In this document: positions 1 through 64,000 of the stretch, one piece after another
Layout: every line of letters begins with the position of its first letter
Position numbering within the stretch: position 1 is the stretch's first letter
Assembly: GCA_965261595.1 (NCBI GenBank)
Contig: CBDHDG010000006.1
Coordinates: 1-64,000, forward strand
DNA length: 64,000 bases
Origin: a bacterium
GTDB taxonomy: Bacteria; UBA8248; JACPRG01; G963555815
Direction: 5' to 3'
The notes under the pieces: generated by a model
Told to the model about the DNA's origin: nothing
Database searches by the model: none
The model's input: the letters and a program-made list of their open reading frames with translations, nothing else
Position numbers and translations under genes: made by a program

Positions 1-479
1 AGGAGCACGATCTTCGCGGGCCGTTCGTGGCCGAGGGCCCAGGTGACCTCGGCCGGCCGCGCGCCGTCGATGAACAGCAGATCCCGGGTCAGCGGGTACA
101 CCTCGAGGGGGTTGATCCGAGCGCCCCGGGCCGCAATCAGGGTCCCATCGTGCGCCCGGACGTCTTGCTCGACCGTGATCGAAGGATCGAACAGCCGGGT
201 GCGACGGACGCGCGCGGGCCCGATGCCCTCGACGCGCCCGGGCGCCTCGATGCGCTCCCGGCCCCGGTCCAGGGCCTCCCGGCGCATGCGGGTGAGGTCG
301 CCCGAGGACTCCAGCGCTTCAAGCCGGGCCTCGATCCGTTCGAGCAGGTCGGGCTCGGCGATGGGCCACACCGCGCCGCGCACGCCAAGGTCCTTCGCGG
401 GTACGGGCCGCGCCGCGAGCATCAGCACGCAGGCAATCGCGATGAGCCGAAGACGGGACAGGAGAACACGCCGCGTCAT
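1..479 (-). CDS. traW: F-type conjugative transfer protein TraW (3' end outside window)
   Basis: Own translation from ATG 479: signal peptide, then KDLGVRGAVWPIAEPDLL...FDPSITV...INPLE...LLFIDG, typical of TraW; ATGA overlap with the upstream peptidase. Confidence 0.85.
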   Translation of the reverse strand, partial: MTRRVLLSRLRLIAIACVLMLAARPVPAKDLGVRGAVWPIAEPDLLERIEARLEALESSGDLTRMRREALDRGRERIEAPGRVEGIGPARVRRTRLFDPSITVEQDVRAHDGTLIAARGARINPLEVYPLTRDLLFIDGARPAEVTWALGHERPAKIVL

Positions 480-1050
480 GGCCGCGCCTCCTCGGGTTTG
501 GCGAGCGGTCCCTTGAGCCCGAGCCAGGGGACGTCGGGCAGGGCCCAGGCCCGGCCCCGGATGCGTTCTTGCGGGATGAGCCCGATCTCCGAATAGCGGC
601 TGTCGTGGCTGTCCACGTGATCGGCGTGGACGTAGTAGCGGCCCGGCGGGATCACGCCCGGCCCGATCGCCTCGAGCCTGCGCCCATCAAGCGCATGCGT
701 CTTGGCAACGCCGAGGACCGCGCCGTTCACCGAGACCCGGCGCTCCCTGTCCACCTCCACCCGGTCTCTGGGCAGGCCGCGCACGGTCTTGAGGTAGGGG
801 ATCCCCGAGCCGGCCTCCTCGGGTGGGTCGAACAGGACCGCGTCGCCCCGTTGGAACTCTCCACGAGGGGCAGCACGAAATACCCCCAGGCTCCGTCGGA
901 CCAGCTCGCGTTGACGTAGACGCGCGAGACCGCGACGAGCCACAGGGCGGCCAGCATGGCCATCCAGAGCAGGATCTTGCGGCCCCGTCCGGTTCGTTCA
1001 GGCGCACGCCGTCCGGGCGCACGCGGCAAGGCGTGCAGGGTCTCTCTCAT
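476..1050 (-). CDS. S26-family conjugative pilin-processing peptidase (TrhF/TraF-like), one frameshift near 860
   Basis: N-part MRETLHA...VYVNASWS in one frame; C-part RGDAVLF...YLKTVRGLPRD...HVDSHDSRY in the 476..943 frame. Confidence 0.8.
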
Positions 1051-1427
1051 CGTTCGTCCTCCGTGTTCGTCGGGGGATGGGTTTTGGACAGGGCCGTCTG
1101 GATCGCCGCCTTTATCTCGGCGGTGAGGTCCGGCGCGCCGGCGGCGACCGCCCTTGCGGGCAGCAGCACCGCGCGGTGGCGGGCTGCCGTCCGGACGAGC
1201 GCCTCCTCCAACCGGCGCGCCCAGCCGCGCACGGCTTTTACGGCCTCCTCTTGGTCGCCGTGCTCCCGGGCGGCCTTGGCCATGTAGTCTGCCGTGAGCT
1301 CGGCAAGCCGCACGCTCGCGATGCGCGGGACCCTCTCCAGGGCCATGCGCGCCGTGACGGCCGAGACCGCCGCGGCCACCCCGGCACTCAGCACAAGCGC
1401 GGCGGCCAACGCCGTGGGCCCGCTCAT
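1047..1427 (-). CDS. trbI: F-type TrbI-like protein
   Basis: N-terminal TM helix, C-terminal AVLLPARAVAAGAPDLT motif, position between traC and traW. Confidence 0.7.
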   Translation of the reverse strand: MSGPTALAAALVLSAGVAAAVSAVTARMALERVPRIASVRLAELTADYMAKAAREHGDQEEAVKAVRGWARRLEEALVRTAARHRAVLLPARAVAAGAPDLTAEIKAAIQTALSKTHPPTNTEDER

Positions 1428-2158
1428 GACGCAGCCCGTTCCGGCGCCGTCTGTTCGCGCGTGACATGAAGCTCCTCCGGTGGGGTGGGGTCGTGCGTGC
1501 CACGGGACTCCCTCTGGGCGGACGCGATGGGGCCCCGTCCCGCGCCCTCCTGCCCTTTCAGGGCCCGGAAGCGGTCCAGCCAGAGCCTGGCCGCCCGATC
1601 GGGAACCACGGTCCGGATGCGGCGCTTAAGGGGCGGGAAGGCGACCGCGGAAGCCGCGCCGTCGCGCGCGCCCGGCAGGTCCCGGTCCTCCGCGGCCTCG
1701 GCCATGCGGGCCACGAAACGCAGCAGTTCCGCCTGCTCCGGGGAGGGCTCCGCATCGAGCCCGGCCGACTCGCGCACGGCCCGGTCGATGGTCCCGCCGA
1801 GCCGCTTCAGCCGCTCCGCCCCGCGCTGGGAGGAAGCGGCCTTTGTTCCCAGCCACGCGACGCTCGCGTCCGCCAGAAGGGCGTAGAGGGCCGCCTCCCG
1901 GCGGTCCCCGGATCCTTCAAAGGCCTCGATCTCCTCGCTCATCAGCACCGCGTGGGCCGCCAGCGAGTGGAACCGCCTGAGCCGGCCGCCCCTGCGGCAG
2001 GTGTTGGCCAGCACGTGGGCCAGGGCCTCGAAGTCGACGGCGTCCGGGGTCAGCCCCTCCGGATCTTCCGGCCAGGCGAGGGGCCGATCCCCGGATCGGG
2101 GCTTCTCCGCCCGTGTCGCAGCACTCGATGGCGCCCGCCTGTTCCTGTCCTTGCTCAT
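1424..2158 (-). CDS. YfdR-like HD-fold phosphohydrolase homologue with degenerate HD motif
   Basis: ALAHVLANTCRRGG...FHSLAAH...ALLAD resembles IAHALSNxCRFxGH...YSVAQH...LLHD; strong RBS GAAGGAG upstream of 2158. Confidence 0.65.
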   Translation of the reverse strand: MSKDRNRRAPSSAATRAEKPRSGDRPLAWPEDPEGLTPDAVDFEALAHVLANTCRRGGRLRRFHSLAAHAVLMSEEIEAFEGSGDRREAALYALLADASVAWLGTKAASSQRGAERLKRLGGTIDRAVRESAGLDAEPSPEQAELLRFVARMAEAAEDRDLPGARDGAASAVAFPPLKRRIRTVVPDRAARLWLDRFRALKGQEGAGRGPIASAQRESRGTHDPTPPEELHVTREQTAPERAAS

Positions 2159-2191
2159 GTGCGTCTCCTTCTGTTTAAGCTATGGAGGCCG

Positions 2192-4731
2192 TCACGGCGC
2201 GCTGCCCGCAGGGCCGGCTGTCGTGGCCTCCGGACCGTCGCCGTCGGCGATGCGGTCGATGGCCTGCTCGGTGGTGAGGCCTTCGGCCTTCAGCCGCTCG
2301 ACCGCGGCGAAGGCCGGCCCGCGCGATGAATAGAGAGCTACCGACCAGGGGTCCAGGGCGAGCCGCGCCACGCGCCAGCCGTCCGGACCGTGCAGCACCA
2401 GCTCGGCATGGCGCCCGTCCACGGTGGCCAGGCTCTTGAGGGCCCGCTCCATGCCGGGATCGCAGTGGATGCGCTTTTCCTGTTTGAGGAGCTCGACGGA
2501 CTCGTCCTTCTGGGCCAGGAAGATGGTCCAGTCGGCGTTGTCCCAGGCCGCCCGGGCCGCGGGGTTGGCGTAGTAGTCGTTGACGCTCTGGGTGCCGGTG
2601 ACGAGCGCGCCCCGGTACTTGCGCGCCCGCCTGGCCGCGCCCTCGAGGAAGGCCCGGCTGTCCTCGCCCGACAGGAGGTCCCAGGCCTCGTCGATGACGA
2701 TCGCCTTGGGCCGGGTTCTGGGGCCGTGATACATGCGCTGGGTGGCGAGGAAGACCACCAGCATCAGCACCACGCCCTGGACGTCGCCCCGGCCCTTGAG
2801 CTCGGCGAGCTCGAACACGGTGAGCGCGGCGTCCAGGGCCGGGGTCTCCGATTCCCTCGAAGAGCCGCCCGAGCGCGCCGCCCGGCCGCCACGGTCCGAG
2901 GGCGAGAGCCATGTCCGATGCCCGCCGGTCGCCCGCCGCCTCCAGCCGGCGCTGCACGGTCCCGAGGTCGGCGCCGTTGCCGGCCTCCTCCCAGGCGCGC
3001 GCGATGGCCTCGTCGATGAGCGCCGCCTCGATGTCGTCGATGCGCCCGCGCCTTCGGCACATGCGCCCGACCACGGCGGCCAGCATGGCAAAGCACTCCT
3101 CCCGGTAGTCCCCGTCCCGGGCCGCCACGTCCGCGTCGATCATGGCGAAGGGGTTGAGTCTCGCCGGGTCCTTGCCGAAGGCGATGAAGACGCCGCCGAG
3201 GGCCTCGGCCGTGTGCTGGAAGGAACGCCCGTCATCGATCACCACGGCCTCGCCGCCCGCGCCCGCGATGCCCGCGACCAGCTCCTGCATCAGGACCGAC
3301 TTGCCCGACCCGGACTTGCCGGTCACGGCCACGTTGTAGTTGCCGGCCTCGTTGGCGAAGGGGGACCAGCACGCGGGCTGGCCCCGCCTTCCGATCAGGA
3401 GCAGGGCCGGCGGCGCGTCGGGCGACGCTCCCTGGCCGCGCCACTCGCCGTGCACCGGCGCGAGATTGACGGCCGAGGAGGTGAGCAGGGTCTTCATCCG
3501 GCCCATACGGGCGAGGTCGGCGTCGAGCCCGCCCCGCCGGAACCATGGGCAGACAGGCGAGCCAGGCCGGCAGGTGGGCGTAGCGCTCCGCGCCCAGGCG
3601 CCAGCCCTGGCCGTGATAGATGGCCCGCACCGCCTGCTCGGCCTCGTCGATGGCGTCCAGGGGCGCGTAGACCGCGATCGTGTAGCAGGCCTTGACCAGC
3701 CGCTCGCCGTTCTTCAGCCGCTCGGTGACGAAGCGCCAGTCCCGGGCCTTCTCGGGCAGGCCCGGCAAATAGCGCGCGATCCCCGTGCCCGCCTGCTGCG
3801 TGGCCCGGGCCGACTTGAGGAAGGCGCGCTCGCCGGCGGCCGCGTCGCCCATCGTCACGGTGAGGGCGGTCAGGACCGGGGCGCCCGGCTGCAGGAAGTC
3901 CCGGTGGAAGTCTCCGATCAGCGCGTTGCCGCGCCAGCCGGGCCAGACGTCGGGGAAGGCCCGGGCCGAGAGCACGCGCACCGCCACGTCCGTCCCGTCC
4001 GGGTGAAGGAAGACCAGGCCCGTGGGCGCAACGGTCAGGGCCCGGCCCGGCGCCGCGCACTGAAGATGAATGGGGTCTCTGGGCGACCAGCGCCTTTGCG
4101 GCCTGTCGAGCCCGCCGTCATGCTCTCCCGCCAGGTCGGGGGCCGTGATCTCCGCGGCGAGGGACAGCAGAACGTCCGGCTCGACCCGCCGCGCCTCGGC
4201 GCCGGCCGAGGCGAGCGTGCCTTCCAAGGCCCGCCGGAACCCCCCGAGGGCGGTCTCGGCCGCCGGTCCGGCCGGGCCCGCCAGGCAGGCCGCGAGGAAC
4301 ACCCGGCAGTCGTTCAGCGTGAACGGCGGTCCGCTCGCATGGAGGGGGCGCCATCCGGCATGGGCAAACAGGGCCCTGCGCCGCGCCGCCATCCCCGCCT
4401 GTACCCCGCCCGTCAGGCGCCGGGGTTCGGCCCAGCTCCGGATCGCCGCCCCGTAGCGCGGGCTCGTCCAATGGATGATCTGCACCACCGCGCGCTCGGG
4501 CGCGGCGTCGGCGAGCGTGCCGGCCAGCGCGCCCAGGGTCTCCTCGTCGATGCCCACGAAGGGCGGCAGCTCCAGCAGGAAGCCGCAGCTCGCGGCGTTG
4601 ATATAGAGCTCGCTCCCTTCGTCCCAGGCCCGCCAGGGCAAGAGGCCGGCGAGGGGCGCCGGCAGGGCCGGAAGGATCCAGGGCTGAAGCGCGTCCGGTC
4701 CCCTGAGCAGGTCCTTGAGGCGCTCGATCAC
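2192..4731 (-). CDS. traC: VirB4-like ATPase TraC, split by two frameshifts (~3535, ~2850)
   Basis: Walker A GKSGSGKS, DDGRSF, IDEAWDLL, RRARKY..GTQS, spread over three consecutive frames. Confidence 0.9.
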
Positions 4732-5294
4732 GGCAGCCTCCAGCGCGCCGGCTCCAGCACCGCGCGCACCCAGTGGGCCTCGCGGTAGACCCCGTCGGCG
4801 TCCACGAAGGGCGCGATCCAGATCCGCGCGATGCTCTCTTTCGTGCGCAGGCGGTCATTGGCCTCATCCGGGGATCCTTCGTCCGGCGAAACGGGTTCCG
4901 GTTCGGCAGGGGCCGCGGCGGTAGGAGGACGCCCTGTCTCCGTGGACTTCTCTGCGGTGCCGTCTCGGTCCCCGACGGTCCGGAACCACTTCGCGAGCCA
5001 GGCGAGCGGATCGCAGCCTTCGGCGCAGGATGTGCCGGTCCCTTTGGCATTACCGGTCTTGGATTGGTAGAGGGGTGTCCGGATCGCGAGCCCTTGCGCC
5101 TTGCCGGGGGCCGCGACCGCCGGATCGGCCTCCGCGACGCTCGTGCAGGCCGCGCCTTGGGCCAGGGGGCATTGCCAGGCGTCGCCCACGTGGGTCGCCG
5201 CGCAGCCGCCCAGGACCAGCGCCGCCGCGAGGATCGCGGGGATCACCGCCCGGCTTTGTCCGATTCGTGGATGAATCGTCGATTGCGCTCTCAT
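4728..5294 (-). CDS. traV: TraV lipoprotein
   Basis: Lipobox LGGC, C-x7-C (WQCPLAQGAAC), C-terminal RIWIAPFVDADG. Confidence 0.88.
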   Translation of the reverse strand: MRAQSTIHPRIGQSRAVIPAILAAALVLGGCAATHVGDAWQCPLAQGAACTSVAEADPAVAAPGKAQGLAIRTPLYQSKTGNAKGTGTSCAEGCDPLAWLAKWFRTVGDRDGTAEKSTETGRPPTAAAPAEPEPVSPDEGSPDEANDRLRTKESIARIWIAPFVDADGVYREAHWVRAVLEPARWRLP

Positions 5295-6544
5295 TGGCCT
5301 CCTCTCTTCCTGTCCTTGCGCCCGTCGAGCCAGGCGCCCTCGATGAACACCACCGTCACCCGCGTTCCCGTCTGGAGCTGGATCACCGGCTGGTACTGCT
5401 CGGCCCGGCGGATCAGGTAGTCGGCCACCCTGCGGCCGGCCGAGCCCGCGCCCGCGCCAAGACCGGCCCGGCCGAGCTCGGCTAGGCTCGATACGTTCAA
5501 GGCTCCGTCCGAGGTTGTCCTGGCCGGGGCCTGAAGCAGGTTGGCGGCCGTTTCGCCCACGCCCGAGATGAGGCCCGCGAGGAACGCCTTCTCGATCAGG
5601 GCCCCCTCGCGGCTCACCACCGGGCCCCGAACGCCCACCTTGCCGCTCCCGGCCACGAAGCCCGCGACCTGCGTCTCGGTCACGGTTTCCGGATCCGGCC
5701 CGGCGCACGTCAGGGTCCGCAGCCGGACGTAGACCTTCTCCGAGGAGAGGTCCCCGTAGCCGGCGCCGGTCAGGGTGCACCCCGCCACGTCCACTTCGAG
5801 CGCTTCGCCGCCCTCGGCCGCGCTCCGGGCCGGACCGGTCAGCCGCAGGAGCACCGGGCGCGGCTCGCCCTGGGAGGCGACGCCCGCCGAGGCGTCCGCG
5901 CCGGCCAGCACCACGGCGTCCGCATAGGACCCCGCCGGCAGCCAGGACCCCAGCGAACGGGGTCCCGGATCAGCGGCGTTCTTGTCCCCCGCCGGATCCG
6001 CATCATTCTCGAACTCCTGGATCATCGGTACGGCCGGTGCGGCATCCGAGGCCGCGGGGGCTCTCTTGCCGGGAGCAGGTTGGCTCGAAACCGCACGGGT
6101 AAAACCGTCCGTGCCCGGGGCGGTCCGGTCCTCCGGACCCGGTCCTGCCGTCCGGGCTTCGAGCCGGCCGCGCAGTTCCTCGATGGCCGCCGCCTGTTGG
6201 TCGATCACCGCCCGGCCGTCCTCGGCGCCGCGCGCGAGGCGCTCTCTGAGCTTGGCGTTCTCCTGCCCGGCCCGCCGGCTTCGCGTCTCCATGTCCCGGA
6301 GCCGCGTCTCCAGTTCGCCGATCCGCGCCTCCGAGCGGCGCACCCAGCTCACCTCCGCCGTCTCCGGACCGGCCAGCTTCGCCTCGATCCCGGTCGGCGG
6401 GGGCGAGCCTCCGCCTCCGCCCGCCGAGAACCACACCGCGAACACGATCAGCAATGCCGCGGCCACGCCCGAGAAGAGCAGCACCTGTTGCTGACGGGTG
6501 CGCCGGGCCTCCGGATCCATGGGGACCTTGTCCGGGCCGCTCAT
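5291..6544 (-). CDS. traB: TraB (VirB10-like) pilus assembly protein
   Basis: TM + coiled coil; LPAGS, GC..TGAGYGDLSSEK, GVRGPVVSREG, RAEQYQPVI. Confidence 0.92.
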   Translation of the reverse strand: MSGPDKVPMDPEARRTRQQQVLLFSGVAAALLIVFAVWFSAGGGGGSPPPTGIEAKLAGPETAEVSWVRRSEARIGELETRLRDMETRSRRAGQENAKLRERLARGAEDGRAVIDQQAAAIEELRGRLEARTAGPGPEDRTAPGTDGFTRAVSSQPAPGKRAPAASDAAPAVPMIQEFENDADPAGDKNAADPGPRSLGSWLPAGSYADAVVLAGADASAGVASQGEPRPVLLRLTGPARSAAEGGEALEVDVAGCTLTGAGYGDLSSEKVYVRLRTLTCAGPDPETVTETQVAGFVAGSGKVGVRGPVVSREGALIEKAFLAGLISGVGETAANLLQAPARTTSDGALNVSSLAELGRAGLGAGAGSAGRRVADYLIRRAEQYQPVIQLQTGTRVTVVFIEGAWLDGRKDRKRGGQ

Positions 6545-7296
6545 GGCGCCGCCTCCGTGGAACGGGTCCGGAAGGCGTCATGTACGGCCACGACGAGCCG
6601 CCCGCCCGATGGGCCGGTCCCCGGCGCCGCCAGCCAGATCGCGGCCGCGCCCGGCGCGAGACGGCCCGCCAGGGCCTCGGCGCCGGCTCCCGCGCCGGGG
6701 CCCGCTTCCAGCACGCGGGCGGTGAACCGGGGCCCCCGCCAGATCTCGATGACTGAAAGACCTTCCTTGTAGAACGTTCCTGAAGGCGTCTCGATCGCGT
6801 AGCCCGGCAGGGTCTCGCGCCGCGCCACCGCCCGGACCAGCGCCACCAGCGCGCCCACGCGCCGATCGCCCGGCCCTTGGACGTCCGTTTTGGTCAGTGC
6901 GGCCGCGTTGCGGATCAGGATCTGGGCCGAGCCGCGCGAGGCCACCGTCAACGCCAGCCGGTAGGTGAAGCCCGCGACGGTCCCGATGAAGAGCGTCACC
7001 GGCTCCCGGGGGGCGCCACGGGCAACGCGGACGCCGGTGAGGCCCGCGGGTCGCAGGTAAATGTCGCCGCGCGCAGGGTCGTGCTCGACCTGGAAGCCGT
7101 CCGGTCCGCGGATCACCCGCGCGATCCGGTCGTTCGCCAGGGCGATGCGGCTCACCGCACGGTCCGAGACCTCCGCTTCCAGCTCCGCGTGGTCCACGGC
7201 ATCCAGGATCTGCATGGCCGAGGCCGGCATGCAGTGGAAAAGCGTTCCCAAAAGAAGCGCCGCCACGGACACCCGGATTCTCGTCGCATGTTTCAT
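6541..7296 (-). CDS. traK: TraK secretin-like protein
   Basis: Signal peptide, VSRIALANDRI, GDIYLRP, PVTLFIGT..GFTY; synteny. Confidence 0.85.
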   Translation of the reverse strand: MKHATRIRVSVAALLLGTLFHCMPASAMQILDAVDHAELEAEVSDRAVSRIALANDRIARVIRGPDGFQVEHDPARGDIYLRPAGLTGVRVARGAPREPVTLFIGTVAGFTYRLALTVASRGSAQILIRNAAALTKTDVQGPGDRRVGALVALVRAVARRETLPGYAIETPSGTFYKEGLSVIEIWRGPRFTARVLEAGPGAGAGAEALAGRLAPGAAAIWLAAPGTGPSGGRLVVAVHDAFRTRSTEAAP

Positions 7297-7850
7297 TCTC
7301 GGTCCTCCAGTTCTTCGAAACGCACCAGGCCGATCCGGCCGGCATCCACGCGGAAGGCCAGCCGGTACCGCTTGCGCTCGCGCGAGACCGGCTCACGCCC
7401 GATCCAGGTCGCGAGCTCTCCGGTCACCAGGACCGTCAACCTCTCCGCGTCCGCCTCGATGCGCTCGGGATAGAAGGCGGTCGCAAGGTCCCGCCGCGCC
7501 ATGCGACCGGCCTCGGCCGCGACCCAGACCCCGATCGCGCCCCGGGCCGAGGCGTGGCTCAGCCGCGCCGCCGCCTCCCGCACGTGCGCCGCGTTCTCAG
7601 GCGTCAGCGTCAGCAGCGTCACCGCCACGGTCCGTCCCATGTCCTCCAGGTAGCGAAGCCCGGCCCGGCTGCTCCCGACCTCCCAGGCAGGCCCCGTGAC
7701 CGCCGGGATCAGCACCGCCATGCGATCCACCGAGGCCAGACCGACGCTCAGGCCCAGATTGGCCAGGAGCGAGAGGCCCAGGAGCCCGGCCAGGGCCGCA
7801 CGCCCGTCGCGCACCCGCCGCCGCTCCGCTTCCATGACGTCCCGTCTCAT
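7293..7850 (-). CDS. traE: TraE conjugative transfer protein
   Basis: TM helix, YLEDMG..LLTLTPEN, AFYP; lies between traL and traK. Confidence 0.85.
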   Translation of the reverse strand: MRRDVMEAERRRVRDGRAALAGLLGLSLLANLGLSVGLASVDRMAVLIPAVTGPAWEVGSSRAGLRYLEDMGRTVAVTLLTLTPENAAHVREAAARLSHASARGAIGVWVAAEAGRMARRDLATAFYPERIEADAERLTVLVTGELATWIGREPVSRERKRYRLAFRVDAGRIGLVRFEELEDRE

Positions 7851-7860
7851 CCAGGCCCCC

Positions 7861-8154
7861 TCATCCGATGAAGCGGCGCACATGACTCGGGGGCGCGCCC
7901 TTGAGGCCCAGGGTGAAGCCGGGCAGGTACCAGTAGAGCGCGCAGATCGCCACATCCGCGCCGCCGCCCCGCTTGGCCCGGCGCAGCAAGGCCCAGGCAC
8001 CGAGCCCGGCCACCAGCCCGGTCACGAAGGCGTTGGCGGCCAGCCCCAGGACCGCAGGCCCCAGGAGCGCCGCCGCCTCGTCCAGGGTCCAGAACAGCCA
8101 GCGCTCGGGATCGTCCAGACGCGAGGGGATCGCGTGCCGGGCCGGATCGCTCAT
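7861..8154 (-). CDS. traL: TraL
   Basis: IPSRLDDPERWLFWTLDE...YWYLP...PPSHVRRFIG. Confidence 0.9.
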   Translation of the reverse strand: MSDPARHAIPSRLDDPERWLFWTLDEAAALLGPAVLGLAANAFVTGLVAGLGAWALLRRAKRGGGADVAICALYWYLPGFTLGLKGAPPSHVRRFIG

Positions 8155-8166
8155 CGTCCGCCCCCC

Positions 8167-8499
8167 TCATACGATCGCCGTGCCGACAAGGCCGGTGACG
8201 ATGCCCGTGCCGGCCCCGGCCGCGATGCCCACGCCGACCGCGCCCATCAACTGCGTGGCGTTGAAGCGCAGCACCGAGCCGACCAGCGCGGCGCCCACCG
8301 CCAGCGCGGCCGCGAGCTGCCCGCCCGTGCCCGAGACGATGTCGGTCACCGTGCCGAGCGGACTCGAGAAGGTCGTGTCCGTCGAGGCCCAGGCCGTCTC
8401 CAGGCTAACCAGCGTCAACACGAGCGCCGGAGCCGCAACCCGATGCGCGCTGCCCACGACGGCTTTGAGGGCGTTCCTGGTAAAGGAAGGTGTTCTCAT
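8167..8499 (-). CDS. traA: Conjugative pilin TraA
   Basis: 110 aa, long leader ending AWA, two hydrophobic helices, immediately upstream of traL. Confidence 0.75.
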   Translation of the reverse strand: MRTPSFTRNALKAVVGSAHRVAAPALVLTLVSLETAWASTDTTFSSPLGTVTDIVSGTGGQLAAALAVGAALVGSVLRFNATQLMGAVGVGIAAGAGTGIVTGLVGTAIV

Positions 8500-9257
8500 C
8501 GCGCCGTCCTCCGCCCGGCCTCGCCGTCGTCCGAGGTCGAGATCCGCCGCCGCGCCGAGGCCCAGGTCTCCAGATCGGCGAGCAGGTAGCGCACCCGGGA
8601 CCCGAACCGGTGGAACACCGGTCCCGCGCCACTCACCCGGTAGCGGTCCAGCGTCCTCGGCGAGAGGCCCAGCCATGCGGCCGCCTCCCGTGTGCTCAGG
8701 TAATGCCTGCCGTTGTTGTCGTTCATGCGCGTGTCTCCTTCTCGTTCGAGGTCGGCCCCGGACCCGGCAGGCGGGACCGGAGCGGTGGATGGACCGGGCA
8801 GGATCGCCCCGGCGGATGGGTTCGCTGCGTCCGTCACCCCGGCGCGGATGGCTCGGGCCTCTTCCGCGCTGGCCTGGGCCGCCATCCAGGCGCGCACCCG
8901 ATCGACCGTGGTCAGCCGCGGCGACACTCCCCGGCGCAGCCTTCCCATGAAGGACGGATTGCCGACAGCCTCCAGGCCCAATACCGAGAGCTTGGTCCCG
9001 GTCACGGTCAGGAACGCCTCGACCTCGCGCCGGAACACAGGGCCCAGAGGCGGATGCCCCATGAAGACCAGGACCCGGTCCGCCGTCGCCAGCCGCACCG
9101 AGCGTCCCCGCATCTGGGAGGCCACGAAACCCGGGTCCCCGAGGGCCTCCAGGCCGAAGCGCCGGGCGCTCATGCCGTGGCGTACGCGCCAGGCCGCAAC
9201 GGTCCGGCGCAGGCGCTCGTCGAAAGGCATATCGGAGGGGGTGCCGGGCGTTATCAT
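8496..9257 (-). CDS. Two tandem Cro-like HTH domains fused to an excisionase-type HTH (possible internal start at 8726)
   Basis: Repeats GMSARRFGLEALGDPGFV..RGRSVRLATADRV and LGLEAVGNPSFM..RGVSPRLTTVDRV; C-terminal YLSTREAAAWLGLSPRTL...GPVFHRFGSRVRY. Confidence 0.75.
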   Translation of the reverse strand: MITPGTPSDMPFDERLRRTVAAWRVRHGMSARRFGLEALGDPGFVASQMRGRSVRLATADRVLVFMGHPPLGPVFRREVEAFLTVTGTKLSVLGLEAVGNPSFMGRLRRGVSPRLTTVDRVRAWMAAQASAEEARAIRAGVTDAANPSAGAILPGPSTAPVPPAGSGADLEREGDTRMNDNNGRHYLSTREAAAWLGLSPRTLDRYRVSGAGPVFHRFGSRVRYLLADLETWASARRRISTSDDGEAGRRTAR

Positions 9258-9286
9258 GTGTGAGAACATAAGGGGAAGGTTCCCGC

Positions 9287-9318
9287 TTGATAATAGGTAT
9301 CAATAGTGTATAACCTAT
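9287..9318. promoter_or_regulatory. Candidate operators in the divergent cro/cI intergenic region
   Basis: AT-rich; TTGATA-N5-TATCAA (9287-9303) overlapping ATAGGT-N14-ACCTAT (9293-9318). Confidence 0.55.
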
Positions 9319-9405
9319 AGTTGATTGACATTCCTGAGCACACCAGCGGTGGAATGCGCGGGGGTGCGGCAAAAAACCGGGGAGACGGCAGGTGGAAGGA
9401 AAAGG

Positions 9406-10149
9406 ATGAATATAGAGGGAAATAAGGACGAAAGGAAGACGATTAGGCGGGACCCGGTACGGCTCAGGCTGAAGGACCTGCTCAGGCGTAACGACCTCAC
9501 CCTCGCCGCCGCGTCGCTGGCCATCGGCCGGAACAAGACCTATCTGCAGCAGTATGTGGACCGGGGGGTGCCCGCGGTCCTCGGGTACCGGGACAGCGAG
9601 GCGTTGGCCGACCTGCTCGGCTGCGCCGGCGGGGAGCTGCGCCACGAGACCGTGCCCAAACGCAGGCCCATGAAGCGCAGGCGGCCCCGGCCGCCGGTCG
9701 GACTTCCCGGCGCGCCTGTGGCGGCCGTCCCGGAGATCGCGGTGGAGGCCGGGGCCGGGGCGGGAGCGCTCGCCGAGGAGTTCGTCTCCGAGACGGCCCG
9801 GTGGCACTGGCCGGAGAACATGATCCGCTACGAGGGGGGCGCGGCGCCCGAGAACGTGCGCATCCTCCGGGTGCGGGGCAACTCCATGGAGCCGGAGATG
9901 CGCGAGGGCGACCGGATCGTGGTGGATGTCTCGCGCCGGCTGCCGGCAACGGGGGAGACGTTCGTGCTGTGGGACGGCAACGGGCTGGTGGTCAAGCAGG
10001 TCGAGAGGGTGCAAGGCCATGGGGAGGGCGGGGACGAACCGCCCCGGCTCAGGCTGATCTCCGCCAACCCGGACTACGCCCCCTACGCATGCCTCGCCCA
10101 GGACGTCCACATCCTCGGCAAGGTGTTGTGGGTGGTAAGAAGGGTGTGA
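9406..10149 (+). CDS. CI/LexA-like repressor with S24 autopeptidase domain
   Basis: N-terminal HTH (ASLAIGRNKTYLQQYV), AG cleavage region (EAGAG), catalytic Ser GNSMEP and Lys VVKQV, LISANPDY. Confidence 0.9.
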   Translation: MNIEGNKDERKTIRRDPVRLRLKDLLRRNDLTLAAASLAIGRNKTYLQQYVDRGVPAVLGYRDSEALADLLGCAGGELRHETVPKRRPMKRRRPRPPVGLPGAPVAAVPEIAVEAGAGAGALAEEFVSETARWHWPENMIRYEGGAAPENVRILRVRGNSMEPEMREGDRIVVDVSRRLPATGETFVLWDGNGLVVKQVERVQGHGEGGDEPPRLRLISANPDYAPYACLAQDVHILGKVLWVVRRV

Positions 10150-10337
10150 GCGCATGGCTCCGGGAATCAAGGGAGCGTGGACCGGGACCGTCGAACCCTT
10201 GCATAGGTTTCCGGGTGGTCATACGGATCGAACCCGTCACCGCCTTGACCCGCACACAGGGGATCGGTCCATGATGGAAGCGCACTGGCATTCCGATCCG
10301 CGATCGCCTATATTTCTTCCAGAATGGAGGAAAGATA

Positions 10338-10961
10338 ATGGCGACAAGCATTGCGTCCCAGACCCTGTCGGCGAACGAGGCGGCCTGTGTGACCGGCGTG
10401 CCCCTGAAACAGGTCCACCGCATCATCGACGCTGGCCTGTTGGGCAGCGCCGCCACAAACCACAAGGGTTCCCGCGCTGTCCTTCGCGACGGCTTGGTGG
10501 GCCTGAAGCTCGCCCACGAGACGACGGACACCCTCACCCTCGATGGACGCCGGCGGATCGTGCGCTATCTCCTCGACAATCCGGAGGCCCGGGCGGCGCG
10601 TGAGAGCCACGTTTCCGTGGACGTGCGGCTCATGAAGGGCGAAGTCCGGCGAGGGCTTTCCATGCTGGCCAAGGCGCGGAAGATGATCGGGGCCGACAAG
10701 GCCGTACTCTCCGGCGCCGCGTGCATCAAGGGAACCCGCATACCCGCTCACGATATCGCCGAAATGCTCGCCAACGGCGACGGCGTTCACGCAATCCGCG
10801 ACGCCTACCCGGCGCTCACTGGTGCACAGATCGAAGCCGCGGTCCTCTATGCCCGGGCCTACCCGCGCCGTGGCCGTCCCCGTGGCGAGCCCTTCTGGCG
10901 CAACCGGAAGCCGGTCATCTCGAGCGAGGTCGCCTTCCACGAGCTGCCTCCGACCCGGTGA
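10338..10961 (+). CDS. HTH + DUF433 antitoxin (VapB45-like)
   Basis: VLSGAACIKGTRIP...AYPALTGAQIEAA; stop overlaps (GTGA) the start of a PIN-type toxin. Confidence 0.85.
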   Translation: MATSIASQTLSANEAACVTGVPLKQVHRIIDAGLLGSAATNHKGSRAVLRDGLVGLKLAHETTDTLTLDGRRRIVRYLLDNPEARAARESHVSVDVRLMKGEVRRGLSMLAKARKMIGADKAVLSGAACIKGTRIPAHDIAEMLANGDGVHAIRDAYPALTGAQIEAAVLYARAYPRRGRPRGEPFWRNRKPVISSEVAFHELPPTR

Positions 10962-10979
10962 AGTTCCTGATTGATGAAT
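10958..10979 (+). pseudogene. First 7 codons (MKFLIDE) of a DUF5615/PIN-like toxin, cut by IS3
   Basis: MKFLIDE is the typical N-terminus of toxins paired with DUF433; the IS IR starts at 10980. Confidence 0.7.
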
Positions 10980-12390
10980 TGGAGTTGACCCGTTTTTGTG
11001 GACACCTTCAGACTGTGCGGAGGAGGTGTTCAGATGCCGAAAACTCATTCACCCTACGCGCCGGAATACCGGCGCCAGATGGTTGAGCTGGTTCGCTCGG
11101 GCCGTACGCCCGGGGAGCTGGCCCGGGAGTTCGAGTGTTCCGCTTCGGCGATTCGCAACTGGGTGCGCCAGGCCGACCGCGACGAGGGCCGTCGTGAGGA
11201 CGGTCTGACAAGCTCAGAGCTCGAGGAGCTACGGCGGCTTCGTCGGGACAATCGTCAGCTTCGCGAAGAACGCGAGATACTGGCAAAAGCTACGGCTTGG
11301 TTCGCTCGGGAGACCGGCTCGGTCCGGGCGAAGTCTTCGAGCTCGTGAAGGCGAATCGGGCCTGCCATCGGGTGGCCACGATGTGCCGTCGGCTGGGTGT
11401 CTCCCCCAGCGGATACTACGCGTGGCGAAGCCGTGGGCGTTCGAATCATGCGAAGCGCGAGGAGGCGTTGCGTGGCACGATCCGAGCCATCCACGAGGTG
11501 TCTGGTGGCACCTACGGGGCGCCTTCGGGTCCATGCCGAGCTGATGGCCGGCGGCTGCCGGGTGAGCCGCAAACGGGTGGCTCGTCTGATGCGCGAGGCA
11601 GGGTTGGCCGGGGTGAGCCGACGCCGAGGCATGCGCACCACGCGCGTGGACCAGAGCCATTGTGTGGTCCCGGACCGGGTCGAACGCCAGTTCCAGGCCG
11701 ATGCGCCGGACCGGCTTTGGGTGGCCGTCGTGACCTACGTGCCGACCTGGGCGGGGTTCGTGTACCTGGCCATCGTGCTCGACGTGTTCAGCCGCCGGGT
11801 GGTGGGATGGTCGATGACCCACCATCTTCGCACCGAACTGGTGCTCGGGGCGCTGAACATGGCGTTGGGACAGCGCCGCCCGACGGGGTCGTGCATCACT
11901 CCGACAGGGGATCGCAGTACACTTCGCTCGCCTTTGGGAAGCGGTGCCGGGAGATGGGGGTGGTTCCCTCGACCGGGTCGGCCGGGGATTGCTTCGACAA
12001 CGCCATGGCCGAGAGCTTCTTTGCCACGCTGGAGTGCGAGCTCATCGACCGACGCTCGTTCCGTACCCAGGCCGAAGCGCGCCTGGCGATCTTCCAATTC
12101 ATCGAAGGCTGGTACAACCCGCGCCGTCGTCATTCGGCCCTGGGTTACCTCAGCCCCAACGACTACGAGCGGTCCGCGGCGAAGGAAACGCCACGTGCAG
12201 TGCGCAACGCTCATCGTCCGGCTCGAGCCGTCCCCGGTGCTTCCCGGAGCAGCGAGCCAAAGGTCAAGACATACCCCCCGGGGGCACCCTATCTATCGGA
12301 TCGGGAGAAGACTTTACGTCCACCGGCTGTCGCCCACCTCAGGGCTGGGGACGACAGCCCTAAACTGTCCACTGAAACGGGGTAACTCCA
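10980..12390 (+). mobile_element. IS3-family element (orfA 11034-11348; orfB 11345-12385 with two frameshifts and first catalytic Asp apparently changed, WVAV)
   Basis: IRs TGGAGTTGACCCGTTTTTGTGGAC / GTCCACTGAAACGGGGTAACTCCA; HHSDRGSQY, DNAMAESFF; no target duplication seen. Confidence 0.93.
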
Positions 12391-12665
12391 GTCGGAAGAA
12401 CGAGATCCTGACCCTGCGTTGGGAGGACGTGGCGCTGGATCAGAACGAATTGAGGCTGCCCGACGCCAAGACGGGCGCACGGGTGGTTCCATTGTCACCC
12501 TCGGCGGTGAGGCTTCTTTCCGGCCTGCCGCGAGAACCGGGCAACCCGTGTGTCATTCCCGGGCGGAAGCCGGGCACGCATATGAGCAACGTGGATCAGG
12601 CCTGGCAGGTCATCCGGGCGAGGGCTGGCCTGGAGGACGTCCGGATCCATGACCTGCGACACACT
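12391..12665 (+). pseudogene. Tyrosine integrase catalytic-domain fragment
   Basis: RKNEILTLRWEDV...KTGARVVPLS...RIHDLRHT, continuing as YAS after the next IS (14074). Confidence 0.88.
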
Positions 12666-14068
12666 GGACCGCCCCTGGGTTATTGGACACTCGGGTGAGG
12701 GTATTCGACCTCATGCGGCCTCCGCAACTTGAGCGAGTTTTTCCTGCCTTGCCTGGGCCGGCGTTCGGTAGCCGTAGCCCTCGAGAATCCAATGATGGTT
12801 GTACAGGTTTTTGAACTCAAGCAGCGCCCACCGCAGTTCCTCTACGGTGGCGAAAGAGCGCACCCACAGGAGATTCTCCTTCAAGATGCGGATAAACCAC
12901 TCACAGTAGCCATTTCCCTCGGGCGCCCGCACGAAGCTGGGCGAACTGGTCATGCCCAGGTAGGCGATCTCCCGCTGAAAGTCATCGGACAGATAGGCGG
13001 GGCCGTGGTCGTGACGAACTTTAAGCCCCTCGGCGACGTCCGCCTCCAAGCCGGCGAAGCGCTCGGCGACCCCCTGCCGGATCGGCTCCAGGGCCTCGAA
13101 GCGGTTGCCGCTCTTGGCCGCATGGATCCCCACGCAGTCCACCGAGCAGTGATCCACCGCCACGAACACCGAGGCCATCCCCTCCTCGGTGGTCACCGTC
13201 GTCGTCATGTCCGTGCCCCACATTCGGTCGGGCCGCTCGGTGCGGATGGTCCCGTTGTGGGCCTTGGGACCTCGGGGTTTGCCCACCCGGTGGGGGGCCT
13301 GAAGCCCCGCCTCCCGCATCAGGCGACGCACCCGCTCCTTGCTGGTGCGGATGCCCGCGAAGCGCAGCCTCGCCCACACCTTGCGGTAGCCCTCGCCATG
13401 GAAGGGAGAGTCCTCCAGGACCTGCCGGATGTGGCCGAGGAGTTCCGCATCGGTGCACGGGCCCACAGGGCCGCGCTTATTGGGCGTGGGGCGTTCATGA
13501 ACGGGGACCGCCTCTCGCCGCCGTTGCGCGTAGACCGTGGAGCGCGCCAAGCCCCAAAGGGCGCACACCCGCTTCAGGCCGTAGGCTCTGCCCGTGGAGG
13601 TGAAGCGGGCCTGACTCATCGCCTCCACCTCCTGCCGGCTAAAGGGCGGCCGGCCTCCAGGCGGTCGATCTTCTCCCGCAGGACCTCGCCCTCCATCGTG
13701 AGTTCGCCCACCTTGGCCTTGAGCCGGGCGTTCTCCTCGTCCCGCTCATCCGCCGGGCGGGCTTTGAGCGCCGCCTCGCCCCCGCGAAGGAACGCCTCGC
13801 GCCAGGCGGAAAGCCGAGCCGCTGTCGTGCCCAACTCGCGGCAGAGCGTCTCCAGGCTCTCGCCCCGCAAAAGACGCAGGACCGCCTCCCGCTTGCGCTG
13901 GCAGGAGAACCGACCCCGCTCACTGCGATGCCCTGGGGCCTTGGCTCCGTTCGCCCTGCGGGCGCCCTCCGCCAAAGCCCCCTCTTGCTTTTGTTCGTTC
14001 ATCGCGACACCCCTTTCTCCATGAATCATGGATCAATCGAGTGTCCAACAAAACCCTAGAGCGGGGGA
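12666..14068 (-). mobile_element. IS3-family element (orfA 14002-13616; orfB 13619-12711) inserted in the integrase HT codons
   Basis: Subterminal IR TTGGACACTCG at both ends; ACACT present on both flanks (12661-12665, 14069-14073); WGTDMT, RHDHG, PEGNG motifs. Exact ends uncertain by a few bp. Confidence 0.88.
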
Positions 14069-14071
14069 ACA

Positions 14072-14269
14072 CTTATGCATCTCTACCTTATGGCTTAGCT
14101 GCTTGAGTGAATCTATCTTACTGGGAATATTGTCTTTTTTACTCTCTTCCGCAGCTTCCAAGGATCGCTGAATTCCAATCCGTGTACAAGCGGTCATCGG
14201 ATTGGACTCAATGGAAGGGGTGACATGTCCACCCTGAGCTATCATTTTCCCGAATTCGCGATTGGTGCC
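14072..14269 (+). repeat. ~200-bp element-end repeat, copy 1
   Basis: Aligns by eye with 29351-29549; contains the hairpin TCCAATCCG-N15-CGGATTGGA (14174-14206). Confidence 0.9.
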
Positions 14270-14807
14270 GCCCGCGCCCGCCGTTGCCACCCTCTTCGCA
14301 CCCCCGTTTCCCCTGTCGGTAGGACGCGCAACGGTCCTCCGAACCACTTGTTAGCGGCTGCGCCAAACCGCAGATAAATGGCGAACAGCGGATTCCGCTT
14401 CCAGCGATCACAGGCGCCGGTGACGATTCAGAACGGTGGGTCGGTGTCTGACCACAGGCGGTGTGAGCCTGGCCATGGCGCGGCGCTGGCAGCAGGGGTG
14501 CTTGGAATCATCATCGATGTGCTCGGAATCGCCGCCGATTCGATGACGATCCAGGAGAAGGAATGGGCTGGGACCGGAGTGATACGGAAGGGAATCTGGG
14601 CATTGCCTCAGCGGCATTTGATCTCGCCTCGATGCTGGTCGGGGTGCGGATTCCTACGTACTTGGCGGGAATTCCGTGGCCGCAGGGCCAAGAGTGCCGC
14701 CGCTTGACCCTCCTCGCTCACGCGGGCCGCATTCCCGATCCCGGCGGGGCGCGAGCCGGTCGTCGAACGTTGCGGTCACCCCCATCATTCGATGGACGCG
14801 AGTGGGC

Positions 14808-15101
14808 ATGAAAATCACTATCCTCCCCTGTCTGCGGTCGCAGCCCTCCAGAAGGGAACCTGGCGAACGCACACGCGCTGACGATGTGGGCCATTCGCAG
14901 CGCTTACAATCCAGGTCCTCCCACCTCCGGAACAACTGTCGAAGACGAGTTAAGGAGAAGCTTGGCGGCTGCTCGAACATGACAATCTGGCGATTGCGCA
15001 GGGATGAAAAGCTGCCGAAGCCAAAGAAGCTTGGGAACAGGAATGTCACTCTGGAAGATGACGTTGATAGGGCAATGGAGCTGCTTGTTGTTGGCGCATG
15101 A
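14808..15101 (+). CDS. AlpA-like HTH regulator/directionality factor (start uncertain, may be degenerate)
   Basis: VKEKLGGCSNMTIWRLRRDEKLPKPKKLG...EDDVD. Confidence 0.55.
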   Translation: MKITILPCLRSQPSRREPGERTRADDVGHSQRLQSRSSHLRNNCRRRVKEKLGGCSNMTIWRLRRDEKLPKPKKLGNRNVTLEDDVDRAMELLVVGA

Positions 15102-15133
15102 CTTCCACATCGAAACCGTGCACTACCCGCTGC

Positions 15134-15823
15134 CTAAACCTCTTCCTCGAGGATTTGACCGTGCTCCCTTAGCCAGCCGCGAGCTCTGTCCATGGTGGGT
15201 ACTTGTGTCTTCACTATGTTCCAGAATCGTGGCGTATGGTTGGGCTCCAAAAGGTGGGCGAGTTCATGGGCGATAACGTAATCGATCACAAAGATCGGCG
15301 CCTTAATTAACCGCCAGTTCAGGTTGATGTTGTCACAAACTGTGCATGAGCCCCACCGATATCGACTATCAACGATGCGCGCCTTCCCAAAGGAAACGCC
15401 AAGCTCTCGAGCCTGCTTCACAACGCGAGGTAGAATTCGCTCCTTTGCTCGCGCGATGTACCACTCACGCATGGCACCCTTCTTGTGAGGCGCAAGCGAT
15501 GCCGGAATCAGAAAACGCTGATCAAACCGAATACATTCCGTCTCTTTGTCGACGACTTCGATACGGTAGCTCCGCCCAAGATATAGCGCGGACTCACCAT
15601 TAACGAGCTCTTTTCCAGGTGGATGAGGGCGCCCCGTGTTTTTTTGGCTATGCCGTGTTTTCTCGTAGATCCAATGCCGCTTGGCTTCGACTATCCGCAC
15701 AATTGCTTCATCGGACGCATGATTCGGAGCGTGCACAACAACCTTTCTGTCACGCTCGATAGTGATCGTAACCTTCGTTCGTTTTGAAGATCTTTTTACC
15801 GAATAGGTAATATCCATCGTCAC
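15134..15823 (-). CDS. M48/SprT-like (YgjP/DUF45) metallo-hydrolase associated with type I RM
   Basis: RWGSC, NLNWRLI, DYVIAHELAHL..NHTPRFW; directly downstream of hsdR. Confidence 0.88.
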   Translation of the reverse strand: MTMDITYSVKRSSKRTKVTITIERDRKVVVHAPNHASDEAIVRIVEAKRHWIYEKTRHSQKNTGRPHPPGKELVNGESALYLGRSYRIEVVDKETECIRFDQRFLIPASLAPHKKGAMREWYIARAKERILPRVVKQARELGVSFGKARIVDSRYRWGSCTVCDNINLNWRLIKAPIFVIDYVIAHELAHLLEPNHTPRFWNIVKTQVPTMDRARGWLREHGQILEEEV

Positions 15824-18800
15824 TAGTCCGCGAAAAGAATCATGTCATTGTTCTTTTCAGCGATTTCCATAACTCGGCTAATGATGTGCGCACGATTCTT
15901 GATGAGGTCAGGCACTTTGGCGAACTCAGGCGCGAGCAAGGTTTTTTGGATCTCTGCTTTCAGCTCGTTGCGGGCCGGAATGCTCTCCCAGAATCCTGCC
16001 AATTTCAGCTCTCTCTCAATAACGAGAGTAATCTGCTGTGTCAAATCTACTAGATAGCTGATTCGGTCTTCATCGTCGATGCCATAGACAGCAGGCTCCT
16101 CAGCCACCTGAGACTGATCCACAGTCGGCTTATCTGCACCGAATAGCTCACGCTGAAACATTCGAAAGAATGGCATTTGCTTTTTTCGATGCAATCCGTA
16201 TGTTGGCTCGTTGCTGGCATTGATAATGCGCGCCCGCAGCTTCTCTAGTTCTTCGTAGATCTTGTTCCAGTTGTCGCGGAATTGCTCAAAGATGACCGCC
16301 AGGGCTTCGGCGAAGGAGGCTCGCAGGTCCGGATCATCGTCCAGGTCTACGTCGAGGTGGTGGCGGATCGCGTGCTCGATTTCGGCCGCCTTGGTCTTGG
16401 TCCGGCGGTGCTCGCCGACACCCTTCTCGAAATCCTCGTCAAGGATCGAGATCGGCGGGACTTTGACATCGATGCCCCGGGACTCGAGGTGGGCATCCGT
16501 GATTGCACGAAGCTTCGCCGGGATCCCCTTCATGCTCAGGCGCTGGTCGCGGAAGTGTTTTCCGGCGAGCACATTTATCTCGGCAAGCGCCTTGTAGTCG
16601 CCCATGAACTCTAGGGCCTGGCGGGCCGGGAACAGGAGATTGAGCGACTTGGTCAGCCGCTTGAACGCCAGCATGAAGTCAAAGCGCAGGTCCTCGTCGT
16701 AGAACACATCGTAGAAGGCATCGTGATCGCTCATGTCCGTAAGTCCGTGCTTCTGGAGCAGGGCCATCACGGCGGCGTGGGCTTCCTCGAGTTCCCGCAA
16801 CTCCTCATCGGGGAAGCTCAGGGCGTCGATGATCTCCTTCTGCTCGCGCTCGTCGTAGGTGTCGATCGCTTTCTTGAGATGGTGGCCAATGCCGACATAG
16901 TCCACCACGAAGCCCTTGTCCTTGGATTCGCCGCCCACGCGGTTCACACGGGCGATGGCCTGCAGCAGGTTATGCGCAACCACGACCTTGTCCAGATACA
17001 TCACCTGCTCGACCGGCGCATCGAAGCCGGTAAGCAGCATGTTGTTGACAATGAGAATCCCCAGGTCGCCGTTGACACCGTCTTCTTCACTGCCGAACGC
17101 CAGTTTGAAGCTCTTGATGCTCGCCTCGTGCCGTGACGAGTCGGAATACTCTTTGAGGTGGGGCAGGTCGTTGTGGCGTCTGGAGATCACGACGTCCGTC
17201 TTCATCGCCTTGAGGCGGTCCAAGTCCAGCTTGCCCGTGTCGGCCTGCTCCAGCTTTGCGACCGCCGCCGCGAGCGCGGCGTCCAGGTGCTTCTTGTAGC
17301 GCACGGCAGCCTCGCGTGACGTCGCCACCACCTGCGCCTTGTAGCCGTTGGGGAACACATGCGCGAGGTAGTGCTCCACCATGTCCCTGGCCTTGGCCTC
17401 GATGGTCAGCTCTGCCTCGAGATAGGCGTCCCGCGATCCGTACCCGAGGATGTCCAGACGCTGCTGGATGTTGTACTCGCTGAACACGTCCTCGAACGCC
17501 GCGTCCATCCCGCCCTGGTCGGGGACCTCCGCGTTGTGCGTGCGGCCCTCGTAGACGATCTCCAGCGTCACGCCGTCCTCGATGGACTGGCGCATCGTGT
17601 ACTTGTCGATGTAGTCGCCGAAGACTTGCTCGGTCTTGTCAATCGGCGTGCCCGTGTAGCCGATCTTGGCGGCGTTGGGGATGCCCTTGTCGAGGTTGGC
17701 CCCAAGCAGCTTGTACTGCGATCGGTGGGCCTCGTCGGTCATGACGAGGATGTTGGGGCTGGCGTTCAGCTCCGGGAAGGTCTCGGTCAGGTCCGCCTCG
17801 CGGAACTTGTGGATCATCGCCATCACCAGGTCGGAGGTGTCGGCGCTGAGCAGTTCCTTAAGCCCCTTGATGCTGTCGGCCAGCTTCACCGTGAAGCCGA
17901 TGCTCTGACTGGTCTCGGACAGCTGCTGTTCCAATTGGGTGCGGTCGGTGATGAAGACCGACCTTCCAGTTCGAGAGCTGCGCGTGACGGTACATCTCCC
18001 GAACCATGAACATCATGGTGAGCGACTTGCCGGAGCCCTGGGTGTGCCAGATGATCCCGCTGCGCTTGCGGGGATTACGGCCTTCGAGCAGCCGCTTCAC
18101 CGCCAGCTTCACCGCGCGGAACTGTTGGTAGCGGCCGACGATCTTGATCGTCTGGCCCTTGTCATTCGTCGAGAATAGCGTGAAGGTCCGAATCAGGTCG
18201 AGCAGGTTGTCCCGGTCGAGCATGCCGGCGACGAGACGCTGCTGGTCGTTGGAGCTGCCTGAGCCGTGGCCCAGCTCGTCCACGGTTCGTGGATACGGGT
18301 CGGCCCAGCGGTAGAAGTACTTCTCCGTGTGCGTGGTGATGGTGCCGAACTTGGCTTCCTGCCGGCAGGTCGCCACGACGAACTGGCAGTAGTAGAAGAG
18401 CGGTGCATTCCCTTCCCCCTTGGCCCCGCGCTGCTCGCTGTAGCGGAGGAGCTGATCGATCGCCTCGGGAATCGCGTCCTTGACCTTGGGCGATTTACAC
18501 TCGATCACCACCACTGGCAGGCCGTTGAGGAACAGCACGACATCGGGGATGATGTGGTGCTCGGTGCCGAGGACGCGGACCTTGAACTGGCAGACCGCGA
18601 TGAAGCGGTTGTTGTCGCGGGTCGCAAAGTCCGCGAAGCGGACGGTCGGGCTCTTCTCGCCGCTCTGACGGTTCTCGCTGACGCTGGTGTTCTCCAGTAG
18701 GAGCTGGAACAGGTGCTTGTTGTTCTCCAGCAAACCGGTGCTCGGGAAGCTCGCGGTGAGCTGCTTGACGACCTCCTCGACCTGATCGTCTTCGAGCCAG

Positions 18801-19009
18801 GGGTTGATGACCTTGAGCCGCTCGCCCAGCACCGGCGTCATCACGACCTCGGTGAAGCTCTCCCGATGGGTGTCGGCCGGGGTCTGCTTCATGTCCGTCA
18901 GGTCGATGACCTCCCAGCCCAAGCCCGCAAGCTGGTCGAGCAGCGGCTTCTCGACGTGGTTGCGCTCGTCGAGCTTGACGTGCTTCGGGGTTTTGCCTGG
19001 GGAGCTCAT
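15823..19009 (-). pseudogene. hsdR: Type I restriction subunit HsdR, +1 frameshift near 17960
   Basis: PDVVLFLNGLPVVVIECK, WHTQGSGKS, DEAHRSQ, TGTP, LLTGFDAP, QAIARVNR; frame break in KVV/FITDR. Confidence 0.92.
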
Positions 19010-21123
19010 TCTGAATCTCCTCCATCGCGCTCTTCACCGTCGACGCTTCCGATAAACAGTAGCTTCTCCCGTGCTTGGTCACCCGCGAAACGGATGTCCC
19101 AGCGCCTCTCCATGAATCTAATCAACCGAATGCCTCGCTCGCGAATCTCATCGGGCCCCCAATCTTCGTAATGGGAGACTTCAATTTCCGAGTGCGATCC
19201 GTCTGCATAACCGTTGCGGAGCTTACTGCCATCGCGGTTGCACTTGGGCTTCTTCTTTTCGGCGAAGGCGTCGTTCTGCAGCGAAGAGTTGATCGCGGAA
19301 GAGAGGAGCAACAGGTTCCCGAGGCTATTGCGGTACGCCTCCCGCTTTTGCTTACGGATACTTTTGAAGGCCGGCTTCCACGCCACCGTCTCGGATTGCG
19401 GATAAATATGCTCGATGGAGATTTTGTCCTTCGGCGTCTTGAGCAAATCCGCCCAGTCGACCTTCTTCTGGCGACTGCTGGACAGCAGCTCCAACTCGTA
19501 CTCGTAAAGGAAATACCGCAAGCCGGGCCAGTCGTAGTAGCCCTGACCGTTCTTGAACTTCTTCTGAAGCAACAGATAGAATTCGTCGTTCGCAAAATGG
19601 CCATCATCCGTGAACGTGAAGCTCATCCGGTTCCGCAGTCGCTCCTTCAATTCCGCCAAATCCATGTCGCCACGGTCGATCGCGCGGACGGCGTTGCTGA
19701 ACTCCGAGCTGCGATAATTCGAACGGGTTTGGGTCAGCCGGAACACGACGAAGACAAACCGTTCGATCTCCTTGAAGGTACCGATACGCTGGTCGGGATC
19801 ATCGAATGTCTTCAGAATCGCCATCAGCAACGGGCGAAAATACGCCATGCCCAGCCGATTAAGGCGTAGAATCCATTCAATTTCTTTCCGCGTCAAATCG
19901 TCAGACATCTCAGGGTAGAACGTTCCGAACCAGTGAACCGAAGACGCCTTGAGGCTCTTGACGTAGTCGCGAATCTCGTTCGGCCGCAACTCAGCCACCA
20001 TCATCGGCTCTCTGCTTTCGACCTCGTCAAGTCCGTTCTCGTCGTCCGCTTCCAGGTCCGCGTCATATGTCTGCTCCTCGGCTTCCTCCAGTTCCGCCGG
20101 CTGAACGATCTTGCGATGGACACGCTGCGGTCTGAACTGCTCCTCCAGCAGAAACTTGATGTAGTCTCGCCCCGTCTGCCGCGAGAACTTGAAATACACC
20201 ATCCAGTGGGCCCGCAGAAAGTCGTCGTCGTTCAGCGGCTTCGACTTGTTGCGCCCCAACTGGAAGTAAACCTCCTTCCAAGCGTCGTTGATTAAGTTAC
20301 GGAGATCTCTGCGCTCCGCAGGATCCAGCTCCGCATCGGTATAGAGGGTCGTCAGGTAGATCAAACGATTCTTGAGCAATTCCAGATCTGACAGCGTCTT
20401 GCCGCGGTTGTTCATCGTCTCGAAGGCGACGAAAACGTCGAACTCGTCCTTGATGATGTACTCGTTGAACAGGAACCGTTTGGTCAGCGTGCGGTATATG
20501 CCTTGGAGCCCTGTGATCCCTTCTTCTTTGTGCCAGGCTCGCAGTTGCTCTTTGAAGTAGCGCTTCCCATTGCTAAGGTTGAGCGTATAGAACGTCTCGA
20601 ACACCGTGCCACCACCCACCTCGCCCAGAATCCGGTACCGCATGTACTCGTAGCTGGGGTTGTCAACCGTGTAGCCGAACTTGTAAGTGCGAAAGGCCTC
20701 CCCGGCCGGTTTCACCTCGAACAGAAACTTGCTTTCAACGGCCGCGATGCTGAGTGTGTCGGTCAGGTAGATCGCGTCATCCGCCTGGCCCTCGTTTTCA
20801 GGCAAGCTGCGAAACAACTCGATGAAGGCTTGCAGAAACAGCGTGAAGGTCGTCAGCCGCTGCTGGCCGTCGACGATGTGGTACAGCTTGTACGAATGGT
20901 CATCGACCAGCCAGAACTCCTTGTCATCTTTCTGAACGTCGGCGGACGGAATCTCCTTCAGAGTCAGCACGCCGGTATAGTGAGAGCGACCGTCGGGCAG
21001 GTTGATGAGATCCTCCCAGAAGGCGTCCAACTGCTCGCGTCCCCAGGCGTAACCGCGCTGGTAGTCGGGAATGCGGAACAGCTTCTCCTTGAAGAAGCTA
21101 TCGAGTGGTTTGGGTTCGTCCAT
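19006..21123 (-). CDS. GmrSD-family (DUF262 + DUF1524 HNH) modification-dependent nuclease
   Basis: IPDYQRGYAW, IVDGQQRLTT, FETMNNRGK, SIEHIYPQ, LGNLLLL. Confidence 0.9.
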   Translation of the reverse strand: MDEPKPLDSFFKEKLFRIPDYQRGYAWGREQLDAFWEDLINLPDGRSHYTGVLTLKEIPSADVQKDDKEFWLVDDHSYKLYHIVDGQQRLTTFTLFLQAFIELFRSLPENEGQADDAIYLTDTLSIAAVESKFLFEVKPAGEAFRTYKFGYTVDNPSYEYMRYRILGEVGGGTVFETFYTLNLSNGKRYFKEQLRAWHKEEGITGLQGIYRTLTKRFLFNEYIIKDEFDVFVAFETMNNRGKTLSDLELLKNRLIYLTTLYTDAELDPAERRDLRNLINDAWKEVYFQLGRNKSKPLNDDDFLRAHWMVYFKFSRQTGRDYIKFLLEEQFRPQRVHRKIVQPAELEEAEEQTYDADLEADDENGLDEVESREPMMVAELRPNEIRDYVKSLKASSVHWFGTFYPEMSDDLTRKEIEWILRLNRLGMAYFRPLLMAILKTFDDPDQRIGTFKEIERFVFVVFRLTQTRSNYRSSEFSNAVRAIDRGDMDLAELKERLRNRMSFTFTDDGHFANDEFYLLLQKKFKNGQGYYDWPGLRYFLYEYELELLSSSRQKKVDWADLLKTPKDKISIEHIYPQSETVAWKPAFKSIRKQKREAYRNSLGNLLLLSSAINSSLQNDAFAEKKKPKCNRDGSKLRNGYADGSHSEIEVSHYEDWGPDEIRERGIRLIRFMERRWDIRFAGDQAREKLLFIGSVDGEERDGGDSE

Positions 21124-21177
21124 CGCAATACTCCTTGATTAGTGTGGCTCGACGGATTCAAGCAATAGCGTGACGCG

Positions 21178-21427
21178 TTACTCGCCGGCGAGCTGCTTGA
21201 CGCCCTCCTCGACCGGATTGTCTTCGAGCCAATTGATGACCTTGCGCCGCTCGCGCAGCACCAGCGGCATCACGACGTCGGTGAAGCTCTCCCGATGTGT
21301 GTCGGCCGGGGTCCGTGAGGTCGATGACCTCGCAGCCCAAGCCCGCGAGCTGGTCGAGCAGCGGCCTCTCGATGTGGTTGCGCTCGTCGAGGCGGAAAGG
21401 CTCACGTGATTGTGCGAGGCTGGGCAT
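21178..21427 (-). pseudogene. Degenerate duplicate of the hsdR 5' end
   Basis: 21190-21391 aligns with 18759-18973 (LDERNH.E.PLLDQLAGLG.EVIDLT / TPADTHRESFT.VV), with small deletions and a stop. Confidence 0.88.
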
Positions 21428-21443
21428 GGTTGTGTCCTGCGGT

Positions 21444-24400
21444 TCAGATCGGAGGTTTGCGGTTCACCCAGCCGGCTGGGGGTGTTTTCCAAGTTCCATC
21501 TGGTGGTGCGTTTTCGGGACCGATTCCGGTAGACAAATCCCCCTCAACAGTGTTGGGCTTCGGTCTGTTGACTAGCTTCTCTGGGCAGATTTCTGCAAAC
21601 GCGATCGCGACCTGGGGCTGGCCATGGAAATGAAAGACCTGTCGGTGAAATGGCTTCTCGAAGGGCATGAAGAAAGAGCTTCCACCAAACTGACCGTTAT
21701 TCACCAGGAGCACGCCCTGATACATGTGGTAATGCAACGCCTCCAACATTCTGTCGAACGTCCCGACATCACGATTGAGCGCACAGATGATGTAGAGATC
21801 ACTTTGTGATCGAAGGTCGGCCGCGAGCGTCAGATCGGTCGCGTCGTAGCACACCGACGCAGTGATGGTCAGTGGGCGAAGATCGGGGTCCGAACTCCAC
21901 ATGTACTCTACGAGCCATTGCACAGGCCGGAATCCGACGGGGGCCGGCGTCAGTGACATTTCGTCGGCGGTGAGGTGCAGCTTGCCCTGTTCGACGGCTC
22001 GCAACTGGAAACCGCTGGTTTTAGTCCACTCTGGAATAAGCCACTGGCAAGAGTTGATGAGCGGTGACCCCGCCAACCGCGGCTCAGCGTGATACACCAT
22101 GCCGAAAAGGAGGATGCACCGGTGCTTCCGGGCAAAGGGCACCAAGAGTGGTCCAACGTCATCCGGGTGCACGGCCAGTTCTGGGAAGACCAAGAGGTCG
22201 ATTGTCTGGCCGTCGTCAAGGGCCATGCCGCGATGCGTGTCTCGCAGCCGCCGCATCTGATTGACCCCCTGAAGTGCCGCCGCAAGGTGCGCTCGGTGCC
22301 TGAGTCGAAACGCAGGGTCGCCACTGAGGTCGGGAGCAGTAGCGTAGTGGACGTAGTCCTCAAGGTCGGGAATCACGGTCTGGACAACGCCAATACGCAG
22401 TGGCCGCCGCCAAGCAGTGGCATGCTTCGGTCGGTACAGAAGGGGGGCAGACTGCTCCAAGAAGAGCGTTCGGCTGTGCGTCCCATACTGCAGTCCGGGT
22501 GCGTTCAAGCGGGACTCAATCGCTGCCCTGATCTCAGTGAGGCTGCGACTGGGAGACAAGATGCCAGACCCGGGCCACCGGAGAAGGTCGTAGAGCAGAT
22601 CTTCCATGAAAGACGAAATCGGGAGCCACGGCGGGCCGAATGCGCTGCGTCCCTGGAACCCTGAGTACCTCTGTTGTTCCCAGTGCAAGATGGAGCGGGC
22701 ATATCGTGGCATCACATAGCGCTTGGAATTGGAAGCTCTCGCAAAGAAATCGGTGGTCCCACGGATCGCGAATCGTAAGAGAGCGCCAATCTGGTACCGC
22801 TGGCGCTCCTCAGGCGTCTCGCACCATTCGGGTGGCGCGAACAGGCGTACCCCCGTACTTACGGATCTGCGAATCCGGAACGTGGCCGGGTCGATCCGCC
22901 CGAATTGGTCACCTTGGTCATCGTACTTGAGTCCGCACTGGATCTGCCAAGGTGTGAGCGGCGTGTCGAAGGTTTCTTCGGGGAGCCCAAATAACCAACG
23001 CGCAAAGTGCAGGAGGTTTGGTTCGGTAAAGAAAGGATTGAGTTCCAGGCTGGCGAGATCTGGCAGACAGGTAGCGGCATCTGCGTCCCGACGCGGCTTC
23101 AAACCCAGCCGCTCCGCCATCTGAGTGAGAGCATTCCCCGCGGCAGGTCTCGTCGCTTCCCACAACGCGGTGGCTGTGCTCGGGGAGCATGCCTCAACGC
23201 GCGACAGGAACTCTGGCGAAACCCCTTGCTGCGCGATGCGGTCAACCAATCCGTGAAGCGAGAAACCCGTCCGAGCAATGACGAGGAAACTCGATCGCTC
23301 ATCCAACCCCGCTGGCCGGTCGCCGCCGAGGAACTTGGCGAACCGCCGATATAGCGCGAGTAACAGGCCACCCTTCGCGCCCAGCTGGGTCACAGCTTCC
23401 GGAAACGCCTCTTGCACTGCAAGATAGAGAAACACCTGCTGCATGAGGTACCACGGCAGACGAAGGCTGCTCGATTGGCCACTCACGAACTGGTTGAAGA
23501 TGTCTTGGGCCTCACGGAGCAGTCGCTCGTGGTAGCGGTCCAAGCCAATGCCCTGCGGTAGACATTCGTCATCCGACACCATCCCCGTTTCAGTCGCTCC
23601 TGCCCGGAACAGTTCGGCCAGGCAGTACAGGCGAATCTCGCGGCGGGCTCCCTTGGAGCCATCGACCGCCCACCCTGGCTTGAGCACCCGGAGGACTTCC
23701 TCCAGGAACTGAGGGTCCGGGTACATATCGAGAGCCACACGCAGCAGACGCACGTTTGCCGGGTTGGCGGTCCACTCCTCGATTAGCAGTGCCGCAAAAA
23801 GCTTGGCTCGCTCGTCTAGCTGGACCTTTGAGAGCACCAGGCTGTGCTCACTCCCTTCGTCGCCCGGCTCGGCGTCGGTAACCGACACTGCCTGTCCGAC
23901 GCCCTGGTTGTCGCCTTCCAGTATGGGGCGCAAAGAGCGAAATGTTCGCCGGAAACGGACAGCTGCGAATCGGGCGGCCGTTTCGTCGCGCATGTCGGAC
24001 AGACCCACCAGCAGCCCCGTTCTGCCGACCTCCTCAGGCTTGGTCTCGGTGGAGTACCTCTTCTGTGTGTGAAAGAAGCCCTCGATGGCCCCGATCAGCT
24101 CGGTGCCGTGGAGCATATCAAACACGCCGGATGTGTCGCTCTGAATGCGTTGGGCGGCAAGGGACTGCGGCACAAGAAATCGCCGGTCGCGTCCTTCCAC
24201 CGTAACAACCGTCTTGGACTGTTCGACCACGAGCCCGGGGGCCGTCATATCAAGCTGGCGCTGGAGCCAGGCAGATATGGCGTCGCGTACTTCACGCTCT
24301 GCAAGGCCTGGGTCGGAACGGGGAATCTGCACAACCAATCGGAAATCGTCAACGTAGTAGGCCGCATCCAGCAGCGTGATACCCAGAGTTTCGTCGATGA

Positions 24401-25304
24401 CCTGTCCGAACGCATCGCGGAGTCTCGTTTCGAAGTCCTGCATCACGACATTCGCGAAGAAACCTGATGCGACCAGCCCCTGCGGGAGCGCCACGTTCAT
24501 AAAACCGTCAAGGCCGTGCTCGCGGGAATGGCGTAACGCGCGCTTCGTGTCCGCCCACTGCCAATCAAAGACACGGCCTGCGAGTTCGAAGAAGCGTGGG
24601 TCATCGCCGTCTCGTCCAAGTTGCTCGAACTTCCGACGGAGCAATTCCGGCTGGACGCGGTCGTAGAACTTTGACAGATCGCTCTGAACAATCGCAATCT
24701 CGAACTCTGGCGAGTCCGAGTCCAGGCTCCCCGTCACGATTCGTGGGCGACGAAGAAACGTCTGGTAGTCCTGGAAATACTGGCGATACAGCTTGGCGCT
24801 GCCCCAACGATGCCGAAGTCCGCCATCCTCGGCATCATCACAGACGAGTCGGTGGCCGTAAGTGAGCACACGCCGCCGATTCTCTTCGGAGTCGATCGAC
24901 AGCCGAGTGTCATTCATCCGAGTTTCGATGCGGTCGGCCAGGCAGAGCATGATGGCCGTCGCCACGACCTGGTCCCGCAGTGCCACATGAGCAAGCGGAC
25001 GGAGCTTCTTCTGGTAATCCTGATTCGGCCGCGGAATCCAGTTTCCACTGTCATCGAAGCACCATCGTTGCGTCTTCGGAGCCGGAACCAGATTCAGCGG
25101 TTCGGGCGTCCAAGTGGCATACGAATCAATCGCCTCCTGGATCTCTGCGAGAAAGGCCGGGATGCGCAGGGACTGATAGTCGATACCGAGCGTATCGGCG
25201 TACCAGCCGCGCGTCCGCAGATATGAAGATGTCTTTTTCCACGCCTGCATGAGTACGCATTCGAGACGGAGGTCCTCCAGGGATGGATTGAGGATCTGCT
25301 TCAT
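21444..25304 (-). CDS. Reverse transcriptase-nitrilase fusion (UG1/DRT1-like), 1286 aa
   Basis: LRPLAH..LRDQ, DLSKFYD, LPQG..SGFFAN, YYVDD; C-terminal C-N hydrolase triad FPE / QGK / VCYD. Confidence 0.9.
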   Translation of the reverse strand: MKQILNPSLEDLRLECVLMQAWKKTSSYLRTRGWYADTLGIDYQSLRIPAFLAEIQEAIDSYATWTPEPLNLVPAPKTQRWCFDDSGNWIPRPNQDYQKKLRPLAHVALRDQVVATAIMLCLADRIETRMNDTRLSIDSEENRRRVLTYGHRLVCDDAEDGGLRHRWGSAKLYRQYFQDYQTFLRRPRIVTGSLDSDSPEFEIAIVQSDLSKFYDRVQPELLRRKFEQLGRDGDDPRFFELAGRVFDWQWADTKRALRHSREHGLDGFMNVALPQGLVASGFFANVVMQDFETRLRDAFGQVIDETLGITLLDAAYYVDDFRLVVQIPRSDPGLAEREVRDAISAWLQRQLDMTAPGLVVEQSKTVVTVEGRDRRFLVPQSLAAQRIQSDTSGVFDMLHGTELIGAIEGFFHTQKRYSTETKPEEVGRTGLLVGLSDMRDETAARFAAVRFRRTFRSLRPILEGDNQGVGQAVSVTDAEPGDEGSEHSLVLSKVQLDERAKLFAALLIEEWTANPANVRLLRVALDMYPDPQFLEEVLRVLKPGWAVDGSKGARREIRLYCLAELFRAGATETGMVSDDECLPQGIGLDRYHERLLREAQDIFNQFVSGQSSSLRLPWYLMQQVFLYLAVQEAFPEAVTQLGAKGGLLLALYRRFAKFLGGDRPAGLDERSSFLVIARTGFSLHGLVDRIAQQGVSPEFLSRVEACSPSTATALWEATRPAAGNALTQMAERLGLKPRRDADAATCLPDLASLELNPFFTEPNLLHFARWLFGLPEETFDTPLTPWQIQCGLKYDDQGDQFGRIDPATFRIRRSVSTGVRLFAPPEWCETPEERQRYQIGALLRFAIRGTTDFFARASNSKRYVMPRYARSILHWEQQRYSGFQGRSAFGPPWLPISSFMEDLLYDLLRWPGSGILSPSRSLTEIRAAIESRLNAPGLQYGTHSRTLFLEQSAPLLYRPKHATAWRRPLRIGVVQTVIPDLEDYVHYATAPDLSGDPAFRLRHRAHLAAALQGVNQMRRLRDTHRGMALDDGQTIDLLVFPELAVHPDDVGPLLVPFARKHRCILLFGMVYHAEPRLAGSPLINSCQWLIPEWTKTSGFQLRAVEQGKLHLTADEMSLTPAPVGFRPVQWLVEYMWSSDPDLRPLTITASVCYDATDLTLAADLRSQSDLYIICALNRDVGTFDRMLEALHYHMYQGVLLVNNGQFGGSSFFMPFEKPFHRQVFHFHGQPQVAIAFAEICPEKLVNRPKPNTVEGDLSTGIGPENAPPDGTWKTPPAGWVNRKPPI

Positions 25305-25326
25305 GCTCGGTGCCCAACGCGGGAAC

Positions 25327-26622
25327 TCATGCCGTCGCCCCCTCGCCTTGCTCCAGCAGCGCAGTCACGCGGCGGTTGCCCGTGAGCAAGTCTTGCATCA
25401 GGGCGGTTTTGAGCCTGCGGAGTTTTCGAGAGTGTAGCGTCGTCTGTGCGATCGCAGAATCGGCGTTTTTTAGCTTTGTCGAAATCGCGATTTGCTCATC
25501 AACCTCGCGGGGAGCAGCGATCGAGTAGGCGCGGAAGAATTGCAGGCCAATCGTCACGATAGTGCTGCCGGACGCAATGCCCTCGAACTTTGGCTTATCT
25601 CGTTGCAGCCAATAATAGAGGTGGATGTTGTCGAGTTTCGTGGGCTTGCATCGCCACGCCATGAAATGCTGACTGACGGCCATTTCATGAACGAGGATCG
25701 CGCTCTTTCCCACTCCTGCATCTCGGGACAGAATCACCGTGCCCGCTGGATGAAGCACGGCGGACGAGTTTTTGAGTCCAAGCTCGCTGATCTCTTTGTC
25801 CGTATCCGAGATGTACAGGTCGTCGAGCTTACGGGAATCCGCAAGTGACACCCACTTGATGCCGCCGTTCCAATACGCAGGCCGCTGCTTGTTCGGAGTA
25901 TGGCCACTGCCTCTGACGGCAAGGGAGTCAAGCAAGGTCACGTCCCACTCTACCGGAATCCGCCCGAGCGGGGAGTCTTTGAACTTGTGGGTCTGTTCGG
26001 AGCGGAGGTTGCCGTGCTCGTCGATGCCGCGGGTGAGCAGGTCCTGCATCAGGCCGGTCTTGATGCGCTGCTGCTTCGCGATGAGCGCCTCGGTCTCCTC
26101 GATCGCCCGATCGACGGTCGAGAGCACGCGTACAATCATCGATTGTTCACGGAGGTCAGCGGGGATGTCGACATTGACACCCTTGGTAAAGGCGGTCTTG
26201 AGGCCTGGCTGTGCCGAGCCCGAGATCTGCAGGCGGATCTGCGCCTGCCCCAAATCAGACAAGAGTGAGTAGTAGAGGTATCCCTGCATTATTTGGTCAG
26301 GATCGCCGCGCAAGAGGAACACGTGTTCATTGATGCAGGCAACGAGAGCGCGGCCAGGGTGATACCAGCCAACCTTTCCTGTCTGAGCGCCGTCCTTATT
26401 AATCAGAACATCATTGTCACGCAGGTGCCCCTAGGTCATTCTGTTGAAGAACGCGACCGGCACGCGCTTTACGTCCTCCAGCGTGACTCCTCCGGATTGC
26501 AGGATATTCTCGCCTCCAATGCTGAGCACTTCGCCGCCATCAATGGATGCACCGCCCGTGGGGCGAGAGCCACTCTCCAGTGTGGCGATCACGGTTTCCA
26601 GCGCTTCGTTCGACCACGTCAT
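25327..26622 (-). pseudogene. hsdS: Type I specificity subunit HsdS with in-frame TAG at 26431-26433
   Basis: Two TRDs, each followed by KTGLMQDLLT / KTALMQDLLTG; the frame continues past the TAG as GHLRDNDVLINKDGAQTGK. Confidence 0.88.
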
Positions 26623-29315
26623 GACGACACTTCGAAGTAACCGAGGCCGACAAGAGAGCCGTCAAGGGCCTTCAATGTCTGAACGCGATTCGAGTCCAGC
26701 ACCTGAGTGCTAATCGAGTACTTCTCCCATAGATTCTCGACGACTCGCACGAGCACCCGCTTCTCCGCATTGAAATAGCGGTCCAGCTCGGCGCGGGCGA
26801 CGTCGTAGATTTTCTTCAGGATCAGGCGGCGAGCGTCGGCCTCGCTGATCTGGCCGCCGATCACCTTGAGCACCGCATCGACCTGGACAAGCCGGGCATT
26901 CAGCGCCTCCTTGTCCTTATCGAGCGCGGCAACGGTCTTCTTGTCGGCCTTCTTCTTCGGGTTCAGCCCGGCGAGACGGGCATCGGCCTGCGCGACCAGC
27001 GACTGGGTCTCGGCCTTGAAGTCGTCGGCCCCGAGGCGCTTGAGTTCGAGCTTGAACTCCAACTCTGTGGCCTTTTCCTTGAGCGTCGCCTTGGCGTCCT
27101 TGCTCCGCTTCTCGATCGCCTTGATGGCCTTGTCGTGGTCCGTGAGGTTCTTGAGTTCCTTCTTAGCGGAAGCGCCGGCGCTGTCCTTCAGGTCGTCGAT
27201 GAGTACCTTGAGGGCCTTCTTGATGACGGCGGCGGTGACCTTCTCGTCCTCGTCGGGCTCGTAGCCGCTAACCTCCTGGGCGATCTCGACGGACTCGGAC
27301 AGCTCGCCCTGGGCTTCGGCGATGGTTGCCTCCAGCGCCTCGATGGCGTCGGCCTCGGCCTGGAAGTACTCGGCAATGAGGTGTTCATCGGGGATGAGCG
27401 TGTGGTGCCAGCCGGTGGAGACGATGGTTTTGAGGTCGTAGCGGATCTGCTGCCACCAGTTGACGAAAACGCCGGCACTCTTGAACTCGTCGAGCACGCC
27501 CAACGGCACGAGCTTGGCCTTGAGGGTGGTGAGCAGCTCGTGGCGGACCTCGGGCATCTTCTTGCCGCCGTTGCCCGCATGCTGGAGCTGGGCGAAGTCG
27601 TCCCTGGCAACCGCCCACCAGGATTCGAGGGCGTCGTGGTGCCGGGTGAGAGTGCCCAGCAGCGCCGGGGCCGCTTCGAGCGTGGCCTTGATGGCGGGCC
27701 TGGCGTCGATGAACTCGCGAAAGGCGAGGTAGGCGGGACGCTCGGGCTCGAAGAGTGAATCCGGGTTGACGCCGAACTTGGCGAAGTCGTCCGTGAGCGC
27801 AGCGACCTCCACCTCCGGGATTCCGCCGATGAGGTGCGCCTGGACATCCTCCGGCTCGGGGTTGGGCGTGTTGTCCACGTAGCGGCGGATGTTGAGGTTG
27901 TAGTCGTGGGTGTCCACGATCTCGGACTTAGGCACGAGGCGCGAGTACTTGGGCAGCTCGCGCTTGTGGGTGAAGACGAAATCGATCTTCTCGATGTCCT
28001 CGGGGCGAAGCCGGTTCTGATTCTTGCCCTCTGCGTATTCGCGATCGGCGTTGATGAAGAGGGCCTTGTCCTTGAGTGCGTCGGGCTTGCTCTTGTTGCA
28101 GACCAGCACGCAGGCGGGGATGCCCGTGCCGTAGAAGAGGCCGGGCGGCAGGCTGACGATGGCCTCGATGCAGTCGTCATTGATGAAGAGCTCGCGGATG
28201 AGCTTTTCCTTACCACCACGGAACAGGACCCCGTGCGGCATGATCGTCGCCATCCGGCCGTTGGACTTGAGGCTGGCGAGCATGTGCTGCACGAACATGA
28301 GGTCCGCCTTCTTGCCGGACTCCGGTCACCACTCGCGGAAGCGACTGGTGAACTTCATGCCGGCGCGGCTGTAGTTCTGCGAGAATGGCGGGTTGGCGAG
28401 CACCCGGTCGAACTTGCGGATCTGGCCGTTGTCGAGCATGCGCGGGTCCTCCAGCGTGTCATCGTTCTCGATCGTGGATCGGGTGATATTGTGGAGGATC
28501 ATGTTCATGATGCAGATAGACCAGACCGTTCCGTTGGAGTCCTGGCCGTAGAGGGCGAGGTCGTCGGCGTTCTGGCCCTGCTCTTCCACGTACTGGTGGG
28601 ACTGAATGAGGAATCCGCCGGAGCCGACCGTAGGGTCGTAGATGGTGTTGCCGGCCTCCGGCTGGGTGAGCTGGACGAGCAGGCGGACGACCTCGCCCGG
28701 GGTATAGAACTCACCGCCCTTCTTGCCGGCGCTGTCGGCGAAGAACTTGATGAGGTACTCGTAGGCGGCGCCGAGCAGGTCGGGGAACTCGAAGTTGTCG
28801 TTGACGAGGACGAACCCGGGCTGGCTGAAGTGGTCGAGCAGATCTTTCCACTTTTGGTCCGGGATCTTGGTCCTGCCCTTCACCGCGTTGAAGTCGATGT
28901 TGTTCTTCAGCACACCGGCGAGTGCATCGTTCTCGTCTTCGATGGCAGCGATGGCCTTATTGAGCATGTTGCCGATGTCGTGCTTTAGGTCCTTCAGGGC
29001 CGGCACGAGATCGCCGTTATCGTCCTTCCAGGGCTCGTGCCAGCGGGCTCTGACAGGGACAAAGAAAGTCTCGCCGTAGGATGTCTTGTCTTCGAGCAAC
29101 TCGGCGACGAGATCCGGCTGGTCTTTGAAGTGTGCGAAGGTCTTCTTGCGGAGCTGCTCGCGTTTGCGGTCGAACTCGTCGGAAAGCCGCTTCAGGAACA
29201 GCATGCCGAAGATGAACTCCTTGAATTCCGAGGCGTCCATCTTGCCGCGCAGGATGTCGGCGGCCTTCAGGAGGAAGGACTCGAGCTGGGCGAGGGTGAT
29301 TTTCCCTTGTTTCAT
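26619..29315 (-). pseudogene. hsdM: Type I methyltransferase HsdM with in-frame TGA at 28326-28328
   Basis: [29 protein letters not shown]; reads W*PESGKKADLMFVQHM in one frame. Confidence 0.92.
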
Positions 29316-29350
29316 CTTCTGCCCCCTCTCACGTTTCCGCCTCTGCGTTC

Positions 29351-29549
29351 CTTGTGCATCTCTGTCTTATAGCTTGGCTGCTTGAGTGACTGTAACTTAC
29401 TGTAAATATTATCTTTTTAACTCCCTTTCGCAACTTCAAAAAATCGCAGATTTCCAATCCGTGTACAAGCGGTCAGCGGATTGGACTCAATGGAGGGGGT
29501 GACATGTCCACCCTGAGCTATCATTTTCGCGAATTCGCGATTGGCGCCG
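29351..29549 (+). repeat. ~200-bp element-end repeat, copy 2
   Basis: Direct repeat of 14072-14269; the core TCCAATCCGTGTACAAGCGG...GGTGACATGTCCACCCTGAGCTATCATTTTC is near-identical. Confidence 0.9.
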
Positions 29550-29551
29550 TG

Positions 29552-29674
29552 GCCGGGTAGGAGGGGTCGTTGCCGAGCCCCTCCCCCCACAGACCCGAGC
29601 GTACGGGATTACCGCACTCGGTTCCTCACCTGACAGGTTCGCACAAGGTGGTTTGCCATGAGCGCGTGAACGAG
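29552..29674 (-). ncRNA. Group II intron 3' remnant (domains V-VI)
   Basis: Minus strand GAACCGAGTGCGGTAATCCCGTACGCTCGGGTCTGTGGGGG...GGCAAC..CCCCTCCTACCCGGC; cut by IS21 at 29675. Confidence 0.85.
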
Positions 29675-32188
29675 TGTCAAGGGCGGAGTAAAAGTGTACC
29701 GGCGTGGCGGCAAGTGTCCCACCTGGTGTGTGAAGAAGGGGGCCCATGGGCCCCCTTCCTGGGTTGTGGCCTCACTCCATTGGGACGGAGTCTTGAGGCT
29801 TTGCTTGTTTGTTTGAGCGCCGTTTCCTACTTTGCCTGAGCCGATAGCTTTCGCCGTTCATCTCCAGGATGTGGACGTGATGCGTCAGGCGGTCGAGCAG
29901 GGCGCCGGTCAGCCGCTCGGAGCCGAAGATCTCGGTCCACTCGTCGAACGGCAGGTTGCTCGTCGCCAGGATAGAGCCGCGCTCATAGCGCTGGCTGAAG
30001 ACCTCGAACAGCAGTTCGGCGCCGGTCTTGGACAGGGGCACGAAGCCCAGTTCATCGATGATCAGAAGCTTGTAGGCGGCCAGTTGCTTCTGAAGGCGCA
30101 GCAGACGCTTTTCGTCACGCGCTTCGAGCAACCCCGTTGACCAGCGCGGCGGCGGTTGTGAAGCCGACGGACAACCCCTTCTGACACGCCGCAAGCCCGA
30201 GCCCCACAGCGATGTGGGTCTTGCCTGTGCCGCTGTTGCCCAGGGCAATCACGTTCTCGCGCCGTTCGATGTACTCACACCTCGCCAGTTCCACAACCAG
30301 CGTCTTGTTGAGGGAGGGCAGAGCCAGGAAGTTGAAGCTCTCCAGGCTCTTGACCGCCGGGAAGCGCGCCGCCTTGATTCGCCGCTCCACCATCCGGCGC
30401 TCCCGGTCAATCAGCTCCAGCTCGGACAGGCGCATCAAAAAACGCACGTGGTCGACCCCCTCGGCGGCGCACTGCCGGGCGACCTTGTCGTATTCCCTCC
30501 CGAAGGTGGGCAGCTTGAGCGCCTTGAGGTGATGGGCCAGGAGCACCTGGGGAGTCTCCTTCACGGCCGCACCCCCGTGAGCAGGTCCAGGTACGCCCGG
30601 GCGGAGGTTGTCGCAACCCGGGCGCGCGGCAGAGATAGGGATAGACCTCCAGGTTCAGCCGGGCAGGCCTGCGCTCGATGCGGCACAGCATCAGGTGTTT
30701 GACCGCATCGAAGCCGATGGTTCCCAGCCGCAGGGCATCCCGGACCCCGGCGTCAACTTCCTCCAACCCGAACGTCTCGAGCAGCCGCAGGACCTGGACG
30801 TACTCCCGCTTGCTGGCCTTGCCCATGCGCGCTTCAAGCAGCCTGCGCAGCGTGCCGAATGCCTCGGGCAACTCCCACCCGGCCAGGGGCGCCGCCTGAT
30901 CCAGTGCACCGATCTTCTTCTCAATCAGCGCCAGGTAATGCAGCGGGTTGAAGACCAGGTCCTCCCGCTCGCAGGAGCGCCGGTGACGGGCAATCTCCTC
31001 CGTCCCGCAGGTGATGACCACCTCGTGCACGTAGCCCCGAACCAGCACCTCACGGTGGCCGTAAGCCACGGGAACCGAGTAGTCGTTGCCCCGGTAGCGC
31101 ACCAAAGACAGAGAGCTCACCCGCGTACCGCTCTTCTCACAGGCGTCGTACGGCAACGGCGGCAACGGCAAAAGGACCTGCCGGTCCCGCTCAAAGCGCT
31201 CGCCGATGCTCTCTCTGTGCCCACGCAGGCGTGCTCCCCACCGCTTCCGGCACTGCTCCTCCAGGTGGGCATTGAGGGCCTCGAAGCTTTCAAAGCGCGG
31301 GATGGGAACGAAAAAGTTCCGCCGGACATAGCCCACCAGGTTCTCGACCTTCCCCTTGTCATTCGGCTTGCCCGGACGGCCAAAACGTTCTTTGAACAGG
31401 TAGTGGGACTGCAACTCACTAAAGGCCCGGGTGCGCTGACGCTTCCCATCGCCCAGGATGCGCGCCACCGCAAGCTTGGTGTTGTCGTAGAGAATGCTGT
31501 GGGAGACACCGCCGATGAAGGCGAAGGCCGCGTTATGACCGGCGCAGAAGGCTTCGGTCCTCTCCGCAGGATAGGCCTTCACGAAACCCATGTCGCTGTG
31601 GGGCAAATCGAAGGTGAAAAACGATACCTTCCCCTCCACCCCGGCAATCTCCGCCAGGGCCTCGCCAAAATCCGCCTGGCCATGGCCGGGTGGGTGGACC
31701 AGGGGAACGAACATCTCCTGGGACCGCAACCGCCGCTCCCGCACGTAGTCCTTCACGATGCTGTAACCGCCCGTGAAACCGTGCTCGTCGCGCAGCCTCT
31801 CGAAGATCCGCTTGGCCGTGTGACGCTGTCTCCTCACACACTTCCGGTCCCCCTCCACGATGTGGTCGATCACACCCGTAAACGGATCCAGCTTCGGCCT
31901 CGCCCGGGGATGACTCCGCTGATACCCGGGCGGTATCGAAAACCGCAGCATCTTGCGCACCGTGTCCCGGTGCAAACCAAACGCCCGCGCCGCTTCGCGG
32001 ATGCTCATCCCTTCTACGTGGCAGGTGTGCCGAACCCGTGCGTACAGTTCCACTGAGTACATCCTCCAGCCTCCCTTCAGGTCGTATCCTGCAAACCTGA
32101 AGGAAGACCAAAGAGCGGTCCACTTTTAGACCGCCGCGGCCAGAATATCCGACCGCCTCAGTGGGACAGTTTTACACCGCCGTTTACA
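29675..32188 (-). mobile_element. IS21-family element (istA 32062-~30561, istB 30564-29772; each with a frameshift)
   Basis: IRs TGTCAAGGGCGGAGTAAAAGTG / reverse complement TGTAAACGGCGGTGTAAAACTG; QADFG, YDN, KGKVE; GNSGTGKTH, IDELG, LLDRLTHH. Confidence 0.95.
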
Positions 32189-32513
32189 CCAAGTAGAGAA
32201 TCTTGGCCGTGTACCGCAACCGCTTGACTCTCCTGCCGCCATCGAATTGCGAAAGCACTGGGTCGGGGCGACCACGTTCGGACAGGACAACGGACCGCTG
32301 CTGGCCCCGGCGCCATCATCACCCCACGAGCGAACGGTTATCGACAGGGACTCGCCGAGATGCGCAGGAGTTTTAACGAATCCGCTTTCATTTTGATTAC
32401 GGACTGCAGAAGGCAGGTTCCGAATGAGATTGGAAATCATATATATTCTCAATAATATCAATAGGATAATAGGATCTCACGGCTGGAAAGAACGGCTTTA
32501 CGGATGAATCAAG

Positions 32514-32916
32514 ATGCAAAACGTCGTGAAGAAGGTCCGAAAGCGCAACCAGGAGGCGGTGGTCTCGGGCGCACAAAGGATCTACGAGGCCCACAGCCGC
32601 CGGGCGGCCATCGCCGCCTTTTGGCGATGGGCCAAGCAGTGGCGAGGGCGGGAGCCCAAGGCGGTGGCGTGCATCGAGAGCGACCTCGAGACGTTGTTGG
32701 CCCACTTCCAAGAGCCCCCCGCCCTTCGGGTCACCCTGCGCACGATAAACCCCATTGAGCGGGTCTTTCGGGAGGTGAGACGAAGAACCAGACCCATGAC
32801 CGTCATGAACAACAACGAGTCCCTGGAACGCGTCGCCTACAGCGTGTTCCACCGCATTAACACCTAGTGGGAGACAAACCCTCTCTGCACTTCTACACAA
32901 AACTCGTGACATTACC
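32514..32916 (+). mobile_element. IS256-family 3' remnant
   Basis: LRTINPIERVFREVRRRTR; end sequence TACACAAAACTCGTGACATTACC. Confidence 0.8.
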
Positions 32917-33068
32917 CAAGTCACAGCCAACCCCGGAGGCCGACCCGGCGGCGGCGAACGGGCCGCCTTTCCGGCGCGCCAATTGCCCCGGGTGAGGGGT
33001 TTTGCTACGATTATCGCGAACAATCAACGCACCATAGAGTACATGCGGCCAGGAAAGGGGCACGGGAG

Positions 33069-34259
33069 ATGAGCGGTTCCGTTCTGATCAAGAATATCGA
33101 GACCATCGTTTCAGGCGACCTGAACGCCCCGCTTCTCGACGGCGAGGCCATCCGGATTGAAGACGGCCGGATCGCCGCCATCGGCGGCGAGTCCGACTGC
33201 GCGGGCGACGTCGAGCAGACCATCGACGCGGGCGGCATGACCGCCGCGCCGGGACTCATCGACTCCCACGTCCACACCACCCAGGGCGACTTCACCCCCC
33301 GTCAGAACACCCTCGGCTGGATCGAGAGCTGCATGAACTGCGGGATCACCGCCATGATCTCCGCGGGCGAGGTCCACACCCCCGGACGTCCCCGCGACGG
33401 CCTGGGCGCCAGGGCCATGGCCATCCTGGCCGCCAAGTCCTTCAGGAACCTCCGCCCCGGCGGGGTCAAGGTCATGGCCGGGGCCGTCATGCTGGAGCCG
33501 GGGCTGAAGCCGTCGGATTTCGACGAGCTGGACGAGGCGGGCGTGGAGCTGGTGGGCGAGGTGGGGCTGGGCGCCATCCGTGACCCCGACGAGGTCCGCC
33601 CGCTTCTCGCCGCGGCCCGGGCCAAAGGCATGCGGGTCCTCTGCCACACGGGCGGCGGGTCGATTCCCGGAAGCATGGTGGTGGACGCCGATATGATTCT
33701 GGCCGTCGGCCCGGACGTGGCCTGTCACCTCAACGGCGGCCCCACGGGTCTCGCCATGGAGGACATCGAGCGGCTGATCAAGGAATCCGACGTCACCCTG
33801 GAGCTCGTCCAAACGGGAAACCAGAAGCGCGCCGTCGAAGCGACGGACCTCTTTCTGGCGGAAGACGTCCTGGACCGGGTCATCGTGGGGACGGACATGC
33901 CCTCGGGGACGGGCGTGATCCCCTACGGCGTCATGCGGTCGGTCGCCGTGATGACGGCCTTTTCGGACCTCTCCCCCGAGGCGGCCCTCTGCACGGCCAC
34001 CGGCAACACCGCGCGGGTCCACAAGATGGACGTGGGGTTTCTCAAGGTGGGCGCCCCCGCCGACATCGCGATCCTGGACGCCCCCTGGGGCTCCACCGGA
34101 AAGGACGCGCTGGCGGCCCTCAAAGCCGGGGACACCCCTTCCCTCGGGGCCGTTCTCATCGACGGGGCGCTCCGCATGTCGAAGAGCCGGACCTCGCCGC
34201 CCTGCACCCGAACCATCCATTTCGACGGCGGACACATCCCTGCGGGGGGCGGGCATTAA
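33069..34259 (+). CDS. Enamidase-like amidohydrolase
   Basis: IVSGDL, PGLIDSHVH..GDFTPRQ, ISAGEVH.PGRP, HTGG.SIPGS, HLNGGPT, D.PSGTG, KSR.SPP. Confidence 0.85.
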   Translation: MSGSVLIKNIETIVSGDLNAPLLDGEAIRIEDGRIAAIGGESDCAGDVEQTIDAGGMTAAPGLIDSHVHTTQGDFTPRQNTLGWIESCMNCGITAMISAGEVHTPGRPRDGLGARAMAILAAKSFRNLRPGGVKVMAGAVMLEPGLKPSDFDELDEAGVELVGEVGLGAIRDPDEVRPLLAAARAKGMRVLCHTGGGSIPGSMVVDADMILAVGPDVACHLNGGPTGLAMEDIERLIKESDVTLELVQTGNQKRAVEATDLFLAEDVLDRVIVGTDMPSGTGVIPYGVMRSVAVMTAFSDLSPEAALCTATGNTARVHKMDVGFLKVGAPADIAILDAPWGSTGKDALAALKAGDTPSLGAVLIDGALRMSKSRTSPPCTRTIHFDGGHIPAGGGH

Positions 34260-34641
34260 AACCCTTCGAAGTCCGGGCTTCCCCGAAGCGGGCTTCTCCG
34301 AAGTCACGGCCGCCCCGGCATCGCGCGCCGCCGACTGTGAATCACCATGAGCTTTTCCTTTCCCCCAAAGTGGTGATCGCCTACATCCTTGGCCGCCGGC
34401 TGATTCCGAAGACCGCCTTCGGCCGGGCTCACCGGGAATCCGGGCGCGGGGACCTCGGGCTTCTCCTTTCGACCTTCATCGCCCTCAGCCTGATCCTCAT
34501 CATCGCCCGCTCTCTGATTTTCGTGGCGCCGGCCGCCGTCCTGCTGTTCATCGGAGGGATCCGCCTCCTGGCCGGACAACCCCGCCGGCGCGTTCAGGCC
34601 GCCGCTGCGGGGCTGGCGGGAATCCTCACGGCATAGGTGAT

Positions 34642-36075
34642 TTGGGGACTGATTGCGCTCCCCCACGTCCGCCTGGATTACTATTATTTTATCCGGAAGG
34701 CCCCGCTGCGGAAAATCACGCGGCCCGGCAAGCTCCCCCCCCCCCCCCTCACATCATCTTCATCGTGGTGGACACCCTTCGCTCGGACCATCTGAACGCC
34801 TACGGGTATTCCAAAGACACTTCACCCGTCATCTCCCGGCTGGCCCGGGAGGGGATTCGCTTCACGAGATTCCGCGCGAATTCCAACGAGACGTCACAGA
34901 CGGTGGCCTCCCTTTTGACCGGACGGCATCCCTCGGGGCACGGTCTCCTCCGCCTGGGAGACCCCCTGCCCGAGGGCGCCCCCCTGCTCACAGAAGTCCT
35001 CCAAAACCGGGGGTGCAACACGGCGTTCTTTACGCCCCACTGGTTTATCGATGGGCGCCCCAACTTCGAACGGGGCGCGGACTACCCCTACAGCGCATGG
35101 GAAGAGACGCCGTTCCGAATGGCGGGCGCCCAACAACTCTTCGTCTGGCTCAAGTTGACGGCGGCCTGGCCCGGCCTGAGCCATGCCCTTCAATGGCTGG
35201 ACATGAAGAAGAACGACCTCCTCTTGGCCGGCCTCGGGTTGCGAGCCATGGAATCCGCCGACCGGTTCACGGACAAGGTCCTGGGTTTCATGGATTACGC
35301 CACCGGCCGGAGGGATTACGACCCGGACCGGGACCGCTTCTTCCTGTTCCTTTTCTTCCACGACCTCCACTGGCCTCGGTGCCTCCCCAAGCCTTACCAT
35401 CGGATGTACGACCCCGAATACAACGGCCCGGAAATCTGTAGGAAGGAAGGCGCGCGCGATGTCCGGGAGGCCAAAAATGAAGTCGCCCGATACAACGGCG
35501 CGCTCCGGTTCGTGGACGGCCAGGTGGGCCGACTCCTCGACAAAATGAAATCCGTAGGCTGGCTCGATCAATCACTCGTCGTGATCACCTCGGACCACGG
35601 AGAGAAATTCGGCGCCGGCGGTGAGTTCGGCCACGGCGAAACGATGTGGGAGGATCTGGTCCGGATTCCTCTGATCCTCTGGTAGCCTTCCCGCTGGAAA
35701 AACGGCCAATCCGTCGGCGGCGTCGCCGAACAGGTGGACCTGATGCCGACCCTCCTCGATCTGCTGCGCATCCCTCGCCCCGCCGGGATTCAAGGACGAA
35801 GCCTGCTCACCGATCGGGGGTCCTTCCCCGCCGCGACGAACCGTTCAACCGCTTTCGGCGAGGCCGAAACGGAAACGGGCGGGTATCATTACCTCCTGCG
35901 CGACGGGTGGAAGCTTCTCCTCGGCCTCGGAAGACCGAAGCGGCTTTTCAACCTCAAAATGGATCCCGGTGAAAAGAAAAACCTATACGGCCGCCAGCCC
36001 CGAACCGGTGATATGGAGAAAGCCCTGAAGCAACGGATCCAGCGGGCGCGCCGGGCGGCCCCAAAGGGCCCTTGA
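34642..36075 (+). pseudogene. Sulfatase-like hydrolase, in-frame TAG at 35683-35685; the hydrophobic ORF 34337-34636 may be its 5' part
   Basis: IIFIVVDTLRSDHL..YGY, ASLLTG, VITSDHGE, then QVDLMPTLLDLL in the same frame after the stop; no CxPxR motif. Confidence 0.75.
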
Positions 36076-36615
36076 TTCACCGGGCGCCATTGCCTGTCAT
36101 GCGGCGCGTTTCCAATCGGGGGTCAACCGGCCCGCGTGAAGAATTTGCCGCGCGACCCCTTTTCGGAAATCACGAGCGGCGCCGGAAATCTCTTCATTAC
36201 GGACCGGCCGGCCTGTCGAAATCCCGACGGATTTCCGACATCCCGCGATGAATTCACACCAAGCGTCCGCGAAATTCAATCAACGCCCGGCGGAAATCTT
36301 CTCCAAGGCGAACACCTAACCCATTATTTCAAAATGCCTTATGAGAATTCAGGAGATCTCCCTGGCCGATTTCCAGTGCTCTGGCACAGAAATTGAACCT
36401 ACCCACAAGTATATCAGTGTCCCATTTGATGAAAATTGCCGGTCCAAGTCCGGGAATCGTGATCGATCGAGCCGATCTTCTCCACGAAAAAATCGGCTTC
36501 GAGCGAGGTCCCGGCTTCACAATTCACCTGGCCGCGGGAGCGTTTTCTTCTACCGTTGGAAGGAAGTGCGAGCCGCCCATCCCGAATCAACGGGAGAGGG
36601 GGAGGGGGAGGGGAA

Positions 36616-37446
36616 ATGCGCACCGAGGACGGCACCGGCCATGCCGGTGACATCCTATTGCAAGGGCCGGCGCGGGGCGAATCCGCGAAAGGCCTCGCCC
36701 AGGCCCGCGAGAACGGCGGACCCCTTCCCCGGCGCGAACCCGGCCGGCACGAAGCCCTTCGCCCCCAGAATCTCGGCGAGATCTCGGGCCCTTTCTGCCA
36801 CAATTTGAACAACCTACTGAATCACATCATCGGATCTCTGAACCTCATGATGACCAAGGAAGAAGGCCCGCACGAATGGGTCGAAAGCCTGGGAGAGATC
36901 GAGAAGACCGCCCAGGAGGCGGCCGAGCTCAACGGCCAGCTCGCCTCTCTCGTCCACCGCGAGGAGGGAGATCGAAAAGAACCGGTTCATCTCGGCCATC
37001 TGCTTCTGGGAGTCATCCATTTGACCGGACAATTTCCGAGCCGAAGAACCAAGCTGAATTATCACATCGAGCCGGATCTTCCGCCGGTCTATGCGAATCC
37101 GGCCGTTCTGGAGCAAGCGATCCTGTCTCTTCTTTTGGCCGCGAATCGATACGATGGGGTGAAAAGTCTGGTGTTCGCCTCAGCCGATCGAATCGACGGA
37201 GCCCTCTCATCCGAGGCGAAGGTCCGCGTCTACATCTCCCGCACCCCGGTCCGCGGAAATCCCCAGGCGTCGCCGTCCCGAAACATGCCGGAGCCGACGC
37301 CGACACACCCGAGCCTGCCGATAGTCGAGTCCATCATCCGCTCGCTCGGGGGCGAGGCGTCTTTTTCGATCACCGCCGACGAAGGGTTGGAATTCGAGAT
37401 CATCCTTCCGGCCGCGTCCCGGGACCAACCCGCAGAGCGGAACTAG
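36616..37446 (+). CDS. Degenerate histidine kinase core without sensor domain
   Basis: H-box HNLNNLL, LEQAILSL; ATP-binding N/G boxes not recognisable. Confidence 0.6.
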   Translation: MRTEDGTGHAGDILLQGPARGESAKGLAQARENGGPLPRREPGRHEALRPQNLGEISGPFCHNLNNLLNHIIGSLNLMMTKEEGPHEWVESLGEIEKTAQEAAELNGQLASLVHREEGDRKEPVHLGHLLLGVIHLTGQFPSRRTKLNYHIEPDLPPVYANPAVLEQAILSLLLAANRYDGVKSLVFASADRIDGALSSEAKVRVYISRTPVRGNPQASPSRNMPEPTPTHPSLPIVESIIRSLGGEASFSITADEGLEFEIILPAASRDQPAERN

Positions 37447-37451
37447 CGCCC

Positions 37452-37802
37452 ATGGAAGAACACAAACACATGCGCCCCACAGTCCTCATCGTCGACGATG
37501 AATCCACAACACGGAATCTGGTCTCCAAGTTTCTCAACCGGGAGGGGTACCGAACGCTGACGGCCAAGGACGGGCCGGAAGCCCTGGAACTCTACGCGCT
37601 GAAGCAATCCGAGATTGATGTGACGCTTCTGGACGCGATGATGCCGGGAATGGACGGCTTTGAAACCATGGTCGCCATCCGGGAAATCGATCCGGATGCG
37701 GAATTCATCCTCTCCAGCGGCTTCCCGAAAGAGGTCTTCGCCGAATCGAACCTGAGCGGCGCTTTGCTGAAAAGCGCCGCCGGGTCCGGTCAGCCTCTCT
37801 GA
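37452..37802 (+). CDS. Single-domain response regulator (C-terminal Lys motif unclear)
   Basis: VLIVDDE, LLDAMMPGMDG, ILSSG. Confidence 0.8.
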   Translation: MEEHKHMRPTVLIVDDESTTRNLVSKFLNREGYRTLTAKDGPEALELYALKQSEIDVTLLDAMMPGMDGFETMVAIREIDPDAEFILSSGFPKEVFAESNLSGALLKSAAGSGQPL

Positions 37803-38191
37803 ACCCATCCTCGGGGCGTCCATTCCACCCCGGATTCGCGGACGGCCGTCCCGGGACCCCGCCGCGCTTGAGAGAAACCGGACCCCTGGTGAAAACCAGA
37901 GCGCGGCTCTCCGCGGCCGGACTTGCTCGACGGATGACCGGAACGCGCCCGCGCCCTTTCCCAAATTCCTGAGAAATTCGGGCTGAAATCATGTAAGATA
38001 CGTGTAGAGAAGGATCTTCCCGAGGACGGCCTGCGGGTTCTCTCACCACGGCGATTCCGGACGCCCCCCTGCCGGAGATCCAACCCATCACTCTCTCTTC
38101 CGAGCACACCGGGAGATCGCGCCCTTCCGCGCGGCCGGAATCTTTTGACACCGCCCCGGCCCCGCTCGATGGAACGGCGGCGTTCGAATCG

Positions 38192-40708
38192 ATGCGGACC
38201 GGCGTCTCCCCTCCCCCTCCCCCCTCCTGCCCCCCGCGTCCGGCCTCGCGGTTCGAAGCTCAGATTGATCTGCCCATCACCGGAATGTCCAACCTCGCGC
38301 GCGCATCCAGGCTGGAGAAAAATCTCTCGGCCACTCCGGGCGTCTCCTACGCCGGCGTGAACATCGAGACCGAGCGCGCCACCGTCCACTATGACCCGCG
38401 ATGGGTAACGGTTCTCCAGCTTGTCCGATGCGTGGAGGAAAGCGGCGGCGGCGTTGCCGCCGTCCGAACGACCCTGGCCGTTCAGGGATTGTCGTGCGGC
38501 TCCCGCGTATCGGACATCGAGCGGGCGCTCCGGGACGTCCCGGGCGTCCTGTCGGCGAACGTCAACCCGGCAACGGGCAGGGCGACGGTGGAATCCCTGC
38601 CCGGTCTTTCCGGCGAATCCGACCTGCGGGCCGCCATCAAGTCGGCCGGGCACAGTGTGTTGGAGGCCCCCGAAACGGAGCTCGCCGACCGGGAGGAGGA
38701 GGCGCGCAATCGCGAGGCCCGCTCCCTGTCCGCCGGATCTATCCTCGCCGGGACGCTTTCAGTCTTCATTGTTCTGGGGAGCATGGAGGGGGTGTCGACC
38801 CTCGTGGGGCCATGGCTCCCGAGCGTCTACCTCCTCTGGCTCTTGGCGACCCCCGTCCAGTTTTACGCCGGCCGGACCTTCTACCGGGGGGCCTGGGCGG
38901 CCGCGCGGCGCTGGGGCGCGGACGGGAACACCCTCATCGCCCTCGGGATCTCGACCGTCTACTTCTACAGCGCGGCCGCGGTTCTCTTTCCGGATTTCCT
39001 GCGCGGGATCGGCGACGAGCCCCGTCCGCATTTCGACGCCGCGGCGATCATGACCACCCTCATCCTCCTCGGCCGGCGGATCGAGGCCGCGGCCCGGGGA
39101 AGGAGCCGGGCGGCCGCCAAAAATCTCCGGGCGCTTCGGCCGAAGACCGTCCGCATTTTCCATGATGGCCGCGAGTGGGACATCCCCGCCGACCAGGTCC
39201 GGATCGAAAGCCGGGTTCTGGTCGGCCCCGGGGAGCGGGTTCCCGCGGATGGGGTCATCGTGGCGGGAGGGTCGAGTCTCGACGAATCCGGCGCGGCGGG
39301 CGGACGTCCCCCCGTGAACAAGGGCGTCGGCGACAAGGTGTTCGCCGGCGCGTTGAACATGACGGACCGCTTCCTGTTCGAAGTCCGGGCGGCCGGCCCG
39401 GAAACCGCGCTGGCCCGAACCGTCAAGCGGTTGGAAAACGCGCAAGGGCGCCCCGCCCCCATCCAGACCGCGGCTGGCCGGCCGGCCGCGGTCTTCGTTC
39501 CGGCGGTGATCGGGACGGCTCTCATCGCATTCACCCTCTGGCTGCTTCTCGGGCCGGCGCCCGCGTTCCACTCGGCGCTGTTGAGCTTTGCGGCGGTCCT
39601 GATCGTCGCCTCCCCGTGCGCTTTGGCGTTTGCGGCGCCGTCCGCCGTCCAGGTGGGCACGGGGCGCGGAGCGGAGAGCGGCATCCTGATCCGGGGCGGA
39701 GAAGCGCTGGAGGCGGCCTCCGGGATTCAAACCGTCATTTTTGAAAAGACGGGCGTCCTGACCGAGGGCAAACCCGAAGTGACGGACCTGATCACCGCCC
39801 ACGGATTCTCGGCCGAAGAGGTCCTGCGTCTCGCGGGATCCGCGGAGCGGCCATCCGGGCATCCCCTGGGGATCGCGATCTTGGACAAGGCCCGGCAGAG
39901 CGGCGTGGCCCTTACGGCCGCGGAAGGTTTCTCCGCCGTTGCGGGCCGCGGCGTCCGCGCCGCCGTGGAAGGGCGATCCATCGTTCTGGGAAACGCCGAA
40001 TTGATGGAGGCCGAAGGGGTGGACATCTCCGGCCTGCGCAACGCCATCGAAGTCCAGACCGAGAAGGGAAAGACCCCTGTGCTCCTCGCCGTCGACGGGG
40101 TTTCGGCCGCCCTGCTGGCGGCGGCGGACCCCTTGAAGGAGAGCGCCCGCGAGACCATCGAGAGACTTCACCGGATGGGTCTCGAAACCGTTCTGCTCAC
40201 CGGGGGCCACCGCCGCTCCGCCCAAGTCATCGCCGAGGAAGCGGGCGTCGGGCGCGTCCTGGCGGAGGTCCCCCCAGAGGACAAGGCCCGGGAGATCCTG
40301 CGTCTGCAGGGGGAGGGGGAGGGAAAAAGGGCGGCCATCGTAAGCAACGGCTTCCGCGAAGCCCCGGCCTCGGCGGACCTCGGAATCTCCATCGGGACCG
40401 GACCGGACGGCGGAAGAGGGAGGGATGGGGGGGTCTCGGACATCACCCTGATCGGCCGGGACCCCATGGACGTGGTGAACGCGATCCGTCTCAGCCGCCG
40501 TACGCTGAGGACCGTCAAACAGAACCTGTTTTGGGCATTCGCCTACAACGCGACCGCCATCCCCCTCGCCGCCGGCGCACTGCACCCCCTTTTCGGGTCG
40601 GCCCCGAGTCCGGTGGCGGCTTCCCTCGCCCTGGCCGCCGGCTCGGCCTTCGTCCTCTGGAACAGCCTGCGGCTGCGGCGCTTCCGGCCCGTGGAATTCA
40701 AGCCGTAA
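38192..40708 (+). CDS. CopA-like P1B-type ATPase homologue with inactivated motifs
   Basis: Two HMA folds, LATPVQF, PGERVPADG, KQNLFWAFAYN; but EKTGV, SPC, AGG, TGGH and SNGFREAP replace the canonical motifs. Confidence 0.85.
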   Translation: MRTGVSPPPPPSCPPRPASRFEAQIDLPITGMSNLARASRLEKNLSATPGVSYAGVNIETERATVHYDPRWVTVLQLVRCVEESGGGVAAVRTTLAVQGLSCGSRVSDIERALRDVPGVLSANVNPATGRATVESLPGLSGESDLRAAIKSAGHSVLEAPETELADREEEARNREARSLSAGSILAGTLSVFIVLGSMEGVSTLVGPWLPSVYLLWLLATPVQFYAGRTFYRGAWAAARRWGADGNTLIALGISTVYFYSAAAVLFPDFLRGIGDEPRPHFDAAAIMTTLILLGRRIEAAARGRSRAAAKNLRALRPKTVRIFHDGREWDIPADQVRIESRVLVGPGERVPADGVIVAGGSSLDESGAAGGRPPVNKGVGDKVFAGALNMTDRFLFEVRAAGPETALARTVKRLENAQGRPAPIQTAAGRPAAVFVPAVIGTALIAFTLWLLLGPAPAFHSALLSFAAVLIVASPCALAFAAPSAVQVGTGRGAESGILIRGGEALEAASGIQTVIFEKTGVLTEGKPEVTDLITAHGFSAEEVLRLAGSAERPSGHPLGIAILDKARQSGVALTAAEGFSAVAGRGVRAAVEGRSIVLGNAELMEAEGVDISGLRNAIEVQTEKGKTPVLLAVDGVSAALLAAADPLKESARETIERLHRMGLETVLLTGGHRRSAQVIAEEAGVGRVLAEVPPEDKAREILRLQGEGEGKRAAIVSNGFREAPASADLGISIGTGPDGGRGRDGGVSDITLIGRDPMDVVNAIRLSRRTLRTVKQNLFWAFAYNATAIPLAAGALHPLFGSAPSPVAASLALAAGSAFVLWNSLRLRRFRPVEFKP

Positions 40709-40814
40709 CCGCGGCCGGTTCTCTCCTCCCGCGCTCTTTTGGTAGGATAACGGCCGGAGCGCAGTCCCGTTCTTCCCCCGGCCGGGCCGGGGGATTCAAG
40801 AGGATAAGGAGCCG

Positions 40815-42176
40815 ATGGCGGACGACCTGAGGGGTTTTCTGGCGGAAATGGAAGCGGGGGAGGGAGCGGGGGGGGAGCTCATCCGGGTTCGGCGCGAGAT
40901 CTCCCGCGACTTCGAGATGGCGGCCCTCGTCTCCAAGCTCGAGGCCGAGCACCGCGTCCCCGTCCTGTGGTTCGAGAAAGTCCGCGGGGCGGACTTTCCG
41001 GTTGTCGTGAACTGCTTCGCCTCCCGATCGAGGATCGCGTCCAGCCTCGGCCTCCCCTCCGGCGCCCTGCTCGCCCGGTTTCAGGAAGCCCTGGACAGCC
41101 CCATCCCGCCGGCCGAGGTGTCTTCCGCGCCTGTCCAGGAGGTCGTGATCGAGGGGGATTCGGTGGACCTGAGCCGGCTGCCCCTCATGCGATACCACGA
41201 CACGGACGCCGCCCCATACGTGACGGCGGGGATTGTCATCGCGAAGGACCCCGACACGGGCGCGTACAACCTGAGCTTCAACCGGATGATGCTCAAGGAC
41301 CGGAACCGGCTGGGGATCTTCATGACGGTGGGTAAGCACCTGAACGAAATCTACAGCCGGGCGGAAGAGCGCGGCGAGGCCCTGCCCATCGCGGTCTCGC
41401 TGGGCAATCATCCCGCCTGGGCGCTCGGGGCGTGCATGATCGGCCCCTACCAGGTGGAGGAGCCGGGCGTCATCGGCGGCCTGATGAAGCGGCCCCTGGA
41501 GATGGTCCCGGCGCGCACCGTGGACCTTCTCGTCCCGGCCCGGGCGGAGATCGTCCTCGAGGGGGAGATCGAGCCTTTCACCCGGGAGATGGAGGGCTCG
41601 TTCGCCGAGTTTCATGGTTACGCCACCCCCCCCCGGGAGCGGCAGGTGGTCCGCGTCCGGGCCGTCACTCACCGCCGGGACGCCGTCTACCAGGACCTGG
41701 TCGGGGGCGCCCACCGCGAGCACCTCGTCCTGCCCACCGTCCCGATGGAAGCCAATCTGGATCGGGCCGTTCGAGGCGCCGTGCCGTCACTGAAGGCGCT
41801 TCGCATCGCGGCCCCCTTCTGCCTGGTGGCGTCCATCCGGAAAGGACACCCGGGCCAGCCCAAGACCGTGGCCCTGGCGGCCTTCGGGGCGGAGCTCTAC
41901 CTCAAGCAGGTCATCGTCGTGGACGACGACATCGACGTAAGCGACCTCTCGCGTGTCCTGTGGGCCATGGCCACGCGCTGCCAGTGGAGCCGCGATACGT
42001 TCGTCATTCCGGACGCCCCGGGCTCCTCCCTGGACCCGTCCGCCATCACCGAGGGCCTGGTCGACAAGGTCGGAATCGACGCGACCGCCAAGCCGACCCT
42101 GGAAAGCTTTTCCCCTCTAGGCAGGATCCCCGCGGAAGTTCTCTCCCGGATGAGGCTGGAAGTCTACCTGGACTAG
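40815..42176 (+). CDS. UbiD-family prFMN-dependent decarboxylase
   Basis: DLRGFL, NLSFNR, EIVLEG, EGSFAEFHGY, VVDDDIDV, LDPS, KVGIDAT. Confidence 0.92.
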   Translation: MADDLRGFLAEMEAGEGAGGELIRVRREISRDFEMAALVSKLEAEHRVPVLWFEKVRGADFPVVVNCFASRSRIASSLGLPSGALLARFQEALDSPIPPAEVSSAPVQEVVIEGDSVDLSRLPLMRYHDTDAAPYVTAGIVIAKDPDTGAYNLSFNRMMLKDRNRLGIFMTVGKHLNEIYSRAEERGEALPIAVSLGNHPAWALGACMIGPYQVEEPGVIGGLMKRPLEMVPARTVDLLVPARAEIVLEGEIEPFTREMEGSFAEFHGYATPPRERQVVRVRAVTHRRDAVYQDLVGGAHREHLVLPTVPMEANLDRAVRGAVPSLKALRIAAPFCLVASIRKGHPGQPKTVALAAFGAELYLKQVIVVDDDIDVSDLSRVLWAMATRCQWSRDTFVIPDAPGSSLDPSAITEGLVDKVGIDATAKPTLESFSPLGRIPAEVLSRMRLEVYLD

Positions 42177-43011
42177 CGGCCCCCCATCAGCGGCCCGGCC
42201 GTGCTCCGGAAATACGGCCACTCCGGTTATCCGTCCAACGACCATTTTCACCGTCAAGAATCCGTTACAACTCCACGTCATCGAAATGACATACCATCCG
42301 GCCCCACGCGAGTTTCAGGTTTGGGGGGGGGGTGGAGTTCCGTTGGGAAAAAACGAGAATGAAAGGTTTCGGGCTTGGGTTCGGTCGAACGACCCTCGAC
42401 CCGGACCCGTTCATAAAGGGGAAGCCGACTAAGCATAATATACTATATAATTGTCCACTCGTCGAAATGATTATTATCTTTCATTCGTCATAAGATCCGG
42501 TATCGGAATATAAACGAAGTCAATTCCGCGCCTTTTTCCATGAATACGATTCGCGTTTTCGAGTCGAACTTTCCGGGCAATCTCTCGGAGAAGTAACTAG
42601 TTCTGAACACCTAGTCTTTTATTACTATCACAGATGGAATCTTTCGGGTAAACGAAACTCCGCATCCATCTTGATTCCCACGTCGAACGAACCCGCGGCG
42701 CCCGGCAACGGGAGGCCGCTGATGCGCCTGAACCCCGCCGTTACAACATCCGCGCCGCTTCCCGCGTTTTTTCCCCCGCACCTTCGGCAGATTGAAGCCG
42801 CCTTCCTTATGGATTCGGGTTCATCTTAAAACGGTGTACCCGTGTTGCTGGTTGGCACATCAATTGCACACAGGTTCACGCTTTAGGGGAAACCTGAAAA
42901 ACATAAAAGACTCCATCGCGGCGGGGGCTTTTTCGCGAAATGATAAGGACCCTCTTCCGCGTGGCGCTCCCCATGTCCGCGCACAAGAGGGTCGAAAGGA
43001 GAATCGGAACA

Positions 43012-45364
43012 GTGGACGACCTGTGAGAGAGTTTCTGACGGAAAGCAACGAGAATCTATCGCGGCTCAACCAGAAAATCGTCGAGATCGAAAAGTCGCCG
43101 GACGACATGGAGATTCTCAACAACATCTTCCGAACGATCCACACCATCAAGGGAACGTGCGGGTTCCTGGGCTTGGAGAGGCTTGGGTCGGTCGCCCATG
43201 CCGCCGAGAGCGTCCTGGACCAGGCCCGGGACGGACGCCTCGCGATGGACCCCCGGACCGTGACCCTCGTTCTGGCGGCCGTGGATCTGATCACATCGAT
43301 CCTCGAGGGAATAGAACAAACCGAGGAGGAGCCCACCGGCGACGACGCCGAATTGATCGGCAGACTCGAGGCGCTCCTCCAGGACGGCGCCGAGACTGAA
43401 GAATCGGAGATTCATGAGGACCCGGTGGTGAGATCGCCGGATGAAATTCTTGAGGAAATCTCGGCCGCCGTCAAAACCGGGCTGGAAGAATCCGAGGCCC
43501 TGAAAACCGTCGCCGACGCGCAAGATTCCATTGAAAACGAGATCCGGGAGCAGCTGAACGGAGAGGCCGAGCAGGCACCGGAGGAGCCGGCGCAGGTCGG
43601 GGCCGTTCCTGAAACCCAGACATCCACCAAGGTCAGTAAGGGCAACGGCGCTTCGAGCAAGGGCAACGTGAGCAATCAGACGCTTCGCGTCAACGTCGAT
43701 GTCCTCGACAGCCTCATGAACATGGTCGGAGAGCTGGTCCTTTCCCGGAACCAACTCCTTCAGCTCACCCAGACAGACGGCGAGTCCGTCTACGCCAACT
43801 CTGTTCAACACCTCAACCGGGTGACCTCGGACGTGCAGGAAGGCGTCATGAAGACGCGGATGCAGCCCATCGGCAACGCCTGGGCCAAGCTGCCGCGCCT
43901 CGTGCGGGACCTCAGCCAGTCGCAGAACAAGAAAATCGACCTGGTGATGCACGGCGCCGAGACGGAGCTGGACCGCCAGCTCCTGGAAGTCATCCAGGAT
44001 CCCCTGACCCACATCGTCCGCAATTCGGCCGACCACGGCATCGAGGGCCCCGAGGCGCGCCTCCAGGCCGGAAAGCCCGAAACGGGCACAGTCACCCTGA
44101 ACGCCTACCAGGAGAGCGGCCACATCGTCATCGAAGTCGCCGACGATGGCGCCGGAATCAACGTGGAGAAGGTGCGTCAGAAGGCCGTTCAGCAGGGTTT
44201 GGTGGAGGAGGAAGCCGCCAAGGACCTGCCTGAGGCTCAGCTCCTCCAGTTCCTTTTCGCGCCGGGCTTTTCCACGGCGGAGAAGGTCACCGCCGTCTCC
44301 GGCCGGGGTGTCGGGATGGACGTCGTCCAAAGCAACATCGAAAAGATCGGCGGAACGGTCGACATCCGCAACAAGCATGGCCAGGGCACGACGCTCAAGA
44401 TCAAGATCCCCCTAACCCTGGCCATCATTCCGGCCCTCATGGTGGAAAGCGGCGGCAACCAGTACGCCATTCCCCAGGTCAACCTGATGGAGCTGGTCCG
44501 GCTGGAGGGGGAGCGAGCCGCCAAGGGAGTTGAAATGGTTCACGGCGCTCCGGTCTATCGCCTGCGGGGCAACCTCCTGCCCCTGGTGGACCTGAACCGG
44601 GAGCTGATGATCGAAGACGAGACCGCCCAGGAGGGGACGAACGGTTCATCGGGCGCCGAGACGATCAGCATCGTCGTCCTTCAGGCCGACGACCGGCAGT
44701 TTGGACTGGTGGTGGATGGGACCAACGACACCGAGGAGATCGTCGTGAAGCCCCTGGGAAAACTCCTGAAGGGGATCCCCCTCTTCGCCAGCGCGACCAT
44801 CATGGGCGACGGGAGGGTGGCGTTGATCCTGGACGTCCTGGGCATCGCCCAGCGGGCCAACGTGATTTCCGAGAATCGGGACCGTTCGAAGTCGGACACG
44901 ACGGTCCGCGCCGGAGACACCTCCCGGGAGGTCCAGACACTGCTCCTCATCCGCGCCGGCCAAGACGGGCGGATGGCCATCCCCCTCTCTCAAGTCGCCC
45001 GGTTGGAGGAGTTTCCCCGGCACACCATCGAGCGGGCGGGAATCAAGACGTGGTGCAGTACCGGAACGAGATCCTCCCGTTGATCCTGCTCTCCGGATTC
45101 CAGCCTTCCGCTTCATCCGACGAGGCCGATCAGGGCAAATCCGTCAAGGCGGTAGTCTACTCCGACCACGGCCGGAGCGTGGGCATCGTCGTGGACCAAA
45201 TCATCGACATTGTCAAAGAGACGATCTCCATCGAGCGGAGATCCCAAACCTCGGGCGTGATCGGATCCGCCATCATTCAGGGGAACGTCACAGACCTGAT
45301 CGACGTGGAAGGCGTCATCCGCGGGGCCGATCCCACGTTCTTCGAGCAGGCCGCGCCCGCATAA
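43012..45364 (+). CDS. cheA: Chemotaxis kinase CheA with two CheW domains; frameshifts near 43023 and 45040
   Basis: RBS AAGGAGA + GTG 43012; FRTIHTIKG, RNSADHG, GFST, SGRGVGMDVV, PLTLAI. Confidence 0.93.
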
Positions 45365-45392
45365 GAATCAGGTGAAAATGAGGATGGAAACC

Positions 45393-45842
45393 ATGAAAGA
45401 ACAGCAACAGTTCTGCACGTTTTTTGTGGACGACCTCTATTTCGGCGTGGACGTGCAGAAGGTCCAGGAGGTCATCCGCTACCAGAACATGACCCGCGTG
45501 CCTCTGGCGCCCCGGGAAGTCCGGGGACTGATCAACCTGCGCGGCCAGATCGTCACGGCCGTCGATCTGCGCCGCCGGTTGAGCCTGGGTGAACACCCCG
45601 AGGACCAACTCCCGATGAACGTCGTTGTCCGCAACGACGACGGGGTGGTCAGCCTGCTCGTCGACGAAATCGGTGACGTCCTGGATGTCGATGAGGACAC
45701 CTTCGAGCCCCCTCCGGAGACCCTCGACGGCCTCGCCCGCGAGTTGATTCGGGGGGCCTACAAGCTCGAGGGGCGCCTCTTGCTGGAATTGGATACCGAT
45801 AAAACGATCGCCCTGAACGGCGAAACGGCGCCAAGCGGATGA
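45393..45842 (+). CDS. cheW: CheW
   Basis: VQEVI, TRVPLAP, GLINLRGQIVT, LLVDEIGDV. Confidence 0.93.
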   Translation: MKEQQQFCTFFVDDLYFGVDVQKVQEVIRYQNMTRVPLAPREVRGLINLRGQIVTAVDLRRRLSLGEHPEDQLPMNVVVRNDDGVVSLLVDEIGDVLDVDEDTFEPPPETLDGLARELIRGAYKLEGRLLLELDTDKTIALNGETAPSG

Positions 45843-45984
45843 AATGCGCGAACCCGCAAAGCGTCTTCTTCTCCAAAGGCCCCTTGGAGGACCCCCACCC
45901 CTGAGCCGATGCGGCTTCAGGAATGACGAGACCCAGCCGCTCATGCACGTCTGGGACGGAAAAACCCGAAAGGAGAATGGGAAG

Positions 45985-46917
45985 ATGACCTCGAGAAAAT
46001 CTTTTTTGCAGGTGGGCGTCGCCTGGTTCGCCGGAGCGATCCTCCTGGCCGGCCTGAGCGGCTGCGACGGGAGCCGCGAGCCCAAATCGGAGACCCGAAA
46101 GCAGCGGTCGTCGATCCTGGACAAGATCCAGCTGGGCGGTGTCGTCAAGGCCTCCATCGGACATGGCGCCGAGAAGGCCTCCACCGGATATCGTCCCGAG
46201 AAGGCCAGCGCCAATGGCGCGAAGAAAGGGAGCGGCGGGTTTCCGGACCGGGGACTGGTCCGCAAGAACGTACCGGCCGACTTCAATCCGGACATCGAGT
46301 CCCCCCGCGTCCATGCCTCCGCCTGGGTCGACCCCCTCTCGAGCGTGATCGGAAACGTCGAGATCGGGCGGCGCGTCTACCTGGCGCCCTTCAGCTCCGT
46401 GCGCGGGGATGAAGGTCAGCCGATCCACATCGGCAACGAGTCCAACCTCCAGGACGGCGTCGTCATCCACGCCCTGGAGACCGTCGCGTACGGAAAGCCC
46501 GTCTGGAAGAACACTTACGCGGTCAATGATCGGCGATACGCCGTCTACATCGGCGACCGCGTCTCCCTGGCCCATCAGTCCCACGTCCACGGACCCGCCT
46601 ACATCGAGGATGACGTCTTCGTCGGCATGCAGGCCATGGTCTTCATGTCCCACGTCGGCCGGGGAAGCGTCATCGAGCCGGGGGCCAAGGTGATGGGCGT
46701 CTCGATCCCGCCGGGAAGATACGTCAAAATCGGAAGCATCGTGGCCGACCAGAAGACCGCCGACAACCTTCCGGAGATCACCGAATCTTACCAGTTCCGC
46801 AACATCAACAAGGCGGTGGTCCACGTGAACACGAGTCTCGCGGACGGCTACTCCGGACGCGGCTCGAAGAAGGGCCACGCCGCGAAGCCGGGCCCCGCCG
46901 CCAAGAAAAGCCATTAG
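45985..46917 (+). CDS. Gamma-class carbonic anhydrase (Cam-like), predicted exported lipoprotein
   Basis: SVRGDEG, NLQDGVVIHALE, LAHQSHVHGP, VVHVN; N-terminal SRKSFL + hydrophobic stretch + LSGC. Confidence 0.88.
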   Translation: MTSRKSFLQVGVAWFAGAILLAGLSGCDGSREPKSETRKQRSSILDKIQLGGVVKASIGHGAEKASTGYRPEKASANGAKKGSGGFPDRGLVRKNVPADFNPDIESPRVHASAWVDPLSSVIGNVEIGRRVYLAPFSSVRGDEGQPIHIGNESNLQDGVVIHALETVAYGKPVWKNTYAVNDRRYAVYIGDRVSLAHQSHVHGPAYIEDDVFVGMQAMVFMSHVGRGSVIEPGAKVMGVSIPPGRYVKIGSIVADQKTADNLPEITESYQFRNINKAVVHVNTSLADGYSGRGSKKGHAAKPGPAAKKSH

Positions 46918-46950
46918 GCCATCAAACCGGAATATAAGGAGAGAAGATCG

Positions 46951-48687
46951 ATGCGGATGAACCTGACATTACGGAAGCAGCTCCTCGGCGCGTTCGGGCT
47001 GGAGTTAATCCTGTTCATAGGGCTCACTATCTTCATGCTCTGGGAGATGGGGGGGATCAACGACCACGTGGTCACGCTCCATGACAAAAACCTCCTGCCC
47101 CTCCAGGCCGCCGCCGAGGCGAACATCGAGCTGCTTGAGACGGACAAGTACCTGCTGGAGATCATCATCGAGGAGGACGCGAATAAACGCCGAGGCTTAG
47201 AGGAAAAGATGGCCCATGCCGAAAAGGCCATGTTCAAGTTCCTCAAAAAGCTCGAGGCGAGCGCGGACCGGGAGGAGCTCGAAGCGCTCGAGGCCTTTAC
47301 GGTTCCCTACCAGACCTGGGTGGGCGTCCGAAAGCGCGCCGTCGCGCTGGCGGATGCGGACAAACTCAAAGACGCCCAGCACCTCATCGAGAAAGAAGCG
47401 GAAGCACCCTTCGAGCAAGCGGACAAGATTCTGACCGGCATCATTCACCACAACGAGGAGCGTGCGGAAAAGACGTACCAAGAAAGCAGGCGGGACTACG
47501 ACCAAGTCCGATTGCTCACGCTCATGGCTTTCGCGACGGCTATCGGCCTTCTTGTAGCGATCCTGTTGACGAGAAAGATATTGACCGCAATCAGGGAGAT
47601 CGGGGAAGTCGCGGACCGCATGGCAGACGGAGACCTCACCGACTCGGAGTCCATCAGGAAGCTCACCACCCGCTCCAACGATGAGATCAGCCAAATGGCC
47701 ACGGCTCTCCAAAAGGCCATTGGGGCGATGCGATCAGCCATCCAAAGAATCGCCCAGAACGCCCAAGCCCTGACCGCGTCCTCCGAGCAAATGGGATCCG
47801 CCAGCCAACAGATGGCCGCTAACTCGGAGGAGACCTCCGCTCAGGCCAACTCCGTCTCGGCGGCCTCCGAGGAAGTCAGCCGAAACCTTCAAACGGTCGC
47901 CAACGCCGCCGAGGAGATGGGCGCCAGCATCAAGGAGGTCGCCCAAAACGCCGGCGAGGCCGCCCGCGTGGCCACCTCCGCCGTCTCGGTCGCCGATTCC
48001 ACCAATGAAAAAGTCGCCCGGCTCGGGGAGAGCAGCGCCGAGATCGGCAAGGTCATCAATTCCATCGCCGAGCAGACCAACTTGCTGGCGCTCAACGCCA
48101 CCATCGAAGCGGCCCGGGCCGGAGAGGCCGGCAAAGGGTTTGCCGTCGTCGCCAACGAGGTGAAAGAACTGGCCAAGCAGACCGCCCGGGCCACCGAGGA
48201 CATCAGCAAAAAGGTCGAGGCCATCCAGACCGATGCCTCGGGAGCCGTGGAGGCCATCGGTCAAATCGGCGCCGTCATCAACCAGGTCAATGATATCTCA
48301 AGCACCATCGCCGGCGCCGTTGAGGAACAAAGCGCGACGACGCAGGAAATCGGCCGGAATGTCGCCGAGGCGGCCAAAGGCAGCACTGAGATCGCCGAGA
48401 ATATCGCACGCGTGGCCGGGGCCTCCAATTCCACTTCGGACGGCACCACCGAGATCCAGGGCGTGACGAACGAGCTGTCCCGCATAGGGGCGGGGCTTCA
48501 GCAACTCATCGCGCAGTTCAACTTCGGCGACGATCAGGCAAGCGCTCCGCGAAAGGCGGTCGAGAAGAAACATGAAATTGCGGCCGGCCCACAACCTTCT
48601 TTGAAGGCGGAGCACGTCGTTGTCGCTCCGGACTACCGCCTACCCGCAATGATCGCGAGCGAACTCGCTTCGAACGGGGACAGCTAA
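46951..48687 (+). CDS. Methyl-accepting chemotaxis protein (4-helix-bundle sensor, HAMP)
   Basis: Two TMs; [37 protein letters not shown]. Confidence 0.95.
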
Positions 48688-49011
48688 GGCCGGAGTTGCC
48701 CGAAGCCGTCATAGGCCGGGCGGTGACGCCCTGCTGGCTTATGCCTGCTTCGGCCGCATCCGGTGTGAGTTCGCGCCGATAGGCGACGGGCTCACACCTC
48801 GCCAAGAGTTCGGAGCGTGGAAACCGGGGATGAGAACCTCGAGCCGGATTGCACGGGATCGTCCGAGACGAGGGCGGTCACGTCGTTTTCCTCCGGACAA
48901 AGTACATTGCGGCGATTCTCTGGCTGGCAAACGACTTTCGGGCCAGCCGGGCAACAGGAGTCAATGAGTCCATGCAAGTTGGCCTGAGAATCACACCGCC
49001 CAGAGAAACCC

Positions 49012-50226
49012 ATGAATGCCCCTTCCACGCTGTCGCCGTTCGCCATGAGTGAAGCGCGCGACTCAGGGATCGAACAAAGCCGGCTCGCGACCCGAATTGC
49101 CCACGCCAAGGCTGAATGGGAGGCGACCGTGGACGCAGTGTCAGCCCCAATCGCCCTGCTCGACCATGCGGACATCGTGGTCCGATGCAACCGCGCCCTG
49201 GGACGCCTTGCCGGGCGCGATCTGCGTAAATGCCTGGGCCGGCGCTGGGCCGATTTGTTCCCCGGCCTGCCGCTTCCCATGCCCGGAGACCTTCCGCTGG
49301 AATGGACTCACCCTCCTTCCGGCCGGACCTTCTTCCTGACCAATCGATCTGTCGAAACATCGGACGGAGACGCGGACCCGAAGAAGGTGGTGGCGATGAT
49401 GGACATTTCGGCGCAGCGTCGGAAGGAGGTCGAGGTGATGGCGCGCGTCGACCGCTGGGCCACCCTGGGCGCGCTGGCCATGACCACCGCACATGAGATC
49501 AACAATCCGCTGGCGGGTCTGCGCCTGCAAGCCAACAACCTCGAAACCCTGATCCCGCCCTATCTGGAAGATCCCCCCGGGGGGGCGTCGGACGGACCCC
49601 CCGACCGAGCCAACCTGCGGCGCCAGGTTTCCGAGTGCCTGTCGGGGATCCTCTCCGCGTCGGAGCGCATCGGCGCCATCGTCGACGAATTGCGCCGGTT
49701 CGGCCGCCCGCAGGACGCCCCCGCGAAACCGGTTGATGTCCGGGAAGTGGTCAAATCGGCGCTCATGCTGCTCGGGCCGAAACTCAAAAACATCCGGGTG
49801 ACGACAAACCTCGCGGCTGAACTGACGCCGATCATGGCCAATCCCATCAAGGTCGAACAAGTCCTCATCAACCTGATTTCCAACGCCGCGGACGCCTTCG
49901 ACGAAAACGGCGGCCGTGAGAGAAGGGATCTCTCCATCTCGGCCGTCGACCGCCGGGGAGGGGTCACCCTGGAAGTGGCCGACACCGCGGGGGGGATTCC
50001 TCCAGACGTTGCGGACAAGATCTTCAAAACCTACGTCAGCACCAAACCGGTCGAGCGGGAGACCGGACTCGGTCTGATGATCACCCGGGCGAATGTTCAG
50101 GCTCTCGGCGGCGAGATCACATTCACCACACAACCGGAGCGGGGAACAACGTTCACCATTTTCCTTCCCCGCTCCGAAGTCCCCAACCAGGAGAGTGCCC
50201 ATGACCGCACCGATTCTCATCGTTGA
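49012..50226 (+). CDS. PAS sensor histidine kinase
   Basis: WEATVDAV, AHEINNPL, QVLINLISNA, DTAGGI, TGLGL. Confidence 0.88.
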   Translation: MNAPSTLSPFAMSEARDSGIEQSRLATRIAHAKAEWEATVDAVSAPIALLDHADIVVRCNRALGRLAGRDLRKCLGRRWADLFPGLPLPMPGDLPLEWTHPPSGRTFFLTNRSVETSDGDADPKKVVAMMDISAQRRKEVEVMARVDRWATLGALAMTTAHEINNPLAGLRLQANNLETLIPPYLEDPPGGASDGPPDRANLRRQVSECLSGILSASERIGAIVDELRRFGRPQDAPAKPVDVREVVKSALMLLGPKLKNIRVTTNLAAELTPIMANPIKVEQVLINLISNAADAFDENGGRERRDLSISAVDRRGGVTLEVADTAGGIPPDVADKIFKTYVSTKPVERETGLGLMITRANVQALGGEITFTTQPERGTTFTIFLPRSEVPNQESAHDRTDSHR

Positions 50227-50632
50227 CGGCGATCCGGATCTGCTGAGCGCGCTCAATACATTCCTGGAGCTCAGAGGGTTTCAGGCGGATGCCGAGCCCG
50301 ATCCCCGACGGGCCGCCGAGCGCATCCGGGAGGGAGACTATCGCGTGGCCCTTTTGGACATCGTCATGCCGGAGATGGATGGTCTCGAGCTGCTCCAGAT
50401 CATTCGCAGGGAGCGGCCGGAGATTGAGGTCGTCATGCTCACGGCCAACAGCACCCGGCAGCGGGTTTGGGCCGCCCGGGAGTTGGGCGCGGCCGATTTC
50501 GTCCTGAAACCGTTTTCCGACTTCGAGATGACCGGTCACGTCGTGATGCTGGCCCTGGAGCGGTCCAACCGCTGGCTCGATGTCATCCAAAAGAGTCCAT
50601 CCGAACCCTGGCAGGAGGTTTCTCTGAAATGA
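50201..50632 (+). CDS. Response regulator receiver protein
   Basis: ILIVDGD, LLDIVMPEMDG, MLT, VLKPF. Confidence 0.85.
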   Translation: MTAPILIVDGDPDLLSALNTFLELRGFQADAEPDPRRAAERIREGDYRVALLDIVMPEMDGLELLQIIRRERPEIEVVMLTANSTRQRVWAARELGAADFVLKPFSDFEMTGHVVMLALERSNRWLDVIQKSPSEPWQEVSLK

Positions 50633-50996
50633 AGGCTCTGCTCATCGTTGAAGATTCCAAGTCCATCCGCACCGCCATCCGCCGCATCCTCGAGCCCCTC
50701 GGCTTCCAGGTCAGCGAGGCGGCCGACGGCGAGGAGGCGCTGGCGCACTGCACGAACAACGGCCTGCCCGACGGCATCCTGCTCGACATTGACATGCCGG
50801 TCATGGACGGCATCACCTTTCTCAAGGCGATACGCCAAAACCAGAGTTACGACGGGGCATCGGTCATCATGTGTACAACGCACAACTCCCTCGAAAAGAT
50901 CACCGAGGCCATGGAAGCCGGCGCCAACGAGTACGTCATGAAACCTTTCGACGAGGACATCATCCGCGGAAAACTCGAAGCGGGGGACTTCTCTGA
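50629..50996 (+). CDS. cheY: CheY-like response regulator (3' frameshift in a G run near 50985 extends the ORF to 51180)
   Basis: LIVEDS, LLDIDMPVMDG, MCTT, GANEYVMKPF; upstream of cheB. Confidence 0.85.
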
Positions 50997-52053
50997 TGAA
51001 TTCAACCCAAAAACCCATCCGCGTGATGGTGGTGGACGACTCCGCCGTCATCCGGGGCCTGCTCATAAGGCTTATCAGAAAAGAACCGGATATGTGCGTC
51101 AGCGCGACGTCTTCGAACGGACAATCCGCCCTGACCGCCCTGCGGACGAATCCGACCGACGTGGTCCTTCTGGACATTGAGATGCCCGTCCTGGACGGAC
51201 TCTCCACCATCCCCCACCTCCGGCGCGATTTTCCGCACGTCCACATCATCATGGTCAGCACCCTGACTCAAAAAGGGGCGCGGGAGACGATGCGGGCCCT
51301 GTCTTCGGGGGCGACCGACTACGTTTCCAAACCGACTTTGATGCAGAGTGGAAAGGGATTGCAGCAGATCGAGGACGATCTCTTGTCCAAGATCCGGGCC
51401 CTGAAGCCCCGGGCCTCGGAAACCCCCTTGGGTCAGTCGTACACCTTGCAGCCTCCGCCCGATCCCGCATGGACGCCTTGCGTCTTGGCGGTGGGCGCCA
51501 GCACGGGCGGGCCCAACGCCCTGGTGGAGCTGTTGTCGGCCCTGCCGAGCGCCATAACCTTGCCCATCCTCATCGTCCAGCACATGCCTCCCATCTTCAC
51601 GACCCTGCTCGCGGAGCGGCTGGGGAAAATCACCGGCCGGACCGCCCTGGAGGCCACCGAAGGCCGGACCATCGAGCCGGGCTGGATCTATGTCGCCCCT
51701 GGAGATCACCACATGATGGTGAGGGAGCGCGGAGGAGAACGGATCCTCCGGCTGAACCAGGCCGCCCGCGAGAACTTCTGCCGGCCCGCGGTGGACCCCC
51801 TCTTTCGTTCGGCGGCGGAGACCTACGGCCGGGAGGTTTTGTCCGTGGTCCTCACCGGCATGGGACAAGACGGTCAAAAAGGGAGCGAATCCATCATCCA
51901 CCACGGGGGGTCGTTCTGGCGCAAGACGAGGCAAGCAGCGTGGTCTGGGGGATGCCGGGCGCGATCGCGGAAGCCGGGCTCGCCACCGCCATACTCCCCC
52001 TTTCCGACCTCCCGTCCCACATCATGCGTTATTGCGAGGTGTCCGTCCGATGA
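50996..52053 (+). CDS. cheB: CheB methylesterase, frameshift in a G run near 51908
   Basis: REC domain; GASTGGP, VQHMP, RPAVD, LTGMG.DG, then [14 protein letters not shown] in the next frame. Confidence 0.93.
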
Positions 52054-52853
52054 AGCCTCAAGACTACGAGTTCCTGGTAGACCAAAGCGGGCTGTCCTTG
52101 AACGCGGAAAAGGAATATCTGATGACCAGCCGCCTGAACCCGGTGGCCGCTTCCCTCGGTCTCACCGATCTCGAGGGCCTCATCCGGCGTCTGAGGTTTC
52201 AAGCCGACCCCGACCTGGTCCGTACGGTCACCGAGGCCATGAACACCCATGAGTCCTACTTCTTCCGTGACGTCAAACCCTTCGACACCCTGCGGGAGGA
52301 CGTCCTGCCGACGCTCATGGAGGCGCGGCGGAAGACGAGCCGCCTGCGAATCTGGTGCGCCGCCTGTTCGACCGCCCAGGAGCCTTACTCGATTGCCATG
52401 TTGATCGCCGCGGACTTCCCCGAACTGAAAAACTGGCGGCCGGAGATCCTCGGGACCGACATTTACAAGAAAATTCTCGATCGAGCCAGCGCCGGTCTGT
52501 ATAGCCACCTGGAGGTTCAACGGGGCCTTCCGGTGACCATGCTGGTCCGGTTTTTCCGTCAATGTGGCCGGGACTGGCAGATTGACCCGAAAATCCGTGA
52601 GATGGTCGACTTTAAGCAGGTCAACCTCCTTGAGCCGTACACAAATCTGGGCCAATTCGACGTCATTTTCTGTCGAAATGTCCTCATCTACTTCGACGGA
52701 ACCACCAAAACCGATGTACTGAATCGCATGGCGCGGGCCCTCGCGCCGGATGGCTATCTTTTCCTCGGCGGCGCCGAGACGGTGCTGGGACTTTCATCCG
52801 AGTTCGAGCGAAACGATTCAAGGGGGTTGTACTATAAAAAACGCCAAACCTAG
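52050..52853 (+). CDS. cheR: CheR methyltransferase
   Basis: [39 protein letters not shown]. Confidence 0.95.
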
Positions 52854-53089
52854 GTCCCATCATCCGGCACCAAGCAAGAAGCCGCCGCCGGCTAAACGCA
52901 AATCCCGCTTGACCCGTGAAATCACTCCGATTCTTCCTTCATACCCAATTGTTCGGGATTGGGCGCCAAAGGAAAGGCTTTTCATTGAAATCATTTAAAG
53001 GTACAATCGACTAGGTGATAACACCTAGCTCCTTAGTCCGGTATTTTTAGAGGCGGATCCCGCCCCAGGAGGGCTCAAGGCATGGCGAA

Positions 53090-54532
53090 GAGGGTGTCCC
53101 GAATTCAGTTGAAGGTTTGAGGCGGCGGTCCGTGTGTGGTTCACCTTATGCGACCTCCTCTCGGGTGTCAAAGCGGGGCTCGTCCAGAACGGCCTTCAGG
53201 ATCCACAGGTCCCGGTAGCCGTCCAGGCGACGGAAGTTCTTCTCGGTGGCGAGGAAGGCGGAAGCGGCCCACCTTTTCACCATCGCCCCGTCCCGCCAGC
53301 GGCCGACGCGCCGGGTGCGCATCCGCACCCCCGAACAGGGACTCTCGATCAGGTTCGTGCTCACCAGGCAGCGCCGAAGGCCGGGCGGAAGAGCCAAGCG
53401 GTTGACGGTGAAGATCTCCTCCAGACCCTCCAAAAGGCTGGCGGCCGCGTCCGGATGCTCGATCTGAAGCCACCGGGCCTGCTTGCGCAGACGGGCAATC
53501 CCCTCCTTCGGCGCCAGCCGCCAGGCCGCCTTCATCGTCGCCTTCACCGGATCCTTCAACTCCTCGGGCAGGTGGTCCATCACGTTCTTCACCTTGTGGT
53601 TGCGGCACCGCTGCACCGGATTGTCGTCCCCGTACACCCGGTCAATCGCCGCACGAAGCGCCCTCGAGCCGTCGATGACAAAAAGCCGACGCCGCCCGGG
53701 CCGCACGCCGCGCTCCACCAACTCCTCAAGAAGCGCCGTCACGACCGTGGCGTTCTCGGTGGCGCCCGACCTCAGGCCCAGAACGTGCTTTTGGCCCCGT
53801 GTGTCCACCCCAACGGCCACGATGACGTGATGCGCGCCGAAGCGCAGACCGTCCAGGTAGAGGATGAGGAGGTCGATGTCGTCAAAACGCCGCTCACAAA
53901 GACGCCGCAGCTTCGCCTCGGCCGCCTCGATGCTCTCCCGGCTCACGGCCGACTTCGACACCCCCACCGTCTCGGCCAGCTCGGGAAGAACGGCCGCGTA
54001 GTTCCGCGTCGAGACCCCTCGCATCAGCAAATCCAGCATCCGCTCCCCCAGCCCGGGGTCGGCCTGCATGGCCGCATACGCCGGCACCTCCACCTCCCCG
54101 CCCCGACCCTGGCCCCGGCGGCGAAGCCGCGGCTTTCTCACCTTCAGCTTGCGCCCCTTCAGGGTCACCCGGCCCCCCTGGCTGCCGTGCCGGCGGACCT
54201 CGCCACCCCGCTTGCCTGGATGCGGCGCGCCCGTCAAGCCCTTGGCCGACAGCAAAAGCACGGCCTCCAGGCCCGCCCGGCCCATGACGTCCATCAGGTC
54301 CTCCACCGCCAGTTGGGACTGCTCCACCAGCGACACCAGAGGAAAAAACGCCTGCCCATGCTCCGCCACAAAGGCGGCCAACCTTTGGGTCTCTTTCTTC
54401 TCGATGATCTGGTAAGCTTCACTCATGGCGGTTCCTCCTCTTTGAATGTTTGCCAACCCGATTCTAACCGAGTCGGCAGGAGTGAACCGCCACCTCTTTT
54501 TCTCAACCTTCAACTATGAATGGGACAGGCTC
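53090..54532 (-). mobile_element. IS256-family element, intact transposase 54426-53146
   Basis: IRs GAGGGTGTCCCGAATTCAGTTGAAGGT / reverse complement GAGCCTGTCCCATTCATAGTTGAAGGT; direct repeat TGGCGAA (53083-53089, 54533-54539); YLDG, VIDG, QRC..HK, STNLIES. Confidence 0.95.
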
Positions 54533-55275
54533 TGGCGAACGCGGGGCGCGTCCTCATTGCTGATGATGAAGAAACGATTCTCGAATTAACGGCCGAGGTG
54601 CTGCGCCAGGAAGGATACGAGTGCGATTGCTCCCCGGACGCCCTCATGGCGACGCAACTGCTCGAGAGGGCAGCGTACGACTTGGTGATCACCGACATTC
54701 AGATGCCCGGCAACTCGAACCTGGAGTTCGTCAAGAGGATTCCGCATCTTGCCGAGGGGGTGCCCGTCATCCTGGTAACCGGCTATCCATCGCTGAATTC
54801 CGCGATGGAGTCGATTCAGCTGCCTGTGGTGGCCTACCTGATCAAACCGGTGGATTTCGAGTTGTTGTTGGAGAAGGCCCGGGTTGCGGTGAAGGGTTTC
54901 CAGGCCTTTCAGACCGCCCGCGAGATGCGCCGGCTTGTGCAGAGATGGAAGGATGACCTTTCCGAGGTCGAGGACGCGTTGAAAATCCCTTCCCCATCCG
55001 CCGCCTCGACCACCCCCATCGACGCCTTCCTTCAACTGACGTTTCAAAACATTGTCGGCTCCCTGTCCAACATCATGCGCCTGTCCGGAACCCTCGCCGC
55101 CGACAAAGGACTCACCGAAGCCTGCCACATCCTCAATTGCCCCAGACATCGGGATTTGAACGAGGCCCTGGGGGAGACCATCGAGGTCCTGAAAAAACCG
55201 AAAGCCGCGCTCAAGTCCAAGGAGTTGGGGACGCTGCGCGCGAAGCTGGAACAACTCCTCCGGAACGAGAGATGA
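54520..55275 (+). CDS. Response regulator with helical C-terminal domain; native start at 53082 separated by IS256
   Basis: VLIADDE, ITDIQMPG, VTGYPS, YLIKP. Confidence 0.85.
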   Translation: MGQALANAGRVLIADDEETILELTAEVLRQEGYECDCSPDALMATQLLERAAYDLVITDIQMPGNSNLEFVKRIPHLAEGVPVILVTGYPSLNSAMESIQLPVVAYLIKPVDFELLLEKARVAVKGFQAFQTAREMRRLVQRWKDDLSEVEDALKIPSPSAASTTPIDAFLQLTFQNIVGSLSNIMRLSGTLAADKGLTEACHILNCPRHRDLNEALGETIEVLKKPKAALKSKELGTLRAKLEQLLRNER

Positions 55276-55393
55276 AGAAGCCGGCCGCCCCGGTTTTCCG
55301 TTCGGCGACGCTGTCGATTTGAACGGCCTCTCTACGAGGGGGCGCCCTCCAAGAGGGGACGCCCTCCGAGAGAGCCTCCACCCCCCCTCCCCC

Positions 55394-56377
55394 CTATAAA
55401 CCCAGCAGCCCGCGGGCCGTCCCGCCCAGGATCTTCTCCTTGTCTTCCGGCGAGAGCGCCGTCGCCTCGATGCTCGACACCGCCCGGCTCAGGTCTCCGC
55501 TCAGGAAGGGATAATCGCTTCCCAGCACCATGTGGTCCGCCCCGGCGAAGGCATGGGCGCACTCCACGGCCGGAGGATAAAAGGAGACCGTATCCCAGTA
55601 CAAGCGCTTGAAGTATTCCTTCGGCGGTTTCGGGATCGTCTTCCGGACCTCCGGAAACCGATAACCCCGCTCCAGCCGATCCGCCAGGAAGGGGATCGAC
55701 CCGCCCAGGTGGTTGAAGATCAGCTTGAGGCGGGGATGCTCCTCCAACAGGCCGTCGAAGACAAGCGTCGTCGCCACAAGCGTCGTCTCGAACATAAACC
55801 CGACCAGCGCCGCCAGGTGGAATCTCTCCAGGGCGGGATCCGCCGCGGAATTGAGCGGGTGAATGAAAACGGGCAGGTCCAGGGCTTCGGCCTCGGCGAA
55901 GAACGGACGGAACCGCCGGTCGCTCAGGTTGACGCCGTCCACGTTGGTGAAGGTCGAGAACCCCTTCAGCCCCAGCTCCCGGGCGCCGCGCCGCATCTCT
56001 TCCACGGCCGCGTCCAGGTCTTTCAAGCCGATGCAGGCGAAGCCGGCCAGCCGGTCGGGACGCATCCGGACCATTTCGGCGATGGCGTCGTTGATGGCCC
56101 GCATGAGGGGGACGCCGTCTTCGGCCTCGAACAGGTCGATGCTGGGGTTTCCCATGGTCAGGACCTGGAAATCGATGTTGGCGGCGTCCAGGTCGGCCAG
56201 ACGCGGTGCGGGGTCGACGCCGGTGGCAGAGATGGGGCCGAAGTCGAAACCCCGGTGGTAGAAGCGGATGCGGCCCTGCTCATCCTCCTCCAATCGGAGG
56301 CTGTAGCGCCCTTGGACCTCCTTGAGGGTTTCCAGATAGACCTGCGGGTAGACATGGGCGTGGAAGTCGATATTCAC
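55394..56377 (-). CDS. Amidohydrolase_2 family (ACMSD-like decarboxylase/hydrolase)
   Basis: IDFHAH, VFIHP, HLGG, LGSDYPF. Confidence 0.88.
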   Translation of the reverse strand: MNIDFHAHVYPQVYLETLKEVQGRYSLRLEEDEQGRIRFYHRGFDFGPISATGVDPAPRLADLDAANIDFQVLTMGNPSIDLFEAEDGVPLMRAINDAIAEMVRMRPDRLAGFACIGLKDLDAAVEEMRRGARELGLKGFSTFTNVDGVNLSDRRFRPFFAEAEALDLPVFIHPLNSAADPALERFHLAALVGFMFETTLVATTLVFDGLLEEHPRLKLIFNHLGGSIPFLADRLERGYRFPEVRKTIPKPPKEYFKRLYWDTVSFYPPAVECAHAFAGADHMVLGSDYPFLSGDLSRAVSSIEATALSPEDKEKILGGTARGLLGL

Positions 56378-56417
56378 GGAACAAGTTCCTTTTTCTTTTT
56401 CGGAAAGGGTCAGCGGT

Positions 56418-57266
56418 TCATTTGATCGCCCCGACGGTGAATCCGGCGATAAAGCGATCCACAAACAGATTATAGAGGATGGCGATTGGAACACTGGCGA
56501 TAAAGCACGCCGCCATCAGGGAGCCCCAGAAGTAGACGTCCCCCCGGACGAGGAAGGTCGGCACGCCGACGCTCACCGTGAACGAGGAGGATGAGGTGAT
56601 AAAGGTCAGAGCGTACACGAACTCCTGCATCACCAGCGTGAGCGAGAAGATGACCACCGTCAGGATGCTGGCGAACGAAACCGGGATCACGATTTTCACG
56701 AACGCCCCGAACCGGCTGTGGCCGTCGATCATGGCCGCTTCTTCCAGGTCCTTGGGGATGGCCTTGAAAAATCCCATCAGCAGCCAAGTGGAAAAGGGGA
56801 CGGTGAAGCTGGGATAGACGAGCACCAGCGACCACAGGGAATCCTGCAACCCGAGGGTGGCGATCACCCGCGAGAGGGGGATGAACAAAAGGGTCGGCGG
56901 AACGAGATAGGTCAAAAAGATCCCGATGCCCATCCGCTCCCCCCATCGTCCCGAAAGCCGGGCGAGGCTGTACCCCGCCGGGATGGCGAGGACCAGCGTG
57001 ATCGCGACCACCGCGACGCCCACAAGGGCCGTGTTCAAGAGCCATTGGCCGTACAGGGTTTCATAGGACAGGAACTTCACGTGATCCAGCGTGGGCGGCT
57101 CATTGTACAGAAACGGGTTGTTCTTGGGATTGAGTAAATCCCGCGTCTTCTTGAAAGACGTGGTCAGCATCCACAGGAAGGGAAAGGCGGCGAACAGGGC
57201 GAACAGCGCCACCAAGCCGTAGTGGGCGGCGGTCCCGGCCCCCCTCAAGAAGCGACGGCTCCGCAT
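56418..57266 (-). CDS. Carbohydrate ABC transporter permease
   Basis: Six TMs; EAA loop IPKDLEEAAMIDG. Confidence 0.9.
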   Translation of the reverse strand: MRSRRFLRGAGTAAHYGLVALFALFAAFPFLWMLTTSFKKTRDLLNPKNNPFLYNEPPTLDHVKFLSYETLYGQWLLNTALVGVAVVAITLVLAIPAGYSLARLSGRWGERMGIGIFLTYLVPPTLLFIPLSRVIATLGLQDSLWSLVLVYPSFTVPFSTWLLMGFFKAIPKDLEEAAMIDGHSRFGAFVKIVIPVSFASILTVVIFSLTLVMQEFVYALTFITSSSSFTVSVGVPTFLVRGDVYFWGSLMAACFIASVPIAILYNLFVDRFIAGFTVGAIK

Positions 57267-57267
57267 C

Positions 57268-58200
57268 TCAGGTCACCTCCGAGCACCGGGCGATCCGCAG
57301 CATCAGGAACGCCACAGCCACCAGCAGGGGGAAGAGGAACAGGGCGATGGCCGCCCCCTCGGCCAGGTCCCCCCCGTCAATCCCCGTGTAAAACGCCAGG
57401 CTCGCCAGAACTTGCGTCGAGTCGAAGGGACCTCCGCCCGTCAAGACATAGATGACGATCATGTCGGTGAAGGCGAAGACCAGGCCGAACAGAACGGCGA
57501 CGCTCAGGATGGGTCGGAGCATCGGGATCGTGATCTCGAACTCCCGCCGCCAGAACCCGGCCCCGTCCACGCTCGCCGCGTCGTGAATTTCCTGGGGAAT
57601 GGAGGAAAGCCCCGCAAGAAGAATCACTGTCGCCAGCGGGAGCAGACGCCAGACGTGAATGACGATGATGGTGGATATGGCCAGGGCCGGGAAGCCCAGC
57701 TACATGGGCCAGGTGTCGGGGCCGAAAATCCCCACGGCCCGCAATCTCCAGTTGATGATGCTGTAAATGGAGTCCAGGATCCACATCCACCCGATGGCAC
57801 CCAGGGAGATGGGTGCCACCCAGGGCAGCATAATCAGTCCCCGAACCACCCACTTGCCCCGGAAATCCTTCAACAGCAGCAGCGCCAGGGTCTTGGCCAG
57901 GACCAGAACAATGGCCTGCGGGGCGAAGGCGAAGATGAAGGTGATCTTGACGGCGACCCGGAAGGCGGGCGTAGAAAAGATTTGCTTGAAGTTTTTCAGG
58001 CTGACGAAATTGAGACTCGTGCTTCCCACGGTGATGTCGCTCACGCTGTAGGAAAGCGTGAGAAGAAAGGGAAGGCCGATGATCGCCGCGATGTAGAGAA
58101 CGGCGGGCGAGATCATCAAGCGCCCGAGCCAATCCTCCCGGTCGAGAAGGTACGCAAATCGTCCCGCCGCCAAGTGACGCGCCTCCTGCTCTCCCCGGCC
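57268..58200 (-). pseudogene. Carbohydrate ABC permease with in-frame TAG at 57700-57702 (start uncertain)
   Basis: MLPWVAP...WPM*LGFPALA...[21 protein letters not shown] in one frame. Confidence 0.82.
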
Positions 58201-58205
58201 CGCGG

Positions 58206-58800
58206 TCAGAGCGGCTGGGGTTCCGTTCGCAATCCCGTCGTCTTGTCGAAAAACCGAAGGTCTTCCCTTGCCACCGCGAACACGTGGCTCTCCCCGGTTC
58301 GAAAAGAGAGGGAAACCGTCGAGGGAAGCTTGGCGACGGCCTTCTGATCCTGGAAGTGGCCGCCCAGGGAGCCGTAGAGCAGCCGGTCGGCGCCCAAGGA
58401 CTCGACGCGCGTCCACCCGGAACGGAAGGCGAATCGTGTCTTCCCTCCGGGGATGAACCGCCTCCGGAAGCAAGCTCTCCGGGCGAAACCCCACGGTCCC
58501 GCCCCCCCCCTTCGTCGAAGAGATTCATGGGCGGAGATCCCAGGAAACCGGCGACGAAGGTGTCGGCGGGGTCGTCGTAAATCTCTTGGAGGAGACCGAG
58601 CTGTCTGAGCTTTCCCGCGTTCATCACGGCGATCCGGTCGCCCATGCCCATGGCCTCCACCTGGTCATGGGTCACGTAGATGGTGGTGGTTCCGACGCGC
58701 CGATGCAACTCAAGAAGATCCTCCCGGGCATCCGCCCGAAGCTTGGCGTCCAGGTTGGACAAGGGCTCATCCAACAGGAAAACATTCGGCGCCCGGCGAA
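58206..58800 (-). pseudogene. MalK-like ABC ATPase, C-terminal half only, frameshifted
   Basis: [36 protein letters not shown]; no Walker A upstream. Confidence 0.85.
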
Positions 58801-58828
58801 GGGCGATTCAGGTCCGCAAGAAGGCGGC

Positions 58829-59359
58829 TCAGCGGGGAATCAGCGAGATCTCGAAATCATACCAGGCCGGATTGGGCGGGATATCGTTCGTCTCGACCAC
58901 AACCCGAAAACCGTTTCCGATCCTGGGCTCCTCGACGACGGTGATCTCCCCGCGGCCCTCCAGCTTCCGGAGTCGAACGCCCATCGGCCGCTGCGGCGCC
59001 CTGAACCCATCGAGCTTCAGAACGGAGGAGTCGCACCGGCAGTGGAGGCCTTCCCCCTTGCCGAAAGGCCACTCGGGATACCAGGCTTTGCCGTTTACGA
59101 ACGTCGGCAAATTTCGGTTCTCCCACCTCCCGGGCGCAACCCACTCCAGATGGCGGATCCACAGAATCCCCCCCCGAAGCGCGAACCAGCTCCGGCCGTC
59201 GATGAAGCTTCGGATTCGAAGGGTCCGGACGGAAATACCCGGCTTCGGGCCGCTTTTGGAGGGAGGTTGCGCATGCGCCGGCGTCAGGCAGATCAAAGCC
59301 GACAGACCCACCCCAAAAACCGTACGATGAAAAAACCCTCTGCGGCCCGCGACAACCAT
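58829..59359 (-). CDS. Hypothetical secreted protein
   Basis: Signal-peptide-like N-terminus (RRGFF...AHA) and a Trp-rich, probably beta-rich body; fills the gap downstream of ispH. Confidence 0.5.
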   Translation of the reverse strand: MVVAGRRGFFHRTVFGVGLSALICLTPAHAQPPSKSGPKPGISVRTLRIRSFIDGRSWFALRGGILWIRHLEWVAPGRWENRNLPTFVNGKAWYPEWPFGKGEGLHCRCDSSVLKLDGFRAPQRPMGVRLRKLEGRGEITVVEEPRIGNGFRVVVETNDIPPNPAWYDFEISLIPR

Positions 59360-59519
59360 GGCTCGGATCCGGATGACGGAAGCCTCCCGGAACACCGGTG
59401 AAAACGGGCGAGGCGACAAGCCGTCCCGCCGCGGAGAGGCTTCCTTCCTCTTCCTCTCCCCCCTCGACCCCACGGACTTCAGAATCGTTGAAGGCTGGAG
59501 CGACGCCGGGTCCGATTGC

Positions 59520-60482
59520 TCAATCTTGTTCCGAAACCCGGCCGATCTCGCCCTCCACAAGCTCTCCCGGGAGCTGGAAGACCACATTTTCATCCGGGCC
59601 TTCAGACTCCCGGACCTCCCGGATTCCTCTTTTCCTGAGGGTGTCGACGAGCTCCTTGACCAGGAACTCCGGCGTCGAGGCGCCGGCTGTGATCCCGACC
59701 CTCTCGGCCCCGTCGAACCAAGCCGGGTCGAGGTCCGCCACCCCGTCGATCAGGTAGGCCCGGACGCCGACGGACTCGGCCACCTCTTTGAGGCGCATGG
59801 AGTTCGAGCTGTTCTGCGACCCCAACACCAGGAACAGGTCCACCTGTCCGGCCATCTCCCTGACCGCCTTCTGGCGGTTCGTGGTCGCATAGCAGATGTC
59901 CTCCTTGGCCGGAAGCGTGAGGTCCGGAAATTTCCTTTTGAGGGCCGAGACGACTTCGGCGGTGTCGTCCACGCTGAGCGTCGTCTGCGTCAGGCAGACC
60001 ACCTTTTGGGGATCGGGGACGGCCAGCCCATCCACCTCCTCGGCCTGGTGGATCACGGTGATGTGGTCCGGGGCCTCCCCGTACGTTCCGATCACTTCAT
60101 CGTGATCCATGTGGCCGACCAGGATGATGGAAAACCCGTCGCGGACGTAGCGCCGGACTTCGCTGTGGACCTTCGTGACCAGCGGGCAGGTGGCGTCCAG
60201 GGCCTTGAGGTTTCGCCGACCGGCCTCTTCCACCACCGATGGCGCGATGCCGTGGGCGCTGAAGATGGTGATGGCCCCTTCCGGCACTTCGTCCAACTCC
60301 TCGACGAAAATAGCCCCCTTCTTTTTCAGGTCTTCCACGACATGTTTGTTATGGACGATTTCCTTCCGGACGTAAATGGGCGTCCCGTAGATATCCAGGG
60401 CCCGCTCCACCACCTCGATGGCGCGGTCCACCCCGGCGCAGAATCCCCTCGGTTTCGATAAAACCAGCTCATGAAACGCCAT
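59520..60482 (-). CDS. ispH: 4-hydroxy-3-methylbut-2-enyl diphosphate reductase
   Basis: PRGFCAGVDRA, IVHN, SAHG, DATCPLV.KVH, QTTLS, DICYATTNRQ, NSSNS, TAGASTP. Confidence 0.97.
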   Translation of the reverse strand: MAFHELVLSKPRGFCAGVDRAIEVVERALDIYGTPIYVRKEIVHNKHVVEDLKKKGAIFVEELDEVPEGAITIFSAHGIAPSVVEEAGRRNLKALDATCPLVTKVHSEVRRYVRDGFSIILVGHMDHDEVIGTYGEAPDHITVIHQAEEVDGLAVPDPQKVVCLTQTTLSVDDTAEVVSALKRKFPDLTLPAKEDICYATTNRQKAVREMAGQVDLFLVLGSQNSSNSMRLKEVAESVGVRAYLIDGVADLDPAWFDGAERVGITAGASTPEFLVKELVDTLRKRGIREVRESEGPDENVVFQLPGELVEGEIGRVSEQD

Positions 60483-60599
60483 CAAAAACTCCTTCTCGGC
60501 CCGCACCGGCCGGGCGCGCCATCGTTCACCGAATCCCCAATTATTTTACCATGAGTTCCGGAATTCATCCCACGGCGCTCCCGATTGGTAGTGGTCTAG

Positions 60600-61859
60600 T
60601 GGAGTTGACCCGGTTTGGTGGACACCTGATGATTTGGGGGTAAAGGAGGTGTTCACGATGCCACAGACTCACCCACGCTATCCAATGGAGTTCCGCTGCC
60701 AGATGGTAGAGTTGGTCCGGGCGGGACGCACGCCCGAGGCGCTGGCGCACGAGTTCGAGCCCTCGGCGCAGACGATCCGCACCTGGGCCCATCAAGCCGA
60801 CGTTGACGAGGGGCGTCGCAAAGACGGGCTCACGAGCGATGAGCGGGAGGAGTTGCGCCGACTTCGCCGCGAGAACCGACAGCTCCGCCAGGAGCGGGAG
60901 ATCTTAGCAAAAGCCGCGGCCTGGTTTGCTCGGGATACCGATTCGATCCCGTCCGGATCTACGGGTTCGTGAGGGCGAACCAGGCCATGTATCGGACCGC
61001 CACCATGTGCCGGGTGCTGGGCGTCTCCTCCAGCGGCTACTACGCGTGGCGCAGGCGCGCGCCGTGTGCCCGCTCGTGTGCCGATCGGGCGCTCACCAAA
61101 CGCATTCAGGCGATCCACGAGCGTTCTCGGGGGACTTACGGCGTGCCGCGCGTCCATGCCGAGTTGGAGGCTGAGGGAGTGCGTGTGGGCCGCAAGCGCG
61201 TCGCCAGGCTGATGCGTGGGGCGGGACTTGCGGGCGTCAGTCGGCGCAAGGGAGCGCGCACGACGCAGCGCCGGCAGGAGGCGCGGCCGGCCCCTGATCT
61301 GGTGGACCGCAACTTCACGGCCGAGGCCCCCGACCGGCTGTGGGTGGCCGACATCACCTACGTTCCGACATGGGCGGGGTTTTTGTATCTGGCCGTGGCG
61401 CTCGATGCGTTCAGCCGGCGCATCGTGGGGTGGTCGATGGCCACACACCTGCGGGCCGAGTTGGTGCTCGACGCGCTCGACATGGCGCTGTATAAGCGCC
61501 GTCCCCGGGCCGTCATCCACCACTCCGACCAGGGCACGCAGTACACCTCGGTCGCCTTTGGGCAGCGCTGCCGGCAGGCGGGCGTGCGTCCCTCCATGGG
61601 TTCGGTCGGGGACTGCTACGACAACGCGCTGTGTGAGAGCTTTTTCGCCACGCTGGAGTGCGAGCTCCTCGCTCGCCACAGTTTCCGCACCCGGGCCGAG
61701 GCGCGCATGGAGGTGTTCGGGTTCATCGAGGGCTTCTACAACCCGCATCGTCGGCACTCCTCCATCGACAACCTGTCACCCGTTAACTACGAAAGGAGAC
61801 AACAACGCACACCCTGAAAACCCAAGTGCTTAACTCTCCACGAAACCGGGGTAAGTCCA
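60600..61859 (+). mobile_element. IS3-family element, apparently intact (orfA 60658-60972, orfB 60969-61817), related to 10980-12390
   Basis: IRs TGGAGTTGACCCGGTTTGGTGGA / TCCACGAAACCGGGGTAAGTCCA; WVADITY, HHSDQG, DNALCESFF; no target duplication seen. Confidence 0.95.
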
Positions 61860-61948
61860 CCATGGCTGCCGCCATATTTTCTGATTACATTGTCGTGAGA
61901 ATCAAGAACGTTCTGGACAGTCAAAAAAAATGGGGTCATTTGGGCCGA

Positions 61949-61984
61949 AAAAAGGCCACAGCGAACACTCGCTGTGGCCTTTTT
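61949..61984. terminator. Bidirectional intrinsic terminator
   Basis: AAAAAGGCCACAGCGA-ACAC-TCGCTGTGGCCTTTTT, 16 nt downstream of the Panacea gene stop. Confidence 0.85.
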
Positions 61985-62000
61985 CTCCTTCCTGGGAAAT

Positions 62001-62543
62001 CTATTTGGCTAGTGCCTCGAAATCCTTCCTGTATCTTGTGTGGATTTTCTCTCGGGCCCTTTCCAAAACCAATTCCCTTTGCTTTTTCATAACACCAGAA
62101 ACATCAAGGGGTTGATATTGCTCAGAACTCTTCATCGGGGCAGTCCCATAGACCTGTTGTAGGAATAGTCCAAATGAAAGGTGCCAAGTCTGACTAATCA
62201 ACTTCTTGAGCATGTCCCTAACCTCTTCAGGAAGATGTAAATCCTCTGGGGGTTTGGGAGCGATCCACTCATACCAACGTTTCCGTGTCCCAAATGGGGT
62301 CGTATCTGCCCAGACTTTTACTTTCTCTTCTTTTTCAAGGGTTTTCACGGACCCATCTGCGTCTGGAACAAATGGGCCGTAATCATCCCAAAACCATTGA
62401 ATATCTGTGAGTTGTTCCCCACGTCTCCATGCCCATTCGACATCGGCGAGATAGAGTAGTTTTGTAAGTCGAGCCCTGGTAAGCTCATCCGGCTTCGGGT
62501 ACTCTGAGATCACGAACGCCACCAAATCCTTTAACGTTGCCAT
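62001..62543 (-). CDS. Panacea (DUF4065/SocA) domain antitoxin-like protein
   Basis: RLTKLLYLAD...W..YGP...VYGTAP; RBS AGGAGG. Confidence 0.82.
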   Translation of the reverse strand: MATLKDLVAFVISEYPKPDELTRARLTKLLYLADVEWAWRRGEQLTDIQWFWDDYGPFVPDADGSVKTLEKEEKVKVWADTTPFGTRKRWYEWIAPKPPEDLHLPEEVRDMLKKLISQTWHLSFGLFLQQVYGTAPMKSSEQYQPLDVSGVMKKQRELVLERAREKIHTRYRKDFEALAK

Positions 62544-62630
62544 TTGCCGACCCCTCCTAAATTCAATAGTAGTCCTCAAATTCAAGGCACGTCAAATCAT
62601 TTTCTGCATTGCGAAAAGAATATGGATATT

Positions 62631-62673
62631 TAGATACGTATCTATTGACAGGCAATATGTAATGGGCTATATT
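62631..62673 (+). promoter_or_regulatory. Sigma70-type promoter with adjacent palindromic operator
   Basis: TTGACA (62645-62650)-N17-TATATT (62668-62673); perfect palindrome TAGATACGTATCTA at 62631-62644. Confidence 0.75.
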
Positions 62674-62698
62674 GGTTATCGACACTGGGAGAAAAATC

Positions 62699-63139
62699 AT
62701 GAATTTCCTTGAATCCGTAGAAGCTCAAATCAAAATCCTCAAACACGAGGAAGCCATTGTCCTGAAAGAGATGGCACCGCTCCAGAACAAACTTGAGTTA
62801 ATGAGGCTCCAAATAGCCCACCTGGATGGGTATTTGACTACCCTTGGTTCAGGGGTGCTAGGCGGGGCAACCACTGAAAAAGAACCCATTACCGAAAAGA
62901 TTGTTCGTGTCTTTGAGCGTTCGAAAAGCCCCCTCCACTACATGGAGGTCATGGATTTGCTTGAAACGCAAGAGGGCTTCGTGCTGGGCGGTAAAGACCC
63001 CAAAGCCAATATGACCGCTAAGCTCGCTGGAAGCGCCAAGTTCAAGCGCCTGGAGCGTGGAGTCTATATCCTGTCGGAGTGGGCGGAAAAAGAGGAATCC
63101 CCAGCAAGTGAGGAACCTGCTGGGGATTCCAATGATTAG
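62699..63139 (+). CDS. Coiled-coil + HARE-type winged HTH protein
   Basis: IVRVFERSKSPLHYMEV...GGKDPKANMTAKL...FKRLERGVYILSEW; RBS GGGAGA. Confidence 0.72.
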   Translation: MNFLESVEAQIKILKHEEAIVLKEMAPLQNKLELMRLQIAHLDGYLTTLGSGVLGGATTEKEPITEKIVRVFERSKSPLHYMEVMDLLETQEGFVLGGKDPKANMTAKLAGSAKFKRLERGVYILSEWAEKEESPASEEPAGDSND

Positions 63140-63140
63140 C

Positions 63141-63233
63141 GGCGGGGTGGCTGAGTGGCTTATAGCGTGGGATTTATAATCCCTTGGTCGGTGCTTACCC
63201 ACCGGCACGCAGGTTCGAATCCTGTCCCTGCCG
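63141..63233 (+). tRNA. tRNA with TAT anticodon on a class II (Ser-type) body
   Basis: Acceptor GGCGGGG/CCCTGCC, D arm GCT-GAGTGGCTTAT-AGC, anticodon arm (T)GGGA-TTTATAA-TCCC(T), variable arm GTCGGTG-CTTACC-CACCGGC, T arm GCAGG-TTCGAAT-CCTGT, discriminator G; CCA not encoded (CCT). Confidence 0.9.
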
Positions 63234-63409
63234 CCTATAATTTCTAGTGGGTCTCAAGGGTGCAGACACACCCAAGAGACCCTTGGTCACACCATCCGGG
63301 AGCACCCGAACAATGCAACCCGACACCCCTCAAGATACTCCTTTAAATCTGGAGAATCAAGCGGAATGTGACGGGCATTGCTCCTGGACCACCAAGGGAG
63401 CATCCGTCA

Positions 63410-64000
63410 ATGAACCGCCTTCACCGATCTCGACAGGTCCAGATTCTCTCAATGCTCACTGAGGGTGTGAGCATCTGCGCCATCTCCCGAATCACCGGAG
63501 TCCACAAGGTCACGATTCTCAAGCTCTTGAAGGAAACGAGCGAGAAGTGTGAGGCTCTGCTGGATTCCAAGATGCGGGATATCCCGGCAAAGGAAATCCA
63601 GGCCGACGAAATCTGGACGTACGTTGCTAAGAAGCAACGAAAAGTCCGAAGTTCCGATGGACGGGGGGTAGGCGATCAATTCATCTTCGTGGCCCTGGAA
63701 GCGGAAACCAAGCTCGTCCCTTGCTACGCCGTGGGGAAACGGGACGCCCTCACCGCCACTCGGTTCATGATGGATCTGCGACGACGGATTCAGGGCAGGG
63801 TGCAGTTGACCACGGATGCTTTCCGCCCCTATCCCGATGCCGTTGAAAGGGCTTTCGGGGCGGATGTGGATTACGCCCAACTCATAAAGGCGTTCCGGTC
63901 CAATGGATTCACAAGGGAGGTCTACAACCCAAGCGATATAATTGAGACAATCCCGATAACCATAATGGGAAACCCGAACAAGCGGTCAATCTCAACCAGC
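63410..64000 (+). CDS. IS1-like DDE transposase (runs off window)
   Basis: Own translation: MNRL..HTH (EGVSICAISRITGVHKVTI), IQADEIWTYVAKKQ, VGKRD, QLTTD, DYAQLIK, GNP...ISTS. Confidence 0.85.
   Translation, partial: MNRLHRSRQVQILSMLTEGVSICAISRITGVHKVTILKLLKETSEKCEALLDSKMRDIPAKEIQADEIWTYVAKKQRKVRSSDGRGVGDQFIFVALEAETKLVPCYAVGKRDALTATRFMMDLRRRIQGRVQLTTDAFRPYPDAVERAFGADVDYAQLIKAFRSNGFTREVYNPSDIIETIPITIMGNPNKRSISTS

Follow-up and report, generated by a model that had tools for sequence, protein, structure and literature searches.

A serine-type tRNA gene with a UAU anticodon as cargo of insertion sequences in several bacterial phyla

The tRNA gene and the element that carries it

The window, as we call the whole 64,000-nt stretch of DNA analysed, contains at its right-hand end a transposable element whose features follow in the order left end (60587), IS3 insertion, SocA/Panacea gene, promoter, 146-aa ORF, tRNA gene, hairpin and transposase gene. 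The tRNA gene is intact, 93 nt long, and lies at 63141..63233 on the forward strand, with CC at 63234-63235. Its product is a class II tRNA whose body is of the serine type, with G73. ARAGORN reported it as the single tRNA of the whole window (63141-63235, +) and typed it tRNA-Ile(tat) with the anticodon at tRNA position 35, while the Rfam tRNA model RF00005 scored 54.2 bits on 63141-63233 (gathering score 29; E = 7e-9 for the window), being the sole Rfam family above threshold in the window and also the best family of its clan. The UAU anticodon at 63175-63177, the 7-bp variable arm and G73, all noted in an initial annotation made from the letters alone, were recovered by ARAGORN, Rfam and our own parse; the "complete 7/5 cloverleaf" described there is indeed 7/5, and "complete" is slightly too strong for a molecule that has G.U pairs at two positions and a U.U mismatch at a third.

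The acceptor stem has seven pairs (G1-C72, G2-C71, C3-G70, G4.U69, G5-C68, G6-C67 and G7-C66) and is followed by U8 and G9. The D arm consists of GCU, an 11-nt loop and AGC (a 3-bp stem), with G26 after it; the anticodon stem has four pairs plus the U27.U43 mismatch and a UUUAUAA loop; the 24-nt variable region forms a 7-bp stem with a 6-nt loop (-10.7 kcal/mol when folded alone); and the T stem has G49.U65 plus four pairs, with the T loop UUCGAAU. G73 is followed by CCT in the DNA, so CCA is not encoded. Plain minimum free energy did not separate the gene from shuffled sequences (z-score -1.51; 16 of 200 shuffles folded equally well), and the tRNA is judged real because of the covariance model and the covariation in its relatives, not because of folding energy.

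The identity set of E. coli tRNA-Ser comprises G73, G1-C72, G2-C71 and C11-G24. All four elements are present in the window tRNA; its 3:70 pair is C-G, with A3-U70 commoner in relatives. A serine anticodon (NGA or GCU) is absent, its place being taken by UAU. Since seryl-tRNA synthetase (SerRS) does not read the anticodon (PMC7609411), the wrong anticodon breaks the naming rule and not the charging rule. Tested as a tRNA-Ile, which is class I with A73 and has a GAU or lysidine-CAU anticodon (UAU in a few genera), the gene fits by its UAU anticodon only, being class II with G73; tested as a tRNA-Sec, it is 7/5 with UAU in place of the 8/5, 13-bp branch and UCA anticodon. What the window encodes is a real and structurally sound tRNA of class II that combines the serine identity features of bacteria with a UAU anticodon.

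Sequence context indicates that this tRNA is cargo of an insertion sequence, probably of the IS1 family, and not a housekeeping gene. The left TIR of the element (GGTAGTGGTCTAG..., 60587..60599, +), interrupted by the IS3 insertion, was recognised by its match over 16 nt to the TIRs GGTAGTGGTCTATTTTGAC / GGTAGTGGTCTAGTTTGAC of a related locus, L018. Up to 3.5 kb from the tRNA, the window contains the motif GGTAGTG once, namely in this TIR. The right end of the element lies beyond base 64000, and only the left TIR is visible. The secondary IS3-family insertion occupies 60600..61859 (+; boundaries approximate) and contains orfA (60634-60972), orfB (60969-61817; Pfam rve, HTH_21, rve_3 and rve_2) and imperfect inverted repeats at its ends (60600-60623 and 61836-59). 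On the reverse strand follows an antitoxin-like passenger gene with a SocA/Panacea domain (62001..62585; Pfam SocA_Panacea, E = 1.3e-6, 29.7 bits, cut-off 25.7), after which stands a perfect 16-bp hairpin (61949-61984); no partner toxin gene was recognised for it.

A putative sigma-70-like promoter of the ORF-tRNA cassette, TTGACA-17-TATATT with 11/12 consensus matches, was located at 62645..62673 (+), and a TTGACA...GGGCTATATT arrangement is also found upstream of the homologous ORF at L018. The ORF itself (62699..63139, +) ends with a stop codon 1 nt before the tRNA and encodes a predicted coiled-coil and winged-helix (HARE-HTH-like) protein. The AF2 model of this 146-aa form (P0123; pLDDT 73.6) has a helix at 3-50 and a winged helix at 64-130; its best matches among PDB folds, the RNA polymerase delta N-domain and forkhead domains, are all weak (E >= 0.035), and the Pfam HARE-HTH match is sub-threshold (E = 0.015). 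The protein family has 288 representatives at E <= 1e-3. The initial annotation had missed that the tRNA is insertion-sequence cargo in a cassette with this small winged-helix gene; carriage by an insertion sequence shifts the question from an odd host tRNA to what a transposon does with it.

Downstream of the tRNA, an imperfect hairpin (GGGTCTCAAGGGTG / CACCCAAGAGACCC; 63249..63282, +, read from the sequence) may act as a terminator or processing site; in L018 the equivalent place (6102-6135) is taken by a hairpin that differs in sequence, and the tRNA of L012 is also followed by one. The probable IS1-family DDE transposase gene begins at 63410 (63410..64000, +), with 197 of its 272 codons inside the window and four ATA codons at 63884-63964. 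Its protein (P0004, 272 aa) has at least 7,998 related clusters with the source name "IS1 family transposase" and is 87.6% identical to the L018 transposase, which at full length scored 27.4 bits with Pfam DDE_Tnp_IS1 (cut-off 24.1) and 72.9 with NCBIfam transpos_IS1 (cut-off 100); plasmid relatives are also annotated as IS1 family. Another origin considered for the locus, an integration-site remnant in which a genomic island had duplicated its tRNA attB, was rejected, as the window holds no second copy of the tRNA 3' half at up to three mismatches.

Relatives, carrier families and covariation

A pattern scan of 185,579 species genomes, in which the TAT anticodon was required and the acceptor, 11:24 and 73 positions were not imposed, revealed 71 further loci in many phyla (72 with the window). 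The initial annotation had proposed homologues with conserved TAT and covarying stems as a check: the stems do covary and TAT is not a one-off, while the requirement for TAT means that the scan cannot show relatives to be without other anticodons, nor selection on the anticodon itself. Blastn of the window tRNA against plasmids, phages and E. coli genomes gave no match.

Conservation was assessed in 52 distinct well-formed members and covariation in 40 of those 52. G1-C72 was found in 49/52, G2-C71 in 48/52, A3-U70 in 34/52, C11-G24 in 50/52 and G73 in 44/52, so that the serine-type body claimed at the outset holds for the family, whose sequences conserve the serine identity set. The D region is 17 nt long in 49/52 members, as in the window with its 3-bp stem and 11-nt loop, and the variable stem ranges from 5 to 12 bp. 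In the 40 members, 92.3% of stem cells were paired, compared with 39-49% when the partners were slid; double changes were present in 25 of 28 pairs, and the observed values were reached by none of 500 shuffles. Covariation extended to every arm, including 8/8 pairs of the variable stem, and the D stem (98% paired) and the variable stem (80%) both lie outside the scan filter. The 27:43 position was unpaired in 18/40 members, the window included, which may weaken decoding. Taken as comparative sequence evidence, these data indicate that the tRNA structure is under selection.

The same data bear on the idea that the gene is a decaying, functionless tRNA-Ser copy, acquired accidentally, whose anticodon has mutated. 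Such a copy might well show the G4.U69, G49.U65 and U27.U43 oppositions and the missing CCA of the window gene, in an element already broken by an IS3 insertion. Against this, the 52 distinct sequences from many phyla keep all four stems and the variable stem through compensatory changes, two double changes separate the variable stems of the window and L018 tRNAs, and elements of three transposase families carry the tRNA; decay is disfavoured and hardly tenable.

A DDE transposase gene was present within 4 kb in 38 of the 72 loci, and, on the basis of inverted repeats or identical copies, similar tRNAs lie inside IS1-, IS1595- and IS4/5-type elements in several phyla, often accompanied by a comparable upstream ORF. 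The window and L018 are homologous (84% over 868 nt) from 4 nt before the tRNA through the transposase. Inverted repeats beginning GGTAGTGG... surround ORF, tRNA and transposase at L018 and L054, and the near-repeat GAAAATA/GAAAAATA flanks L018 on both sides, in keeping with a target duplication. At 10 loci, including the window, an IS1-like transposase gene lies 100-240 nt downstream of the tRNA on the same strand. Inverted repeats of 21-49 nt enclose transposase and tRNA in 10 of the 13 IS1595-like loci tested, and one MAG contains three 2.5-kb copies, 99.9-100% identical, with the arrangement TIR-ORF-tRNA-SWIM/DDE transposase-TIR. The tRNA stands upstream of the transposase gene in the IS1 and IS4/5 types and convergent with it in many IS1595 types. 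The TIR search by alignment failed or was insignificant for L008, L013, L015, L034, L062 and L066, several of which have GGTAGTG on both sides, and also failed for L017, L022 and L007.

The family HMM of the 146-aa protein matched the ORF immediately 5' of the tRNA in L018, L047, L049, L062, L013 and L067. In pairwise comparison the upstream ORFs fall into separate groups; the family HMM unites only 7/50 of them, and the resemblance of others (L008, L054, L066, L012 and the L043 group) is confined to size and position. A tblastn search of plasmids with the 146-aa ORF gave no match. Plasmid relatives without the tRNA (four IS1 and six IS1595) served as controls; plasmid IS relatives carry HTH-protein genes.

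ATA codons and the possible role of the tRNA

As the initial annotation had expected, AUA is rare in the host, with 20 ATA in the 10,559 codons of 19 long window ORFs (4% of Ile codons, 1.9 per 1000); the element's transposase gene has 19 per 1000, ten times more. Relatives of similar GC without the tRNA are almost devoid of ATA (0, 1, 0, 0 and 1, 0, 0, 1 codons). For codon tests the "proteins" of cluster 6 (L003, L047 and L049) were excluded, being wrong-frame ORFs over IS1-like genes. For 50 ATA codons in the tRNA-linked IS1595-like transposase genes, 15% of pairs have I/V/L/M opposite, compared with 70% for ATC and 65% for ATT of these genes, and in the same alignment ATA of the six tRNA-less plasmid relatives stands opposite I/V/L/M in 75%. 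Counted by column, ATA falls in Ile-like columns in 1/20 cases with the tRNA and in 12/17 without it (Fisher p = 6e-5), while ATC and ATT of the same tRNA-linked genes do so in 55/104 (p = 4e-5). GTA and CTA show normal behaviour. The IS1-like group has a weaker ATA trend (9/23 versus 47/71 columns, p = 0.03), and several of its conserved Ile columns carry ATA, for example in DEIW. L050 and L064, which are tRNA-bearing IS1595 elements, have transposase genes without any ATA.

The alignments show a codon footprint in one transposase family, the IS1595 type. Opposite ATA stand T, R, A, G and S, with serine at 6-8% compared with 25-39% for true Ser codons. A recoding signature of the form "ATA = Ser" was rejected on this ground, and the footprint is to be read as "not used as Ile" and not as "read as Ser".

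We propose that the element bears a cassette for a serylated tRNA(UAU) that makes the rare AUA codon ambiguous between Ile and Ser, a reading to which we give roughly even odds (about 0.5). The tRNA, paired with the small coiled-coil/winged-helix gene, would probably be transcribed from the promoter of that gene, released by RNase P and 3' trimming, and completed by addition of CCA. Host SerRS, blind to the anticodon, would most likely charge it with serine, and the product could compete with the host lysidine tRNA-Ile2 for rare AUA codons, leading to Ile/Ser ambiguity in carrier cells. Two benefits to the element seem plausible, namely gating or tuning of its own AUA-containing transposase, and cheap harm to AUA-rich competitors in a GC-rich host. 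Some members come from Flavobacteria and CPR bacteria with AT-rich genomes, in which AUA is a common codon and serine at AUA would be very costly, an observation that counts against ambiguous decoding. So do the lack of ATA in L050 and L064, the Ile/Val positions of the four ATA codons in the window transposase, and the inactive allo-tRNA-UAU species mentioned below.

Serine is not the only amino acid to consider. In a second reading the cassette is a mobile AUA decoder charged with isoleucine, whose UAU-A37-A38 loop is seen by IleRS and which, like phage tRNAs, supplies AT-richer element genes with a tRNA scarce in GC-rich hosts. The IleRS enzymes of B. subtilis and Mycoplasma accept UAU anticodons. 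The tenfold ATA excess of the window transposase at Ile/Val positions, the near absence of ATA from tRNA-less relatives of similar GC and the ATA in conserved Ile columns of the IS1-like group all agree with this reading. The gene nevertheless has G73 in place of A73, a class II shape and the conserved serine set; the IS1595 ATA codons keep away from Ile-like columns, contrary to the prediction for an isoleucine decoder; and a nematode class II tRNA(UAU) is described as charged according to its body (Leu) and not its anticodon (PMC3333845). We regard charging with isoleucine as distinctly unlikely.

The four ATA positions of the window transposase are occupied in 110 homologues by V57/I22, I69/V20/F12, I43/T29 and I81/V19, so that efficient Ser insertion would damage the element's own transposase. 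This fits a third reading, in which the product is a tRNA-shaped RNA without a ribosomal role, such as a module that processes or stabilises the cassette transcript, a regulator, or bait for a factor of the host or of a phage, its shape being kept only for RNase P or other tRNA-binding proteins. The frequent 27:43 mismatch points the same way, as do CPR genomes in which a class II tRNA(UAU) directly adjoins a normal 74-nt tRNA-Ile(UAU), 14 of the 71 loci with 29-38-nt variable regions that ARAGORN did not accept as tRNA, and the report of six allo-tRNA-UAU variants of a different structural class which, once their anticodon had been changed to CUA, showed no activity in E. coli translation, with two killing the cells (PMC5389517). 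Yet the conserved positions are exactly those important to SerRS (73, 1:72, 2:71, 11:24 and the variable arm), the anticodon stem covaries, the IS1595 ATA footprint is hard to explain without a decoding effect, and the differing orientation of tRNA and transposase (upstream in IS1 and IS4/5, convergent in many IS1595) means that a single transcript-processing role does not fit all types. A non-ribosomal RNA is on balance unlikely.

A selective poison or decoy as the main purpose, foreseen in the initial annotation, would have serine at AUA cripple AT-rich invaders and spare a GC-rich host, or the tRNA absorb an anticodon nuclease, the element being kept as host protection. The rarity of AUA in the host and the SocA/Panacea gene of the window element suit this idea, and members adjoin type I CRISPR-Cas (L055, L058, L059 and L061), CBASS (L024, L029 and L037), AbiEii (L040) and Schlafen (L010) genes as well as integrases and a terminase; Mukai et al. 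likewise mention toxin-antitoxin neighbours of allo-tRNAs (PMC5389517). Such neighbourhoods are weak evidence, however, because mobile DNA is drawn to defence islands and to tRNA genes alike. Members in AT-rich hosts, and the effect on the element's own transposase, also speak against it. No nuclease directed against a UAU anticodon is known to us, and we consider protection as the main purpose quite improbable.

The combined observations suggest that insertion sequences tamper with the reading of one rare codon. The fullest form of the proposed AUA ambiguity, in which at least three IS families carry a seryl-tRNA(UAU) under a winged-helix regulator, AUA is ambiguous or effectively reassigned in any cell with the element, and the transposase genes have adapted by confining AUA to sites that can do without Ile, with gating of the transposase or a penalty on phages and plasmids, is tentative and, taken as a whole, doubtful.

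Significance and comparison with known systems

Natural tRNAs in which body and anticodon disagree are rare; reviews of 2020 and 2024 give the roles of allo-tRNAs and tRNAProX as unknown (PMC7609411; PMC11415595). Because the tRNA belongs to a defined mobile unit whose ends are mapped, with a partner gene and recodable ATA codons, experiments that delete it or exchange its anticodon or the codons become straightforward. Should the tRNA prove active, transposons would be passing a change of the genetic code, at the level of a codon, from phylum to phylum, and its annotation as "tRNA-Ile" by pipelines would be a mislabelling; should it be inactive in translation, insertion sequences would have a widespread regulatory RNA of tRNA shape, likewise a novelty.

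In ISfinder usage, elements that carry passenger genes between their inverted repeats are called transporter IS. The present elements resemble them in that IS1 and IS1595 relatives hold extra genes between inverted repeats; our literature search found no report of a tRNA as an IS passenger. The tRNA-Ser(CAG) of CTG-clade yeasts is a further parallel, having serine identity and another amino acid's anticodon and rendering a rare codon ambiguous or reassigned. That tRNA is eukaryotic and chromosomal, acts by genome-wide reassignment and is not transposon-borne; features of its anticodon arm are described as damping decoding (PMC11415595). The nematode nev-tRNAs (Hamashima et al. 2012, PMC3333845) are likewise class II with Ile (UAU) or Gly anticodons, charged by their bodies and directed to rare codons, but are presented there as eukaryotic, of leucine identity and not on mobile elements. 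The tRNAProX/ProRSx pair of Streptomyces is a natural bacterial body-anticodon mismatch that mistranslates when expressed in E. coli; it differs in its class I proline body and dedicated synthetase paralogue, and no transposon link is reported in the part of the review that deals with it (PMC11415595). The minor tRNA-Ile(UAU) of Mycoplasma, Bifidobacterium and Neorickettsia also reads AUA with UAU in bacteria, but is described as class I and as replacing the lysidine tRNA, whereas the window tRNA is class II with G73 (PMC8450103).

Closest are the allo-tRNAs (Mukai et al. 2016/17, Nucleic Acids Res), which share with the window tRNA their bacterial origin, long variable arm, serine identity and non-serine anticodon, and lie near transposon-related genes and toxin-antitoxin systems; UAU is reported as the commonest anticodon of the set, from Acidobacteria and soils (PMC5389517). 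In E. coli, some of those with serine identity place Ser at non-Ser codons, namely those for Leu, a precedent for the reading proposed here (PMC5389517; reviewed in PMC7609411). Their architecture is different: they have an 8/4 or 9/3 acceptor branch (12 bp), whereas the window tRNA, as the initial annotation had recognised, is 7/5 and its eighth pair would be U8:U65; a tRNA-Sec-like long D stem with a tetraloop and a longer anticodon stem, whereas the window tRNA has the ordinary D arm of tRNA-Ser; and, in the UAU species listed, loss of positions 9-10, with U73 in the examples in place of G73 (PMC5389517). Five motifs of the window tRNA were absent from the supplement of Mukai et al., bar one unrelated 8-mer (PMC5389517). 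Where that paper puts forward a link to transposable elements as a hypothesis (PMC5389517), the loci described here place the tRNA, by their sequence, between the inverted repeats of elements from three IS families, accompanied by an upstream ORF that is conserved.

A serine-type tRNA(UAU) and its relatives

ARAGORN found the sole tRNA of the 64-kb window at 63141-63235 on the forward strand, with the anticodon TAT (63175-63177), and tRNA was the only Rfam family to exceed its gathering score in a search of the window (54.2 bits versus 29). In our own parse, the acceptor stem has 7 bp, one of them G.U, and U8 and G9 follow; the D arm has a 3-bp stem and an 11-nt loop. After G26, the anticodon stem consists of four pairs and U27.U43 and bears the loop UUUAUAA; the 24-nt variable region contains a 7-bp stem. 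The T stem has 5 bp, again including one G.U, and its loop is UUCGAAU; at the 3′ end, G73 precedes CCT. These analyses bear out the initial annotation, which had placed a tRNA with a serine-type body and an isoleucine UAU anticodon at 63141-63233. The folding energy of the tRNA alone was not significant (z=-1.51), and no second copy of its 3′ half was present elsewhere in the window.

Relatives were collected by one pattern scan of a 185,579-species genome collection; the elements of the pattern were a Ser-like D loop (UGNNNGAGNGG), YUUAUA as loop, a gap so long that class II tRNAs alone can span it, and GGTTCGAATCC. With blastn, the tRNA had no match in plasmids, phages or E. coli genomes. 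The scan yielded 71 loci, with Acidobacteriota as the largest contributor and the others in Alpha-, Beta- and Gammaproteobacteria, Bacteroidota, Thermodesulfobacteriota, Verrucomicrobiota, Chloroflexota, Gemmatimonadota, CPR bacteria and one archaeon. ARAGORN called tRNA-Ile(tat) at 55/71 matched sites and tRNA-Val(tac) at 2/71, and made no call at 14/71, nearly all of which have a variable region of 29-38 nt. The initial annotation had looked to homologues for a conserved TAT; the type is indeed widespread (71 loci), but because TAT was preset in the pattern, the scan demonstrates the spread of the type and not conservation of the anticodon across all relatives. The closest relative, L018, has the acceptor 5′ strand and anticodon stem in common with the window tRNA and shows two double changes relative to it, both in the variable stem.

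Some loci form a long-variable-region subgroup (L004, L005, L009, L010, L022, L031, L047-L049, L063, L064, L067 and L068) with a variable region of 29-38 nt, a total length of 98-107 nt and no ARAGORN call, most members having a perfect 7-bp acceptor, a perfect 5-bp T stem and G73; by analogy with some allo-tRNA-UAU, a fifth stem may be present. Two loci caught by the same pattern, L042 and L069 (Frateuria and Rhodanobacter; tRNA-Val(tac) with a shifted loop by ARAGORN), were rejected as serine-type, their A73 and GCCCCCG acceptor indicating a different class II tRNA.

Among 72 parsed sequences (the 71 loci and the window), 54 passed the pairing filters (acceptor at least 6/7, T stem at least 4/5, anticodon stem at least 4/5), 52 of them distinct. 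None of the identity features tabulated for these 52 was preset by the scan pattern. Position 73 is G in 44, U in 6 and A in 2; G1-C72 occurs in 49, G2-C71 in 48, A3-U70 in 34 and C11-G24 in 50; G13 stands opposite A22 in 41 and U22 in 11; the D region is 17 nt long in 49, and the variable stem spans 5-12 bp. These features match the bacterial serine identity set. A73 marks Leu and Tyr tRNAs, and an 8/5 arrangement marks Sec; Leu and Tyr identity were ruled out by the lack of A73, and Sec by the lack of 8/5.

The covariation alignment held 40 of the 52 sequences, the 12 with a variable region of at least 28 nt being left out. Over the cloverleaf and variable stem, 92.3% of cells were paired, versus 39-49% with partners slid, the acceptor, T and anticodon stem percentages being inflated because these stems were pre-filtered for pairing; in the unfiltered stems, pairing reached 98% (D) and 80% (variable). 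Stem covariation, which the initial annotation had also proposed to look for among homologues, was found: double-sided changes occurred in 25 of 28 pairs, and the observed values were reached by 0 of 500 shuffles. The tRNA is real, and its serine-type body with a UAU anticodon is both real and widely recurrent.

Carriage by insertion sequences and other neighborhoods

Several lines of evidence indicate, with a probability of about 0.9, that the tRNA is the cargo of an insertion sequence. The window's IS1-like transposase matched 14 loci by tblastn, and by ORF clustering 10 loci, the window among them, have such a transposase on the tRNA's own strand at a distance of 100-240 nt downstream, with 5 further loci having it nearby in other orientations. 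The window and L018 are homologous at the DNA level (84% over 868 nt) from 4 nt upstream of the tRNA onward. In L018 and L054, the ORF, tRNA and transposase lie within inverted repeats starting GGTAGTGG (spans of 1.77 and 2.17 kb, respectively), and the 8-9-bp flanks of the L018 element are near-identical; GGTAGTG flanks both sides in L015, L034, L047 and L062. An IS1595-family transposase lies 0.1-2.7 kb from the tRNA in 17 loci, and inverted repeats of 21-49 nt (...ATTATTCACTTGACACAAA...) surround transposase and tRNA in 10 of 13 tested. One acidobacterial MAG has a SWIM-DDE element of 2.5 kb in three copies, each on its own contig and 99.9-100% identical; a copy runs from one TIR through a 174-aa ORF, 7 nt, the tRNA(UAU) with its CCA encoded, a hairpin and a SWIM-plus-DDE_Tnp_1 transposase to the other TIR. 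Altogether, with IS66, DDE_Tnp_1 and IS3 neighbors included, the tRNA has a DDE transposase no more than 4 kb away at 38/72 loci.

IS1-like transposases form a very large family: at E<=1e-20 there are no fewer than 7,998 clusters, which go by the name 'IS1 family transposase'. Four plasmid relatives (L072-L075; 45-49% identity) are without the tRNA, in place of which a 370-390-aa HTH/XRE-family gene adjoins the transposase; one has a RES-Xre toxin-antitoxin pair as its neighbor, and a Shedu gene is close to another. At two IS1-like loci, a second odd tRNA of 74-76 nt follows the UAU tRNA by ~5 nt (L006:709-784, Thr-cgt; L013:5571-5644, Ser-gct by ARAGORN), and immediately 5′ of the long-variable-arm UAU tRNA in L009, L031 and L048 there is a short tRNA-like gene (Ala-tgc, Cys-gca, 'Ser-act'). 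These tandems resemble the irregular-tRNA polycistrons that Mukai et al. reported.

In the window, GGTAGTGGTCTAG at 60587 is directly followed by an IS3-family element (60600-61859; transposase 60634-61817, left of the tRNA, with orfA/orfB in overlapping frames), which therefore inserted into the IS1-like element, ~13 nt inside its left inverted repeat; because of this insertion, the carrier may now be immobile. Next come a SocA/Panacea-domain gene (62001-62585, minus strand), a strong promoter-like site (62645-62673), a 146-aa ORF (62699-63139) whose stop lies 1 nt before the tRNA and, after the tRNA, a hairpin and then the IS1-like transposase gene, which continues past the window end. The antitoxin-like SocA/Panacea gene stands alone within the IS and points away from the ORF-tRNA cassette; no toxin partner could be recognized. 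GC content is ~0.73 up to about 14 kb, 0.55-0.65 beyond that point and 0.505 in the last 2 kb. Much of the window may thus be a horizontally acquired island with genes for chemotaxis, two-component systems and heavy-metal ATPases.

The 146-aa protein has four close homologues, and a profile search yielded 288 representatives at E<=1e-3. Its AlphaFold model (pLDDT 73.6) consists of a single long N-terminal helix and a winged helix; the best PDB matches, all weak, were the HARE-HTH domain of RNA polymerase delta and forkhead domains, and Pfam HARE-HTH stayed below threshold for the window and L018 proteins alike. Of the 50 loci having an ORF directly 5′ of the tRNA, an HMM built from 114 family members matched this ORF in 7: the window, L018, L047, L049, L062, L013 and L067. 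Other loci have upstream ORFs that are similar in size and position and could not be joined to this family. The window and L018 have a conserved promoter 5′ of the ORF. We infer a putative DNA-binding regulator that would be co-transcribed with the tRNA.

Other members stand outside transposons. Phage-type integrases adjoin the tRNA in L002, L023 and L039, and type I CRISPR-Cas operons directly adjoin it in unrelated bacteria (L055, L058, L059, L061), with Cas3, GSU0053/GSU0054, Cas1-Cas4 and Cas6 genes; L068 has a Cas3-like ORF. Further neighbors are CBASS operons downstream of a LexA-like gene (L024, L029, L037), AbiEii (L040), Schlafen (L010), reverse transcriptase (L065) and terminase (L067), and ordinary housekeeping genes are found at L005, L011, L014/L028, L053 and the CPR loci L026, L044, L057 and L065. 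In Flavobacteriia (L024, L029, L037, L060), the first two acceptor pairs are mismatched (UC... versus ...CC), and the tRNA-like gene is flanked on one side by a 52-65-aa ORF and on the other by a LexA/S24-type gene ahead of CBASS genes (SMODS with patatin or NUDIX); such members may have degenerated or be processed in a different way. In Parcubacteria (L044:5765-5838 and 5994-6083; L057:4780-4869 and 5035-5108), the class II tRNA(UAU) has the loop CUUAUAC and G73, and a normal tRNA-Ile(UAU) of 74 nt stands back to back with it in conserved housekeeping synteny (FtsH, RecG); close relatives in L026 and L065 lie beside aminoacyl-tRNA synthetase genes. A Ser-inserting AUA reader would be costly in AT-rich genomes, which makes the CPR role puzzling.

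Codon usage and the decoding of AUA

As the initial annotation expected, AUA is rare in the host: 19 long window ORFs, 9 of them chosen by length only, contain 20 ATA in 10,559 codons. The window's IS1-like transposase has 4 ATA among 210 codons, all within codons 173-199. In the IS1595-like genes beside tRNAs, ATA recurs at shared alignment columns and stands opposite I/V/L/M in only 15-19% of sequence pairs, compared with 65-71% for ATC and ATT and 64-72% for GTA and CTA in these genes, and with 75% for ATA in six tRNA-less plasmid IS1595 genes added to their alignment. Counted by column, ATA was Ile-like in 1/20 tRNA-linked columns versus 12/17 in the tRNA-less control (Fisher p=6e-5) and versus 55/104 of the tRNA-linked genes' own ATC+ATT columns (p=4e-5); mid-GC tRNA-less relatives have 0-1 ATA per gene. 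The IS1-like group showed a weaker trend (9/23 versus 47/71 columns, p=0.03).

Judged from these indirect tests, at least one carrier family does not employ ATA to encode isoleucine. Its avoidance of Ile-like columns fits unreliable AUA decoding in carrier cells and does not prove insertion of serine, the outcome originally proposed. Three observations count against the simple reading: the residues opposite ATA were T, R, A, G and S, with no serine peak; the ATA codons of the window transposase sit at Ile/Val positions among 110 homologues; and the L050 and L064 transposases contain zero ATA. Charging of the tRNA with Ser is somewhat more likely than not, and the chance that host ribosomes use it at AUA would be slightly less than even; any single selective benefit, taken individually, would be unlikely.

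Relation to known systems

The allo-tRNAs (8/4, 9/3) of Mukai et al. (2016, PMC5389517) have serine identity, with UAU as their commonest anticodon. Toxin-antitoxin genes are frequent neighbors, and there is one pseudogene that overlaps a transposon-related ORF; those authors suggested that transposable elements are involved. As amber suppressors in E. coli, six of the UAU species showed no activity. A 2020 review says likewise on allo-tRNAs (PMC7609411). A 2024 mistranslation review (PMC11415595) lists tRNAProX and Sec/Cys hybrids and, in the part covered, adds no such case, and the openly accessible literature yielded no relevant report of IS- or transposon-borne tRNAs. Nematode nev-tRNAs are class II with UAU and are Leu-charged. 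The window tRNA, having a 7-bp acceptor and a 5-bp T stem, falls outside the structural definition of allo-tRNAs (8/4, 9/3), but by analogy its predicted mode of action would be allo-tRNA-like or like that of the Candida-type Ser-tRNA.
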